NCBI GenBank assembly: GCA_013115145.1
Contig: JAAPAO010000024.1
Span: 62,001 to 126,000 of the forward strand
Direction: 5' to 3'
From: Perkinsus chesapeaki ATCC PRA-425
Taxonomy: Eukaryota; Protista; Perkinsozoa
Length of the DNA stretch: 64,000 nucleotides
Shown: one piece after another, positions 1 through 64,000 of the stretch
Layout of the letters: the number at the start of each line of letters is the position of its first letter
How positions within the stretch are numbered: position 1 is the stretch's first letter
Made by a program: the position numbers and the translations under genes
The notes under the pieces: generated by a model
What the model was told of the DNA's origin: nothing
Database searches by the model: none
The model's input: the letters and a program-made list of their open reading frames with translations, nothing else

Positions 1-3000
1 AATAAGCCGGGACGGTTCAGTGAGAAAATTCGGCGCTTAGTGGTGCAGCGACTGTTGTCCATGCCGCCGCACCCGAACACTAATTTTTCACTATTCGGGT
101 GACCCAAATAGAAGTAGAAAGAAGTAGTGTTGAGGTTTACGATAGATGATCCAAGGAGATATGCCAATAAGTGTTATCCCACCGCTTTGATAGTATGATC
201 CTTCTCCAGATGCTCTTGTGGTATATGAAGGTCTGAAGGTAAGGGTACATCATCATCAATAATGACAGCAAATCTAACAAGAAGAATAAGACAGTCTCAA
301 GTTGAATACCGTCGTCATCATCCTCTTCCTACCTGAAGTCCTTTATTCTAGAGTAACGTGATAAGAAGGGTATCCAATATTTATTACACCAATAAAAGGC
401 GAAGGTCTTGTTACCCTCGGGGATATATAAGTAATTGATATCGGGGTGAACCTAAGACAGCAGAGGCATTCAAAGTCAATAGAAGGCATACTCAAAGTCA
501 ATAGAAGGCATACTCAAAGTCAATAGAAGGCATACTCAAAGTCAATAGAAGGCATACTCAAAGTCAATAGAAGGCATACTCAAAGTCAATAGAAGGCATA
601 CTCAAAGTCAATAGAAGGNNNNNNNNNNNNNNNNNNNNNNNNNNNNNNNNNNNNNNNNNNNNNNNNNNNNNNNNNNNNNNNNNNNNNNNNNNNNNNNNNN
701 NNNNNNNNNNNNNNACGGCATACTCAAAGTCAATAGAGGGCATACTCAAAGTCAATAGAAGGCATACTCAAAGTCAATAGAGGGCATATTCCAAGTCGAT
801 ATTAAAGCACCTCACCTGTTGCACTGCCCATTGAGTATGGTCCTGTGGACTTAGAGTTGGACCATTGTCGCATACAAAGATGTGGCCCGGTGGGAATACC
901 ATCATAGCAGAACGAAGAGTGTTAGTGAAGGACTCAAAGCGTTCAATGGTCATAGTGGACATGTGGCAGGCTATCATAAGACAACAGTCACGAGTCATCG
1001 ACTGGTTCATAACCTAACAGGGAGAAGAAGCCCCGTTATATAAACCACAGAACTGAATGTACATAGGATATTCAATATCAAAGATAAGAAATATTATTAT
1101 TCGATAAGTCAGGAGCGAATTCTAAAACTTACAAAATCGGCGGTAACTGTGTCTTCACTGCTGTCACGACTAATGTTGAGATCGACCGTGATATCATCCC
1201 GAGGGCCATCCAGGCGGTCAGGTTCATCACAAATATCATCATGCTCATAAGGACGACGGCCCTCTTCCATCGCAGTGTTGGTGGCCACCTCATCAACAGC
1301 TATCTTCATAGCCACCTATTAACAAAATGATGATCTATAACAGTGGTAGTGGTGGTGGGCTACCTGAAGGTGCCGACTGAAGACAGGTGCTCGAGGCCAT
1401 TTAACAACACAGCATGCTATAAGGAAAAGGAATGTGTCCAAGAGGACATCAACAAAGATGAGGAGGTCGAGCCAAGATGACATACGCCAGATAGATATGT
1501 TACCGAAAAGGGCATCCAATGCCTAACAAAAGAAGACACCTGCGCTGACGCACTAGTAGGAATGCTCACCGTTCGCTTTGTTTTCACTTGCTGTGGTGAG
1601 AAATATATTATTAGGTAAAGAGTGACGATAATGAGTAATATAAAGAATATATTCAATAGAACTGTCCGGAACCTTTGCTTGGTGAGGAAGGTCGTCAACT
1701 TTTGTTCTCTCAATTCCTTCCACTGTCTTAGCCTCCTCCTCCAAGCGTTGCTCTCATATCTCTTACGAGGGTCTCGGGACCGCAACTGTGACCGCCTGAA
1801 CACAAAACTCCGTCCCCATCCCCGGCGGTGGTGGTATAACTTACACTTTACTGTCACTTAACATACCAGCGCTTCCTCCCATGCTATCATAGGGTCCAGA
1901 TCCCCTCGGTGATGGTGTATGATGACCAGATGTATTAGGTACTGGTGATAGGCCAGCAAAGCTTCGCGGTGTGGCACGTGGAGTGGCACCAGTTTGGCCC
2001 ATCTGATGGCTGTAAAGGGAGCTCAGGTCATATCTGTTCCGCCAAAGTAGCCATATGACATCTCTCGTAACTTACGCCGTTCCTGGTATTGAGGAGGTAT
2101 CACTATCAGCCTTAAACGCCAACTGAGCCTCCTCATCCCACCTTAGCTCTATCTGAGCTCTAAGATATCTGACAATGAAGATAAGACAGTCATCGACAGT
2201 AATCGGCTTATTTACGCTTTCTTTTCAGGAAGTTCTATAGCCATCTTAGCCATACCTACAGCCTTCTCTCGGCGAAGGTTAATATCAACATGACGAAGGA
2301 TTAGCTCAGCCACGAACCAGAATAAGGTAATGAATACAACACCGGCGATGAGGCCTCTCATAGCTACTATGTTAGAAGGGGATATACTGTAGTCGTTGTT
2401 GCCTATTGGACAGCAAGCAATAGGAGGGGACTCTCTTATTAGTAGCTTACAATAGGAACCATCAAGGACATCGGCACAGTTCATGGTAACAATAACTGGG
2501 GACATATCGGGTCTACGGCCAACTAGTATATCACACTCGAGAGGGACGGCACCATAAGCTTCATCGTCATCAAGGCTAGCGGGATCAGGACATCTAAGGT
2601 ACGTTAAGGTACTATACTGCATTATCTTACCTTTGGGAAGTGCCTGCTATACGGCAGGTATTTTCACAGTAGTCCAGGGAGTAACATACTATATCATCTT
2701 CATGGTGGACTTTTGACGGTATTACGCATTTGCCGCGCCTAAGGAGATCACTGTGCTGCCATATAGAAGGGAGGTTAGCTACCGCTCGTCAAGATTGGAA
2801 TTTTCGGACACTGCAAAACCGTTCTCGGCGATAATGGATACAGCCGCCGTTTTATGCGGAAAAGATACCTATAAGAGTCTGGCACTCAATCCGACCTTGA
2901 AAATATCTTTACCTGGCATCGAGGACCATCTGGTATATCAAGGCTCGAAGCGAAAGTATGGGCTATTTGAGGGCATTGATATATTGGATATATACCGATA

Positions 3001-3214
3001 CTTTCTTCAATAATCCAAGAGTATCTAATAAGACCTCATCCACTCTGTAAGCATTTCCTCCTTACCCCCAGGACCACCAAGTGCATGCCGTACCTAGGCT
3101 AACACTAAGGGCTATAAATAGCACAATAACACGTGTAAATATGGGGCATAGAGATGGCTTGCTAATTACTGGTACCACCATGGCTTTATTGGGAGTTCTT
3201 TCATCTGATGCCAT
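1..3214 (-). CDS. Multi-exon membrane-bound GT2-family glycosyltransferase, 3' end beyond window start
   Basis: Spliced minus-strand exons give MASDERTPNK...IVLFIALSVSLG (ATG 3214), further TM segments, then IACHMS...VFPPGHIFVCDNG, VHPDINYLYIPEGNKTFAFYW and FAVIIDDDVPLP (DxD motif). Linking all exons into one gene is inferred. Confidence 0.7.
470..800. repeat. 22-bp tandem minisatellite (CAAAGTCAATAGAAGGCATACT) in a GT2 intron, spanning a 96-N gap (619-714)
   Basis: Units start at 471, 493, 515, 537 and resume after the gap. The array lies inside minus-strand intron 815-452 (CAG|gtgag...cttag|GTT). Confidence 0.95.
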
Positions 3215-3725
3215 ATAACGTCTTAAAGATACTTATAACTACAACCATGCAGCTTCCCTACCCCATGCCTCTTCCCCCCACGGTGCCCCCAAGGTAATGA
3301 ACATGCGCTGAGGGCTGCGTCGCTCCGCCCCGAGCGCAAGACTTTGAGCGCGCGCCATAAAATGATCGGAGCTGTCAAAGAGGTGTTGGGCGGCAAAGCT
3401 GGGATTAGGACCTCAAATAGGGCATATGAACTTCAAGCTGTACTTGACTTGGTTATACGGATAGATAATAAACAATAATAACATTCAAGGAGAAATTATT
3501 ACACTATAATTGAACGATGTTGCACTCAACTTAAACGCGATGTTGGAATCTATTGGGGATATAAGAACTAATATGTTGGACAAAGGGATCTGGAGAAGTA
3601 TCTTCGAGGTTACCCTAAGATCCGCGATAGGTTAATTGGACAACCACTGCAAAACACGGCACTCCTCTCAGCTATTACTCAACTTTATCATATTATCAAA
3701 TTCGTCACTTCCTATAACCCTTGTT

Positions 3726-6700
3726 ATGCTGCCATTGGTAGCTTCGTTATTAACACTGCAATTAGTATTATCTGATATACCAGTACACTGTACGGTAGAG
3801 GATACGACTGGTAGGCAAACTGCTCAATAGGACTGTAAAATAATGTCAACTCAGGCCTGTGGCAACTGTACCTGCTAGATGGTCCTGTCCCTAATTGGAA
3901 CGGAGGGACTACTAGTGCCTTTTGCGGGTATAGCCCTATGAATGATAACCAATTCAATATAGCATTGGGAGATAAGGTTCATACCATACTTCCGTTACCT
4001 CGTGCATCTATGGGCCTCAGGTGGAGCAGTTAATAGAAGCTACGTCCCACTCAGGAAGTCTGTCGTCAAATGTCGTCCAGAACAGCCTAGGTAAGCTCTC
4101 AAATACAAAAGTAACATCAACCACAACTCAGCTATGTCACTCGCCTCTGGGCCTATTGTTCTTAATCTCTCATTGGACCAAGAAATCTTTACCGATGATA
4201 ACGGCCTTCGCAACAGCCACCACTTGAAGGTAAAGTCTATGAGAGTGTATACAGGCGTGTGAGGGTGATGGGATAGGTTACCGACTCTGAGGGAAGATAT
4301 AGAGGCAGTTGGTCTACAGGATATGATGAAGGTCTGGTCCTACAGCATTTAAATTTGAGTGAGATGCTATAGCCTTTTGAATGGTATTGGTGGGAATGCC
4401 AGGCGGAGATAATGGACCATTGCGGAATATGGTAGCATACTTCCGTTACCGCTGCCTTGAGGATAACGACCACTGCGGAGATTATTCGGACTTTGAGGAT
4501 CAGTAAGATATTCTTATCTGTAGATCCAACAATGCTTCCTATATCTCAACAAGAACGCCATTTAACAGATGTTTGGGTTACCATTGCTAATTGTCATTCC
4601 GCTCTGAAAAATGTGAATTTAACACCTGACAATAATACCAGCTTTTCGTATCCGTCCTCATATCGTCTCTACACTAGTTTGATCCTTTCCGAATAAATCT
4701 GACTGGGGCACCGATTGGGTGAACTACAGTGTAGTCTGCGATGAGGCAAACTCTCGTGTGCAGTACAGAATCCACTGGATGGAGTTAGGGTATTCGAGAT
4801 GTGTACGAATCACCAGGTTCGGGCGTACTAAGGGTTACGAGTCCCTATGTGGACAGACGCTGGTGGGATGGTGGAATAATCTCGACGGAGCGAAGCAGGG
4901 ATGTTTTTGGATGCGGAAAAAGGCTGATAAAGATGCCAATAAGGTTGGATATCAAATCTATAATACAGCATAGTGGGTTTTTTGTAAGGTACATGCTGCG
5001 ATGGTGACGAGTGGAGACTCTCGGCGAGCGACGGTAGTGGGGCCTTCAGCGTTCATTGATAGACAGGCAAAGGCTGAAAGGTGAGGATGTTAAGTATATT
5101 ACGGTCGTTATATATGGTTTGAGTAGGCTCCGTGGGAGAGTTAATGATAGGGTGATGAAGCAAAGGGTAGGTTAATATAGGGTAATAGATTATGGTCGTG
5201 TCAGGTGATGATGGCTGGTGAGGAGGATTCAAATGGATATAGGAGAAGGAAAGGCCGGTAAGGGAATGGCGATATAGTGGGGGTAACCGTTAGTTGAATA
5301 TAACTATGGCTTTAATTATAATAATTATTATGATTATATAAACTAAATAACAATTTGGTTATATTAGGAACGGGGATATGAGAATGAATGATATAATGCT
5401 TAATACTAATGTCGTCGGCATCGCCGGCGAACCCGAAATCCCCAATTGACGAACTTGACATGAGGCGGAATACGGATAAAATTGCAATGAACGGACTGAT
5501 GGGGGGACGTGACATCATTTATGGATGGAGCGCGCGCCAGCGACAACTAATTACACACAGAACTGATGGATAATTGACATTGTCAGATATCACATATTGA
5601 CTCGTGGCTCCTATTTCACGGAGGGTTACTTGGATAGGGTGAGTTGTGCTATGGAAGTCTAAACACCATGTATCGATACTCTAAACCTTTGAGGTGCCAA
5701 TCTCCTACCCACCTCAACCAAAAGATGATGTTTGTTTGGCCACCAATGCCATTGAAGATGGCCCTTTGATGAGCTCCCTCCCAACGTCATACGATTATCG
5801 TAAAGTTGTTAAAGACTTCGGAGGTGGGTCCCTTGGAAAATTCCTCCTCGTACTGTACCCTTTTTTAAGACCTAGAAGCCCAGCAGAAGCTCTGTGGTAG
5901 CTGCTACGCCATAGGAGGAGTCTCAGCTCTACAGACGGGTATAGCTCAACAGTTCCAGCGCTTAGGCATGAAATTGCCGTCAAACTGGGGCCTTTCAGTG
6001 CAGGCGGTAAGGGAAGCTTCTGGGGATGCTGTGGACGTATCTTTCAGGCGTTATCGTGCAGCTATTCCTCGCAGGGATGCAATGGTGGCTATCCAGGTAG
6101 ATGAAGTGTTGAGGGTATGGTATATCAGCATTATTAATAAGGTATAATGGCATTTGATATTACAGTGCAAGGAGTACCACAGACTTCCTGTATGCCGTAA
6201 GTTGGCGAAGGGGGCAGCTTTGTCGAGTATGGCTTTGTGAACAGTATAGGCTTTGCCCTTACATCACCGCTCCACATAATCGATCTCTCGCATATCTGCA
6301 CTGTGTGTGAGAGTCGAGGTAAACTCTCTTTGAAAGAGGATTGAACCAACACTAAGTCTAATATGACCCCGAAGTTTCATCATTAAAGCCCTAAAGCTGC
6401 CTGGTTATTGTGAACTGAAAAACTCGCACGAAAAATTCCTCCACAAATTCTTAGCATACACAGCATTAATTTGACTTGAACGGTACCTAACTATGATGGA
6501 GAATTCCTCAACGTACAATAAAAGGCATCTCAGCAATCGAGAATGTCGCGTGTGTCGGTACGCAGGGGACACCTCAACTCTCACACCACAGCATAGATTC
6601 GCGATAAGAATCGGTCATGCGAAAACTATGCGCTAGAGATTAGGCTCCATTTCGTATGCAAGGTAAGCCGTTGTAAGCGATCTCCTTATATGCTGTTACT

Positions 6701-9700
6701 TGACCTTTGTATAGATAGCTGTGATATGGTTAGTAGTGTTGTAAATAGTAGAGGGCATTCTCATAGTAGCTAATATACCGCCGCCGGCTTCTGGGCTAGC
6801 AACAGCAAGAACAACACACATCAACCTTCCTGAGGGGTATACCGTAGGAGGCTCTTGGATGCTTCTTCCAATTATTAGAGTTAAGGAGTTCACACGTGGG
6901 AAGGGTGTGGTATTTGTAAGGTATCAAGGGACTCCAGCTACCTGTGATAGATCATGCTATAATGATCCAAAGAAGTTATGGTATGCTAAGGACTTCAGTT
7001 ACGTTGGTAAGATGGAGCACGTTCGGCATTGTTGCTTGGATCTTTCGCCTGGATAGGTGGCTTCTATGGACGATGCAGTGAGGCACAGATGATGCGACAT
7101 ATAATAGAGCAAGTGTTATCCCTACACCATTGCATAGCAGCTCAGCTGTCTTAGGCACGGTCCGGTGTCCGTGGCGGTGAACGCTCAAACAGACCTACTC
7201 CCTCTGGCACCGCATAACATTACGGGCTTTGAAGGAGAAGTCCCCTATGGGACTGAACACAGTAGCATCAATGGAAGAGCTGTGAGGGGATCAGTGGGTT
7301 GATGCTCGACCAGCACACTTATCAGGTTCGAGTGAAGGCCAGAGCAATGTCTGATATTGGTAAATCATTCATTATGAAGCAAGGGAGCATGAGCCTCAAT
7401 GAGATGCAATTGGCTACTAACTCATCGCTCATAAAAGGGATGAAGGTTACAGGTAGAGTGTGCTGGCTGCGAGGTAGGCAAGTGAAGTGTGTATGCAGCG
7501 TCCCCTTCAAAGCGAGAGATAGCACTATCGATTACTCTGGGGGAAGATGCAACATCATGGCCGGCTGTGGTGAAAGATGTGTCAAAGATCCTAGCTAGTG
7601 TGGATCCTGTTGGATATGAGATCGGGGATCCACAGTATTTAGGTGAGACATGTCCTTCTGCACGTGTTGTTAAAGGGATTAATGGAGCTGTTATTCGCAA
7701 TCCTAAGTGGTTGGCTTGCCAATGCTTGACGTGTCATCACCTCCTCTCAAACTCTTATTACTAAGATGTCACGCACTTACATTCTCATGAACTTGAGAAG
7801 AGTGTTGTTGTCGACGTGAACAGCGACGAGAGAAACCTCCAGGATTGACGAACACCACAACGGGATTATACCCGATTGTAAAGAAAGCTTTGCGCAAGAG
7901 TGGCTAGCATACAACAATCGATTGACTAATCTGAAATCGCACTGAAGAGCGCACCGAGCCTTCTCGGCTCTGGGCATGGCTCAAGGTGCCTCTCTAACAG
8001 GCGCTATTATGTGTTGAAATAATAGTTTAAAAAGTACAATGCCTAGGAGAATGATGAGCCTTGGTAGCTCGCTCGAATGACACTCGAAGTGTCTAGCTGG
8101 GCAGGGTGTACTAATAACAATGAAATGCCTTTCAATATTCATATAGGGGCGTTAGAGACGCCTTTGATAACCATTTTAATAGCCTCCAACACATTTACTC
8201 TTCCGAACTGCATGGTCAGACCCTCATCGCTCGTGACTCCTAAATCACTGCTCTGCTGGAGAATGTACTTGACCTTCTCAGCAGTCAATGTTCCCACTGA
8301 TGAGGTTTTCATTAAAGCGACTATACCAGCCACCAAAGCGGCCGAGTATGGCGTACCTTTGGCAACCCCGTATCCATTTGACACCGTCGTTGTAAAAACC
8401 TCCATGGGAGCTGCGATATCAACATAGGGAGCATAGTTGCTATCGTCGGAAAGGAGCATTATGTCCCTGTATGTTCCGGTTACACAGATCACACCGTCAA
8501 TGTCGTCGGTATACTTACAAGGGTAGACTTGTTCACCAGCTGCAGAGATATCCTTACCATCATCCCCAGCAGGACAAACGATAGAGATGTTAGCGTTGGA
8601 TGCTCTTTTTAGGGCAGCGACGACGTCTGAGCTGAAGGGTCCATACCTAGCTGAAGGATAGAGTATAACACCAAAATTCTTATCAACAGCATAGTTAATA
8701 GCAGCAGCAACGTGAGGATCGTTTAGGTAAGAATCAATGCAGATGGGCATGAGGTCGATAGCTTCTGTGACACCTGCTATGCCTATCTCGTTATCAATCG
8801 TCGCTCCAATGATACCAGCCAAGGGAGTTCCATTACCATCTCTGTCTTCCTCGCACCCGCCCTTGGTCACAACGTCATATCCATCTGAGGCGGTTTCGTC
8901 CAAGTCAGGGTGTATATAGTTTATACCAAAACCAATAATGGCTACACTTGACCGAACTCTGTAGCCCCTCTCAATTATAGTACGCCAAGCATCGGCCAGC
9001 TCTATCGCATCGAGGTAGGACTTCTGCTTGGACTTGTAGTATTCGTCATCCGGATCGACCAAGGTAGATGCAGTCATCCTGATGCTGATAGCCAGTAGAA
9101 GAGATAAGAGAGTGTAGAACATCGGGGGTTGTAACTAATAATAACACCGGTGACCTTCCCTCACTGAATCTACCTTACCTATGGAGCGGCACCTTGGCCT
9201 CCACTAGATCATGTGTACGCGTGATCACTAGGCGTTTCTCGCCCTCTCCAGCTTTGGTGTGTATTCTATAACGAATAGTGACCCTGTATTTGGGTCACTG
9301 ATCCAAATACGTCCTGCGTAATGCCCATGTACCTTCATTTACGGAAGCGAACTGATAGCCCCGTAGAGCGGATCCAGTGGCTCGGACGGAGCCGCTCCGG
9401 GAGATTGGCAGATGGTGCTAAATATCCCATCCTTTTCCTCGCAATTACTACCTCGACCTTCGGAGGCGACATGAATGCTGTCGACTGTCTTGTTTTGGGA
9501 ATAATATGGACCCGTTTCAAGGTGTTGCCTCTAACGACCCGCCGCCGCCGGCCCGCATCTCTCCGCTGTAGGCCCACGTTACGCGTTGTTTTCCCGGACT
9601 GAAAATCACTCTTGCACACCCTCTAAAGACTCGCATGTTCACCTTGAGTCCTGTTTTCATGCAGGCTCTAGGGGCCGGACTCTTTCATCCTCTTGAGCCG

Positions 9701-10142
9701 GACTTGCGAGCATAAAAGGATTCCGCTCTCTGCCAGGCATTGATAAATGGGAGTATACGAATCATGCACTTCTTGTAATGGGATGGGGCTCGGAAATAGA
9801 CGAGAGAGAAGGGAAAAAGGTGAAGTACTGGATAGCTAGAAATTCGTGGGGCGATCGATGGGGTAATGACTCTCTGTGCTGCAAATTGGTCAAAGGGAAG
9901 CTTGTTAGGTCCAAACGGTGATGGGTATGTGAAGATACTGAGAGGAGTTAATTATGGAGGGATTGAGTCACAGGCTGTATCGATACTACCTGACCCCTGT
10001 AGAGGCGCATTCAAAGGTAGACTTGAAAATAGCATTATTGCTAATGCTTTATTCAGAACATCTTGATCGTCATTTGAGGGATACCGGCATGCCATGGTCT
10101 GATTTACCCAAGTCAATGAGAACATGCTATCAAACTTCATGA
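3726..10142 (+). CDS. Cathepsin C / dipeptidyl aminopeptidase-like papain-family protease, paralog 1 (multi-exon)
   Basis: Signal peptide then SDIPVHC; exclusion-domain-like CGQTLVGWW; LPTSYDYR; QKLCGSCYA (Cys 5902-5904); WYAKDFSYVGGFYG; HGPVSVA; WEYTNHAL (His 9763-9765); KYWIARNSWG; ends RTCYQTS*. Confidence 0.85.
8139..9122 (-). CDS. Secreted subtilisin (S8)-fold protein with substituted catalytic residues, intronless, nested in a cathepsin C intron
   Basis: 327-aa ORF with signal peptide and S8 motifs VAIIGFG..HPDL, DGNGTPLAGIIGA, GIAGV, CPAGDDG, VDIAAP, GTPYSAALVAGIVALM, FGRVNV. Confidence 0.85.
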   Translation of the reverse strand: MFYTLLSLLLAISIRMTASTLVDPDDEYYKSKQKSYLDAIELADAWRTIIERGYRVRSSVAIIGFGINYIHPDLDETASDGYDVVTKGGCEEDRDGNGTPLAGIIGATIDNEIGIAGVTEAIDLMPICIDSYLNDPHVAAAINYAVDKNFGVILYPSARYGPFSSDVVAALKRASNANISIVCPAGDDGKDISAAGEQVYPCKYTDDIDGVICVTGTYRDIMLLSDDSNYAPYVDIAAPMEVFTTTVSNGYGVAKGTPYSAALVAGIVALMKTSSVGTLTAEKVKYILQQSSDLGVTSDEGLTMQFGRVNVLEAIKMVIKGVSNAPI

Positions 10143-10251
10143 TTACCACTTGACTGCTTTGTAGTCGTCATTGAGTTATTCTACGGGAGTGGCGGGGGCC
10201 AAAGATGGACCGAAACACGACACTCATATTGCCGAACGCTAGTTGAACCCT

Positions 10252-13200
10252 ATGCGGAACGGAGTTCTGTATGCTACACTCGTCGGCTCCCTCACTCACT
10301 GGGTTGTTGGAGATTTACCAAGCCACTGCACTCGAGAGGACTCCGCTGGTAAAAACCTGTATGGCTTAGCACCTTGCATCAATGGCTGCTTAGGCAAATG
10401 GAGACTATATTTTCTCAAGGGGCCTGTCCCGGACTGGCGGACCAATACTGGCGGGAACTTCTGTGGGTACACGGCGATAAATAGCAATAGAGAGAACCTA
10501 GAACGAGGACAGAGGGTACGGGGAGTAACTCATTCGGTGAGCATGCAAAATGCGTGTCTAGATTGAGCAGTTGATGCATCGAAGCGATCCGAGCAGCGAG
10601 GACTTTAAAGAGCTCCTGGGTAAAGCTGCTCCTCGTGATGTTAGAGAAGCAATATGACATCAGGTATGTCAGCTGATGGGGATGTTGTTGAAGTTGAGCT
10701 GTCATTAACACAAGCAATAGAGGATGTCTATGGTGAGGCGAATGCCCATCATTTGATGGTAGGGACTCATCAGTATACTGTCATTACATAGTCGGCTCGC
10801 AATTTAGATCTTGGACCCTTCGGACCAATCAAAGAGACTTGGGTACTGGACAATGGGCTTCGACGAGTTCGTCGTGCTCAACGATTTTCACCTAACTCCG
10901 AGTGCAGGTTGGTCGGGGAGGGTGTTGTCGCACTGCGAAGGGCCCTCCTTGTAGTTGCTCGTAAAGTAGACTTGTTTGTGCGGTATCGGTGTACAGGAGA
11001 GACGGAATGTGGGAAGGACGATGATGCCGAGTCACCGTAAGTGCGAGGTTTTTTAATAGAATGAGTATTGACGCGAGCCTCAGGGATGGCACGACCAACG
11101 GGTATGTATCATACTGCGGTCAGACTTTGGTTGGGTTGTGGTCAGCTGTAGATGGCTCGAAGCAAGGCTGCGTGTGGGCCAGGAAGTCAGACATGAACGA
11201 AGCCAACAAGGTCGGCGGCGGTTAGAGTTGCTTGGCCTTCATCAAATCATCGCGTTAATTCAGATTCATAGTCTTGCTGTGCCGCACAATGAACAACACG
11301 CTGGCGGACGACCAATAAAGATACTGTCTCCCGAGTTCACTAATCTTGAAACCTCAAGGCGAGTTGGTGAAGTATTTTCGCATACCTCCGGTGTAATGGA
11401 AGTAACATTCATGGAACGAAATTAGTAAATCTAGGATCATGTGTTCAGGCTGGGAGCCAGTGGCCATTCCTTACGTCTAGCGGACGGACAAATCGGTACA
11501 GAAAAACCTACTGTTATTACCCAATGGCAAATGTCAGATACAAGGTCTATGAAACAGGACAGTTTTCAGACGAAGTTAGCTACCCTATTACTGCTGGAAC
11601 AATAGACAGGGTGAAGGGATACCAGTCTGAGGTTGTAGGCTGTAGCTATTTAGCACTTTTGATCGATGCGTTATCAGCATTCACGTCCTTTGGACCTCTG
11701 TCATACTGAGGCAGACTTTGAAGCTGATAGCATCCTTAGTACGCTGCCAGAAGGTGTCCGGGAATCCTACGATTTCAGAGACCGTTACGGATCTTACGGA
11801 AGTGAGTGATCTGTTCATAGAGGGTGCCTCCCTGGAGAAGATATCAAATTTTAGGTAGAGTGAAGAATCAAGGCCCATGTGGTGGATGCTACGCTATGGG
11901 CATTGCGGATGCAGTCCAGGGCGCCATATACAAGGACTTTACTGATATAGGAATACCAATACCAGAGGACTTCGAGCTATCTCCGCAAGGGGTAAGTGGT
12001 GTTATTCTGATGCTCAGAATCATTGCTCAACAGATACTTTCATGCAGCTATACCGCTCAGGCTTGCAATGGCGGCTTCCCAGGTAGGATCTAGGTATGCT
12101 AGGAGAGTGTAGATTGCTTTGGTATTGGCAGGGTCTGTTGGCTTTGACTTACTCGTCACCGGTATAACAACGGAACAGTGCATGCCGTAAGCCTTATGGG
12201 TCACTGTGTGTCTGTGTAGTGTGAATGCTAGCTATACGTTTGATAATGGTAAATGCAAGGCTGAGTGCTTTAGTGATGAGAGAGAAGTGTGGTATGTGAA
12301 GGAAGGCACTTATAAAGGTGAGGTTAATCCTTCTATGAGAGATGATATAGATGTCCTCAGGTGGCTTCTATGGTCGATGCAGCATGGCAAGGATAATGCA
12401 ACATATTTACAGGTAAAGAGGCTATCACCTGGAACGCACCAGGAACCGAGTGTTTCAGGCACGGTCCGATGCAAATAGCAATAGAGGCGCCAAACGGGCT
12501 CAACCCAACACGCTTTGAGACCATAGTGTCCGAGGATGTCCATCACATTGAACCTGAGCACAGCACAGCTGACCTGGTGAGATGTTATGCGTAGAGCTGC
12601 CAGTGATTCTGCACTCGACAGATTGAGATATCGATTCGCAATGCCCCGAAGAAGTTCCTGGATATTCTCAACCATGTCCACTTGAATGATGACCAGAGTG
12701 TATCACTTAGTGAAGAAAATGCTCATTTGCTACGTATGGTAGCTCACAGTACAAGTAGCAGTAGATTTGTTATTATCAGGGCATTTGTTTGTTGCACCGG
12801 GTAAGCAGCCAGAGAGGGACGGCGATGTCCATTTGAGGGTGCACGCTTCCGTCGAACCCAATAAGGACGCTTTGGAAAGGTCGCTCTCATCACTTCTATC
12901 ACAGTTCGGCTCGCATTTTAAAGTGGACCATATTGAAGCTATTGGTGGGCTCTGAATAGTCCTATTTAACCTGTTTACTTTGGCTTCAGGTTCTGAGAGC
13001 TGGGGCTATACTAATCACGCACTACTCCTTGTTGGATGGGGTGCAGAAGTTGACCCAAAGACAGGCAAAGAAGTTAAATATTGGATTGCTAAGAATTCCT
13101 GGGGCCCTAATTGGGGTAAGGGTTGCAGTACTGTGGCGATATTACGGCTTTGATTCCTTTATTAGGCCCATTTGGTGACGGTCACCTTAAACTACAGCGT

Positions 13201-13397
13201 GGCATCAATCTAGGCGGAGTAGAGGCCCAGGCTATGTCATTTCTACCTGATCCATGCAGAGGAGCTTATAGATGTAGGCTACCAGCAAACCACAATCACA
13301 TATATTGCCAGATAATGTTGATAAACATGTAGGAGGTGACCCAGAGAGGATCGCCAGGTTGCCGAGCCACGTGCGTGCGTGCTACGAGCTGGCATGA
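10252..13397 (+). CDS. Cathepsin C / DPAP-like protease, paralog 2 (multi-exon)
   Basis: MRNGVLY...GDLPSHC; [12 protein letters not shown] (Cys 11887-11889); [18 protein letters not shown]; HGPMQIA; [14 protein letters not shown]; [10 protein letters not shown]; ends ACYELA*. Confidence 0.88.
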
Positions 13398-13909
13398 TAG
13401 TAGTTCATGTCGTCCTTGTTATACTTGAGCCGTTGCTATCCAGAATGCTGAATGTTTAGTTGTTATTAATATCGGCCATCCTTCTAACACTTGGCATAAG
13501 GTACGTACCTTAAGCCGCTAACACTTTAGCCGCTCGCGGGTTTGCACGCATGCACAATTTACATACTCACAATCTAGGCTGGTGCCGCCAGGCTGATGGA
13601 CCATGTTGTAATTTAATCGACAATTACCTCCGCTAAGTGGAAGGGGGTGCCGTGGGAGTGTGCCTACCAAGCACACTCCGCACTGAAAAGCCACACAACT
13701 GAAAAATGCACAACGCGCATTACTTCTTAGCGGGGCGAAGCAGATATCAGTTTCTTAACTTTGCGCTGTTGCCTACTTTTTGATTTAATATTATATTATT
13801 ATTATGTTTATCCGACAATCAGGGTTCCGGTATGTACAGAGGCAGGTAAGAATGTATAGATGGAACAGGTTAACATCTAATATGTTGCTTACTGGTTCTC
13901 GCTCAGAGG

Positions 13910-15215
13910 CAGGCTCATCTATGGCCTTGGTAATGCTGCCATCCTTGCTGCCCTTACTCTGTTATTAGGTTATCTGTGGCGCTGGTATCGGTGGATTCTC
14001 CCTTGCGTCTCACGCGGTTACATCTCCTCATGACCATGGTAGCTCTTGTGGGTGGTTTGGGAGTAAAAGCAATAAGATGGATGAAGTGGCCGATGAAAGG
14101 GACGTCTTGAGCGATATTGATTCTCACAAGGTATTTATACCACATTTCTCTCAAATCTACGTTCAGACCGCTGCGTTCAGGCCTATACAACAGGAAGCGG
14201 CGGTGGGTGTAACATCGTGGCCAAGATGGGGGACGGCGGTAGCTCCGCTACTGAAGCCGATTCAACTCCGTCGACTAAGTCGGGAGAAGATGAGGCTATG
14301 TGGGGAGAGCTAATGGATGGAGTAGAGGCCCCTGCTGATGGAAGGATCAGGCCAACTGAGCTACACTTGGCTGCATTTAGAGGAGATATAATAGAGGCTA
14401 AGACTATCATAGATAATAAGGTAAAGAGGCTTAAGGCCCCCTTTGTAAGAGGCATGCTATTTGTTTAGGGGCATGAAGCTAATCAGGCAGATAGTGAGGG
14501 TATGACACCGTTGATGGTAGCAGTTAAGCAAGGCCATATGGATGTGGCGGAGCTGCTGTTGGGTGTTAGTGATGTTAAGGCTACAGATAAGGAGGAATGG
14601 ACAGTACTTCATTGGTAGTAGAATGCGGGGGGGATATGGATAGAGGATGGCATTATAGGGCATGTGAAGTGGGAAGATTACCGTTGGTTAAGAGGCTCTG
14701 TGAGGAGCATTCGGAGCTTATGACTATGAAGGACAAAAGGGGTCTTACGCCTTTACATGTGGGGAGGGTCATGGCTAGAGGTGTCAGAATAATCCCCCAT
14801 TAGATTGCTTGTTGGCAAGGGAATGTGGAGCTAGCTAAGATATTATTAGATCATAAGGCAGATATGAATGCATTGACCAAATGGGGCGAGACGCCATTGG
14901 TAAGCTTCGATTGTTGTTGTTGTTTTTCGTATTATCGTTATTCTCATCATCATCAGCATCACGCAGCCTTCTTTGGTCATGTTGAAGTATGTCGATTGTT
15001 ATTGGAGCGAGGTGCCGATCCTCTAGTAAAGGACAGACTACGTCGCTCGCCTAAGTCATTGGCCAGCGGCAAAGGTGTTGGTGCAGAGCTGCGGTGAGCA
15101 CATGTGTGTAGGGGAGGAATGGTAATTGGGTTTTTAGTGATTTGTTCCGAGAAGCCATGACTGTTGGTAAGTGTTAGTGGCCTCACCAATGGAGTGAGTG
15201 CCGTATGTATGACAT
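13910..15215 (+). CDS. Ankyrin-repeat protein (multi-exon; both ends uncertain)
   Basis: TELHLAAFRG, GMTPLMVAVKQGH, GLTPLH(I)ACWQGN, GETPLHHAAFFGHVEVCRLLLERGAD across short introns. Confidence 0.8.
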
Positions 15216-15425
15216 GATATTGATGATGACACAGCTGCCGTCTGATGGTTTATATTTTTATAACCGTCTTTCGAAGGGTTAGTAGTAGTATGAGATGCAT
15301 CGGGTTTCAGCGTTCATTCCAACTGTATTGTGTTAAGTGCGCAGGTTCAATTCCTAGTTAGTCCATTTTAATCTTCGAGGTTGTGGATTCGCACCCTCTT
15401 GATCAACACGCCCTTAGGTTTTTCA

Positions 15426-18400
15426 ATGATTCCTGATTTACCCCGTCATCGATATCGAAATCGCTTGTCGCCCATCTATTCTCTCCTAGGCTTGGCCATT
15501 GGTGTCTGTGTGGCCCTTCAAGTGGTGGTACCTGCCTTATTTGTAACCTCTCAACCAGCAGTAGCCCAATCAGCTGCTATTGCCACTGGCTATGCTCGTC
15601 GGTCAGCCTCTAACCTGAGAGCTGGGTATAATGCTGGTAGCACTCGAGCGACTGGGGGCTATCAACCGTCATGGCTCCTTATGGGAATTGGTGCTGCCGC
15701 AATATTGGCAACGGTTGTGGTGGCGAGGAAAGGCAGTAAGAGAGGGACGGTGAGCCGACGAGCTGCTTATGATAAGGCGAACGCTGTGGTGGAAGCATCG
15801 ACCCCGCTGCCGAGGAATCCAGCTGTTAGAGTTGGGAGGCTGAGCAATGGCCTTGAGTATGTTATACAGGACCATGAGGACGCTATAGAGAGGAGAGGGG
15901 GTGTACATGCTACTCTGGAGGTACATGTTGGCAGTAGAGACGAGGGCCCTAGGGAGCAGGGAATTGCACATCTGGTGGAGCATGCTGCATTTATGGGCTG
16001 TGATAGGAGGAGGGCTGACTTTGCCAGCAAGGGAGGACAGAGTAATGCTGAGACGGACTATCATCATGTAAGCTTTGAGACTGTGATACCTGGTTTGGAT
16101 GGATTGAAGGGGGCATTGGGCCTGCTGAGACAGGCGGGATTCGAGGCTGAGATGAAAAAGGATGTAGTTGAGAGGGAGAGATTGGTGGTGCTGAGGGAGA
16201 AGGCTCAGATGGACACCCATGACTATGCGCAGGAGTGTGCGGCACTAGAGGCGTTGCATAGTGAAAATGTGTTGGGTACGCAGTTCCCTATAGGGAGTGC
16301 TGATCTAATCAGGGGATGGACGAGGGAACAAGTGAAGGGCTTTTATAAGAAGTGGTTTAGGCCTCCGAACAGCACTCTATTTATAGTTGGAGATCTTCAA
16401 GGGCGGGAAGAAGAGGTCGTATCTGAGGTTGAAGCGTGCTTCGGAGGTGTTGATGCTGGTGTAGCTCCAGTAAGGTCGCCTGTATTCCACATGTGGTCGC
16501 CTGATGCTCCGACTATCCGCATTGACCAACAGTCGAAGGACACTACTGTGGGGAGAATAACGTTAATGTCAAAGCAGGCAGTTCATCCATTAAAAACTTG
16601 GGGGGATATGCGACAGTATGTGGCTGAGGATATCGCTATAAGAGCAGTGGCGTCGAGGCTAGCAAGGTCAAGTAGGACTTTGGAGGTACCAGTTGTGGCT
16701 GAGGCTGACTGTGTGGATAGCATAAGAGAGGATTGCCGTGTCAGTAGCATACGAATTGGAGGAACTACAGTGGACGGAGCGATGCAGGGCGTTAAGGAGG
16801 CAGCTAGAGTGGTGAGTGATGTGTGTAATAAAGGTCTGGATAAGGGGGAGATAGAGGCACTTGGAGAGGACTATGTGAAGGGGTTGGAGGATATGAAGGA
16901 TGCTAGTAGTGCTGAGCAGTTGGAGATGCTAATGGACTTGCTCTTATTGGGCCATACACCAGTGGCACCGGGTGATGCGGTGAGGATGGCTAAGAGGGTG
17001 GTGAAGGGTATCACTGCTGGTGAAGTAATGGAGGGAGCTAAGAGGGTGTTTGGTGGGCTGTTGGATAATAGGCTGAGGGCTTATGCTAGTGGGAAGGGGT
17101 GGACGGAGGAGTCTATAATGGAGGCTATTAGGGAGGGGATGAAGGCTAAGGGAGAAAGACCGAAGGGTCTGGCTTTACACTGTCAGCATCTGGTACAGCC
17201 AGCTGCATCGGTGCCAAGGGTGTTGGATATTAAGAAGGATAGTGGTGTGTACCATACAGAGCTGGGCACAGGTGTTAAAGTACGAGTAATCCAGTCGAGA
17301 GGGGAGCCCGGAAGCTATAGGGTTAGGATAAGGTGGCCTGGAGGTGCATTGAAGGCCCGTAGCGCGGCCCATGCAGCTGTTGCTAGTCACGTGTTGGCAT
17401 CCCAATGGCAGCGAGCGGATGGCAGTGTGGATGCATTCATGAAGGGACACTCTTTGAGTGAACCTGTTATGGGGCAATCTCTGGAGTGGACGGAGATCAG
17501 CGTGTCGGGTGGCAAGGAGGTCGAGGCTGCTTTGGAGTTTATAAAGTATGTGTTAACCAGCCAAGTGGGGGCTGGTAGGGAAGGCTCTGTTGACATTGCT
17601 AAGGCTATAGCGAGCTTGGAGGCGTTGGGGTCTAGTCGTGGCCTGTCGATTGAAAGGGAAGGGCTGGATAGGTTGGTTGGTAGTATGTATCCCCACACTG
17701 ACATATTGAGGGAGCCTAAGGGTGTGGGGGAGGTACGAGAGGTCACCAAGGAACTCTCCTGGGTGGATGACTCGCAGCTGCAGATTGACATGGTCGGCGA
17801 CTTTCGCGCGCCACAAGAGGCCTTTGCAGCGGCTGATAAGTTCTTTGGTACTATGAAGATGATGGAAGGTAACCCAAAGGACGGCGAGGCCCGTCAAGAA
17901 CTGCCGTCGGTGGCAGACTCGTGGACAGATGCGCCTCAGCGTGTCGAGCTGCCTAAGGTGGCTAGTGATAGGGCTTTGGTGCTGCTAGGCGGAGGGATGG
18001 AAAAGCAACCAGAATGGCAAGTGGCGTTGCTGGCTGAGGAGGTCCTCAATACTGCCCTATTCAGAAGGCTTAGGGAGGAGTCTAGGCTGACCTATGATGC
18101 TAGGGGGTCCTTCTTAGTGCCTGATCGCCGGGGAACTGGCTCGGGCCACTGGACTGTGGCGGTCCATACTGACCCCGCGGACGCTGACCAATGTGTGTCG
18201 GAGGCACTACAGGTTGTTAGAGGATTTAAAAAGGTTGATGAGGCCGCACTGGCCAGGGCGAAGACATCAGTGCTGGGGCAACTATTGCAGCTTCAACAAG
18301 CCAATGCTTTCATCTTGGCTATGCTGGACAAGCCAGGTGGATTGGAGCGAATAAGCAAGGCGACCACCGAGGAAGTCGAAGATGTGTTCCAGTCTATGCG

Positions 18401-18464
18401 CACTGGCCCAAGGTCAACACACGTTGTTGTTGCTGAGGGCACTGATAGGAATGTTTCTACGTAA
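15426..18464 (+). CDS. SPP: M16 metallopeptidase, plastid stromal processing peptidase-like, with plastid-targeting presequence; single exon
   Basis: HxxEH motif HLVEH (15969-15983) in context LEVHVGSRDE...EQGIAHLVEH; SNAETDYHH; HSEN..GTQFPIG..IRGW...FYKKWFRPPNSTLFIVGD, recalled as typical of plant/algal SPP. Confidence 0.8.
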   Translation: MIPDLPRHRYRNRLSPIYSLLGLAIGVCVALQVVVPALFVTSQPAVAQSAAIATGYARRSASNLRAGYNAGSTRATGGYQPSWLLMGIGAAAILATVVVARKGSKRGTVSRRAAYDKANAVVEASTPLPRNPAVRVGRLSNGLEYVIQDHEDAIERRGGVHATLEVHVGSRDEGPREQGIAHLVEHAAFMGCDRRRADFASKGGQSNAETDYHHVSFETVIPGLDGLKGALGLLRQAGFEAEMKKDVVERERLVVLREKAQMDTHDYAQECAALEALHSENVLGTQFPIGSADLIRGWTREQVKGFYKKWFRPPNSTLFIVGDLQGREEEVVSEVEACFGGVDAGVAPVRSPVFHMWSPDAPTIRIDQQSKDTTVGRITLMSKQAVHPLKTWGDMRQYVAEDIAIRAVASRLARSSRTLEVPVVAEADCVDSIREDCRVSSIRIGGTTVDGAMQGVKEAARVVSDVCNKGLDKGEIEALGEDYVKGLEDMKDASSAEQLEMLMDLLLLGHTPVAPGDAVRMAKRVVKGITAGEVMEGAKRVFGGLLDNRLRAYASGKGWTEESIMEAIREGMKAKGERPKGLALHCQHLVQPAASVPRVLDIKKDSGVYHTELGTGVKVRVIQSRGEPGSYRVRIRWPGGALKARSAAHAAVASHVLASQWQRADGSVDAFMKGHSLSEPVMGQSLEWTEISVSGGKEVEAALEFIKYVLTSQVGAGREGSVDIAKAIASLEALGSSRGLSIEREGLDRLVGSMYPHTDILREPKGVGEVREVTKELSWVDDSQLQIDMVGDFRAPQEAFAAADKFFGTMKMMEGNPKDGEARQELPSVADSWTDAPQRVELPKVASDRALVLLGGGMEKQPEWQVALLAEEVLNTALFRRLREESRLTYDARGSFLVPDRRGTGSGHWTVAVHTDPADADQCVSEALQVVRGFKKVDEAALARAKTSVLGQLLQLQQANAFILAMLDKPGGLERISKATTEEVEDVFQSMRTGPRSTHVVVAEGTDRNVST

Positions 18465-18920
18465 CAGTGTAATAACAAAGTATTGAGTAGATGATATGGA
18501 GAGAGGTGGTGGCAGAATATTAGTGTTATGATTACTGACCACAGCAACACTAAAGAGAGTAGGATCGGAGGCTATAGTTAAGCTTGAAGTCGCAGCTAAG
18601 GCCAAAGCAACTAATACTACTACGGTAGAAGTTGTGAGTAGTAATGATTATTATACTGAGATGAATCATTATCAATCATCAAGTGCAGTATAGTTATAGA
18701 CATTCCTTAGTATCTATTATCAGTGTAGTGCAGTCATCTTTAGGACCTAGCTGAGGCCGATGTCCTCATTGAGGCATTGACCACCACAGTGGTCCCTTGT
18801 CGATGCTGCTGCTGCGCTTCTGAGGTTCCGTAAGAGCATTGGCCAGTAGCTGCTGTGGTGGTCAATAAAAATGACCTAGAAAGAGCACCTTTGTCGTTAA
18901 GGTGCTGCAGCCTAGGTACA
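18411..18920 (+). pseudogene. Decayed copy of the SelH-like gene overlapping the SPP 3' end
   Basis: Aligns at offset 2415 with 20826 onward and keeps the first three splice donors. ADVLIEA is kept but CKSU is replaced by LTTT; the last exon and SECIS are missing. Confidence 0.75.
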
Positions 18921-18947
18921 CATTCTACTCTCCACTCAGCAGCTTAG

Positions 18948-19103
18948 CTCCTTGAAGAGCTTGTTAGCATCGACGCCTCGTCTAGTGATAAGCTTCTCAT
19001 CGTTATTCTAAACTATGCCAATTGCAGCTTATGGGGACAAAGAGGGTCATACACCAACCGGTCTGTTGGAGGTTACTCATACCAGAAACTTGGAACAGAT
19101 CTG
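18948..19103 (+). pseudogene. Decayed 5' fragment of the serpin gene
   Basis: ctccttgaagagc...caattgcagcttatggggacaaagaggg...ttactcatacc...ttggaacag aligns to 21796-21974 with indels. Confidence 0.75.
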
Positions 19104-19417
19104 CTGCACAAATCGTGAAAATATTATAGTGCAATATGATGATGCTCAAGTTGTTACGTAAGTAGTCAGGATTACCACGGCAAACGCCAATTAATCAAAA
19201 AAAGCCTACAGTATAACAGACTCTATATGAATACAAACGTGTAGGTCACAGGTCGTGACGTGGTCGATCCTTTAGACGTCAATTGTCTGACTTTTTGTTA
19301 ACGTGGCTTCAGTAGCTTAAGTGGCAGATACTCGTTCCAATGCTGCTTATTCTCATTAACTTGGATTTGTCTCCCACTAGAGGCCTATTTGCTTCGAGTC
19401 GGGAAATTGATTCGTAA

Positions 19418-20469
19418 ATGTTGGTACTTGTTCTTCGTAGCGCCTTTATACTGAGTTGATATTATTAATAAAGAGCAGGAACAATCGTCTGGGCCTATTG
19501 TATTGGTTATTACCGTGCTTCTATTTGCTGGGGCCTTATTCGGTATCTGGTACTGAGGAGGCCCGTCATCCGACATACAGTGTTCCACCTGCCATCGGCG
19601 TCCAATCAACTCGTAACGAGTCCGGGACTTTGTTCGAGCGAAGTACATGCTATAGACACAAGCCAGTCGAACAATCTATGGGGTATCCTACATATGAAAG
19701 AATAACGATGTTGGTTAAACCTGATAGTTATGCTGATACTATGACGGTGGTCTTCCGTTCTACGTTCTATCGTATAGACGTCAACAGAAACGGTGTCAGG
19801 TTTGAGGCGGTAGACTTAGGCGACGGCGCTTGGTTGATTTATGTTGGCTACGAAAAAAATGGGAAAGAGCTCCTTCGTGCTTTAGGGTCCTATGTAGGCG
19901 CAACGCTACCTACCCCATCCGTATTATTCTATTTCAACACGAGAGCCAATAAGCTGTACTCCTCAACATTCCATCTAACTGCGGTGGATTGTTTTGACGT
20001 TGAAGAATTTTGGCCACCCACGGGGTTCCCGGCCCTTCAAAATGGTGGAGTATACCGTGGCGGGTCTTCTAGGAAACGTTGGCCATTCAAGAATAAATTG
20101 AAAATTAAGTTGGCTCTTTCTGGCACTGGCACCAGACTCCTTTTATCGTATTGGTCGAGGACGGGCAAGCTTCGGACATATGGCGAGAATGTTAATTTCA
20201 CACCCCAGCAGTATGACGGACCTGAGGGCACTACTTGGGCTATAATGGCCCCCAACCCGCACATGAATGCTCCCACTGCAGAGTTCTTGGCCCAGTGGCA
20301 GGAAGATCTGAATATTAATCTTACGAGGTTTCGTACAAATGATGGTCTTATCCCCTTTTTATATATTAACGATGACGGCAGTAAGATTCTATTTGGTGGC
20401 GAAGAAGGGTTTGTTACTCTGTGGCCGCATGGCAGGGTTCCCAAGTCGAGTAGGAATACTAAAAACTGA
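19418..20469 (+). CDS. Uncharacterised predicted secreted protein (lineage-specific?)
   Basis: 337-codon open frame 19456-20469 with an N-terminal hydrophobic stretch. A plausible ATG at 19418 joins through a ~50-nt GT-AG intron. No family recognised. Confidence 0.55.
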
Positions 20470-20865
20470 CTTCTACAGTATAATCCGGGATCAATGATGG
20501 CTCATAGTCCTTGATATGGTAACACATCCGAGTTACCTCGATTATGTATTGACTTATTTACTGGATTTTCTGTTAAGTATCGGTCACATTCAGTTATCAC
20601 ACCGCCTGTTTATTGACTGTTGCAGTTAACTTTCCTGTTGTGTTCCCTTTGGGCGCATTTTAGAGAGGATTTTACGCTCACTCACAAGGCGAAAGAGGTC
20701 ATTCTCGGTTCCTGACCATAAGGATATTAGTATAATACGCCCGCGGTCCGCACTTGCCGCCCTGCGGACGTCTCCTAGTGCACGCTGAGGCGATGCCGGT
20801 TATTCGAGGCTTCAGTACCGCCCCGAGGTCAACACACGTTGTTGTTGCTGAGGGCACTGATAGGA

Positions 20866-21483
20866 ATGTTCCTACGTAATAGTGTAATAACGAAGTGGGG
20901 AGAGGTGGCTGACTGTTAGTGTTAATTTTTGACGACCATAGCACCACCAAAGAAGACAGGATCGGAGGCTATAGTTAAGCCTAAGGGGAAGGCAAAGGGG
21001 AAGGCTAAGGGGAAGGCTAAAGCAAGTACTACTACAGTAGAAGTGGTAAGTAATAATGATGTAGGAGTGTATTTTTATTGTAAGATTAACGTTCTTGTTA
21101 CACTGTCGTGGATAACCCTTGCTAGTCATTGTTGTTGGTGTAGTGCAGTCATCTTCAGGACCCAATCGCCGCCGATGTCCTTATTGAGGCCTGCAAGAGC
21201 TGAGGAGTATTCAAACGGAGTGCTGCTGCATTAACTGAGGCACTGCAGAAGCACCGTCCAGGAACTACAGTCGTGGTCAATGAGAATGGCCAAGCCAAGC
21301 CTAGAAAGGGCACCTTTGCTGTTAAGGTGCTGCAGCTTACGGCCACACACTTCCCTCTAGTAGGCTTAGGTCCATGGTGGGAAGGAGGTCTTCGCCTTGG
21401 TTGGCATGCCACGCCCGTTTAAGAGCTTGAGGGAGTTGGATATCGACGAGGCCGCTGGTAAAGTGGCGAAGGCATTGGAGTAG
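20866..21483 (+). CDS. SELENOH: Selenoprotein H-like (Rdx fold, CxxU), 4 exons, Sec TGA at 21201-21203
   Basis: Exons 20866-20875, 20942-21045, 21159(or 21144)-21326, 21370-21483 give MFLPPPKKTG..KGKAKGKAKGKAKA..VLIEACKS-U-GVFKRSAAALTEAL..KPRKGTFAVKV..GMPRPFKSLRELD..ALE* (about 131 aa). A SECIS follows. The start exon is the least certain part. Confidence 0.88.
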
Positions 21484-21517
21484 TGGTGAGGCTGTCTGTT
21501 GTGTTGCCTGCCTTTGA

Positions 21518-21577
21518 AGAGCGAATGAAGTGGCGTTTGTAAAGCCTTTGGAGGTTCGACGTACATTGATATGCTCT
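21518..21577 (+). promoter_or_regulatory. Eukaryotic SECIS element (form 2) in the SelH 3' UTR
   Basis: Helix I AGAGC/GCTCT; core ATGAA (21525)/TGAT (21567); about 10-bp helix II with a bulge; unpaired AAA (21541-21543); apical mini-helix GCCT/AGGT. Starts 34 nt after the stop. Confidence 0.88.
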
Positions 21578-21765
21578 ACAGTGGAGGATAACCGATAGAT
21601 ATGCTCACAACTCCATTATAAATTCAAGTATGAGTTTTTCGTACCGTGCTTAGATGATTGCGTGTGGTGTTTTTGAAAAGGGACAGATTTTGTGTCGGTG
21701 ATTTCATACTAGGCTAACATCGCCGATGGCACGAATTTAAATTTGACAGCTTGATGTGTAACAAC

Positions 21766-22857
21766 ATGAATCCTATAAACGCCTTCGCCTTCGCCCTCCT
21801 TGAGGAGCTCAGCATCGACACCACATCATCAACTGATTACGATATTACAAATACGGTGGTGAGCCCTTTGTCCTTATTCCAAACTATGGCAATTGCAGCT
21901 TATGGTGCCAAAGAGGGTGATACACTAGATGGTATACTTAATGTTACTCATACCAAAGATTTGGAACAGCTCTGTGATGTGAGCCGCGACTTTGATAACT
22001 CCACTGGAGATGGTGATGTGTTGTTGTCGGCCAACGCTGTTTGGTCTAATGTCCTTATGGAATCGTTTATTGATGACGTTAAGTCCAACTTGAACGCGGA
22101 GGTCTTCCCGGAGGTCCCCACCAAGGATATCATCAACGCGTGGGTCGAAAGGAAAACCAATCATTTAATCAAAGACTTGCTTTCATCCGATCCACCAGCC
22201 AATGGTGCTGCTCTGGTCAACGCTGTCTACTTCAAGGACGAGTGGAAGAAGTCGTTCATGAAGAGCTTTACCAAGGAAACTGAGTTTCAGACAAACGACA
22301 ATGAGCCGCCGATGAAGGTCGAGATGATGGTGGCAGCAAGCCCATATGATGAGACTGCTCAAAAGGGATTTGATTACTATTCGGACGATAAAGTGCAAGT
22401 GGCGGTGGTTCCGTACGCCCACGAGGATTTTGACGCGCTTGTGGCACTGCCAGCTGAGGGAGTTTCAATGGATAGTTTCACGGCGAGTGACTTTGATACA
22501 TGGACAGAAGGTCTGGTGCAGAATAAGCAAGGTAGCTTGTCCTTTCCCAAGTTTAAGGCAGAGTATGGTGTAAAGGATATGACTGACGCATTCCAGCACT
22601 TGGGATTGGTATTGGATGGTGACTACAGTAAAATGGGACCTGGCCTCAGGGTAGGCTCGGTCCTTCATAAGGCTGTTATAAAGGTTGATGAGAATGGTAC
22701 AGAAGCAGCTGCAGCCTCGGCCATGATGATGTTGACAGCTATGCCGGTGGAGCCACCATTCCATATGGTTTGCAACAGGCCTTTTATGTTCATAGTTAGG
22801 CACAAGCCAACCAATAGTATTGTTTTTATTGCTAAGATTAAACAGCCCACCGTGTAA
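21766..22857 (+). CDS. Serpin, inhibitory-type hinge, no signal peptide, intronless
   Basis: VVSPLS, LVNAVYFKDEW, PKFK, HKAVIKVDENGTEAAAAS hinge, CNRPFMFIVRH. An alternative ATG lies at 21754. Confidence 0.95.
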   Translation: MNPINAFAFALLEELSIDTTSSTDYDITNTVVSPLSLFQTMAIAAYGAKEGDTLDGILNVTHTKDLEQLCDVSRDFDNSTGDGDVLLSANAVWSNVLMESFIDDVKSNLNAEVFPEVPTKDIINAWVERKTNHLIKDLLSSDPPANGAALVNAVYFKDEWKKSFMKSFTKETEFQTNDNEPPMKVEMMVAASPYDETAQKGFDYYSDDKVQVAVVPYAHEDFDALVALPAEGVSMDSFTASDFDTWTEGLVQNKQGSLSFPKFKAEYGVKDMTDAFQHLGLVLDGDYSKMGPGLRVGSVLHKAVIKVDENGTEAAAASAMMMLTAMPVEPPFHMVCNRPFMFIVRHKPTNSIVFIAKIKQPTV

Positions 22858-22944
22858 GAGGTTACTCTACGATCTTTAGCTTTTCCTCTACTATAAAGGA
22901 ACTCTTGTGCACCAGTCTGCTTTAATATTTACCGTAGTCAACTG

Positions 22945-23729
22945 ATGTCCAATTCCACTAGTGACGACGGGACGTCATCAGATGTGTCTGGGCCACCGTT
23001 AGGAGCTACCGTCCATCAAGACGAACCGCCTCAGAATGCTATGGATGTTGCCGATGATCTCCTCAATCATTTAACCGCCACACAGCTGTTGTATGTCCTT
23101 CATCGAGTGCACCATTTGTGCTATCACGTAATAAAGCAGGGATTTACTATTAGGAGTAGCTTCGGTTATGGTAGGCCCCAGAGAAGGCCAGAGAGCTACT
23201 TAGCGAGGATCCTAACCTTTCCTTGGCTCTTATTCATGCTCACTATCTCCTAGGCGTCACCACCGGGGAGCGCTTGTTGCCTCTGACTGCTGATGAGGTA
23301 ACACTTTTCGTCTAGCTGTGAGTGTTGTACGTCTTTATTATTAGGTGAGCTTAGCCAAGGATAGACTGCAGCAGATCAGGACTCAAGGGGCAGTGGCGGC
23401 TTCAGAGGCCGTTGTCCAACCCATGCCATTTTATAACCCTCCTACAACCGGCAGCCTGCAGAATGTGGTACTACTTTGGTGGGGCTGAGATTGTATTTCA
23501 TACTACCGTCATTTAGTTTCCAACCATCCCAACGGCACCGGAGCCTCCTGCGGCAGATGACAAGCTTGATCATTTAGCGAGGGAAATATCTCTATTGATA
23601 GGGACGAAGATTGCGGCAGATACCGAGAGCATCATGTCAGCTCTTGGCAACTTGTCACCGGAGCAGATAGCATCTTTACCCGAGGCTGTTCAAGCGCAGG
23701 TCTTGGAGCTTCTCCAGGGAGCCGAATAA
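22945..23729 (+). CDS. CstF-64/Rna15-like protein (hinge plus C-terminal domain, no RRM seen)
   Basis: LLNHLTATQLLYVL...PEKARELLSEDPNLSLALIHAHYLLG resembles the hinge; LGNLSPEQIASLPEAVQAQVLELL* resembles the C-terminal domain. Confidence 0.6.
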
Positions 23730-23757
23730 GGCAGTGATAACGTTTGTAATATTATAC

Positions 23758-26560
23758 AATGGAGCCAGTGGTGTTGTGCGGGGATGGTAGAGCTGTCTTT
23801 TAGCTATTATTTGTTATTATCGTTGCAGTGATGCCATCATTTCCGCCATCATTACCAACAGTGCCACGATATAAGCTACTGTTCTCCTTACTTACTATAA
23901 TACCGGCTGGTATAACAACAATACCACTTTATTTAGCACCCAAGTCTGCATGGTACATTTACCTTTCGGTAATAATAATAACAAAGGGGCATGGGAAAGG
24001 GCGGTCTTCTCATCTGGAAATCCAAATCGGCTCCTAATACTTGACGGATGAGAATTTCTCATTGAGAATCATCATTTCCCTTGTCAGATCATCGGTCCTA
24101 TATTTGCCAACTTCGCTGTTAAGTTCAACTGGCCGGCTATTGAAAGCTTCGCCCGTACTGGTATCCTCGGTCGATGGTTAGGTGCTGGACTTGGCTGTCT
24201 GGCACACTTCATTGTTGAGGCTATGGGCGGGGGCACTTACCATAAACTTTGGGCCATCCTATTTTTCCTCCCAGTGACATTCTTTTTCTGCATGTCGCAG
24301 AGTAATGGTGGTTGTAAAATGGGAGAGCTTATAATGGGTCAAACGTCGCTGGTATCGTCTGGTGTAGCTGTCCTGTGGTTCACCACCAACGGCTATAAGG
24401 AAGGCATTGCTTTCGCGGTCTTCCAGACCTTTGGCACCATAACGTCGTTTGTCCTTCTGCAATTCCTCCATCTTACTGGCCTTCTTCCCGCCGACAGCCC
24501 TCCGCCATTTCAACGGTTTAGCTATTCCGCTGCCAACCTATATGATGTGATGACGTCGTATATAGTATCGGGCGATGAGCACACAAGAGTCCTCAATGCT
24601 GCTTATGAGGACTTTGTCGATGCCTGTATGAATATAGCCTCCCACCCCGGACCGGCTGACATTGAAACTCCAGCGTGGTATATGGCGGCCTATCTATTCT
24701 CGTTAAGGCAGAACCTGAAGTCTGGCAAGTTCTCTGATTCAATTTTGGAGAACTACTGGCAGCCGATGGCAGCTGATCTGCTGGATTTGCGCAGCAGTGT
24801 GGGGTTGGTGTTGAGATCTATTTATGAGAGGGACGCCACTTTGAGGGAGAGGGCAGATGAGATCAACCTGAGGGATCGCGCTAAGGTGTTTGAGGCGCAT
24901 CTCCTTAAAGTGAACAGGAATGCTGCTCGCCTGGTGACCAGTGGCCAAATGGAACCTCCCGATGGAAATGAATTTATGAGATTCCAATCAGCCTTGGGAT
25001 CGACGTTCTATTTTGCGTGTCGAGCGCAGGACTATCGAGACGCCAGTGTTGAGGTACAGGAAAAGAAGCGGGAACAGGTAGGGCTACTGTCGCGATACAG
25101 AATTAGGCTGTTATTGTTCACTTCAGGCTAAGAGGTATTCCTGTCATCCATTTGAAGGGTTCGTAGAATGGTGCAAAGGTTGGCTGAGTGAGCCTTTCTT
25201 CAAAGGCCTTAATGAAGGTGGTGGGGCCAAACCAACATTGATCTATGCAGCTCGGTTTACCCTTGCCATTGTTATTGGAGAAGTTGTCCTAGTTGTTGGT
25301 CAGCGATACAGCAGCGGTGTTCGGCAGCATGGTCTCTGGGGAATACTTCCAGTGTACTTGTGTTTTTTGCCGACTTGTGGAGCATCTTTGCTCAGAGGCA
25401 GCCGTAGGGTTATTGGTACATTGTTGGGTGCTTTCGTGAGCATCATATGTCTACTGGCAAATCCTCACGACTCGGCTGCAATATTCGTAGAGATGATTAT
25501 CGTGGTCTTTGTCGGTAAATTCGCCAGTTCGTATGGCGGTATAGGTTATGCCGGATCAGTCTTCACATTGACCTGGTTCGTGGTGTGCATGGGCTTGGCT
25601 ATCGGCACAACATCTCCTAAGAACGAGATGATGATCGCTGCTGCCTGGAGAGCTGGTCTCACTACTGTTGGTGTTATCTACGCCACTGTGTTTTCTGGTG
25701 TCGTCTTCCCGGACTTTGCTGCTGTTCATTATAAGCAAGCAACCTCCCATGCGATTGAGGAAGGCTGCAATGGTGTTGAAGGGGCTGTTATACAGTTGGT
25801 GCGAGCAAGGACGGATGAGAAGGGCGATATATCTTTGGTTGATCCTCGCACTGAATTCGGCCACGCTGTGTTCAAGTCACTAAGTACTCGAGTAAAGTAC
25901 CGCGAAGATGCGACTGCCGAAGTAGCGGTTTTGGGTACTTTAAGATTGCTCACTCCGATGACCAAAAGGGTTTTGAGGAACCGTAAGGAGATAGACAAAC
26001 TTACCAATGCGGCGTTGGTGTTGCACAACTCTTTGGTGTCGGCAACCCTATTCGTAACGGGCCCCGCGGCTGATATGCTCGACTCTATCATTCCAGGCCT
26101 GAGGAACTTCGGTTTTGCTTTGAGGTCTTCATCGGAGAGGCTATATAGGGCTATGAACGAGGAGGATAATGTCCCGCCTCTGAAAGACGATGTTAATGTG
26201 GCAGTTCAAGTGTGTTTGGATGCTTTCTTGCACGCAAAGGATAGGCTAGTAGAAGACTGTTTGGCTGGCTCCGAGAGGGCTGCCGAGATCATTTCATCTG
26301 GTGGCTTCAGAGTATATTATTTGGTGTATTCTCTTACTGTTTTTGCCGAGCTATGGACAGGAGTAGAGAATAGGCTCATTGGGAGACAGCCTCCAGTTGA
26401 GATGGTTGGTACCACAACTACTGCCTCGGATACATCGGTGTCGACTGCTGATGAAGATTCACCAGATGACATCCCTGAGCCTAACAATGGGACTTCTAGG
26501 CCGAGATCGCTCTCCACTTTATCGAGGAGAGCTGCTCGAGATACCCGCTATGATATTTAA
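23758..26560 (+). CDS. ALMT/FUSC (aromatic acid exporter-like) multi-pass transporter; 5' end uncertain
   Basis: YAARFTLA, HGLWGILPVYLCFLPTCGASLLRGSRRVIGTLLG, GYAGSVFTLT, AAWRAGLTTVG..VFPD; many TM segments in two halves. Confidence 0.75.
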
Positions 26561-27196
26561 CCAACGCTATTCCTGATTATATATTTTGAGCTAATGAGAT
26601 TGTTTGAAGATCGGCTGCTTTTCTGATGGAAAAACCATAAAATCGTTGGGAATAAGAATCGCTGCTTATTAAGATGATTTGTTGATACTCTAGTATTTAT
26701 TTTATACAATTTTAACGAAGACTATTTTTCTGGAAGTGTTGATCAATGCATCAATCCTTGCAAGTCTTACCAAGGAACGCTCAATAGCTGCTGCTGCCGT
26801 ACTATAATCGGCAGTCTATGCAAAGGCGTATTCCTGTGGTAGGCAGTTGAGTTATGTTCCTATTATTCTTAGTCTATCACTGCTCTACTGTAGCAAGAAC
26901 TGAGTGCAATTATTGAGGTACTCCTCGATGGCCGAGGGGGCCCTCCCTTAGACCTGCTGGTCTCAGCTATTCGAATGCTTGTGTTGTTATAATTCCGCTA
27001 GAAAGGGGAAGTACATCAGAGTACATTCATCAGACCCACCTCAGTGATGTAATAGGCTGACACTTCACTATACCCCTCGAGAGACTCATACGCTTGTGAT
27101 TCTGGACTAGTTCTAATGTCCAAGAGGCGCGGAGGAGATCGCATGCTTCTCCCTTCTGGACTGATTTAAGTGCTTGTATTCAACAGTTGTTTGGGA

Positions 27197-28827
27197 ATGT
27201 TGAAATGCCTGGCATTTCTTTCAATTGCGTTACCTACCTGCTATGCACTCCACTTTGACGAGGCGATGCTGCAGGCCTTGGGCCACACTAGAGACTTTCT
27301 TAATAGGACTGTCTATAACAACCATCTTTCAGACGGACCGTTGGGGTTCACCGTAGACCCGCAATTCGGGGGACGACCACATTTGTGTTTCATGAGTATC
27401 GGTCCATTCTCACACATTTACTTTGAGAACCTCGCTGTACAGTACTCTGATATAGAGATGGTAGTGATAGGGCCTGAGGTCTACCAGTCGTATTCCGGTA
27501 GCTATCTCGCGGCAGTGATGGATACAACAAATAGAAGCATTACGTCCATCCCGAGCAAGGGCTCTTATAGCCGTGGATGCGACATTATAGTGTTTTCACA
27601 TGATTCCTATCGGTTCTCGCTTGAGCAGATTAAACCTTTAGTACGTGGTCGAGGCGAGGTGGTTCTACTGTTTCACCTGAACGGATGCACTCATGACACT
27701 TCAACCGAGCTGACGGATAACTATCAATGCGAACTCCTGTTGTCTCTTTGGCGCCATAGCGTCTGTGGTATGGAAGAGGCCGATGCTGGCTGCACGGATT
27801 TGCTCTGCTTGTGCTTCGCTCCAACCCAAGCGGTCGTAGATACGTTTGCGGAAGAGATCGATTGTGGAAGATTCTTTCAAGCCGGCCCCGGTGCTCCGGA
27901 AGGCAACTCCCAATGGTACCAAGATTGGTTTGTTTACCATAACATTCTCAAGTATCTCCCTGAAGACCACGTTCGCGGTACCTTCCTTGACATCGGAGCT
28001 GCTGATCCCTTTCTCTTGTCCAATACGGTTGTATTCGAGAAGTGTCTTGGCTGGCATGGCGTGTGTCTTGAACCCAACCCGAGAGCTGCCTTGCTACTTG
28101 ATGTTTACCGCGGTAACTGTACCGTTGTCCCTGTATGCATCTGGTCTACGGACTCCGAATGGAGCTTACGACAGGGCCTTGAGCTGTCGTCTCTGTATGC
28201 ACCAAGCAAAGGTGAATTCCCACTATCCTGGGTGGATGAGGAAACCTGGCGAAGGGAAGGGTTCATGGCATTGAGGCGCACACAAACAAGCTCAGTTGGA
28301 GGTGTGGATCTTTATGATGCCAACTGCTTTACTTTATCGTCTTTGAGTGCCATGCTCGGAGGGCTGCGGGCTGACGTCGTATCGATAGATGTGGAGGGCG
28401 CTGAGGTGAGTACTTCACTCCCTGCTGACACGCTTTCACGGATGTGTCCATCCAGTAGTCCTGTGCCGGCTCGCCTTTTAGGTTGAGCTTCTAGCTGGGG
28501 TGGAGGACCTTTTTGCTCTTACCGGGGCAATCGTTGTTATCATCGAAACTCGGCCGGCTACGGCATTCCACGTAGACCAGCTGCTCATGCCAAACGGCTA
28601 CGTTAAGGTGAAATGTTAATAAACGGCGAATCGGACGTCTTTCCCGATGCATGAGCTTGTCATTTCAGTTGGCAATGCTCGGGCAAGATAGCGTATTCGT
28701 TCACATCACCGTTATAAAGTATCTCACGAGTTTATCACTACCGGATACGATGCGTTCGTCATCCGGACAAGTGTGGCACTATAGGGATTTTCAAGCTCGC
28801 TTCCTTCATTTCAAGGACAATACCTAG
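27197..28827 (+). CDS. FkbM-family methyltransferase with signal peptide; apparent 1-nt frameshift near 28510
   Basis: GTFLDIGAAD..LSNTVVFEKCLGWHGVCLEPNP; VVSIDVEGAE; the C-terminal IVVIIET falls in a shifted frame. Confidence 0.8.
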
Positions 28828-29346
28828 AGGAATGTGGCCTGTTACTTGCTGAGGCAGCTCGAAATGATTGGACCGCATGTCACCCTAGTCCACCTAGTTG
28901 TGATCGCCAGCTCAGATGCGCTTCGTGATAGAGGAGATGGGACGCATGTGAGGTCATCTAACTGGCTACTCAATTGTTTAATATCATACACGAGTGTTGA
29001 GTAGAGTGTGCAGGACAGGTTTATTTGTTCTAACTAAAGATAGGTATGGTTGGTACAGCACTCTTATATACTGGCCAACATATTCTTAGGCTCGGAATCT
29101 TAGCAGCTTGTGCAGCTTCTTGGGGATTTAGAAAGAGCGCATCTTATCAGTTAATCAATGAGCACGGTATATGGTCCCTAAGCATAATAAGTATATCCTA
29201 TAAGTTTCAGAGCGAAAGCTCTTGCCAGTCGTGAGGAACAGTGATTACTAAGAATATATTGTGCAGTGTCGATGGAGTCGCTATTTGATAGCAGCTCACC
29301 CGTGGCTAGGGTTGTCGCAAGTGGTCCTCACTTTTCAGTTTTGTAC

Positions 29347-32300
29347 ATGAAACTACAACACTGTATCGTCGTACTGCTGCTTCCTTTCGCCTTGGCAGCT
29401 GCTCAGTCTCTGTCGCCGTGTAGTACTGAAAGCAAAGACAGGCTTAATGTGTTCATGCTGTGGCCATGGAGAAAGGAGGAGTTCACTGGGACGCAATACT
29501 CTGCCATTGACAGTGTATGACGGGGAATCGCCTTCTACGGCTGCACTCCAGATCAGGTTCTCTTTAACTATCCATCTGCTAATGTACAGGTGGTCTCCGA
29601 TCAACTTTCAGAGGACCTGTTTGTCGGTCACATTGAGCAAGGGTAGGCGAGGAGCGCTGTTGTACCGTGTAAGTGACTGCTTTACCTCAGTTACTGTGTA
29701 TCGGTTATTCCTATGAGTTTGCAGGCAGCTGTCGAGATGGTCATCAATACTCTTGGGGGAGATATGGACGATTCCCTCGCTGGTGACTGGGTGGAGTTGC
29801 TAACCCGAGCACCAGAGAAGTAGGCCGCGCGCTTGCTTTGCCATTTCTGCGGTTTCCGTAAACGCCGTTTTCAGACATGTATCATTATTATACCATTTGG
29901 CGGTATATGCCCTACAGCTTCAGCATGGAGGGCTTTATATGCCTCTAGATGGGATGCTGCTCAATACCCTCGAGTAACCCATCCGCTGCCGGCTTTCCCG
30001 GACAGTACGTATTCTCAGATACGTTCTACCTCCTGCATTAGCGCATCGAGTGAATACAACAACGATGTGGATGGAACTTTATGTGGCAGCTGAGGATGTC
30101 GTTAATGGTGCAGCCCTTTCGCGGGATGACTTTGAGAATACTGTGTGGAAGAGGAGCTGGATGGATAGGATGGAAGATGCCACTGTGGTAGGCCTGCATC
30201 GCTCTTATAGTAGACAACTGGCATTAGATTGTCAGCGGTGTTCCTTCAGATATGCGCTACAGACTGTCTGAGATATATACCAAAGGGCAGCCCTTCTGCA
30301 GGTTCATGGATGATAAGTATCATCACTGGTGAGTAGACACTGTGATAAACCAGTGGTCGCTAGAAGGAGCTGCTTTCAGCTACTGTTGCCCTCGGCGACT
30401 CAAGAGTGGATGTCAATGCCATTGCGACACTAATCGCTAAAACTCATATCAAGGAAGACAACTATGTGGTGAGCATTTGAGGCGCAGTGAACGCTGAATT
30501 ACGGTTGAAGATCCTACCGTGCTGGCTGATGGCGGAACCGAAGTTTCCCGATTTGTGGAAGAACTTTGGCAATGTGGATTCATTGTCGGCTCGAGATACC
30601 GATCTCTTCTCTCCTCGATGGACTAGAGAACGCCAGGACTGGTACTTCCACTCTACTGCGTTGCATCTAGTCCAGCGGGTCAGGTGGCTGGTACATACTT
30701 CTAAGCTTTTCCTGCCGCTATCAATCGGAGCGGGTGATCAGCTTAACCCCATGCCCTCAAGTGTGGCGGCGCTGGCTGTTACACATTTCGACTTGGGTTT
30801 GCGGCCCAGAGGAGCCCGGGCAAGGGTCTTGTTCGTCGATGCAAAGCCCCCTAATGGTGAGGCTTCTCGACTTCGGTTTCTATCATATATTCATTGACAT
30901 CTGGACGGAATTCTTAATGCTCTTTGGTGTGGCTCTGAACAGCCGGAGGCGTGTTGCACTCAGCTGACGATACGGTTCTTACTTTTCCATACCGTGTTTT
31001 CATATCTCCCTGATGTAGATTGTTGACACCTTCATGATAAGTGATTCCTTGTTTGTCTGTAACCCTTGAGAAAGGCTTCATGATAACCACTCCTTCATGC
31101 GGCATCTTTTCAGTGTCCCTTCGTTCGCCTCGGGACCATATAAGGCGGCATATGGTCCCGGACCAGTTGAGACTACATGATTTCCAAGTGTGGGAGGGAG
31201 GCCTGCCAGGCACGGTCGGAGGCTACAGGACCTTTCGGAATCTGAGGTGCGTAATGGAGCTTCTGATACACGCTGGCCATTTGGTGTACTCTTCAGAGTG
31301 AGCGCGCCGCAGCTGGTTGAAGTCTATCTTCGAGCAGATGTCGCCTTCTTTTGCCGTTCCGAACCTGGACCGCATGTTCCAGTTGAATCCTCTGATAGGG
31401 AGGTCATGCGGTGTCGAGCAGGCATGCAATCGACCTTCGGCGAGTGGAGGGCATGTGGCAAGGCATCAGATGTTAACTCGGCCATCAACCTACTGAGCTA
31501 CCGGTCAAGGTTTCCCGATCATTTCGTAACAATGAATATTACAGTGAATCCAGTCAGTTCCTGTAGCGCTCCCATGGACAAGCTTAACCCTGGAGGCTTC
31601 AAAGATAACCTAACGTTAGCTCTGGTTGATCCAGCCAAGTTGGTGACGGTCGTAGCACATTCAGCGGAGCGATGCTGGTTGCTGCCAAGGATGGCGAACA
31701 GCCTCCTTGAGTGGTATCCTGGATTGAGTTTCTTGGCAACCTGCGAGTGTGCTTTTGAAGGAGACCCTGATTGCGTTGACACTCCTACCCAGCGCGCCGA
31801 GTACGGTATCCCTAACTTGAAGGTGTACGATGTACCGTTCGACTTTGGTCTCTCTCGAGGGAAGTCTTTGCTGATATCTCTAGTGGAAACTGAGTTCGTT
31901 CTTGTACTTGATGATGATTTTGTTCGATCCTATCACTCTTGTTTAGAATGTATGTTGTGGCGTATGCGCAGTAAGATCCACTCTGCCCAATGGAGGCCGC
32001 TCGATATCGTTGGCTTCCCGGTGCTCGAGGATGAGCGCGCTTTTGGGGCCTTCAGAGGCAAGCTGCGAGTCGCCGACCAAAAGCTGTTCCTAGAGCCGTT
32101 TGTGGAGTCCACCCACCCTGATGGATGCGCTAGAGTTGATATTTGCCCAATGGTTTTCCTGGCTCGAACTGCAAGGATGAAGTCATTCCAATGGCAACTA
32201 GAGCTTCCAGTCGGCGAGCATGAACAATTCTTCCTTTCAAACAAGTATCGTGGCATTCAAGTGGCGGTTTGCTTCGACTCTTCCTTCCCTCACTTCCGAG

Positions 32301-33243
32301 TGAATACTAGCTCGACCCATTACAGCGCCAGGCGAGAGAGAATGCGGCAGCTAATGACCGGCGCATTTGCCAGAGTTGGTGTTGCGCAATCTTATTATCT
32401 GTTTCATAAATACTCTTACACGAGTAGCGAGGATTTCGACTCCCTCATCGAGGTGGGCCTTGAACCGCATACAGTCTCTGATGATACGTGTGATCCAAAG
32501 CCGCACCCACCAAAACCCTTTCGATTGGTAATGATGGCAGTCATGTCCGACCAAGATCATTTTGACCACCGTCGAGCTCTAAGGCAGAGTAGCTCCTACC
32601 TGTCGCGACTATCTGTTGCTCAGGCATCCTATTGGGTATTTTTGGTACCTGCCCAAGCGCGAAGTGACTCTTTAGTTCGGCGAGAGTTTGACGAATTTGG
32701 TGATATTGTCTTTGTTCCTGATGGTTGGTCCTCTTCCACTCTTGCTTACACTCTAGAGTTTTTCCAAACGTTTGAGTTACTATGGCTGGTATTTATTCGG
32801 GATGACGTCCTCTTCGATGTTGGCCGGTTTATTGAGATTATGCGCCAACTTGAGCCACCCAGAATGAAGATGTTTTATGACCCATCTGATCTCCGATCTG
32901 TCATGGGCATGTCGCGCGACATCCATCACCTACTCGCGAGTCCAGCTGTCTTGTCAAGGCTCAAGCCTTATGCTAGTATGTGGGAAGCATTCGAGCAGTG
33001 GACAGAACCTTTCCAGGTAACGTGCTTCACATTCACACCTGCCGCTAGAGCGCGCGCTAGTCATCCCGCCGGTTTCTATTTCAGATCGAACGGCAAGGAA
33101 TCGAGGGTGTCCATGTTTCTCCAAGCCTCACCAATGCCACTTGCGTCCATGGTGCCTCGATATTAGGCGTGCTGAATGCAGACCAGCTAGCTGCCATGAG
33201 CGAGCTCTCAGCATCTGGTGTAGAACCATGTTCCATATTGTAA
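29347..33243 (+). CDS. Multi-domain glycosyltransferase (A4GALT/GT32-like + B4GALNT/GT12-like + GT31-like)
   Basis: Signal peptide MKLQHCIVVLLL; QYSAIDSVFSNYPSA and HGGLYMPLD; LVTVVAH...PFDFGLSRGKSLL..ETEFVLVLDDDF; VMSDQDHFDHRRALRQ...EFDEFGDIV...IRDDV. Confidence 0.65.
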
Positions 33244-33530
33244 CATGCTACTTCCATGAAGTTTCCGGTGTGCACCTAGAAGGGGCATTCTGCTGAATGA
33301 TTTGCCTTGTTGTTGGGGGTTGGTAGCTGTAGTGTGGATCCTGGCATCAAACTCAACGGCTAGACTGATCGCGACGAAGCTAGAAGTAATTGCAGCACCT
33401 TCCGGCACATGAGCCTTTCTGATCTAGTGGTGTAGGCGTATGTAGCATACTGTCGAGTAGCTAGCTGGATATCCCTACCGGAGGATGATGTCTTTTAATA
33501 TGTTGTTCGCATTCAGTTGTTGATTTTATC

Positions 33531-35667
33531 ATGAATCGTGCAGTGTACGCTCCTTTCCTCCTTTTAATACTTCTACTCGCACCTACCACGGTATCGCGAA
33601 TCCTAGGTGGCTCTAATTGCAATGTCTCCTGGAGTGCTTCAATAGTCTCCAATGGCTCTAATCACGTTCTAACTCCACAAGCCGCAAGTCGCACAGGCGC
33701 GGCTTGGTGGGCGTGCTTCTCCTCAAAGGATAATCAAGTACTCGGTTATAATGTCACCTTGCAAACTCAACCTCATCATGCCGGTGGCATGGAGGTGTTC
33801 CTGAGAGTCTCCGAGGCAAGCGCATGCGATGGTTCGGTTCGCATTGATGCCAAGGATAGAGTCTCCTCTTGGACGATAACTTCGAGCCTTATGGGTAACC
33901 GTGTTGTAAAAAGCGTCATCCTTCCCTATGGCTATGGTCGGCAACTTGACTGCTCTGTTGAATCCTGCGACCACACTCTATCTTATGGTTCTGATGCGAG
34001 CTATCAAGTCCTCGTCTCATCACTGGATGGCAATGAGAGTGGATTCCTGGCTACCTTGGATGGAGCTGGTTTCCTAAAGACTTACTCTTCTGGCAATCAC
34101 GGCACGGAGTTTTCTGTAACAACGGAGGTAAGATGATTCGTGTGGAAGGTATGGCATGTTTCTTTTCAGTTACGCGAGCGGCTTGATCCAGCCACGTTAC
34201 CATTTCGTACTCCCTTTCCGACGGTGGTTGGTGTCATAGAAGGCGATTGGTTCGATGTGGCGAATATCTATCGTGAATGGGCAGTTCCGGTCTTCACGGT
34301 TCCCAAAAAGAGGACTTGGCTTGATGAGGCTCCGGGTGCGCTCTGGGTAAACAGTCACTGGAAAGGAGAAGGCACATTTCTGAAACTTGGTGGTCAACCT
34401 AAGCGAGTCCTGGATAATGTGGATAGACTACGCAAACTGATCGGTGGCGATCATGAAGTGGCTTTTCATTGGTATGAATGGGACAACCTTGGATATACTG
34501 ACGGTGATAACTACACCATTTGTCCCGATCCTACTTGTGGCTTTGACACTCACTATCCTCATTATCTTCCTGCTAGACCCGGCTTCGCAGAGGCAGTTGA
34601 TAAGTTGTATGGAATGGGTGTTCACGTATTCCCCTACATCAACGGTCGGTTATTCGATACTCAACTGCCAGAGTGGAAGAGTGATGTGGAACCTCAACAT
34701 GCTTGTCGTGATATTAGCGGTGAAGTCGTTTCTGAAGACTACGGGTCCGGTACCACTTTCGGCATACCAAATCCAGCTGGAGCATACTGGCCAACAGTTA
34801 TTGAAACTGCTTGCAGCGAGATAATGTAAGTCAAGGGATACATCCGTGTGAAGTTTTACCTATGTTTGCCTTCTTTCTTAGGCAGAATTTCCCCAATCTG
34901 GGCGGAATTTACCTTGATGAGCTCGCTGCTGCACCCAACCTACCTTGCTACATCAACGGCCGAGGCCATAATTGGGTTCACGGTATTAACAAAGTTGCGA
35001 TAGGGTGAGTTGCCTCTCTTTGTACTCCTGTCCTGATAGAAAGCTACTCGGGACAAAAATCGAATTCGTCTTCAGGTGCTCGGATGGTGCGTCGCAATGG
35101 AAGGCTGGTGTGCCAACATTGACTGAATCCAATGCAGAAACGATGATGAAGTCTGTTGATGCTTATCTCACTCTCGTTGCTATGCACGCCTCTAGTCCTG
35201 TACCTTTCTTTGGTACTGTCTACGGCGGGCATTATAAAGGTGTCGGTTCTTCCTTCACTCGGAAGGCCCACGGGACTCCCCAAGATTTTACCAGGGCCAT
35301 CTGTCAACAGTTGCTCTTCGGTAATCGCCTTGGTTGGTTTGCCCTTGATGGTGATGACGGATTACTTACCTTCCTCGAGGGCTCTCCTGAATCTGTGGCC
35401 TTCCTTCGGAGAGCTCTAGATGTCCGGTCCGAGCTGTCTCTATGGTTTGACCATGGACGACCTGGACGGCAGCGTGGAGATACTAACCAAGATTGGATAT
35501 ATGAGGATGCCCACAAGAAGTTGACCACGACCGTGTTTTGCAAGCCTCTCAGCCTCCCGGCTGACTTGATAGAGCCGCCTGTGGAAGATATGGTATATTC
35601 CAGTATAAAAGAAGATACAGCGGCTTCGACCAAGGCTGCCATCATCGAAGATTTAATCATTTTTTAG
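33531..35667 (+). CDS. Secreted DUF6259-like putative glycoside hydrolase, copy 1
   Basis: Signal peptide; EGDWFDVANIYREWA; FHWYEW; FDTHYPHYLPARPGF; VFPYINGRLFD; GIYLDELAA, recalled as typical of bacterial DUF6259 proteins. Confidence 0.65.
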
Positions 35668-36701
35668 ATTAGCTCACTTCTGTACCATATTTCTAGATAT
35701 CTTCCTACGCATTGAGTAATTCAATTTGAATTCATTCGCCGATCGTTTAACATTTTTAGCTCACCCGACAGTGTTTTGGTCTCTCTGCAGCTATCACCGA
35801 GTTGCGTTATCCACTATTTCATCAAGAAAAGACCTAATTCAATTTTATTAGGATGCTCCACCAGCACAAAAGCGGTCTCTGCGAGAATATCCATCATCCA
35901 GAGCCTTACTGTCCAAAACACCCTGATTGGTATGGCTTGAAGACCGTTGGGAAGTCACTTCGTGGAAGTGTGGTCTGTTCCAAGAGCTTCCGAGGTTTTC
36001 CAGAATCCTGCAACGTTCACCGTGACATTTCATGTCGCTTCCGACACAACTAGCAGCTCCATCTTTGTTGTTAAAGGTGGAATAAGCGATTCTTTGAGAG
36101 TTCGGTTACTGAAAACCAACTATGAACCCACTGCTAGTATCCCATGGTAACGCACGAAGTAGGCTTGCAGCAGAGTGTCGTGATTACAAGGCATTGTGTG
36201 ATTCTCGTACTGTTGTGTGGTGCAGAAGTATGCTTCCTGCGCTACCGTTTGAGCCTTCTTGTTCCGTTGCTTGAGACCATTGCAGTACAGACCTCCGAGC
36301 AACAGTAGAACAGGCTGCTGTCTTACGTTGGATATTTCTGATCTTGCTGAAGGTCTCAAATCTGCAAGGACTTCCACCTCAAGAGCCCACAGTGACTTCG
36401 CTGCTGCCGGCATGTCGTCGGCATAGCGCCATGGGCCAGATGCTCCTTGCTCGGCTTTGGGCATGCGTGTATACAACACTGTTTAACCATTGACAGGCTT
36501 GGTTGCTGTCCAGTGTATGTAACTGTTAGAACTATAGTTTGGATCGCGCGCTACGTTATGTGGCATGGCCAGATCGATTCGGTAAAAAGTAAAGTGACCA
36601 AATACAGAACGTGGCGCTCTTCGGTGACGATAATTGACTCCCCTCCGCGGCAGTAACTTTTTGCATCATTTCTTTACTATCAGCTGGGTCCGCCTATCAA
36701 C

Positions 36702-38791
36702 ATGCCTAATCTGCTGGCCCTATCTATTATCCTATTGGTTCCATCTGCAGCACTAGGACCAACTCACTCCGCCTACCAAGTCACGTGGAGTGCTACAATA
36801 GTCGCCAATGGCTCTAAGCACGTTCTAACTCCTCGAGCCGCATTTCACAGAGCCGCGGGTCGGTGGGCGTGTTTCTCTTCAAGGGATAATCAAATACTTG
36901 GCTATAGGGTTACCTTGCAAACTCAATCTCATCGTGCTGGGGGCGTCGAGGTGTTTCTGAGAGTCTCTGAGACAAATGGCTGCGGGGGTTCGGCGCGCAT
37001 TGATCCCATGGCTAGAATCTCCTCCTGGACAATAACTGCGAGCCTTACACGTCGCCACGTGGTGAAGAGCGTCATCCTTCCCTATGGCTATGGTCGACAA
37101 CTTGACTGCTCTGTTGAATCCTGCGACCACACTCTATCTTATGGTTCTGATGCGAGCTATCAAGTCCTCGTCTCATCGCTGGATGGCAATGAGAGTGGAT
37201 TCCTGGCTACCTTGGATGGAGCTGGTTTCCTAAAGACTTACACTTCCGGTAATCACGGCACGGAGTTTTCTGTAACAACGGAGGTAAGATGATTCGTGTG
37301 GAAGTTATGACATGTTTCTTTTCAGTTACGCGAGCGGCTTGATCCAGCCACGTTACCATTTCGTACTCCCTTTCCGACGGTGGTTGGTGTCATAGAAGGC
37401 GATTGGTTCGATGTGGCGAATATCTATCGTGAATGGGCAGTTCCGGTCTTCACGGTTCCCAAAAAGAGGACTTGGCTTGATGAGGCTCCGGGTGCGCTCT
37501 GGGTAAACAGTCACTGGAAAGGAGAAGGCACATTTCTGAAACTTGGTGGTCAACCTAAGCGAGTCCTGGATAATGTGGATAGACTACGCAAACTGATCGG
37601 TGGGGATCGTGAAGTGGCTCTTCATTGGTATGAATGGGACAACCTTGGATATACTGACGGTGATAACTACACCATGTGTCCCGATCCTACTTGTGGTTTT
37701 AACACGCACTATCCTCATTATCTTCCTGCTAGACCCGGCTTCGCAGAGGCAGTTGATAAGTTGTATGGAATGGGCGTTCGCGTATTCCCCTACATCAACG
37801 GTCGGTTATTCGATACTCAACTGGGAGAATGGGGGAATTTTGTGGAAGCTAAATATGGGTGTCGTGATTCGAATGGCCAGGTGGTTATTGAAGACTTTCA
37901 GTCTGGCACCACCTTTGGTGTCCCGAATCCAACTGCCCGCTACTGGCAACATGTGATCGAAGTTAATTGCAGGCTTGTGATGTAGGTCGACCGCTATCTC
38001 CAAAAGGCCAGGTTAATGTCGTTGTCGTCCTCTCTTTTAGCGAAGTGGCTCCAAGGACGAGTGGGATATACCTGGACGAGCTCGCTGCTGCACCCAACTT
38101 GCCTTGCTACATCGATGGTCAAGGGCATGACTTTGTGGGAGGGATCAACAAGGTCGCTTCAGGGTGAGTTGCCGCTCTCTTTTGCATGCTCAGTGCCCTC
38201 TGCTAGAGAAGCAGTTTAGACGTATCCGATAATTCGAAAAGGTGTTTCAGGTGTTCCAGTGTAATGCAATCGAAGGATGGCATCACACTCACCGAATCCA
38301 ATGGTGAAACGATGATGAAATCTGTGGATGCCTATCTCACCCTTGTTGCGATGCTTCCGGCCAAGCCAGTGCCCTTCTTCGGTGCTGTCTACGGTTACCA
38401 TTATAAGGGTATCGGTTCTCGTTTCCTTCGACAGGAGCATGGGAACCCCCACGGTTTCAGCTCAGCTATTTGCAGGCAGCTACTCTTCGGTAATCGGATT
38501 GGTTGGTTTGCCCTTGATGGTCAAGAAGAACTTCTCACTTTCTTAGAAGGGTCTTCTATATCGGTTGAGTTCCTTTTAGCAGCTCTCGATCTGCGTTCCG
38601 ACCTATCACTATGGTTTGATAACGGAAGACCAGGTCGTGGCTATGGAGATACCCAACAGGATTGGATCTACGACAATGGTCACTTTCAGTCTAACATTAC
38701 TCTCACCTGTAATCCACTCAACTCAAGTGGTGTGTTCGAGGGGTCTGTAAAGGACTTATTTCATGTGACATTACGAGAAGGCAGCATTTAA
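36702..38791 (+). CDS. Secreted DUF6259-like putative glycoside hydrolase, copy 2 (tandem paralog)
   Basis: Same motifs and intron positions as copy 1; central block nearly identical at offset 3156. Confidence 0.65.
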
Positions 38792-39042
38792 TCCGCTTAC
38801 AAATGGAAGATCCAATAACCTCATTGCACCTTAGGTCTAGCATGTTCGGACAACAAGCAAGTTATGCAACTGCAGCATTCATATTTTCTACCTGCTTCTT
38901 TGTATCCCTATCACAGTGCCGCGTCGGAAAAGCCTAGCAAGCACTTGATAGGTTATCCGCCGCAGGTACGATGCTGCTATTTTTATGCCGCCTTCATGAG
39001 TTTGTCGGTTACATAAGGCATTGCGTCTGCTCACTATTTGTC

Positions 39043-42000
39043 ATGAAATACTTTTCACAGCATACGCACTCTCATAGGTCGGTTGTGTCTTAATTCATAT
39101 CAATTGGAGCGGGTGAAAGAATTAGCCTTGGAGTCTGGTGAAAATCAAGGATCCCTCGATTCGGTCGAACCCATCGGGCAGCCCATCGTGTCGACACCAC
39201 CGGAATCATTCATCCGTTGCCTGGTTACAGTAGCCTTTGCGTTGGGATCTTCTCTGGGATTAGCTGCTGCGATCGTACAGTACAGCGTGAGGGCATCTTT
39301 AATGTCAATTCCTCTTCTTGGATCAGCCGGATCGTTTTTGGGAGTGTCTACCCGAAAGCCACGGAACACGGGCACTCCCGGAGACGCTTCTATGCATCCA
39401 GTTGCCGACAAGCCGTTGCCTAGCAGAGTCGCTGAGGTTATAGCAGCACTGCAGAAGATTCTCGATACCATTCAACAAGGTCACATAAGGCAAGAACCCT
39501 TACGCTCCTCAAAGAAAAGCAACCATCCAATAATCGTATTGTATTATGCAGGCAAGAGGAAGTGGACAATATCCTGGCTCTAGTTAGAGAGGTGTTGTCC
39601 GAGTGTAGGGAGGCCGCAAAGGGAAAAGACTTCCGTGAGCACACGTAGAGGTTATTAGCGCACATCTGAGTGAAGAACCTTGAACAGGTTAATAGCTCCA
39701 GCGTATCGTCTATGGCACGTATGCATATCCCTCCTCAAAGCTGTTGATGAGTACGGTTCATGCACCGTCGATGAGGAGCCTACAACGGCCAATCTACGGG
39801 TATCTAGTCTTTTCCGATGTTGCCGAAGATTGTTGGTGGTTTATAAGGAGCTCGATTGCTTTTGCCGAGAGATTGCTGCTTGGACGCTGGAGCAGGGAAT
39901 CAGGGATATACTTAACTCGTACAGTGATGGCGAAGAAGCACGCTCGCAGAGGGACAACATGATAAAGATCTGGTATGACGTCACATAGCATCATTGGTGT
40001 CCTGGAACGGACTCAGGTTGCGGACTGGGCAGAGTTGGCTCTCGTTGGTGCCAGGAAATGCTGAGCAATGGACCGCTGGGACTGCGGCATTAACAAGGGG
40101 AATAACAATATTTAAAAAGGCCGTTACGGAGCTGTCTGAGGAATCGGTTAGTGACATTACTAAGAATGCTGCCTACTCTGGCGCCTTGTGCCTGGCTCAA
40201 GGGCTGTGCCTCACTGGGAACTGGGATGGCGCTGTCCAGGTAAGTCGTTCTATGATGGGATGTCCTTGGCTGTCACTGCCGCATTTTAGACGATAAGCAG
40301 CTGTCGCGGGCTCTTATCTACCTGGGTCGGGTATCGCCGTGTTGAAGCGTCATTAGAGCTGGCGTGCCAGTGCAGGGATATCGCCACCAGAATGATTCGC
40401 GCAGCAAAATCGCCAAGTGGAAAGGAATGGGCTATCGGTGGGGCTTTACTAATTAGCCAGCTCCCGTAGGGTGGCTTCGAATTCATACATAGGACTCCCT
40501 GGATGGTCTTCCTCGTCCACGCCAGTCCTGCCCGGAGAGTTGGGGAAGGTGGCGAACCTGCTGAAGTGTGCACTCGAAGTTGTCTCGGATGATTCTTCGC
40601 CTGCAACAGACAACGAGGCTAGCTGTAAGCCGATGGGTTATGTCGTGAATTTCAAAGTCCGTAACACCACAGCCTGTTCCGTGGATGGAAGCGTTAGTCT
40701 CGATTGCGCATGTCCGTAGTGGTTGTCCAACTAAGCAAGACCCGCAGCGAGGTGTACCGTGTGCTGGCTGAGGTCCTGTCAATGCAGGGGCAGGGTGAGA
40801 AAGCTCTTGAGAGTATACAGAATGCTATACGGGAAGACATCCAGCACAAGCAATATGAGTACGGCCCACTGAAGGACATACACTTGACGAGCTTGTTTCC
40901 AGGGGTTATTATGAAAGCATCCGTGTTGCTGCATGGGTCATCCTCAACACCAATCCAGAGACTCTGAAATCGGGGACGACAGAAAAGCTAATCAAAACTG
41001 GAGAGGTGAGTACACCAGTCTTGAACATATATTACGGTGACGCACCTTAGCTGAAGAGATTGGTGGAAGAGTACTGCGCAGCATCCACAGAAGTCCCGTC
41101 GGAGTTGCAACCAGGACCATCGAGCAGGCTGTTGAACTTGGTCGAGCCTTTAGTACACGCTGTTGTCGCACTATGTAAACCACACAATCGTCCAGAGTTT
41201 TGTTCGGCCAGGTTAGAGGAGATGGTTGAGGTACGCTTCACGATAGTGCGACCGGTTCTGCATAATTCAGGACGTATTATTGTCAGGCACTCAGCCTGGT
41301 AATGCGATCTCTCGAACGAGAATGTGCAGGCTCGTCGTTGGCGTTGATGGCTGCGAGGATAGCGGACGCGATAGGGACTTTATCTCGATCCATTTCTCGG
41401 GGCTCGGAGAAGGGAGCTGGTGGGTTCCTTCGCTGGATCCTGGTTTCGCTGAATCGCGCGAGCGAAAATAAATGAGAGAATAATGCACCGTCCGGGAATT
41501 GAACCCGGACCATCTGCTTGGAAGGCAGATATCCTAACCATTAGACCAACGGTGCTGCTTAAAAGTTGAACGTGGTAAATTGCTCCACCACCCCATGCCG
41601 CTTGTACCGCTATATTGTGCATATTATACCGACTGATTATTCGATCAAGCATCTGCAGATACCCGATTGGGCGGTACTGCGTCTAACGGACTTAGTAGCC
41701 TATTGCGCGACATCGTTCTTGTCATATCGGCTAAGAGTCCCTGGGTGGACGAGGTTGTGAAATCACAATGCTCGGGCATAGTCTGGAACATGGCTGCCGG
41801 TGTAATACCCCTACGGAACCGTTCACTGCGACGGACGTGAATTAACGGCCGGTTCTCAGTTGTACACGTGTGGAGATTATGTTGCTGCGTCAACGTGGTT
41901 TGAACTATGCCAGCAAGTCGTGGATGAAGAGTCCGAATATCGGTGCTGGCAGGCTAGAGCGCTTTGCTCGTACAGAGCTTGTCAATACGAGGAAGGTTAT

Positions 42001-44465
42001 CGGAATTCCGACATCCGTTGCGGGTATGAACTCAGCCTTGGTCGATATTTAGGTGTCCGTCTGGCAAGAGCGGCACTGCGCTTATGTTCGGATGCAACTG
42101 CAAGATCGCAACCACTGCTCGCGATGGTCAATTGTGCGATTGACGGACAGGTGTCGGGAGCTGGTAAGAAATGTTTTCCATGTGGCTGCAGTGCGAAACT
42201 GCTAGAGGTCATGCTTGAATATACCAGCCCAAGAGCATGTTGCCGCATTGTATTGTTCACTCCTCGTGGCCGATCCTTAGTTACTGAAATCATTGGCGAG
42301 TTAGAAAAGATAGCAGCTAGTTCTGCCGAGGGAGTATCACCACAGCTACTCGTGGCAGTGCTGAACAAATTTGAAGGGTTAGAAGGTATGGAGGAGTATG
42401 TCTCTAGATGTCTCAAGGTAAGGTGTTCTCGGTACAGATAACCTAGAGTTAATTTCATTGTGCCAGCTGATTGGCCAGTACCTCTGTCGGGGGAGCGATG
42501 GCCCTCAAATAAACCTATTGGACCGTTTGACGATATTTCGTTGTATAGCAAAGAACGCTGTCGACGGGGACGACAGTGAAGCAGCTCTTCATTATGTCGA
42601 AGCAGTATGTGACAGTTTGAGCGGCGTAAGACAAACAAAGAGTGGGTTTATTCTTATTCTTTGAACTCTGAGTACACACTCAAAGCAACGGCTTGCGATG
42701 CAGAGTCACGAATCCAGCCCCTCGTCCACGGGCGATACAACAAGGGGTTGGTCAGAGTCGCTATCGTCTAGCGGTTAGGACGTCACGTTGTGGCCGTGAC
42801 AACCCCGGTTCAAATCCGGGTAGCGACTTTTGCTTGACATCATCATGGCGTCCAGGTTCAGCTAGAAGATTGCCAGTCTGACCAAGAACAAGTGGTAGAT
42901 CAAATTGCGGCCTTATTTAAAATCGGCTGGAACCTAGGCGTTCGGCTGGTAAACTGCGACGACCAGGAAGAGTCTAGTCCTTGGGATGCTGTGAGTAGCG
43001 TACACTCGGGGCTTATGTCTGCCGTAAGCTCTTGGCTTCTCAGTCCTTACGAACGGAAACGGTACTTGGGAATGTTAATCCAAGCTTTCAGGCCTTTCGC
43101 GCCTTTCGCAGTGCCCGCACCCTGATAGATCAATTCCTTCTACCCCATGAGAAGGCCAAGGCGGAACGAGACGAAAAGGAATCATTGAAGGTGAGCCAGC
43201 ACATTTGTCAGACAACCTCTGCACCCTATTGAATATCGTGGCAGCGATAGACGTTTTTCAGCTAACAGAGGATTCCCGTATGTGCCTTATTTTTATGCTC
43301 ACGGCCCTGACCAGATTGGCTTTGAGCTTGGAAAACTCGCCACAAGAGTCATCTGACAATTCACACGAGTAGAATAGTCACTGAAGGCCGACTAGCAATG
43401 GCAGAACTATTTCAGAGCTGAACAGGAGGAGCCACCATCCACGAACTCAAGCCAAGCTAGGGGTCTGGCCGGCCTGACAGCCAAGGAACTTTATAAAGTA
43501 TTCGATACTGCTGCTGTGGCCGCTAATTTCCCTCTGAATCTTCACAAACATGCTATTCTGTTTTTCGGCAGGTGGGATTAGGTTTGTTAAAAGTAAACCA
43601 GGAAATGGACAACGGGGCAGCCCGAAGTCTACCGCTGATGCTACTGTTTGAGTTCAAGTGCACCGTTGGGGCACTCTCGGGTGCGAATGACGGCGAGACG
43701 AGATTAGCTGAAGTCAAGCGCATTCTTGAGGACGCTCAATCTAAACGAGTCGCCTCCAAGGACTGGCTTGAGGTACATTCAACGGTCTTGTGTTCAGGTT
43801 TTGTCTGTCGTTGGCATGTAGATACTCACCTCCTGGTGCCTAAACCGGCGTCCGCCTGCATTCGGCGAGGCAGGTATGGTTCTTGCAGTATTGACCAGTT
43901 CCCCGAGAGATGCTGGGCGGATGCTTCCCGTCTATTATCGCGAGTGGCTCCGAGCACAAGAAGGAGCTGATGATTCGACACTTCAGGTGAGCTCCCCGCA
44001 AGTTAGGTTTTTGTGGTCTTAGAATGCTTCCGAACTGTCAGATTCTTGGCACCTTGCTGACCCTCCTAGACGAGGCTGTGCAGTCCAATGGAGCATCCTC
44101 TTTGGCCGAGGTAGGCCCTTTCCTATTATAGCATCTACAGATGTACTTTTGTTAGATTGGATACAATGAAAAGGAGATAAAATGGGTGCTATGTTACTCC
44201 TGGGATAGAGCTGTTCGGCTCTACAGGTCCTTCCCAACTTGTAGCACTTCCAAAAGCTGTGATAGTTCCATTTTTCAGGCGATGTAGTTATGTTTTAGCA
44301 GAGCGTATGATGAGCAAAAGCATGTCCTTCCTAAGGTTTGCGCTACCCGAGACGAAGGAGTCTCTCGAAGGTGGCTGGCCACTTTTTCGATATCATACCG
44401 TTGTTAAGCGGTCAGGTCTCATGGCACAAGCATATGACCAGTGCTTGCAGAGAGTTCCAGCCTGA
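39043..44465 (+). CDS. Large helical/TPR protein, ZIP4/SPO22/TEX11-like (multi-exon; start uncertain)
   Basis: RLWHVCISL; VWNMAA..LYTCGDYVAASTWFELC...RCWQARALC; LFKIGWNLG; AERMMSKSMSFL. Order and spacing recall ZIP4/TEX11. Confidence 0.5.
41484..41555 (-). tRNA. trnG: tRNA-Gly (TCC)
   Basis: Minus strand GCACCGT TG GTCTAATGGTTAGGA T ATCTG CCTTCCA... with anticodon stem TCTGC/GCAGA around TCC, T-arm CCGGGTTCAATTCCCGG and acceptor GCACCGT/ACGGTGC. Confidence 0.95.
42757..42828 (+). tRNA. trnH: tRNA-His (GTG)
   Basis: Acceptor GTCGCTA/TAGCGAC, anticodon arm TCACG-TTGTGGC-CGTGA, T-arm CCCGGTTCAAATCCGGG, followed by TTTT. Confidence 0.95.
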
Positions 44466-44652
44466 CCTTAGCCAGGTTTAGTATCTCCACCATGACCATG
44501 GGAATCACAATGTCGTTCACCGTAATAGCAGTCACACATTCGGTGGCTAAGTATGAATGTTTCTTCACTGCCATTATAGTGTTTGCTTTGTAACAGCGTA
44601 AATGAGGGGAGCGATGAGGCTAGATTAGGATAATTCCTTGTCCTCTCTGCTC

Positions 44653-47600
44653 ATGGAGCGTCTCAAAGTTGTCTCGGAGCATGTGGCAGGCCCCGAGAGT
44701 GCCCCAATTCTTTGGCAGCCAAGGGAATCGTATGCCAAGAATACAAAGATGTGAATTCACTCGTTCAGGACGTAACGAGATTTGCTATTGTTAGGCGCAA
44801 GTTTAGGGAGCTCGTTAAGCAGAAGTTCGACAGTAATGTTGATAGCTATGAAGCACTTCATCATTGGTCAGTTGGAAATCTAGGTAAAGCACGTATATCC
44901 AACTAGGGCGATATTGCTTAATAGGTCTGTTCTGGTCTGTTTGCTGGGACTTTGTTGGTGTGCTAGGAGATAAAGGCACTGTGCCCATTGAAAACGAGCA
45001 CGATATGGTAAGATTGGGAATTCTTGAGGCGGTTTGCAGATGTCTCTAATCCACTAGCATCCTATGTACAACGATCATGCTACTCGGCCTACGGCTCGCC
45101 AGCTGGAACCAGTCATATTTTTCTAGGTTCGTGCCCAGTTTTTCCCTCGAGGTTACATGAATCTAGCGGAGAACTGCCTCCGACCAAGCAAGAACCGCCT
45201 AGCCTGTATCTTTGATGGGGAAGGGCAGACATCCAGTGGGCATCACTAGCAGGTCAGCGCAGTTAGTATTGAGCGTGCCATTTAGGAACTATAACCCGCC
45301 ACGAGCTCCGAGGTATGGTTTCGGTTCTACAACAGGCATTTGCAGCCAAGGGTATAAGCAAAGGCGATAGAGTGAGAATGCATCCACTGATACCCGCAGC
45401 AAGTTTCCTGGTCAGGTGTGTGGCGTAGTGGCTAATACGCCAGAGACGATTGCGGTGATGCTAGCTCTGGCATCGCTTGGAGCTATTTGGAGTAATCTGT
45501 CTCCATTATGTGATGACTCACCATCTTATTTAGGTAGCGTATCGCCAGACTTTGGAGCTTCAGGTGTGGTTGAGAGGTTCGAACAGGTAAGGCTTACCTA
45601 TAGCTATATATAGACTACTGAATAGTTACTAAAGAGCTCTGATAGTACCTGGGCTTTTAGGTATCGCCAAAGATGTTAGTGTTGACGGATGGATATTACC
45701 TAAAAGGCAAATGGATGGGTGAACAAGTAGCGAATAATGCCAAGGATATCGTAAAGCAACTTGGACTCGATAAGAAACTGCCCAATGTTCTGGTGAGTGA
45801 TATTCTTAATTAGTCCATCATATGTACGGTAGTCGTTTCCTTAACGTAATTGTATCGTACAGTAATACGGTAATGTACATGCAAACGGTACATACATTAC
45901 CGTATTATTATATCGGCATTACCGCTCTTGTATATTACTTTGCCCGTGACTCAAGTACGGCCCTGTGGTAGGTCCTCCCTTTTAAGCGATCCGGTGCGAA
46001 GAGTACCATGTTGCCATACCAAACCCTACGAACGTTCGTACGTGGGTTCAAACCGCGGCGTGTTCAATTCGCCAAGACTTCTTTCAATGATCCAGTGTTC
46101 ATAATGTTCTCCAGTGGAACGACAGGGAAACCGAAATGTAAGCCCCAGCTCGGGAAGGAGGGCACTGCTCTGAGCTTTCATCCTCAATCCTAATAAAGTG
46201 CCAGCTAAGTAATCCTAATAGTACTCAATTTCTGTGGAGGGATGCCCATGATACACTGGGTGGCTTGTTAGGCATTGTCCACAAGCATGGATGCCTGCTA
46301 CAGTTAATGAAGGAGCATCAGCTTCACAGCGATATCCGTCCTGGTGATAAAGCCTTGTAATATCCTCGGCGCATCTGCAAGGAGGTCTGTAGCTCTCAGT
46401 TACTACACGACGACAGCGTGGATGATGTGGCAATGGCTGACGACCATGTTGGCTTCTGAGGCTACTATAGTGTTGTACGCCCCTCTCTGGTTGCTGTGAT
46501 GAACGTTGAGTTTCCAGGTACGATGGCAACCCTTTTTATCCCACACCAGCCGTGCTACCCCAGCTATGCAGGAAGCACGGAGTGAAGTTCTTCGGAGTAT
46601 CTGCAAAGTGCGTATTGGCCTTGCCGGCTTTTGTATGTTAGAAATTCCAGATACATAGACGCCCTTCGTAAGGCAATCCAGCGCGATCCTAAGCTACTAC
46701 CGAAACTGGACATGCACCGAGTTAGGACTTTGGCTAGCACAGGCGAGCATCATCTGTTCGCACGTGGCATTACGCTTTAATAGGTTCACCACTAGTACCT
46801 GAGAGTTTTGACTTCTTATATCGCCATTGGCCCCACATCTGCGTATCGTCCATAAGTGGTGGGACGGATATAGTTAGCTGCTTCATGCTGGGCAATCCTG
46901 ATGGGCCTGTGAGGTAGGCACGGGAAGCAATCACTATGGATTCGTCTTCACTTCATGCCCGCCTGGTTCCTCTTCTTCCCTATATTGTTGCTTAGGCGAG
47001 GGCAACTTCAATGTCGCGGCCTTGGGATGGCTGTAGAAGTCTGGAATGATGACGGACGCCCCGCCGGACCTGGTGTTACAGGCGAGCTCGTCTGTAAGAC
47101 AAAACGGCTTCGTTTGTCCGGGCAAGGTCCTCCGATATAGGTACGAAGCCGTTTCCATCTCAGCCTTGGGGTTTTTGGGGTGACGATGAGAAACAAACCA
47201 AGTAAGTGGCGAACAGTTACGCTTCGACCTCCGCGCTCTAACTACAGAGCGGCTTGAGCTTCCGCTAGGATGTGGCTCGCACGGCACTTCAGCTGCTACT
47301 AGGTATCGTGTAGCATACTTCGACAGCAACTTTGGGCCCAATGTGTGGTATCATGGTGATTTCTGTGCTCTCTATGCCGAAGGTGAGAGAGGACAGTATA
47401 CTACTGCTACTACCTGCTACGGATATTCATTGCTTGTCGTCAGGCGGGCTTGCAGTTTTTGGGCGGAGTGATGCGACACTCAACCCTGGAGGCGTCCGAA
47501 TCGGTACAGCTGATATCTACAAAGTGGTCGAGCATATGCCCGAGGTAATTAATTCTTATTCTCTGCTATACGAGCCGCACACCCGCCTTACCTTGCCGCA

Positions 47601-47953
47601 GATCACTGAGGCTCTCTGCTGTGGAGTAACTCGAGGTGGCGACGTCATCATAGCTCTGTTCGTAGTCCCCCACAGCGGGGTCACAGTGGATAATGATCTA
47701 CGAGCTAGAATACGGAGGGAAATACAGTCGAGCTGCACACGGCACCATGTAGGTTGCCGAATAGTTGCTGCTGTATTGGGGCTCATGCCAGGTCCCTGGA
47801 ATTATTGAACAAGTATCGGACATTCCGCGAACCAAGAACGGCAAAATTGTAGAGTTGGCCGTCCGTGAAGTTCTTCATCATCGTAAAGTTAAGAACGTGA
47901 GCGCGTTGGCTAATCCAGAAGTTCTAAAAGAGTTTGAGAAGTTTGCGATCTGA
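44653..47953 (+). CDS. AACS: Acetoacetyl-CoA synthetase (many exons)
   Basis: PILWQP; GAIWSSVSPDFG; [14 protein letters not shown]; [10 protein letters not shown]; [12 protein letters not shown]; [16 protein letters not shown]; [13 protein letters not shown]; ALANPE. Confidence 0.92.
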
Positions 47954-48230
47954 TCTTATTAATGATTCCATAGCCTGTTCCACGGAAAGTGAGGTTTCGA
48001 TCATTCTGCAAAGGTATTGTGTAATGCATTGGGATATTGAAAAGGCTTTCAGCGATAGATTATTGTATAGGTTCACATTGGTGGGAGTGTTGAAGCGTCG
48101 CATCTGTCGAGTTACTACCTTGCTTTTAGCATCCAACCTTTTGTTTGACTCCGTGACCTGCTTTTACTGTAGTCCTGCCTTCGCGTCCTGTAGTATCTTC
48201 TTGGCAGTGTGTGTGTTTTCTACCTCTTCG

Positions 48231-50395
48231 ATGCTCTTGTACACCCTCGTCGCTATTTCCTTTGGGCTTAAGTCCGCTCGTGCCATTGAGGAGATAACAA
48301 ACACCACTGCAACTCCGGCTCCTAATCCCTGGTTCTATGTTATGGTAAGGCTATACAATAAATGCCCACTATACCCCGGATATCCTTTTAATCATTTAAG
48401 GTTATCGATGCCGGCTCCAGCGGTTCCCGTATGAAAGTATTCCAGTACCGCCTTCCTTCCCCAGTGGTGAACTCGAGTGCATCGGACCCAATCGACCGAT
48501 ATATCGTCTGTAAGCATACGTATTCATGTCGCGTAAATTCACGATGGCTCTGGAACACCCTCTCCCACATCTTTGACTGGCCTCGCTGCTTTCGCGTATG
48601 TAGTCCTCCTGCTGTGTACATTAGGCAGCCTGCATTGGATTTGCTGTCTGAACACCACCTTCTCAGTCCCCGAACTAATCGGCTCTTTCAAGACGTCCCC
48701 TGGAATATCATATTCGGCTTTGGCACCAAGTGGTGTAGTAAAGTCTCTCCTGGCTCTGATAGAGTATGCTAAAGGCCGCCTTGCTGCAGTAAAGCCTTTC
48801 TGGAAGTACTACCCTGTCTATCTCAGAGCCACAGCAGGTAAGATCTACACCGCAGCATGGGGACTATTTCAGCTTCATAGGAATGCGAGATGTCGTGCCG
48901 GCTCGGCGGGATGCATTGATGACCGAGTGCATCCGCTACTTGAAAGAGACGCCTTTCTACTTCCGGGAGGACTATGCACAAGTCCTATCAGGTGTGCCGT
49001 CTAACGAACCTCACTAAGGCAGTTGGTGTCAGGCGAGGAAGAAGCTGCCTTCGGTTGGCTATCTCTGAATGCTGACAACCGCACCTTGGCTGGCTATGAT
49101 CAGGACGCTAGTCTTGGTTGGTTAGATATGGTAAGGCTCTTCCAGACTCTCTTAGTCGATGCCACTTTGCAGGGTGGGGCATCTTTCCAAGTCGCTTTCG
49201 TACCGACCAGAACTCATTATGTACTACAGAATCTATTTCCTATGGCCCTATCACCCAATGGCTATTCTTCGATACGGTAAGGTTCGGGTCTCAAGAGGTC
49301 GGCCCGCTAGGGAATGAGTGGGACGTTGACTGTCAGTGTTCGGTGTTCAGATTGTATACGAAGTCCTACCTCCACTATGGCTTGGTGGAAGCCAACAGGC
49401 GAGTTAGCGCAGCTATTATATCCAAGGAGCTCCTAAGGGTAGTTGTTGTTTTTCGTTCACCTTTATTGGTACTCTGTCGATAGGTTGACTCGGTCTCAAC
49501 GATTAACAACCCTTGTTACTTTGCTGGAATGGACTATCAGCCAGACTTCGCTACTGCACTCTTCCAAATACCATTGGCTGTTGTGATGCGTGGAACTGGT
49601 GATTTCGGTGAGTGTCTCAGACAGCTGTCGAGCAGTATGGGTTGTCTTCAGATAAATGCGCTACACTGGTGCGACATCTATTCGGTTCGAGTACTACAAT
49701 CTGTTGGGTTAGAGATTGTACGTTTGACGGTGTCTATCAGCCTAGAATTGACAACACACGTTTTGTTGCAGTGAGCAACTTTGCGGCGGTAAGACTGTAT
49801 CACATTCTTCTCGAACTGGCCACTGAAGTCCATTGTGGCGGCTCAGCTGCAGGGGTTCAGCACTTCCGTGTTGTGGCTGTAATCCTTCAATAGGTTGCCG
49901 ACTCACTTGGTCTCCATACTACAAGCAGCTTGGAAGAATGGCACCAGGCAGCTCGGCGGGTGTGCTCGATGCCATACGATAAGTTCACAACTGAATATTC
50001 TCATGTGAAGCAGCCACGTCGTGATGGGCTCTGCTTCGACTCGACGTACCTTTACGTCTTGCTCAATGAGGTGGGTTCCTCCGTGAGAGCGAATTACCTT
50101 GGTTATTTTTTTCAGTTCCTAAAATTTGGCTCGGCAGCTAATACAACTTTGGAGTTCAGAAAGCATACTCGGTCCGGTGTAGAGCTTGACTGGACATCTG
50201 GAAGCGTGACGTTTACTGTAGGGTGTTGCCTGATAAGGTCTCTGTGATACCTTCACCGGCTTTCAGGCCAGTGCTACACCAACTGCGACAATCCCTGCTT
50301 ACAGAAAAGCAGTTCATTTGGCCTCCCTCAAAAGGGAGGAAGGGTTCATGGGCAAGATGACCGATGCGGTAACTCACAATGCACCGACCGCCTAG
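48231..50395 (+). CDS. GDA1/CD39 family apyrase (NTPDase), predicted secreted
   Basis: Apyrase conserved regions VIDAGSSGSR, YLRATAGMR, SGEEEAAFGW, LDMGGASFQ and DWTSG. Confidence 0.92.
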
Positions 50396-50499
50396 CCAGT
50401 GAAATGCAGCGTGCCGCTTATCGTTCGCTCTAGATTATATATGCAATTCACAGTGGCGGATGGAGCATAGTTTTTTCCTATCTCCACTGTCCTGGTGCA

Positions 50500-51175
50500 G
50501 CCTACTATATGCTCTAGCAACCTTCGGCAAACGTATCAATCTCTACAGGACTTTCCGGGTCAGATATTTGCAGTATATCATTAGGCATTGAACGCTACAT
50601 TTGGAGAAGTGGGGCTGCAAGGTGTCGGCACCTTCCTTGAGGATGAGATATTCCCACCATATTATAACGGTGATGAGTTAGATGAGGAGATGGAGTTTGA
50701 GGAACTACTCTTGGCTAAGTACGCTCCATCTGCCATTTGATCCCAGTTGATGTACGCTTCGAAACTTGTTCTTTACCGCTACATGAATGGCATGTCTTAG
50801 ACTGTGTAGTGCGGTAGCAGCAACATGCTTGTCAGACAATCGAATCTGGCGACTTTGCCTGAGATGGATATCGTTACATGATAACGAGAGCCAAATACGG
50901 CCCCCTGTGCAGCGATTGACGACACGAGCGTTGAGCATAGCAGGTTGGGCGAGTATACATCTTACGATGTGAAATATGAAGGCATTTTTGTCTATACGTT
51001 GCGAAAGCAACTGTTATTCTCTTTGGTAGTATTTATTATCAACTGTGTCATGATGCATTATTTGATAATTATCTATTCACATCAACCAATAACAGTACTG
51101 CAAGCCACTGTTCTGAGTGCTCAACCTGTAGAGTTGTCATGTGTCGTAGATGCGCTGATAATCTCGCGCTCGCCC
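50500..51175 (+). CDS. Small uncharacterised spliced gene, possibly F-box-like
   Basis: Exon-like pieces FLEDEIFPPYY, LPLHEWHVLDC and SDNRIWRLCLRW flanked by GT-AG introns. Boundaries unclear. Confidence 0.3.
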
Positions 51176-51222
51176 TGATGATCGATTACTATTTGCCAGC
51201 AGCAGATTTTCTTCTTTGAACC

Positions 51223-52993
51223 ATGGCTGTTGGTCATCTATTGAGCATGCCTATAGTGATTATTAATATGGGTGGTGAAATGATGTAGTGTACTTAACTC
51301 TTATGAGGTTAATGCTGTGTAGAAGCCATCTCTATCATCGTACATTACCGAGCCCTTTTTAAGGAACGTGGACTTGTGTATAGTTGGACAGGTATATATT
51401 GAATCAGCGTCTGCTGGCTCAGAGCATTCCTGATCATAAAAGGTGTAAAGTACTGAGTGATGTTGTTCGGGCGATGTTCGAGAAGTACTACAAAATTGGC
51501 GTAAGGAATGGCAAGGATTCCTTATCAGGTCTTTTATAAAGGAGATGTTTGTCCCACAGGAAATGTAGGCTACACTATGGCAATGTACTGCATTGGGGAC
51601 AGATACTCGACACGATCGTTGCGGCAGTTGTTCGAGCGATTGGTTCATAGCTCGATAATGCGTCTCAACGCGTTGAGCATGGATAAGCTTTTCGATCTAA
51701 TATCCATGGGGCTGAAACTGCAGGTGGGGAGTATGCGGTGGCCGTGGCGGTAAGGAGGTATATGATAGGCTATACGATGCGGTAGATCGGAGGATATGAT
51801 CATGGTAACGATGAATCATATTAATGGTATGAGACAGCTGGTAGAGAATGACAACGAAGTGAGAACTCATTTACGGGCAGGACTGGTACACGGTACCCTA
51901 GGCTCAGCAACGCATAAATAAAGCGGTGGATGGTTTGAGAAGTAACAGTTTGAAGGGATTGGTACTATCTGGACTTCGTGGACTGTTCATGTACATATGG
52001 GAAGCTGCCTGCTAGCGATTTTAACGCATTGAGGCAGACGATCCTGCAGTGTTTCAATAGACGAAGAGTAGGGCTTCTTGGAGAGTATGGAATAGACTTG
52101 AGTACAGATGTTAGGCTAAGATATCTAACTTCCTTCAAGATGGCCTACAAGGGTCAGATGCCTCTATACGTGTTGACAATAATGGCGTACTCCCCTATGG
52201 ATTCGCTAGGCCAGGTTGGATAGGCTGTTTAAATGGATTGGCGAACGTGGGTAGGTACTGTTAAAGAGTATACCAAAGGTGAGGTTACCCAAGTTAAAGA
52301 AGTGGATATCTTTTTGAAGAATAACTGGATGTAATGGTATCGCTTCGGTGCACTCGGACCGTCCATTGGGGGCAACTGTGATGATGCGTAGTGAGTTTAG
52401 GAAGCCCAGGGCTATCGAGCGTGTACAGTTTGAGGTGGATGGAAGTTGGTTCGATCTCGGTATGAATCACTACTCGCTTCCTAAAGAAGGGAATGCGCAT
52501 AAGTGGGGTCGCGCTTACCTCTCTGAAAATGGACATGTGTGTTTCAAGGAAAGAACATAAAGATCCATCGGCACCAGTGAAGCCTACTAGGACTATTGCC
52601 CCACAGGAAAGCTGATCAGTTGACTGACCATGACCGATCTAGCTCTTAGCAGGTTGCGTCGCGAGCCGCTCAGGCAGAACTGTCGATGCTAGCAAACCTC
52701 ATATCCGCGGCGCCCAGCGACAATGAGGGACACCATAAGTTTACGCTGAGGTTGTTCGAGGATACTGAGAAATCTCCAGCTGGTGAAGTGATAGAGGAAG
52801 CTGAAGTGCAACAAGAAGAAGTTGAGACGATATCAGCCGAGGCAGCATCGAGGTGCCTAAGTGCAGCGGTTTGTTGCACATTCCTGTCGCCAGGTCATAT
52901 AGGGAAACACTCAAAGGGCTTGAAGATGATTTAGATGATGCATTTAAGGGGAATGATGGTCTAAGTGATGATGATATTCTAGACCTGTTATAG
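51223..52993 (+). CDS. OSCP1: OSCP1/NOR1 family protein
   Basis: MPIVIINMGGEM; YSTRSLRQLFERLVHSSIMRLNALSMDKLFDLISMGLKLQ; DLGMNHYS; ends DDDILDLL*. Confidence 0.85.
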
Positions 52994-53088
52994 GCATGTC
53001 ATGTTAAGGGTATATTTCTTGTATTATGAAGCCTTGAGTTTAGATATTTTCAAGGTATATGAATCGGCCGATTCTGTCGAATGGTTGA

Positions 53089-56058
53089 ATGTCGGTAGGA
53101 GTCGTCGCTGTGCGTACGTGTGTACGTGTAAGGCCCTTGTCGCCCGACGAGGCAAGAGTTGGTCATGCACCGTGTGTTGATGTGGTCCCCGTTACTGATG
53201 CGAATAACAGCGAGTAATAATACGCTAAGCAGCATTAACACTAAAACACACTTTGCTTCACCTAGATCGGAGTTACAGCTCTCGTTAAGACAGCCGGGGG
53301 AAGGCTCCAGCAGCTCGCCGGAGCTCATTCGCTTCCATTGCTGTCTTGGTCCCGATTCAACTCAGCAACAGGTAGAGAGCATCGAAAGGAAGCTGATATA
53401 CGCTCAACTTTGAGGTGTTCGAACGCTGCGGTGTACGTGATATGTTACATGCTGTTCTTGAGGGGTACAGTGCAGCGGTGATGGCCTATGGTCAAACGGG
53501 AAGCGGCAAAACGCACACAATGATTGGAGACCCTTCAAGGTGAGCTATACGACTATAGGCTTGGACGATGCTTTGCGCAATAGAGGTGATTTGGAAGGAC
53601 TGGTCCACAACTGCGCAAAGGAGCTATTCCGACTTATTAAAGATCTTGGTAGTATGGGGAGGGTCTAAGGTGGCTAGAGCTTCTGGAGAGCTTCTGGGTT
53701 GTCTAGTAGGGGGGATATTTAATAAGATGTCTTTGCGGGCAGTTCATGTGTTACAGGTCGGGATTTAACAGTGCGTGCCTCTTTCCTTGAGTTGTATAAC
53801 GAGAAGCTCAACGATCTCCTAGTCTCGCCCATTGATGGGATGGAAGAGATACAAGATGGTCGGCATCGGCCACTGCTACGTCGCACACAACACCACAACC
53901 AGCTGCGAGTCCGATGTAGTAGGGGTCTCTAAGTGTTACATATGTCCGTCAGCCGAAGATCAAAAGCTTGTTATCGCGGGTGCGTCAGGTAAAGATAAGA
54001 AGTCATTTTATGTAGCAGGACTGAGGAAAATGGACTGTGAAGATACATCGGATGTGCTAACTTTACTAGCTGAAGGGACGGCTAATCGGCAAGTGTATGG
54101 TCATGAGCTTAACAGGCATAGCTCACGGTACTACCATCGGGGCAATGGGAAGAAATGAAGCGATCCGCGAAACTAGCCGTCTGGTGGCAGGTCGCACTGT
54201 CTCTTTACCGTGTATCTATCTAATGGTGGGAAGTTGACATTCGCAGACCTTGCTGGATCGGAGAGGCTAAAACTATCGCGTAGGACAATACGCAAATCCA
54301 TTTCTATAGGGGTAGGGTAGGCACTGAAGATCAGCATAGGAAGGAAACACAGTCGATCAATAAGAGCCTTCTTGCTCTTGGGAAGGTCATTAATGCGCTT
54401 GCTCAACAGGCTGAGTGTAAGGGCTCTGCTATGGAAGGGTTGACATGCCCGCACCTCAGTATTGGGAACATCTCAAGGAGGAGCATCAGGCGATCCAGTC
54501 AGCTCTGCCGCTGCTATTCATGTTCCGTATCGAGACAGCAAGTTAACTCAAATACTAGCAGACTCACTTGGTGGAAGAGGGCTGGCGATGATCATCTGCA
54601 CTGTTAGTCCGGTACACATAATATGCTCCCAGACCGAGAGCTAAATATCGGTATTATGTGGGTAGGCCCAGAGGAACTATGCAGAGACGGTGCATGTACT
54701 GCAGTACGCATTGAAGGCTATGAGTATATGTAATGTACCATTGAGGCTGATGAGTGGTCTGAGATCAATGGCCAACTCTGCGGATGGAGGAACTAATGCG
54801 GAAACCAAAAGGTGCCTTATCGGTAACTGATAGTACTAAACCCTGCCCTTAGGATATTGGAGGATATGCGTGCTGAGGTTGCGAGGCTGAGGGCTGAGAA
54901 TCTAGGCTTCAAGTCTAAGAACCGCGCACTCCAGCGAATGTTGGGAGCAGTTGGGGATAATGCTCAAACCTCAGTGAAGAGCTCCATTCTGCCGCCCATC
55001 CCATCAGGAAAAGGAAAGAAAGTAGCACTGGGCCCAATGGGACAACTGGGTGTCCTAGGCTCAGGCGGTTCAAGGGGCAACATCATTATCACTGACGTCT
55101 GGATCCTCAACTCTAGCGCAGTCCTCTGATAAGAGAAGTACCGTTACTCTACCTCCGATATATAATAGAAGGAATAGAGCTGCCAGCTCTTCAGCACTTG
55201 GCATGTCTCGAAATAGCAGTTGGAGAACGCTCGAGAGGCACTGGCAATTTAGGCGTCTGACGGGGTATGGCCCTGCATCAGTTACTCATACGCGCCGACT
55301 ATCTCCGAGGCAGCCTGGTCAGGCTCAGCCTCCCAGTCGTCAAGCTCCTACGCTGAGGCTACTTTGAGACCAAAGGTAGTGTGGCACCCTATAAGGAGAT
55401 TGCTACTTTATGCGTTGTTATTATCTTAGTCAGTGCCAGTAAAGCCCCGAATAGCAGCGAAGCGAACAAAGGTGGTCGAGAGGGTCCTACAGGATCTCGG
55501 ACGGAGGGATCCTGATGAATGGCGGTTTAACTTCTCTGCGGTGCCTCTCAAACTTGGTACTACTGAGGGTAGAGTACTACGAGAGACGTACTAACTGTAG
55601 ATCTTGACGATGCTGCGGGAGAGGGCACTGGCTCGAGTCGGTCCGATCCGCTCACTGAACGTCTGTTGTCCTCATTGGAAGGGGAGGACCTCCCTTTATG
55701 GCAGCGGCCACGAGAAAGCTCATCCGCTCAGCGACTGCCAGGTTATTCTGTCATTCGTACGATAGGTCGAACGTACATTTGCTCTCAGACACTACTGAGG
55801 ATTCCGGTGATGACGAGGAGCTTAGCTACAGCAAGATCAGCGAAGATTCCCTTGTCAGTGGGGAAAGGTGTGGCGTTTTACTCAAATTCCTGGCTATTGC
55901 ATCACAGGAGTGGAAGGAAGAGAGCTAGCCGTGCATCGCCTGTCACCACGAACAGAGCCACACCAAGTCCGCAGTCGGCAGCATACTCGCCAATTGAAGA
56001 GTGTGCGCTAATACAGGACTCCCTCGATGCAGCGATCATCAAACTCTTAAACCGTTGA
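53089..56058 (+). CDS. Kinesin motor protein, KIF12/kinesin-16-like; 3' end uncertain
   Basis: VRVRPLS; [23 protein letters not shown] (P-loop); LELYNE; LNRHSSR; [10 protein letters not shown]; [13 protein letters not shown]; [10 protein letters not shown]; then coiled coil. Confidence 0.88.
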
Positions 56059-56069
56059 CTATTGTAATG

Positions 56070-56712
56070 TAAAATTAGCATGTATTATTGCGGGGTGGAT
56101 TACTGGAAGGTGTTTCCTACTGTCAAGAGACCTCTTGTGCTCATCCAGAGGTGTGGTGTGCACGATAGGCTTTGGGGGATTTACCGTAATCATGTCGTCA
56201 TCATTACGGCTAACTACGGTATCACCGCGCTTTATCGCCCGACGCAGTACAGCGTGGGCAATGGTCACCGGTCGATCATTCTGTTTTGAGAAGAAGCGGA
56301 CGTACATTTTTAGAAGAGCGGCCCCTTTGGAGAACACAGAAAAGCTGCGAGGCGAAGGTAGTAATGGGTGACTCTGCTGAATACGCGTGGGTCTTGAGTT
56401 GTGCTGTAGATGCTGAGCAGCACTGGCCACCAGGCAATAGGTCGGGGGATCTACAGCTTCCCTCGGAGCTCAATAGGAATCTGTTTGTTTATAACTCTCG
56501 GCATACATGTGGCAGGTGGGGGATGATTGCTGTTGATAGGGTTTGGAGGGCTTTACTAGGAAGCGGTCTACAGTTCTGACGATAACACAGGGTGACAGGA
56601 ACAAGCCGATACTAACATTGAATAGGGAGGAGTTCGAGGGTGTTATGGCTGCCAGAGAGGAAGTTGAGAAAGAGGTTGTCAATTTTGGGAAGAAATTATA
56701 ATAACCGACCAT
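56070..56712 (-). CDS. Possible small spliced minus-strand gene, unknown product
   Basis: Overlapping minus-strand ORFs with GT-AG junctions between two + genes. No family recognised. Confidence 0.3.
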
Positions 56713-56805
56713 GCCTCAATTGTTATTGTTTCTGCTTGTAGTTGTCGTGTTGTGCTTGAAGACGTTCGAGTTTAGATTCGAATGAAGTTGTTTGTTTTTT
56801 AATGT

Positions 56806-58510
56806 ATGGATAGATTCCTTTCCATCACTCGGCGACTAGGACCGACAGCTTTTCTCTCTCTAGGACTGTTCTCTGTCGATCATCATAAGTATTCCCGGTG
56901 TGAGAGCTCCAAGGAACCTCAGCAGGCTGAACGTATATCGATATATGCGATGGGATCTGTTGGACCGTCTCTTGACAAGACACGGCGGGGAGCACAGCGA
57001 CTATCATTCCTCCCGGAGAAGCAGTGGGCTCGCGTTACACTTGGAGAAGAGTTCGGTGGTGCTGTGACGGAAAACGGCGAGGCCTGGGTCTGGAGAAAGC
57101 GCAATGGGAAGAACAATGGCAACAGTAGCCACACTGGCAACGCTGTTGTGCGAGCGGTAACGTTGCCTGGAGAGGTACGGGCGGTTGATGTCCAATCATC
57201 ACAGACTGCACTATGGTTACTGGGTGATGATGGGTATGTCTATATCCTACAGGGTGCGGGTACCAATGGCAACAAGGGTGCAGCTGTTAAGTGTCCGGCT
57301 ATACCGAATGATGTTAAGCTTTCGGCGATATCAGTGAGCGCTGCTCACTTCGTTGGACTTGATCAGGAAGGAGGTGTCTGGTGTTTTGGTAACAATTCTC
57401 GAGGGCAATGTGCAGTTGATCCTGCCCTTCATGGATCACTCCTGATAGCGAAGAAAGTCTCTTTCGGAAAGAAAGGCCGATACGTACGTGAGCCGCGAGC
57501 TATGAAAGTAGCTGCTGGGGAGCGTCATACAATGATCCTAGATGATAATGGCGAGGTCTGGACATGGGGCGATGACACACTCTTACAGCTCGGCCATGGT
57601 GACACCAGGTCAGTACAGCTTCATTGATGCTATCGTTGAGTGTCGATGTAGGTGGGCTGCGAACAGTTCATCTGCCAAGCTCCCCGGAGAGACTATGAAA
57701 GACAAGAAGCCGCCTTCGGGTACTTCTACCTCGCGGCCTCTTGTTACCTATGAGCCATTTGAGACCCACTTGAGATTCACGCCCACCAAGATCGCTGAGC
57801 TTCCTACCGATTTCGATAAACAGCAGACGCAAGAATTATCAGCTAATGTGAGGAGTGTTCATCCTCTTGCACTTCGATAACTATTTATCTCATCCTCAGA
57901 GGTCCGGTCACGCGCCCGAAGATATCTTCGCTGGCTACCGAACTTCATTCCTTGTTATAAATGATACGCCCTTTGATCACATCCCGCACCATGAGCATCA
58001 TGATGCTGTTTATGCCTGTGGTGACAATGAGAAAGGTCAGTGTGGAAGAAGCCTTCAGGTAGGTGTTGAAATATCACCTATCACCACGGGAAGGTTATTC
58101 AGTATCCTCAACAAACGTTTATGCGAGTAAGGTTGCCTAAAAGAATTCAAGTTCAAATGGTACAGTGCAGTAGCAGCCATTGTGCTGCATGGGTCAAACG
58201 GGTTGGGCATACACTTGGTGGTCCAGATGAAGGGCTTGTACGAGATTGGGGTATATACACATGGGGTGAGAATATCGATTCCAAGGTGGGCAGGCCTCCT
58301 TATGTCACTAGTTCTCTGCGTCTTCGAGGGTCAACTCCCTGTGTGAAGTGTAACAGACCCTGTTACTCTTGCATCAGGTATCGACGTCTAGGCGACAGCG
58401 TGATGTAATTTTGCCTCCTCTAGATGTCACTAAGAACTTCCCACGTGGCCGAGCACGATGGTTGGCCACTGGGCCCCATGGCACTGCTGTTATCGTTAGT
58501 GAGCCAATAA
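56806..58510 (+). CDS. RCC1-repeat protein, possible mitochondrial targeting
   Basis: AISVSAAHFVGLDQEGGVWCFGNNSRGQC; VAAGERHTMILDDNGEVWTWGDDTLLQLGHG; YACGDNEKGQCG. Confidence 0.85.
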
Positions 58511-58806
58511 GTCATGCTATCATCGAGGAGGATTCTATATAACCAAGTGCTATTCGCGTATGGTGTATGTTAGTTTGTTACATGTACCATGTATGTTACT
58601 ATTACCAGTTATCATTACTGTTGATATGCCAGTCGCAAATAAGATTGCCCGGACTATGGTGTACTCAGTACACTGTACTGGCCATTTCCGCATCGCATCT
58701 TTCATTATGAAATCAGTTCGTATGCTATGCTAGTTAAGTTGATGGATCGAGGTGCTTGATGTGATGGAAGTATCGTCGTCCATTGCAGTTTTAACTTGTC
58801 CTTTTC

Positions 58807-60595
58807 ATGTCTGTTGTTGATGCGGTAGACGCTGTGGACGATGCAGTTCTGCAAGCTGTAAGTATCCAGCTTTCGGTGTTGAGACTGTCTTATTATTCAT
58901 TTTCAGGCGTCAACCTTACCGTCGACCCCCTCAACAGACGGGTTCATCAAAGCGTACACTTCAGTGATGAAGGCGGATGCCGAGTTGAGCACGGCGATGA
59001 GCGACAGACAAGCCTTGTACCGAAACACGGTGGAGACCGGCACTGGTCGAGGGGCTACATGGGCCGGGATGCGAGGGCAGGTGTGAAAGTTATTTTGTAC
59101 TAGTAACGGTGATTTTCATGGCTTAGGCACCTCGGAATCCTATACTGCGGTTACATGTTTGGAACACTACAGATGGCAAGCTTTACCCCGAGGATGCTGC
59201 TGAACGGTGGGCGTGGTCCGAAGCAATTCCCCAGCATCATGTTGACTGGTCCAAGGAGCTATCATGTGGTCGATGGACACTCTTCATAAAGGCAAGTCTT
59301 AGCTGCATGCTCAGCTTCCTATCTTTTATTCATCGAAATGGTAGCCTTACTTTAGGGTGACGTTGTGTCGGATGAAGGTTACACGGTTGGGGTAACCAAT
59401 GCTGTTAAATTCTCTGATGTGGTCGAAAGGCTTCTGATTTTGGGAGTATCCGACGAACACAGGAACCCTGCAGTATGGGAGAGAGTTGATGGGGATCGGT
59501 ACGATGGAGTACAGTTCAGTCAGGAAGGACGGAAAGTAGGTATATTCTCTCTCCGTTGAGGAGATACGTATAGGCTCCCTTAACTTCACTTTTTCGTAGG
59601 AGCTTGTCTTGAAGCTGGTGTTTTTCATGCGAGACGTCCCGGGTTCGATGATTGAAGTACCCGCGGACATTGAGAGGCTCGTAACCGGGAGACGCCGAAT
59701 AACCATGCCCACGCTTGTAGGCAGGCATTGCACCTCTCAAGCACCGCATATCCCCCTTTCAGATCCGATCGTTGTGGGGCTATATCAGACGGGGGAATCT
59801 AATTATAGAGAATGGTTCTGGGGATGTACGCTTCCAGCCGGATGGACTCCTTACTGCGGTAGGTCCATTTTATGTATCACGACAGTATATTCCCCTTCCA
59901 GCATCTGTTCCCTGAGGATCTTATGACAACAGGGCCACCACCAGCACGGACTGTGGAAGAGCTTTATGATGCCGCAGTCAGAATGTGTAAACATCCAGGC
60001 CCTGTAGTCATCAACCATAGACTGAAGTAAGTTGGGCCCGCACCATCGAACATGACTCGGCTGCTACCAGTTTCGATCAAATCGATCCGTCAGCGTCAGA
60101 GATGGTCTACAGCATTCCAGTAGATCTGGCCTACTGTGATACACCGCTGCAGAACACCACATGTAGGGACTTCGAGATACTTGTGATGTAACAGAGAGGT
60201 CTTCAGGTAGCGAGCCAACAGCTCGGAGGCTGACTTCTTTCCCCGATCCCAAAAGTGATACGTTAAATACGTTAAAGAGCAGCTGCAATAACGTAACGGA
60301 GCATCTTGCTTTTGCTCTAAATCGTTACCTTTCAGCTTGTTGTCGCGGCTGACCGTTTGGATTTCATAAAAGCCTTTGCTTCTGATCCAAGAGGCGTGCT
60401 CGAAGCTGCATTGGAAGGTAAACCCGTAGAGCAAGCAGAGTCCAGAGACAAGGAGACCCGAAAGAGATTACATGAAGCCGAGTTGTTAGCGTGCGCATCT
60501 CATCTAGTAAGCACAACCATGATGGCCGAGACGTCCGAGACTAGCGCCGAGGAGGGGCCCCCTATGACTCGGTTGCGATCGACGCCGCGGAGATA
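58807..60595 (+). CDS. Uncharacterised multi-exon protein
   Basis: Chain of open exons with canonical splice sites starting MSVVDAVDA. No family recognised. Confidence 0.45.
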
Positions 60596-60735
60596 ACGTC
60601 CTTCATTGTCTTCTTGGCATTAACACTGCATTCCCTGTACACTTGTAACTAATAATGTTTTCAATTCACTTTAGAATGTAGTGGTGTTACTGAATAGCCT
60701 CCATATTGCAGGTTTTCCTTTTATGATATGGAACC

Positions 60736-63700
60736 ATGACATCATCGGCAACTGCTGCTATAGATCGTCGATCCAGACCCTTTGGCCCGGGGTTTACGTA
60801 TGTTAATGGTATCCATGCTTCGAGGGCCCCTCGTCGTGATGTACAGTACTTACGGTTATATAACAGTGGTGACTACGACCACATACCAGCCTCCATACGG
60901 CCGTATTATATCCTTTCCCTTATGAAGGATGGCCACTCTCGATCATCCCTGAAAAGGAATCGGGGAGATTCAGACGAGGAGGGGTCACCGTCGGCAACCT
61001 CGGAGAAATCCATTGAAGAGGCGGAGGAAGTTGAGGAGGCCCCTGTGAGGAAGAGACGAAGGACCAGTAGCATGCTCTCGGAGGTCTCTGCATTAGAGGA
61101 ACCCGAGCAGGTGGCGGACTCAGATCAAGTGAGTATTCTATATACGGGCTTTGAGAAGTGGCTGTGTGGGACAGGTGTGTTCGGTTACGTCTTTGGGCTC
61201 AACAGCAGCCGCGTTCAACACTGATGCTGACGATACTGCATTCGAAAGCCCTCGGAGTCACATCGATCGGCCATCCTTCCTAGGAGATGTTGGCGATATT
61301 GCCGATAGTCGACCACAGCTGGAACCTGTTGAAGAGGAGAGCGAAGGAGAGGAAGAGGTATTTTTAATAGATAATTCTCGTATTATGCAGAGGCCATCTG
61401 TTTAGGAGGAGCACGGCTCCCGCTCTTCAGCAGCTTCGCCATCAGTGGTCTCCGTTGGGTCTGACACTTCGCAACTGAGCACGCCGATCCGGAGTTCTGA
61501 ATCCGAGGGTACCCACACGGAGGGAAGCGTCGGTATCGGTGAGGCGGTAGAGGCTTTGGACGAGCACTTCGAGGAAGCATCGACGAGATCGACCGATGAG
61601 GAGGAATCTATTGAAGAAGTTGTCGAGCCAACGAGTGAAGAAGATGAGGAGGAGGAGGCACTACGTCGTGATGAAGGAGACTGGGAAGAGTTAGAGTCCA
61701 CAGAGGAGGCTATTGTGCCGTCGAGTGATGAAGGGGAGAATCTACCCTTTGAGGATGAGGAGATGGAAGACGTTGAAATGGAGGACGTGGAGCTAGGCTC
61801 GCATGATAGTGACTCGGAAGCTCTAGAGGTCGAGTCAAAAGCGAGCGATGGCAGTGGGGAGGATGCCACTCCCCACGAGGAGGAGCACACGCCGGAGTCG
61901 GCAGTCGAAAGTCCTCGGTCTCAAATCAAGAGCGATGAGGAGGTGGACGGAACGAAGACGCCTACAGCGGATTCCCTCCTGGAATATCATCTAGTCGAAG
62001 AGTCTGATGCGATAGGCTCACCATCCGAGTCCGTTCAGTTTTCTCCCGATGAGGATGGGGAACAGCCTGAGAGCCCACTCGGCAGCAGACCGATCGACCC
62101 TAGGGAGAGCTTGAGCGTTGATCTGGACGATCTTCACGAAGAGTCCGATGGTGAGCGTGGCTCGCATGTTGATAAACAAGAAAGAGAACTGGCGGAGGAG
62201 GAGGAACCGATTACGAGCGCTACTCCAGCGGAGAGGGCTACCCAGCGAGATGATGCACAATCTGAGCATGAGGCAGAAGAGAGCCGTAAGACTTGATGCC
62301 ACTGTGGAGATAGTCTCAACAGCTTCATGGTGATCAGGTGAGGTTCAGGACACTGCCGTGGCTGACGGCGGCGAGACGGAGGACATTCCGAAATCAGCAG
62401 CTGGTCGGCCCCTTCGCCGAGCGGCAATCGCTGCCCTCGATATGATCCACTCTGAGATATCTGCTTTCAGTAGGCGACGAGCTTTTTATTAGACAAGGAT
62501 GTATCCTTTCTCAGCTCGCCCTTATCATTATCATACCCATGATGTTCCATCTCATACCGAAGGTTCCAAGGAGCAGAGCCCGAAGGTAGACGTAACACCT
62601 CACACTCCTCACGCTCCTATCCGTATACTTTGTATGGTCGTCTGTTATGCAGGCGGAATCGTCTCCCGCTAGAACTAGTCCTAGGAGACGAAGCCCGAAG
62701 AAGGAGAGACCGACAGAAGGTAACCCCAGTTCATTGAGACTTCTCAGCGCAACTCTTAACAGAGCCTGCCCAAGAAGAAGTTTCGGTGTCAAGTGATGAA
62801 GTTTCATCAGCGGCAAGCTCAGTGGAGTCTCCTGAGAAGATGATTGATGCGGGTACGTCTCTTGGTCGATACCGTAGGCGTGGTAACGTGAATAACGCAT
62901 TAAGGGTCTGCTTTCGCAGCAAGCCCGCTGGGGACTGCGGTTGGAAAGAGGAGATCCCCTCCAAAAGACTCTCAACGAAGCTACGTCCCTTCCGAAGGCT
63001 CCTCAGACACTAGTAGAACGGTCCTCTATACTAATGTGCTGGTGATGCCTCACCACTCAGGCTCTGTTGTCGAGGACTTACCATCCACGCCTACCTCTAG
63101 CCTGGAGCCGATACCGATGACTCCTGCTCCTAAGCGGGCTAATAAGGTAGCCTAGACTAACCGCTATATTGGTGGGAAGGGGACTATCTTCAGCGTGGTG
63201 GAAGGCTCACCCAACTCTCACGTTCCCCAACAATACGGAGAACAACTAGAGCAAGCGCACTGGAGGCCAAGAATCGTATCCACGAGCTGGGTAGCAAGTT
63301 GAGAATCACTTTTAGTTGGAATGGTTCTTTTTAGCGGGTGGCCGGGGAACTACGGCCCATAATGCAGACGAATCTCAAGGTAAGTTGCCAAGCACTCGTT
63401 TGCACTTGACTCTTCCTCAGAGGAGCATCTTGCTTCCGGTTCTGCACTTCTTAATGCTATAGAAGAGGATCGTGTTCGTGGCATGTATGAGAAGTCGATC
63501 AGCCCACAAGGCACTGCTTCCATGAAGTCACGTGATTTGCACGTCCCACCATCGATTGATCCTCCTGTATTCCATCAAGTAGATAACGAAGCCAATGAGA
63601 GTGTAAGCTAGACTTGCCTCAACAGCGGAAATATCCTACTTTTGAAGGTTTTGGAAGGGGTCGCTGAAGTCGAGGATTCTCAACCAGTTAGACAATCAGC

Positions 63701-63945
63701 GTAAGCCCTATTTGGAACGCCTAGCAGAACATGTTTCGCCAGTCGTCTTCAGGCCAAGGCACAAAATGGCAGCTCAGCTGCTTCCTCGTCCAACCCTTCT
63801 CCGGAGAAGCCGAGGTGAGATTTATGCTTTTTTTAAATCGTACCTAACTTTATCAGTAGAAGAGGTCGATCTTCGGCCTCACGGAGCGCCCCTTCGGAAG
63901 CTACTACCCCCACAAAGTCTCGGTAAAGTGCAAAAAGCTGATTGA
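60736..63945 (+). CDS. Large acidic, low-complexity (E/D/S-rich) disordered protein; 3' end uncertain
   Basis: ORFs 60736-61224 and 61445-62296 are very Glu/Asp-rich, with the NLS-like RKRRR, followed by further S/P-rich exons. Confidence 0.6.
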
Positions 63946-64000
63946 CGTAATGACCGTCTTATGATTAGGAAACGACCAGCCTCTGCGGCAGCGAAGTCCA

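What the first reader, a model, noticed from the sequence alone, without database searches (positions are those of the whole stretch)
7643..9736. Subtilisin-like gene nested antisense in a giant cathepsin C intron
Seen: paralog 1 exon ends QYL-G|gtgag (7642) and resumes ccag|G-IDKWEYTNH (9737), a phase-1 intron of 2094 nt. Paralog 2 has the same phase-1 intron (EAI-G|gtggg...cag|[10 protein letters not shown], 12945-12989) of only 45 nt. The extra sequence holds an intact single-exon S8-family ORF on the opposite strand. Inference: a (retro)gene inserted into a pre-existing intron in a genome of otherwise tiny introns, placing one protease-family gene inside another.
Basis: partly seen in the sequence, partly recalled or inferred. 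Interest (0 to 1): 0.75.

Follow-up and report, generated by a model that had tools for sequence, protein, structure and literature searches.

The report
Dead subtilisin gene nested in intron
In the clam and oyster parasite Perkinsus chesapeaki, a complete gene for a catalytically dead, probably secreted subtilisin-like protein sits backwards inside a 2.1-kb intron of a cathepsin C gene whose sister copy has a 45-base intron at the same spot; this is a real but ordinary case of one gene nested in another.

Summary
The window is Perkinsus chesapeaki DNA. It carries two tandem cathepsin C (dipeptidyl peptidase I) genes, 3726-10142 and 10252-13397. From the catalytic-Cys exon to the stop codon, both have ten introns at the same positions and phases. 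Paralog 2's introns are 33-50 nt. Paralog 1's are 40-50 nt except two, of 724 nt and 2094 nt (7643-9736, phase 1, GTGAG...CAG). All paralog 1 exons modelled are open and keep Cys, His and Asn.

The long intron holds an intact 327-codon ORF on the minus strand (8139-9122). It has a subtilase (S8) fold: Pfam E = 8e-22, AlphaFold pLDDT 91, TM 0.82 to Plasmodium SUB1. It belongs to a family of more than 100 intronless subtilisin genes in this genome. It alone has lost all four catalytic residues, and its branch is 4-5 times longer than its paralogs'.

The "retrogene" idea is not supported. I found no poly(A) trace, target-site duplication or spliced-leader relic, and the whole family lacks introns.

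Whether the 7642-9737 junction is used could not be tested.

The scan flagged this same stretch in other reads, and its unchecked notes call intron nesting common in this genome. Verdict: a genuine nested gene, and a new member of a known kind.

The parts
3726..10142 (+). Cathepsin C (dipeptidyl peptidase I) paralog 1, the host gene. It has ATG, a signal peptide and then Asp-Ile-Pro at the start of the exclusion domain. The C1 domain runs from 5869 and the stop codon ends at 10142.
   Evidence: (PF08773 on 4815-4949, E = 1e-4; PF00112 on exons). The N-terminal part (3726-5868) was mapped only as four conserved blocks and not modelled exon by exon.
7499..7642 (+). Host exon immediately upstream of the long intron. 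It ends ...DPQYL plus the first base of a Gly codon.
   Evidence: It is an open frame, entered in phase 1 from a 46-nt intron that paralog 2 also has (46 nt, phase 1).
7643..9736 (+). Enlarged phase-1 intron of 2094 nt, GTGAGA...CTGCCAG.
   Evidence: It is homologous to the 45-nt intron 12945-12989 of paralog 2.
7805..7999 (.). Copy of a dispersed repeat of about 195 bp with TGTTA...TAACA ends (MITE-like), inside the long intron.
   Evidence: Twelve other copies in the genome, 69-90% identical.
8139..9122 (-). Nested single-exon gene for a 327-aa subtilase-fold protein. It has a hydrophobic N-terminal leader, no propeptide, and all four catalytic residues replaced (Gly64, Asn97, Asp187, Pro258).
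   Evidence: The exact protein is already in NCBI, UniRef and nr.
9123..9736 (-). 614 nt between the S8 start codon and the host acceptor, presumed to be the upstream or promoter region of the nested gene. It is unique in the genome and 52.6% G+C.
   Evidence: No Rfam family or tRNA found. The promoter role is inferred, not shown.
9737..9862 (+). Host exon immediately downstream of the long intron: G-IDKWEYTNHALLVMGWG...RNSWG, carrying the catalytic His and Asn.
   Evidence: (PF00112 E = 3e-7). It is 75% identical to a sister-species ORF, P0023.
9909..10142 (+). Last two host exons (9909-10016 and 10057-10142, including the stop), both open.
   Evidence: Exon 9909-10016 is 85% identical to P0023.
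6197..6920 (+). Second enlarged intron of the host gene (724 nt, against 33 nt in paralog 2). It holds a stretch bounded by 16-nt inverted repeats at 6305-6320 and 6571-6586.
10252..13397 (+). Cathepsin C paralog 2, the comparison gene. All introns in the modelled part are 33-50 nt.
12945..12989 (+). 45-nt phase-1 intron of paralog 2, homologous to the 2094-nt intron.

Best explanation
This is a true nested-gene arrangement in Perkinsus chesapeaki. Cathepsin C paralog 1 is an intact gene. One ancestral short intron, about 45 nt and phase 1, lies just before the exon that encodes the catalytic His. It was enlarged to 2094 nt by DNA insertion. The inserted material holds a complete, independently transcribed antisense gene from the genome's large family of intronless, propeptide-less, probably secreted subtilisins, plus a short dispersed repeat. 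The host pre-mRNA is spliced across the nested gene with ordinary GT-AG sites. The nested gene is read from the other strand, with its own upstream region inside the intron. Its protein keeps the subtilase fold but has lost Asp, His, oxyanion Asn and Ser, so it cannot be a serine protease. It is kept open by selection for some non-catalytic role, most plausibly binding. What is shown: the gene anatomy, the intron homology, the fold, the loss of catalytic residues and the family membership. What is inferred: that both genes are expressed, that the long intron is spliced, and that the insertion was at the DNA level and is not recent.
For: (1) Exon-by-exon frame check. All paralog 1 exons from the catalytic-Cys exon to the stop are open. 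All ten introns share position and phase with paralog 2, and only two differ in length. (2) The 2094-nt intron has consensus-like sites, G|GTGAGA and a pyrimidine-rich CTCTCTGCCAG|G. (3) The exons after the intron keep the catalytic His (YTNHA) and Asn (RNSWG). They are 75% and 85% identical to an ORF from another species' assembly (P0023, Logan). That ORF matches paralog 1 better than paralog 2 (75% vs 68%), and the intron it reads through shows no similarity. So these exons have been under purifying selection. (4) The S8 ORF matches Pfam PF00082 at E = 8e-22. Its AlphaFold2 model has pLDDT 90.9 and pTM 0.90. Foldseek gives TM 0.82 to the P. vivax SUB1 catalytic domain and finds thermitase and subtilisin BPN'. 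(5) The genome holds at least 107 S8 matches. In a tree of ten sampled paralogs and seven outside S8 proteins, the nested copy falls inside the clade of this genome's paralogs (support 100/99), on a terminal branch of 1.51 against 0.13-0.43. (6) In the alignment, D64, H97, N187 and S258 are nearly invariant, and the ten paralogs sampled all keep them; the window copy has G, N, D and P. (7) In a simulation of neutral substitution (indels not modelled), an ORF that stays open while all four catalytic codons change occurred in at most 0.025% of runs at any divergence tested. This argues for selection on the open frame. (8) The exact 327-aa protein is already in NCBI and UniRef, and six of eight paralog ORFs match annotated P. 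chesapeaki proteins exactly, so the family is annotated as single-exon genes. (9) There is no second copy of the locus in the assembly and no N in 3000-14000. (10) Long annotated introns exist in the genus: longest 11,034 nt in P. marinus (PMC7789003 Table 1).
Against: There is no transcript evidence of any kind: the 7642-9737 junction and antisense transcription over 8139-9122 are untested. If it is recent, intact downstream exons say little. I could not establish how the public annotation models the host gene. A search of 1.84 billion cluster representatives with the downstream exon found no long Perkinsus protein containing it. One donor in the host model (GTTATC at 7115) is non-consensus. 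The N-terminal third of the host gene was not modelled exon by exon.
Confidence: 0.7

Rival explanations
1. The insertion disabled cathepsin C paralog 1. Transcripts end inside the former intron (the frame runs on from 7642 to a stop at 7762-7764), giving a protein without the catalytic His and Asn. Exons 9737-10142 are then relics that have not yet decayed.
For: A 2094-nt intron is about 40 times the genus median of 49 nt. The tandem paralog 2 could cover the function. The search of cluster representatives found no long Perkinsus protein model containing the downstream exon. The age of the insertion is unknown.
Against: All three downstream exons are open, with intact splice sites and catalytic His and Asn. 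They are 75-85% identical to the sister-species ortholog, while the intron that ortholog reads through is unalignable. The nested gene has no paralog above 47% identity and sits on a branch of 1.51, and the repeat beside it is only 69-90% like its other copies. These point to an old rather than a fresh insertion, and relics would have decayed over that time. The same gene also carries a 724-nt intron with every downstream exon intact.
Confidence: 0.15
2. The S8 ORF is a decaying pseudogene that happens to be still open, so the locus is just a long intron holding a dead gene.
For: All four catalytic residues are replaced. Its branch is 4-5 times longer than its paralogs'. No ortholog was found in other species by the word-based search, although that search also missed known 45% paralogs.
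Against: The 327-codon frame is intact with a start, a leader and a stop. The fold is predicted with pLDDT 90.9. In the neutral simulation, an open frame together with four changed catalytic codons occurred in at most 0.025% of runs, and the frame stayed open in under 1% of runs at K = 0.2 or more. There are no length-changing gaps relative to paralogs beyond a few residues.
Confidence: 0.08
3. The nested gene arrived as a retrocopy: a reverse-transcribed, spliced-leader-capped mRNA integrated into the intron.
For: It is a single exon. Recycling of processed cDNAs is reported for dinoflagellates, and genomic spliced-leader relics are reported in P. marinus (PMC3101222 and the works it cites).
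Against: No spliced-leader relic in the window at up to 3 mismatches. No T-run next to the stop and no flanking direct repeats. The gene brings 614 nt of unique upstream sequence. The whole family of more than 100 members is intronless, so lack of introns does not mark this copy. Old hallmarks could have eroded, so the idea is unsupported rather than excluded.
Confidence: 0.1
4. Assembly artefact: a 2-kb piece from elsewhere was joined into the cathepsin C gene.
For: The genome is a draft of 3544 contigs, and the intron holds a dispersed repeat that could mislead an assembler.
Against: The flanking exons are collinear, on the same strand and in the same phase as in paralog 2, so a chimeric join would have to fall at both ends inside one 45-nt intron. 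The S8 gene and its flanks occur once in the assembly. There are no Ns. The repeat lies inside the stretch, not at its edges.
Confidence: 0.03

Closest known systems
Nested (intronic) genes of eukaryotes, for example the classic Drosophila case of a cuticle protein gene lying antisense in an intron of Gart (from my own knowledge, not checked here)
   Same: A complete gene with its own start and stop lies on the opposite strand, wholly inside one intron of a host gene whose exons stay intact.
   Different: The setting is a compact alveolate genome with a genus median intron of 49 nt and 109 nt between neighbouring genes. Host and guest are both from protease families. Expression of either gene is untested.
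tRNA genes and one other protein gene nested antisense in enlarged introns of the same genome
   Same: Same genome and same layout: a guest gene antisense in an enlarged intron. One follow-up note calls such nesting commonplace here.
   Different: Most of those guests are tRNA genes of about 75 nt. This guest is a 984-nt protein-coding gene with about 1.1 kb of flanks. I did not check those notes.
Perkinsus subtilisin-like serine proteases (perkinsin; P. marinus AAQ54740 and the many related ESTs in PMC2868825)
   Same: Same protein family and genus, with a probable secretion signal. The family here is large, intronless and lacks a propeptide.
   Different: Ten of the closest paralogs, the ones sampled here, keep Asp, His, Asn and Ser. 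This copy has Gly, Asn, Asp and Pro at those positions and a 4-5 times longer branch.
Apicomplexan SUB1 catalytic domain (P. vivax and P. falciparum structures 8COY, 8POL, 4LVN) and bacterial thermitase or subtilisin
   Same: Same fold: Foldseek TM 0.82 and 0.77, E about 1e-22.
   Different: Sequence identity is 22-26%. There is no prodomain and no catalytic residues.
Cathepsin C / dipeptidyl peptidase I (Toxoplasma CPC1-3, Plasmodium DPAP1-3, human CTSC)
   Same: The host gene has a signal peptide, an N-terminal Asp, an exclusion domain (PF08773) and a papain-like domain with Cys, His and Asn.
   Different: It carries lineage-specific variable exons between the Cys and His regions. The long intron sits just upstream of the His exon, near the place where the heavy and light chains are cut apart in the human enzyme (my own knowledge).

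Membership tests
Nested intronic gene | Host exons on both sides of the guest lie on one strand, with intact splice sites and a continuous reading frame. | tested here: met
   phase-1 GT-AG intron, open exons to the stop, same position and phase as in paralog 2.
Nested intronic gene | The guest gene is complete (start to stop) and lies wholly inside one intron. | tested here: met
   the ORF 8139-9122 lies within 7643-9736. Its length equals that of annotated single-exon paralogs.
Nested intronic gene | Both genes are expressed: the host is spliced across the guest and the guest is transcribed. | not testable with these tools
Subtilase, peptidase family S8 (PF00082) | Sequence and fold of the subtilisin-like alpha/beta domain. 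| tested here: met
   (E = 8.1e-22, 78 bits against a cutoff of 21.8). (pLDDT 90.9; TM 0.82 to SUB1; thermitase and BPN' also found).
Subtilase, peptidase family S8 (PF00082) | Catalytic triad Asp-His-Ser plus the oxyanion-hole Asn. | tested here: not met
   Gly64, Asn97, Asp187 and Pro258 stand where nearly all aligned relatives, including all ten paralogs sampled, have D, H, N and S. It is a homologue of S8 peptidases, not an active one.
Cathepsin C / dipeptidyl peptidase I (host gene) | An exclusion domain starting with Asp straight after the signal peptide. | tested here: met
   (MLPLVASLLTLQLVLS then DIPVHCT). (PF08773, E = 1e-4 on one exon, below the whole-protein cutoff because only a piece was scanned)..
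Cathepsin C / dipeptidyl peptidase I (host gene) | A papain-like C1 domain with catalytic Cys, His and Asn. | tested here: met
   (CGSCYA, YTNHA, RNSWG). (PF00112). In some searches the best named relatives are apicomplexan dipeptidyl peptidase 1 proteins.
Retrogene (processed copy) | A poly(A) remnant after the 3' end and flanking target-site duplications. | tested here: not met
   no T-run on the plus strand next to 8139 and no flanking direct repeats.
Retrogene (processed copy) | A relic spliced leader upstream of the coding region, as in dinoflagellate and Perkinsus recycled cDNAs. | tested here: not met
   no match to PmaSL1 or PmaSL2 (sequences taken from PMC3101222) in the window at up to 3 or 2 mismatches.
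Retrogene (processed copy) | Introns lost relative to an intron-bearing parent gene. | tested here: not met
   the paralogs are themselves single open frames and are annotated as single-exon proteins.

The most novel reading that the evidence does not exclude
The secreted, catalytically dead subtilisin is kept by selection as a decoy that soaks up the bivalve host's tight-binding subtilisin/perkinsin inhibitors, protecting the parasite's active subtilisins. In addition, its antisense position inside a cathepsin C intron couples the two genes' expression, for example by transcriptional interference, so that one protease programme is switched against the other.
Probability: 0.07. Interest if true: 0.6.

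Novelty: new member of a known kind. Interest (0 to 1): 0.3.

Why it matters
The locus shows that the splicing machinery of a parasite with mostly ~50-nt introns probably copes with a 2-kb intron that holds a whole gene. It also shows how introns grow here, by insertion of genes and short repeats into existing short introns. In practice it warns annotators: gene finders tuned to tiny introns may truncate or split the host cathepsin C gene. The nested protein is the more interesting part. It is a pseudo-protease in a family tied to Perkinsus virulence, and bivalve hosts make inhibitors against that family (PMC2868825). That aspect is the subject of separate findings of this scan.

Tried and rejected
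So synteny and the intron length in other Perkinsus species could not be tested.

(2) The genome search reports no relatives for this genome.

(3) I tried to find the annotated host protein. The downstream exon was searched against 1.84 billion cluster representatives. It found only a 168-aa ORF that reads through an intron, from another species (P0023, Logan), and a 143-aa metagenome or metatranscriptome fragment (P0027). No long Perkinsus model turned up.

(4) A first alignment of P0025 with all 11 paralog 1 exons placed the exon fragments too badly to use. A profile of three apicomplexan cathepsin C proteins plus window exons as separate rows was searched. It listed only the best 120 of 1506 hits, all apicomplexan or unnamed and none flagged as the window's own, so it was uninformative.

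(5) The word-based search with the S8 protein returned only the protein itself and bacterial or metagenome subtilases at 26-34% identity. I first read this as "no orthologs, perhaps bacterial origin". I rejected that reading after one search showed that annotated P. chesapeaki paralogs at 45% identity are in the collection but were missed. The tree then placed the gene firmly inside the clade of this genome's paralogs.

(6) I searched for a spliced-leader relic because "GGCTCAAGGT" in the 195-bp repeat resembles the end of the leader. No match passed the threshold, so I dropped it as chance.

(7) Rfam and tRNA scans of 5000-14000 found nothing.

(8) I did not search a joined (spliced) protein model. 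Exons were searched one by one by reference and frames were checked exon by exon.

(9) I left the third homologous-protein search unused. Its sensitivity limit of about 50% identity made a useful answer unlikely for its cost.
Full report
Identity of the DNA. The window is contig C1522:62001-126000 of a 41.7-Mb assembly in 3544 contigs. Exact look-ups of six subtilisin paralog ORFs from the same assembly returned NCBI proteins named "[Perkinsus chesapeaki]" with locus tags FOL47_.... The organism is therefore P. chesapeaki, as earlier notes of this scan had said. No part of the window looked human.

The observation. Reading 6000-11000 and 11000-13600 and comparing the two regions in protein space (tblastx) shows two collinear tandem genes. 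Both are cathepsin C (dipeptidyl peptidase I). Each begins with ATG, a signal peptide and then Asp at the start of the exclusion domain: MLPLVASLLTLQLVLS then DIPVHCT from 3726, and ...HWVVG then DLPSHCT from 10252. One exon matches PF08773, the cathepsin C exclusion domain, at E = 1e-4. Several exons match PF00112. The best named relatives are apicomplexan dipeptidyl peptidase 1 proteins.

I modelled both genes exon by exon from the catalytic-Cys exon to the stop codon, carrying split codons across each intron.
- Paralog 1 exons: 5869-6006, 6048-6096, 6142-6196, 6921-7006, 7057-7114, 7155-7281, 7326-7452, 7499-7642, 9737-9862, 9909-10016 and 10057-10142.
- All of these exons are open. Cys (CGSCYA), His (YTNHA) and Asn (RNSWG) are present.
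- The ten introns have phases 0,1,2,1,2,0,1,1,1,1 in both paralogs.
- Intron lengths are 41,45,724,50,40,44,46,2094,46,40 nt in paralog 1. In paralog 2 they are 42,49,33,43,46,45,46,45,50 and about 38 nt; I placed the last junction by eye, one base off the printed model.

The donor is G|GTGAGA at 7642|7643, the acceptor is CAG|G at 9736|9737, and the homologous 45-nt intron is at 12945-12989. The N-terminal third of paralog 1 (3726-5868) was mapped only as four conserved open blocks, not exon by exon.

What is inside the intron. The intron divides into five parts.
- 7643-7804: 162 nt of unique sequence.
- 7805-7999: one copy of a dispersed repeat of about 195 bp with TGTTA...TAACA ends. It has twelve other copies in the genome at 69-90% identity.
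- 8000-8138: 139 nt downstream of the nested gene's stop.
- 8139-9122, minus strand: the 327-codon ORF.
- 9123-9736: 614 nt of unique, slightly G+C-richer sequence upstream of the ORF.
No Rfam family or tRNA lies in 5000-14000. The 724-nt intron likewise holds a stretch bounded by 16-nt inverted repeats, with partial copies elsewhere. Both long introns of this gene therefore look like short introns enlarged by inserted DNA.

The nested gene.
- The ORF matches Peptidase_S8 (PF00082, E = 8.1e-22).
- An AlphaFold2 model built on an alignment of paralogs and bacterial relatives is confident (pLDDT 90.9, pTM 0.90).
- Foldseek places the model with the Plasmodium SUB1 catalytic domain (TM 0.82), thermitase and subtilisin BPN'.
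- The genome holds at least 107 matches to this protein. Most are single open frames of 330-370 aa, and many lie in tandem arrays.
- Six of the eight paralog ORFs I looked up are identical to annotated P. chesapeaki proteins.
- The nested protein itself is already in NCBI, UniRef and nr.
- Like its paralogs it has a hydrophobic N-terminal leader and no propeptide.
- In the alignment, Asp64, His97, Asn187 and Ser258 are nearly invariant (at least 90% of rows), and the ten paralogs sampled all keep them. The nested copy has Gly, Asn, Asp and Pro there. It cannot be an active serine protease.
- In a maximum-likelihood tree of ten sampled paralogs and seven outside S8 proteins it sits inside the clade of this genome's paralogs (support 100/99). 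Its terminal branch is 1.51 substitutions per site, against 0.13-0.43 for the paralogs. Its best paralog is only 45-47% identical.

Is the nested ORF a dead relic? I simulated neutral substitution on it, without indels. The frame stays open in 23% of runs at K = 0.05, in 0.65% at K = 0.2 and in none of 4000 at K = 0.5. All four catalytic codons change in 0%, 1.4% and 17% of runs at those values. Both together occurred in at most 0.025% of runs at any K. Indels would lower this further. The open frame, the confident fold and the long branch fit a pseudo-enzyme kept for a non-catalytic role better than a decaying pseudogene. This is inference, not demonstration.

Is the host gene still whole? 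Three points argue that the long intron is spliced.
- The three exons after it are open, keep the catalytic residues and have normal splice sites.
- A search of 1.84 billion cluster representatives with the exon 9739-9867 gave as best hit a 168-aa ORF from a Logan assembly of another organism (P0023). It matches paralog 1 better than paralog 2 (75% vs 68% in that exon), so it is the ortholog, and the gene duplication predates the species split. It is 75% and 85% identical to the two exons, while the intron it reads through has no counterpart. These exons have therefore been under purifying selection.
- The guest looks old. It has no close paralog, it sits on a long branch, and the repeat beside it is diverged. 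Relic exons would have decayed over that time.

The weak point is that the date of the insertion is not known. A recent relocation of an old gene would leave the same picture. I could not find out how the public annotation models the host gene. Exons were searched singly by reference.

Origin of the guest. The retrogene suggestion finds no support.
- There is no T-run beside the stop and there are no flanking direct repeats.
- There is no relic of the Perkinsus spliced leader (sequences from PMC3101222; searches).
- The flanks share no DNA similarity with the flanks of paralogs.
- The whole family is intronless.
The guest brings 614 nt of unique upstream sequence, which fits a DNA-level insertion or duplication better. 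Old hallmarks could have eroded, so the mechanism stays open.

How unusual is it? In the P. marinus annotation the median intron is 49 nt, the mean 124 nt and the longest 11,034 nt (PMC7789003 Table 1). A 2094-nt intron is far out in the tail but not unheard of. Here only 109 nt separate the two cathepsin C genes. Earlier notes of this scan describe tRNA genes, and one other protein gene, nested antisense in enlarged introns of this same genome. One follow-up note calls such nesting commonplace. I did not verify those notes. The same stretch was also flagged in other reads of this scan. Gene nesting in introns is a well-known arrangement in eukaryotes. That both genes belong to protease families is most simply a coincidence, given more than 100 subtilisin genes in 42 Mb.

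Verdict. It also overlooks that the guest is a pseudo-protease and that the host has a second enlarged intron. I put about 0.7 on a working nested arrangement, 0.15 on a truncated host gene, 0.08 on a dead guest and 0.03 on misassembly. This is a new member of a known kind. Interest is modest (0.3) and lies mainly in the pseudo-subtilisin, which other findings of this scan address.

Noticed in passing
window 7805-7999: A dispersed repeat of about 195 bp with TGTTA...TAACA ends has twelve other copies in the genome at 69-90% identity. One copy lies about 860 bp from another subtilisin paralog on contig C3182. It looks MITE-like, is unclassified and has no Rfam match.
   Followed up: partly
window 6197-6920: Cathepsin C paralog 1 has a second enlarged intron (724 nt against 33 nt in paralog 2). 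It holds a 282-bp stretch bounded by 16-nt inverted repeats (6305-6320 and 6571-6586, 94% complementary), with partial copies on other contigs.
   Followed up: partly
window 10142-10252: Only 109 nt separate the stop codon of cathepsin C paralog 1 from the start codon of paralog 2. This fits very tight gene packing, or processing of a shared transcript by spliced-leader trans-splicing.
   Followed up: no
G000 contigs C80, C234, C552, C3142, C2920, C1: The intronless subtilisin family lies largely in tandem arrays of 3-7 copies per contig. Some copies carry an in-frame stop inside the match, so they may be pseudogenes.
   Followed up: no
window 7115: One intron of the host gene (7115-7154, 40 nt) seems to use a non-consensus donor, GTTATC. 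This is the only choice that keeps the frame and the conserved ...IIEQV-HGPVSV join.
   Followed up: no
window 41484-41555 (-) and 42756-42829 (+): tRNA-Gly(TCC) and tRNA-His(GTG) genes lie 1.2 kb apart. I did not examine whether they sit in introns, as other notes report for this genome.
   Followed up: no
P0027 (JGI contig of 1590 nt): A 143-aa fragment from a metagenome or metatranscriptome carries the Perkinsus-type ...ITPDPCRGAF motif. The exons homologous to 7499-7642, 9737-9862 and 9909-10016 are already joined in it, so it is a spliced cathepsin C transcript of a related perkinsid.
   Followed up: partly

Follow-up and report, generated by a model that had tools for sequence, protein, structure and literature searches.

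A probable selenoprotein H gene with an in-frame TGA codon in Perkinsus chesapeaki

Gene structure and reading frame

We analysed a stretch of 64,000 nucleotides (hereafter the window, in whose coordinates all positions are given unless stated otherwise) of contig JAAPAO010000024.1 from the public assembly GCA_013115145.1 of Perkinsus chesapeaki ATCC PRA-425. On the + strand, at 20866–21483, four exons bounded by GT-AG introns join into a 396-nt frame whose sole internal stop is a TGA, and the predicted spliced product has 131 residues, including Cys50-Lys-Ser-Sec53. An earlier note, made from the sequence alone, had described a frame that passes through a TGA after CKS and continues via KPRKGTFAVK to a last exon, with a basic N-terminal part containing KGKA three times. 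Both the translation and the four-exon join agree with this description: the TGA at 21201–21203 lies within the translation of 21150–21327, with DPIAADVLIEACKS before it and GVFKRSAAALTEALQKHRPGTTVVVNENGQAKPRKGTFAVK after it, the translation of 21376–21483 is GGKEVFALVGMPRPFKSLRELDIDEAAGKVAKALE followed by TAG, and the threefold KGKA is found in KPKGKAKGKAKGKAK, a lysine-rich run within the translation of 20929–21046. The program-made list of open reading frames, said in the same note to break at the TGA, does indeed fragment the gene, both there and at the introns.

Exon 1 (20866–20875) would consist of an inferred start codon and 7 nt (M-F-L and the first base of a proline codon), and its ATG is followed by a GT donor at 20876. 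Exon 2 has no in-frame ATG, and there are stops upstream of it in its frame. The exon 1 ATG is preceded, at a distance of 2 nt, by an AG, in the same placement as the spliced-leader junction of the neighbouring serpin gene, and a segment at about 20822–20896, including exon 1, is nearly identical in a decayed paralogue (copy B, about 18407–18480). Intron 1 (20876–20941; 66 nt, GTAATA...CATAG) was deduced solely from the reading frame. Exon 2 (20942–21045) encodes the lysine-rich N-terminal region PPKKTGSEAIVKPKGKAKGKAKGKAKASTTTVEV. The acceptor of intron 2 (21046–21158; 113 nt, GTAAGT...TTCAG) is conserved in copy B; an alternative acceptor at 21149 was rejected, since the frame then runs into stops. 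Exon 3 (21159–21326), supported by TIGR02174 and BLASTP matches, encodes the first strand, the CKSU redox motif, the first helix and KPRKGTFAVK, and the TGA was assigned as the Sec53 codon from the TGA or U at the aligned position in homologues and in published selenoprotein H (SelH) sequences. Intron 3 (21327–21369; 43 nt, GTGCTG...CTTAG) is frame-shifting, and its junction is supported by three intronless homologues (P0126, P0127 and L004, described below), which run contiguously across this point with nearly equal spacing. Exon 4 (21370–21483), encoding VHGGKEVFALVGMPRPFKSLRELDIDEAAGKVAKALE and ending with the TAG stop, is supported by a BLASTP match to C. reinhardtii SelH, in its C-terminal block. 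Transcription of the gene, its three junctions and the 10-nt exon 1 are proposed here on the grounds of frame logic, canonical splice sites, copy B and colinearity with the intronless homologues.

Contigs from two separate DNA studies (2020 and 2022) match 20841–21690 and beyond with zero differences, so the TGA is not an assembly error; apparent joints in these matches are due to copy B. Nor is TGA a general sense codon here, since it terminates 9 of the 20 long open reading frames in the window.

In the public assembly, the locus is covered by a call of 370 aa without a Pfam domain (window 19708–21598; L002, 943–2833). This call begins inside the upstream open reading frame, which has its own TGA stop at 20467–20469, spans the whole SelH locus and ends in the SECIS region, and it is therefore probably a chimeric misprediction. 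Automated annotation had been expected to get this gene wrong, and it did so by running across the locus from the upstream gene. The upstream frame itself (19456–20469) encodes 337 aa and has no Pfam domain.

SECIS-like hairpin in the 3' flank

Alignment with Rfam SECIS_1, folding and a pattern scan identified a SECIS-like hairpin of type II within the predicted 3' UTR, at 21515–21580 on the + strand. Its core consists of ATGA (21525–21528), AAA (21541–21543) and TGAT (21567–21570), and helix I begins some 34 nt past the TAG. In the predicted fold (z = −2.1), a lower helix is followed by helix II, with about 9 pairs, and by an apical mini-stem of 3–5 bp; helix II is irregular at two places, where an A is bulged out and a single U is unpaired. 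The hairpin shares with the type II SECIS family (Rfam RF00031) the AUGA/UGAU quartet, the unpaired AAA 12 nt after the core, the apical mini-stem, helix I and the 3' UTR position; it differs in the irregularities of helix II and in its score, since SECIS_1 aligns over its full length at 21515–21580 with 16.6 bits, which falls well short of the gathering score of 35. The form-2 SECIS that the earlier note had placed 34 nt past the TAG was thus recovered in its sequence motifs, helices and position, but not at the score that Rfam asks of a family member. The E value printed by Rfam (6.4) refers to 4227 families and scales to about 0.0015 for SECIS_1 alone in 1.2 kb.

We also scanned both strands of the 64-kb window for the pattern together with its pairing, with the quality of the candidate hairpin as the threshold. 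The site at 21515–21580 was the only one found in the real window, and dinucleotide shuffles yielded a mean of 0.68 sites per window. Such a hairpin is therefore unremarkable anywhere in 64 kb, but in any given 250-nt 3' flank, and so within the 250 nt after this stop, the expectation is about 0.001.

Relationship to SelH and other Rdx proteins

Exon 3 (56 aa, with X at the TGA) had a single NCBIfam match, to TIGR02174 (CXXU_selWTH; 19.7 bits, E = 7.9e-4; residues 8–55 of the exon on profile positions 2–46), although this query was one exon rather than a full protein and all matches to the profile, which covers SelT, SelW and SelH, fell below its cut-off of 34.2 bits. TIGR02174 was also the sole NCBIfam match for the homologue P0126, for the post-TGA piece from the window and for a piece of the environmental contig L006, and it was the better of two weak matches for a piece of L004. 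Pfam PF10262 (Rdx) gave no match with the window pieces or with P0126. In the ESM Atlas, PF10262 was present in 85 of the 100 clusters nearest to P0126, and the nearest structural neighbour of the top cluster was a plant 'putative Selenoprotein H'. Among the clusters listed near P0126, 13–81% of the members carried PF10262, and the cluster that bears the name putative Selenoprotein H stood at 13%.

The exon pieces proved too short as queries: PDB sequence searches, including a profile-based one, and an ESM Atlas search with a 41-aa piece returned nothing useful, and a word-indexed protein search gave zero candidates. An exhaustive HMMER search with the 41-aa piece against 1.8 billion sequences retrieved only five long, repetitive proteins, which were discarded as unrelated. 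AlphaFold models of P0126, predicted from the sequence alone and with an 8-row alignment, had low confidence (pLDDT 49 and 59). The order of the elements in these low-confidence models (a strand, a helix, three strands, and a further strand and helix) fits the thioredoxin-like (Rdx) fold; Foldseek matches of the models to Swiss-Prot models were dismissed as meaningless.

The comparison with published SelH sequences was more informative. In the alignment of Lobanov et al. 2007 (Additional file 2, PMC2375036), C. reinhardtii SelH reads IVIE-ACKSUGAFKTRATKL..APGTSVSVNPD-KPRKGCFEVRGPG-GKTFVSL-LDMPRPFTKLKALDVEALAEVLAALKE, and the O. tauri sequence contains TSKKUGVFLRRAEHL and LNMPRPFTKLRELDLE. With BLASTP (pairwise E values), the exon 3 post-TGA piece was 44% identical to the C. 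reinhardtii block over 41 aa (E = 2e-8) and exon 4 was 47% identical to the C-terminal block over 34 aa (E = 5e-9), both pieces being colinear with the algal protein, whose IE-ACKSU-G redox motif is identical to that of the Perkinsus gene. The Sec53 TGA aligns with U in published SelH, and the published rows have U or C at this position. The L-x-MPRPF-x-x-L-x-x-LD block is common to the algal and rice SelH rows, with MKRPF in Arabidopsis, and it was absent from the examined part of the published SelW alignment. SelH-type homology, which the earlier note had proposed from family motifs, is upheld by these matches.

Green-algal SelH proteins are similar in size to the Perkinsus product, share the VNP-x-KPRKG-x-FEV and L-x-MPRPF-x-x-L-x-x-LD blocks with it, and are encoded by genes with a UGA Sec codon and a SECIS in the 3' UTR; the lysine/alanine-rich N-terminal tail has a counterpart in Ostreococcus SelH. 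The Perkinsus gene differs in its three short introns, in the (KGKA)x3 of its N-terminal tail and in its host, a non-photosynthetic alveolate parasite. The SECIS of O. tauri SelH is described as type I, whereas the Perkinsus candidate is of type II. Human SELENOH (Q8IZQ5) shares the CxxU motif (as CTSU), the AAAL start of the helix, KPRRGSFEV, a basic N-terminus and a small size, but its C-terminal block reads GPPRKLKFPEP, in place of GMPRPFKSLRELD in the Perkinsus protein.

SelW, SelT and Rdx12 proteins (TIGR02174/PF10262) have in common with the Perkinsus product a thioredoxin-like core (predicted for the latter), CxxU after the first strand and the profile match. In the part of the SelW alignment that was examined, however, the rows read VVYCGAUGY at the redox motif and several C-terminal rows contain VHSK or LYSKK motifs, neither of which is found in the Perkinsus gene. 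SelT proteins carry a signal peptide or membrane segment; the Perkinsus protein has none of this kind.

Environmental homologues with TGA at the Sec codon

A back-translated scan of JGI metagenomes identified L003 and L004, which encode an intronless relative reading IEASKE-TGA-GVFKRSAAKL ... RPRKGCFVVRV ... MPRPFKALRQVDIE. The spliced Perkinsus product is 50% identical to that of L004 over 84 aa (pairwise E = 2e-20), with TGA on TGA. A profile built from the pieces retrieved the proteins P0126 and P0128 and the fragment P0127. In public protein sets P0126 carries W at the critical residue, and the DNA of seven contigs (L005–L011, from TARA Oceans, other ENA assemblies and NCBI GCA_017891565.1) has TGA there, so the gene caller presumably used a code in which TGA is Trp. 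The P0126 gene, from an uncultured marine eukaryote, is intronless and reads IVIEACKS-TGA-GVFKRSAAK ... KPRKGTFEIRV ... VGMKRPFKALRELDIE; its start is basic (MPKAKTQTKSKSKN), and the N-terminus of this TARA homologue is rich in lysine and alanine, like exon 2. BLASTP matched P0126 to the C. reinhardtii SelH block with E = 4e-11. In both L003/L004 and L005–L011, TGA occupies the aligned codon and the sequence is conserved on both sides of it. The environmental contigs, with TGA, and the published rows, with U or C, thus settle in the affirmative whether homologues align with C or U at this position, on which the earlier note had made its case depend.

Rfam detected no SECIS in L004 or in L005/L006. 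The 3' UTR of the TARA homologue contains a long AUGA...AAAAAA...UGA hairpin (z = −4.4), with a helix II longer than the consensus, and no convincing SECIS was found in L004 within the 1.1 kb present. The L004 gene (1390–2016; JGI Ga0136560_1001650) has Ser for Cys three residues before Sec (SKE-U), resembling the SKK-U of published O. tauri SelH. Its long lysine-rich tail is C-terminal rather than N-terminal, and an in-frame TAG directly follows MGKRKAEE.

Decayed relatives

Copy B, a decayed tandem paralogue on the + strand at 18407–18954 (blastn, 68% identity over 581 nt), lies 2.4 kb upstream of the intact gene. It can still be recognised from the 5' segment and the ATG through exon 2 into the first part of exon 3, with 15 nt of the KGKA repeat missing. 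After DLAEADVLIEA, copy B reads LTTTVVPCRCCCCASEVP and then stops at an early TAA, LTTTVVPCRCCCC replaces CxxU, and there is neither an exon 4 nor a SECIS. A second relative was found in Perkinsus marinus at the syntenic position upstream of the serpin orthologue (GG682187.1; L001, 5400–5815). It retains LISKS-TGA-G without the Cys, and the frame closes 17 codons later; an exon-4-like remnant (VGMHRPFKSSQELDMDE, the MHRPF block) is preceded by an in-frame TGA. In the SECIS-like stretch, ATGA is changed to GTAATACGA and TAAAG to TAGAG, and an Rfam search of equal size on the P. marinus syntenic stretch found no SECIS.

The P. marinus copy looks like a pseudogene, and the comparison suggests, with the caveat of a 100-N gap nearby (L001, 4755–4853), that SelH may have been lost at this locus in that species. 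Both relatives lack CxxU and the SECIS and have lost most of their coding similarity further downstream; set against these two decayed copies, the preservation of the intact one speaks for selection on it. One of the three copies seen is intact, and we tentatively raise the possibility, which we consider less than even, that the genus is midway through the loss of SelH.

Interpretation and alternative explanations

We interpret the locus as a functional gene of the selenoprotein H (SELENOH) family in a Perkinsus species, with a probability of about 0.88. Removal of the three short introns would give an mRNA for a 131-residue protein in which a small thioredoxin-like (Rdx) domain comes after a lysine-rich N-terminal tail. 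The redox centre of this domain, Cys50-x-x-Sec53, would sit where the first strand passes into the first helix. The UGA at 21201 would be read as selenocysteine through the type II SECIS, about 278 nt downstream in the mRNA and 41 nt past the TAG, and the hairpin would recruit SBP2, eEFSec and Sec-tRNA, as in the standard eukaryotic pathway. In mammals, SELENOH is known to be nucleolar and to have a redox role; by analogy with characterised SelH proteins, and on this assumption, the Perkinsus protein probably acts as a thiol-selenol oxidoreductase in the nucleus or nucleolus.

The most serious competing explanation, which we nevertheless regard as unlikely, is that this copy is silent or recently dead, the TGA being a plain stop or the gene being untranscribed. 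In its favour, no RNA was found over the SelH gene in two small runs carrying the species label (X1 and X2; about 4 Mb of contigs each), and the clear decay of the tandem paralogue and of the P. marinus syntenic copy shows the family to be prone to loss in this genus. However, those relatives bear multiple lesions over an equal length, whereas the four exons, six splice sites, stop codon and SECIS core motifs are all intact here, and the residues after the TGA are still 44–50% identical to distant SelH sequences.

An even less probable assignment is to another branch of the Rdx superfamily, as a SelW-, SelT- or SelV-like selenoprotein. TIGR02174 covers SelT, SelW and SelH jointly, and neither Pfam nor the fold search gave anything more specific, but CKSUG, VN-x-x-KPRKG-x-F-x-V and L-x-MPRPF-x-x-L-x-x-LD correspond one by one to blocks in the published SelH rows, Ostreococcus SelH has a basic N-terminus of the same kind, and the hallmarks noted above for SelT and for the examined SelW rows are missing. 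That the TGA is a misassembled Cys codon, or that the frame and the hairpin coincide by chance, we consider extremely improbable: the subthreshold SECIS score and the roughly 0.7 hairpins of this quality expected per random 64-kb window are outweighed by the same TGA in the contigs of two independent DNA studies, by the TGA that three environmental lineages have at the aligned codon and by the expectation of about 0.001 for the hairpin within 250 nt after this stop.

Misannotation at UGA is the rule for selenoprotein genes, and what is described here is a SelH gene that annotation missed, from a well-known family, rather than new biology; knowledge of SelH and of Sec decoding is unchanged by it. 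For a parasite genome in which the public model fuses the SelH locus with the upstream gene, the result amends the annotation, and it extends the selenoproteins observed in Perkinsozoa by SelH. Few selenoproteins of algae (PMC7539508) and protists are as widespread as SelH. The literature searched yielded no description of a Perkinsus selenoproteome, the only trace being a Sec-containing SPS that the supplement of Mariotti et al. 2015 lists for P. marinus, with which the use of Sec in the organism studied here is consistent. The contrast between intact and decayed copies within the genus could be used for studying selenoprotein loss in parasites. Should P. marinus lack any other SelH, one of these closely related parasites would have a nuclear selenoprotein and the other would not, and the species pair would then be suited to asking what SelH is needed for.

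Neighbouring genes and transcripts

The tRNA genes in the middle of the window are a tRNA-Gly (41484–41555, − strand) and a tRNA-His (42756–42829, + strand), and no tRNA-Sec was found within the 64 kb. The window is a one-directional gene array: 21 of the 25 open reading frames of at least 150 aa are on the + strand, and the GC skew is positive throughout. The gene downstream of SelH encodes a serpin that shares 73% identity with a Perkinsus marinus ATCC 50983 protein. The trans-splice acceptor of its mRNA (21748–21754, + strand), identified from an RNA contig of run X2, sets an upper bound for the 3' end of SelH; in this contig, a Perkinsus-type spliced leader (ACCGTAGCCATCTTGGCTCAAG) is joined at 21754, a few bases before the first ATG of the serpin, and the dinoflagellate spliced-leader pattern was absent from the window. 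The RNA contigs are 90–95% similar to the window and may come from another strain.
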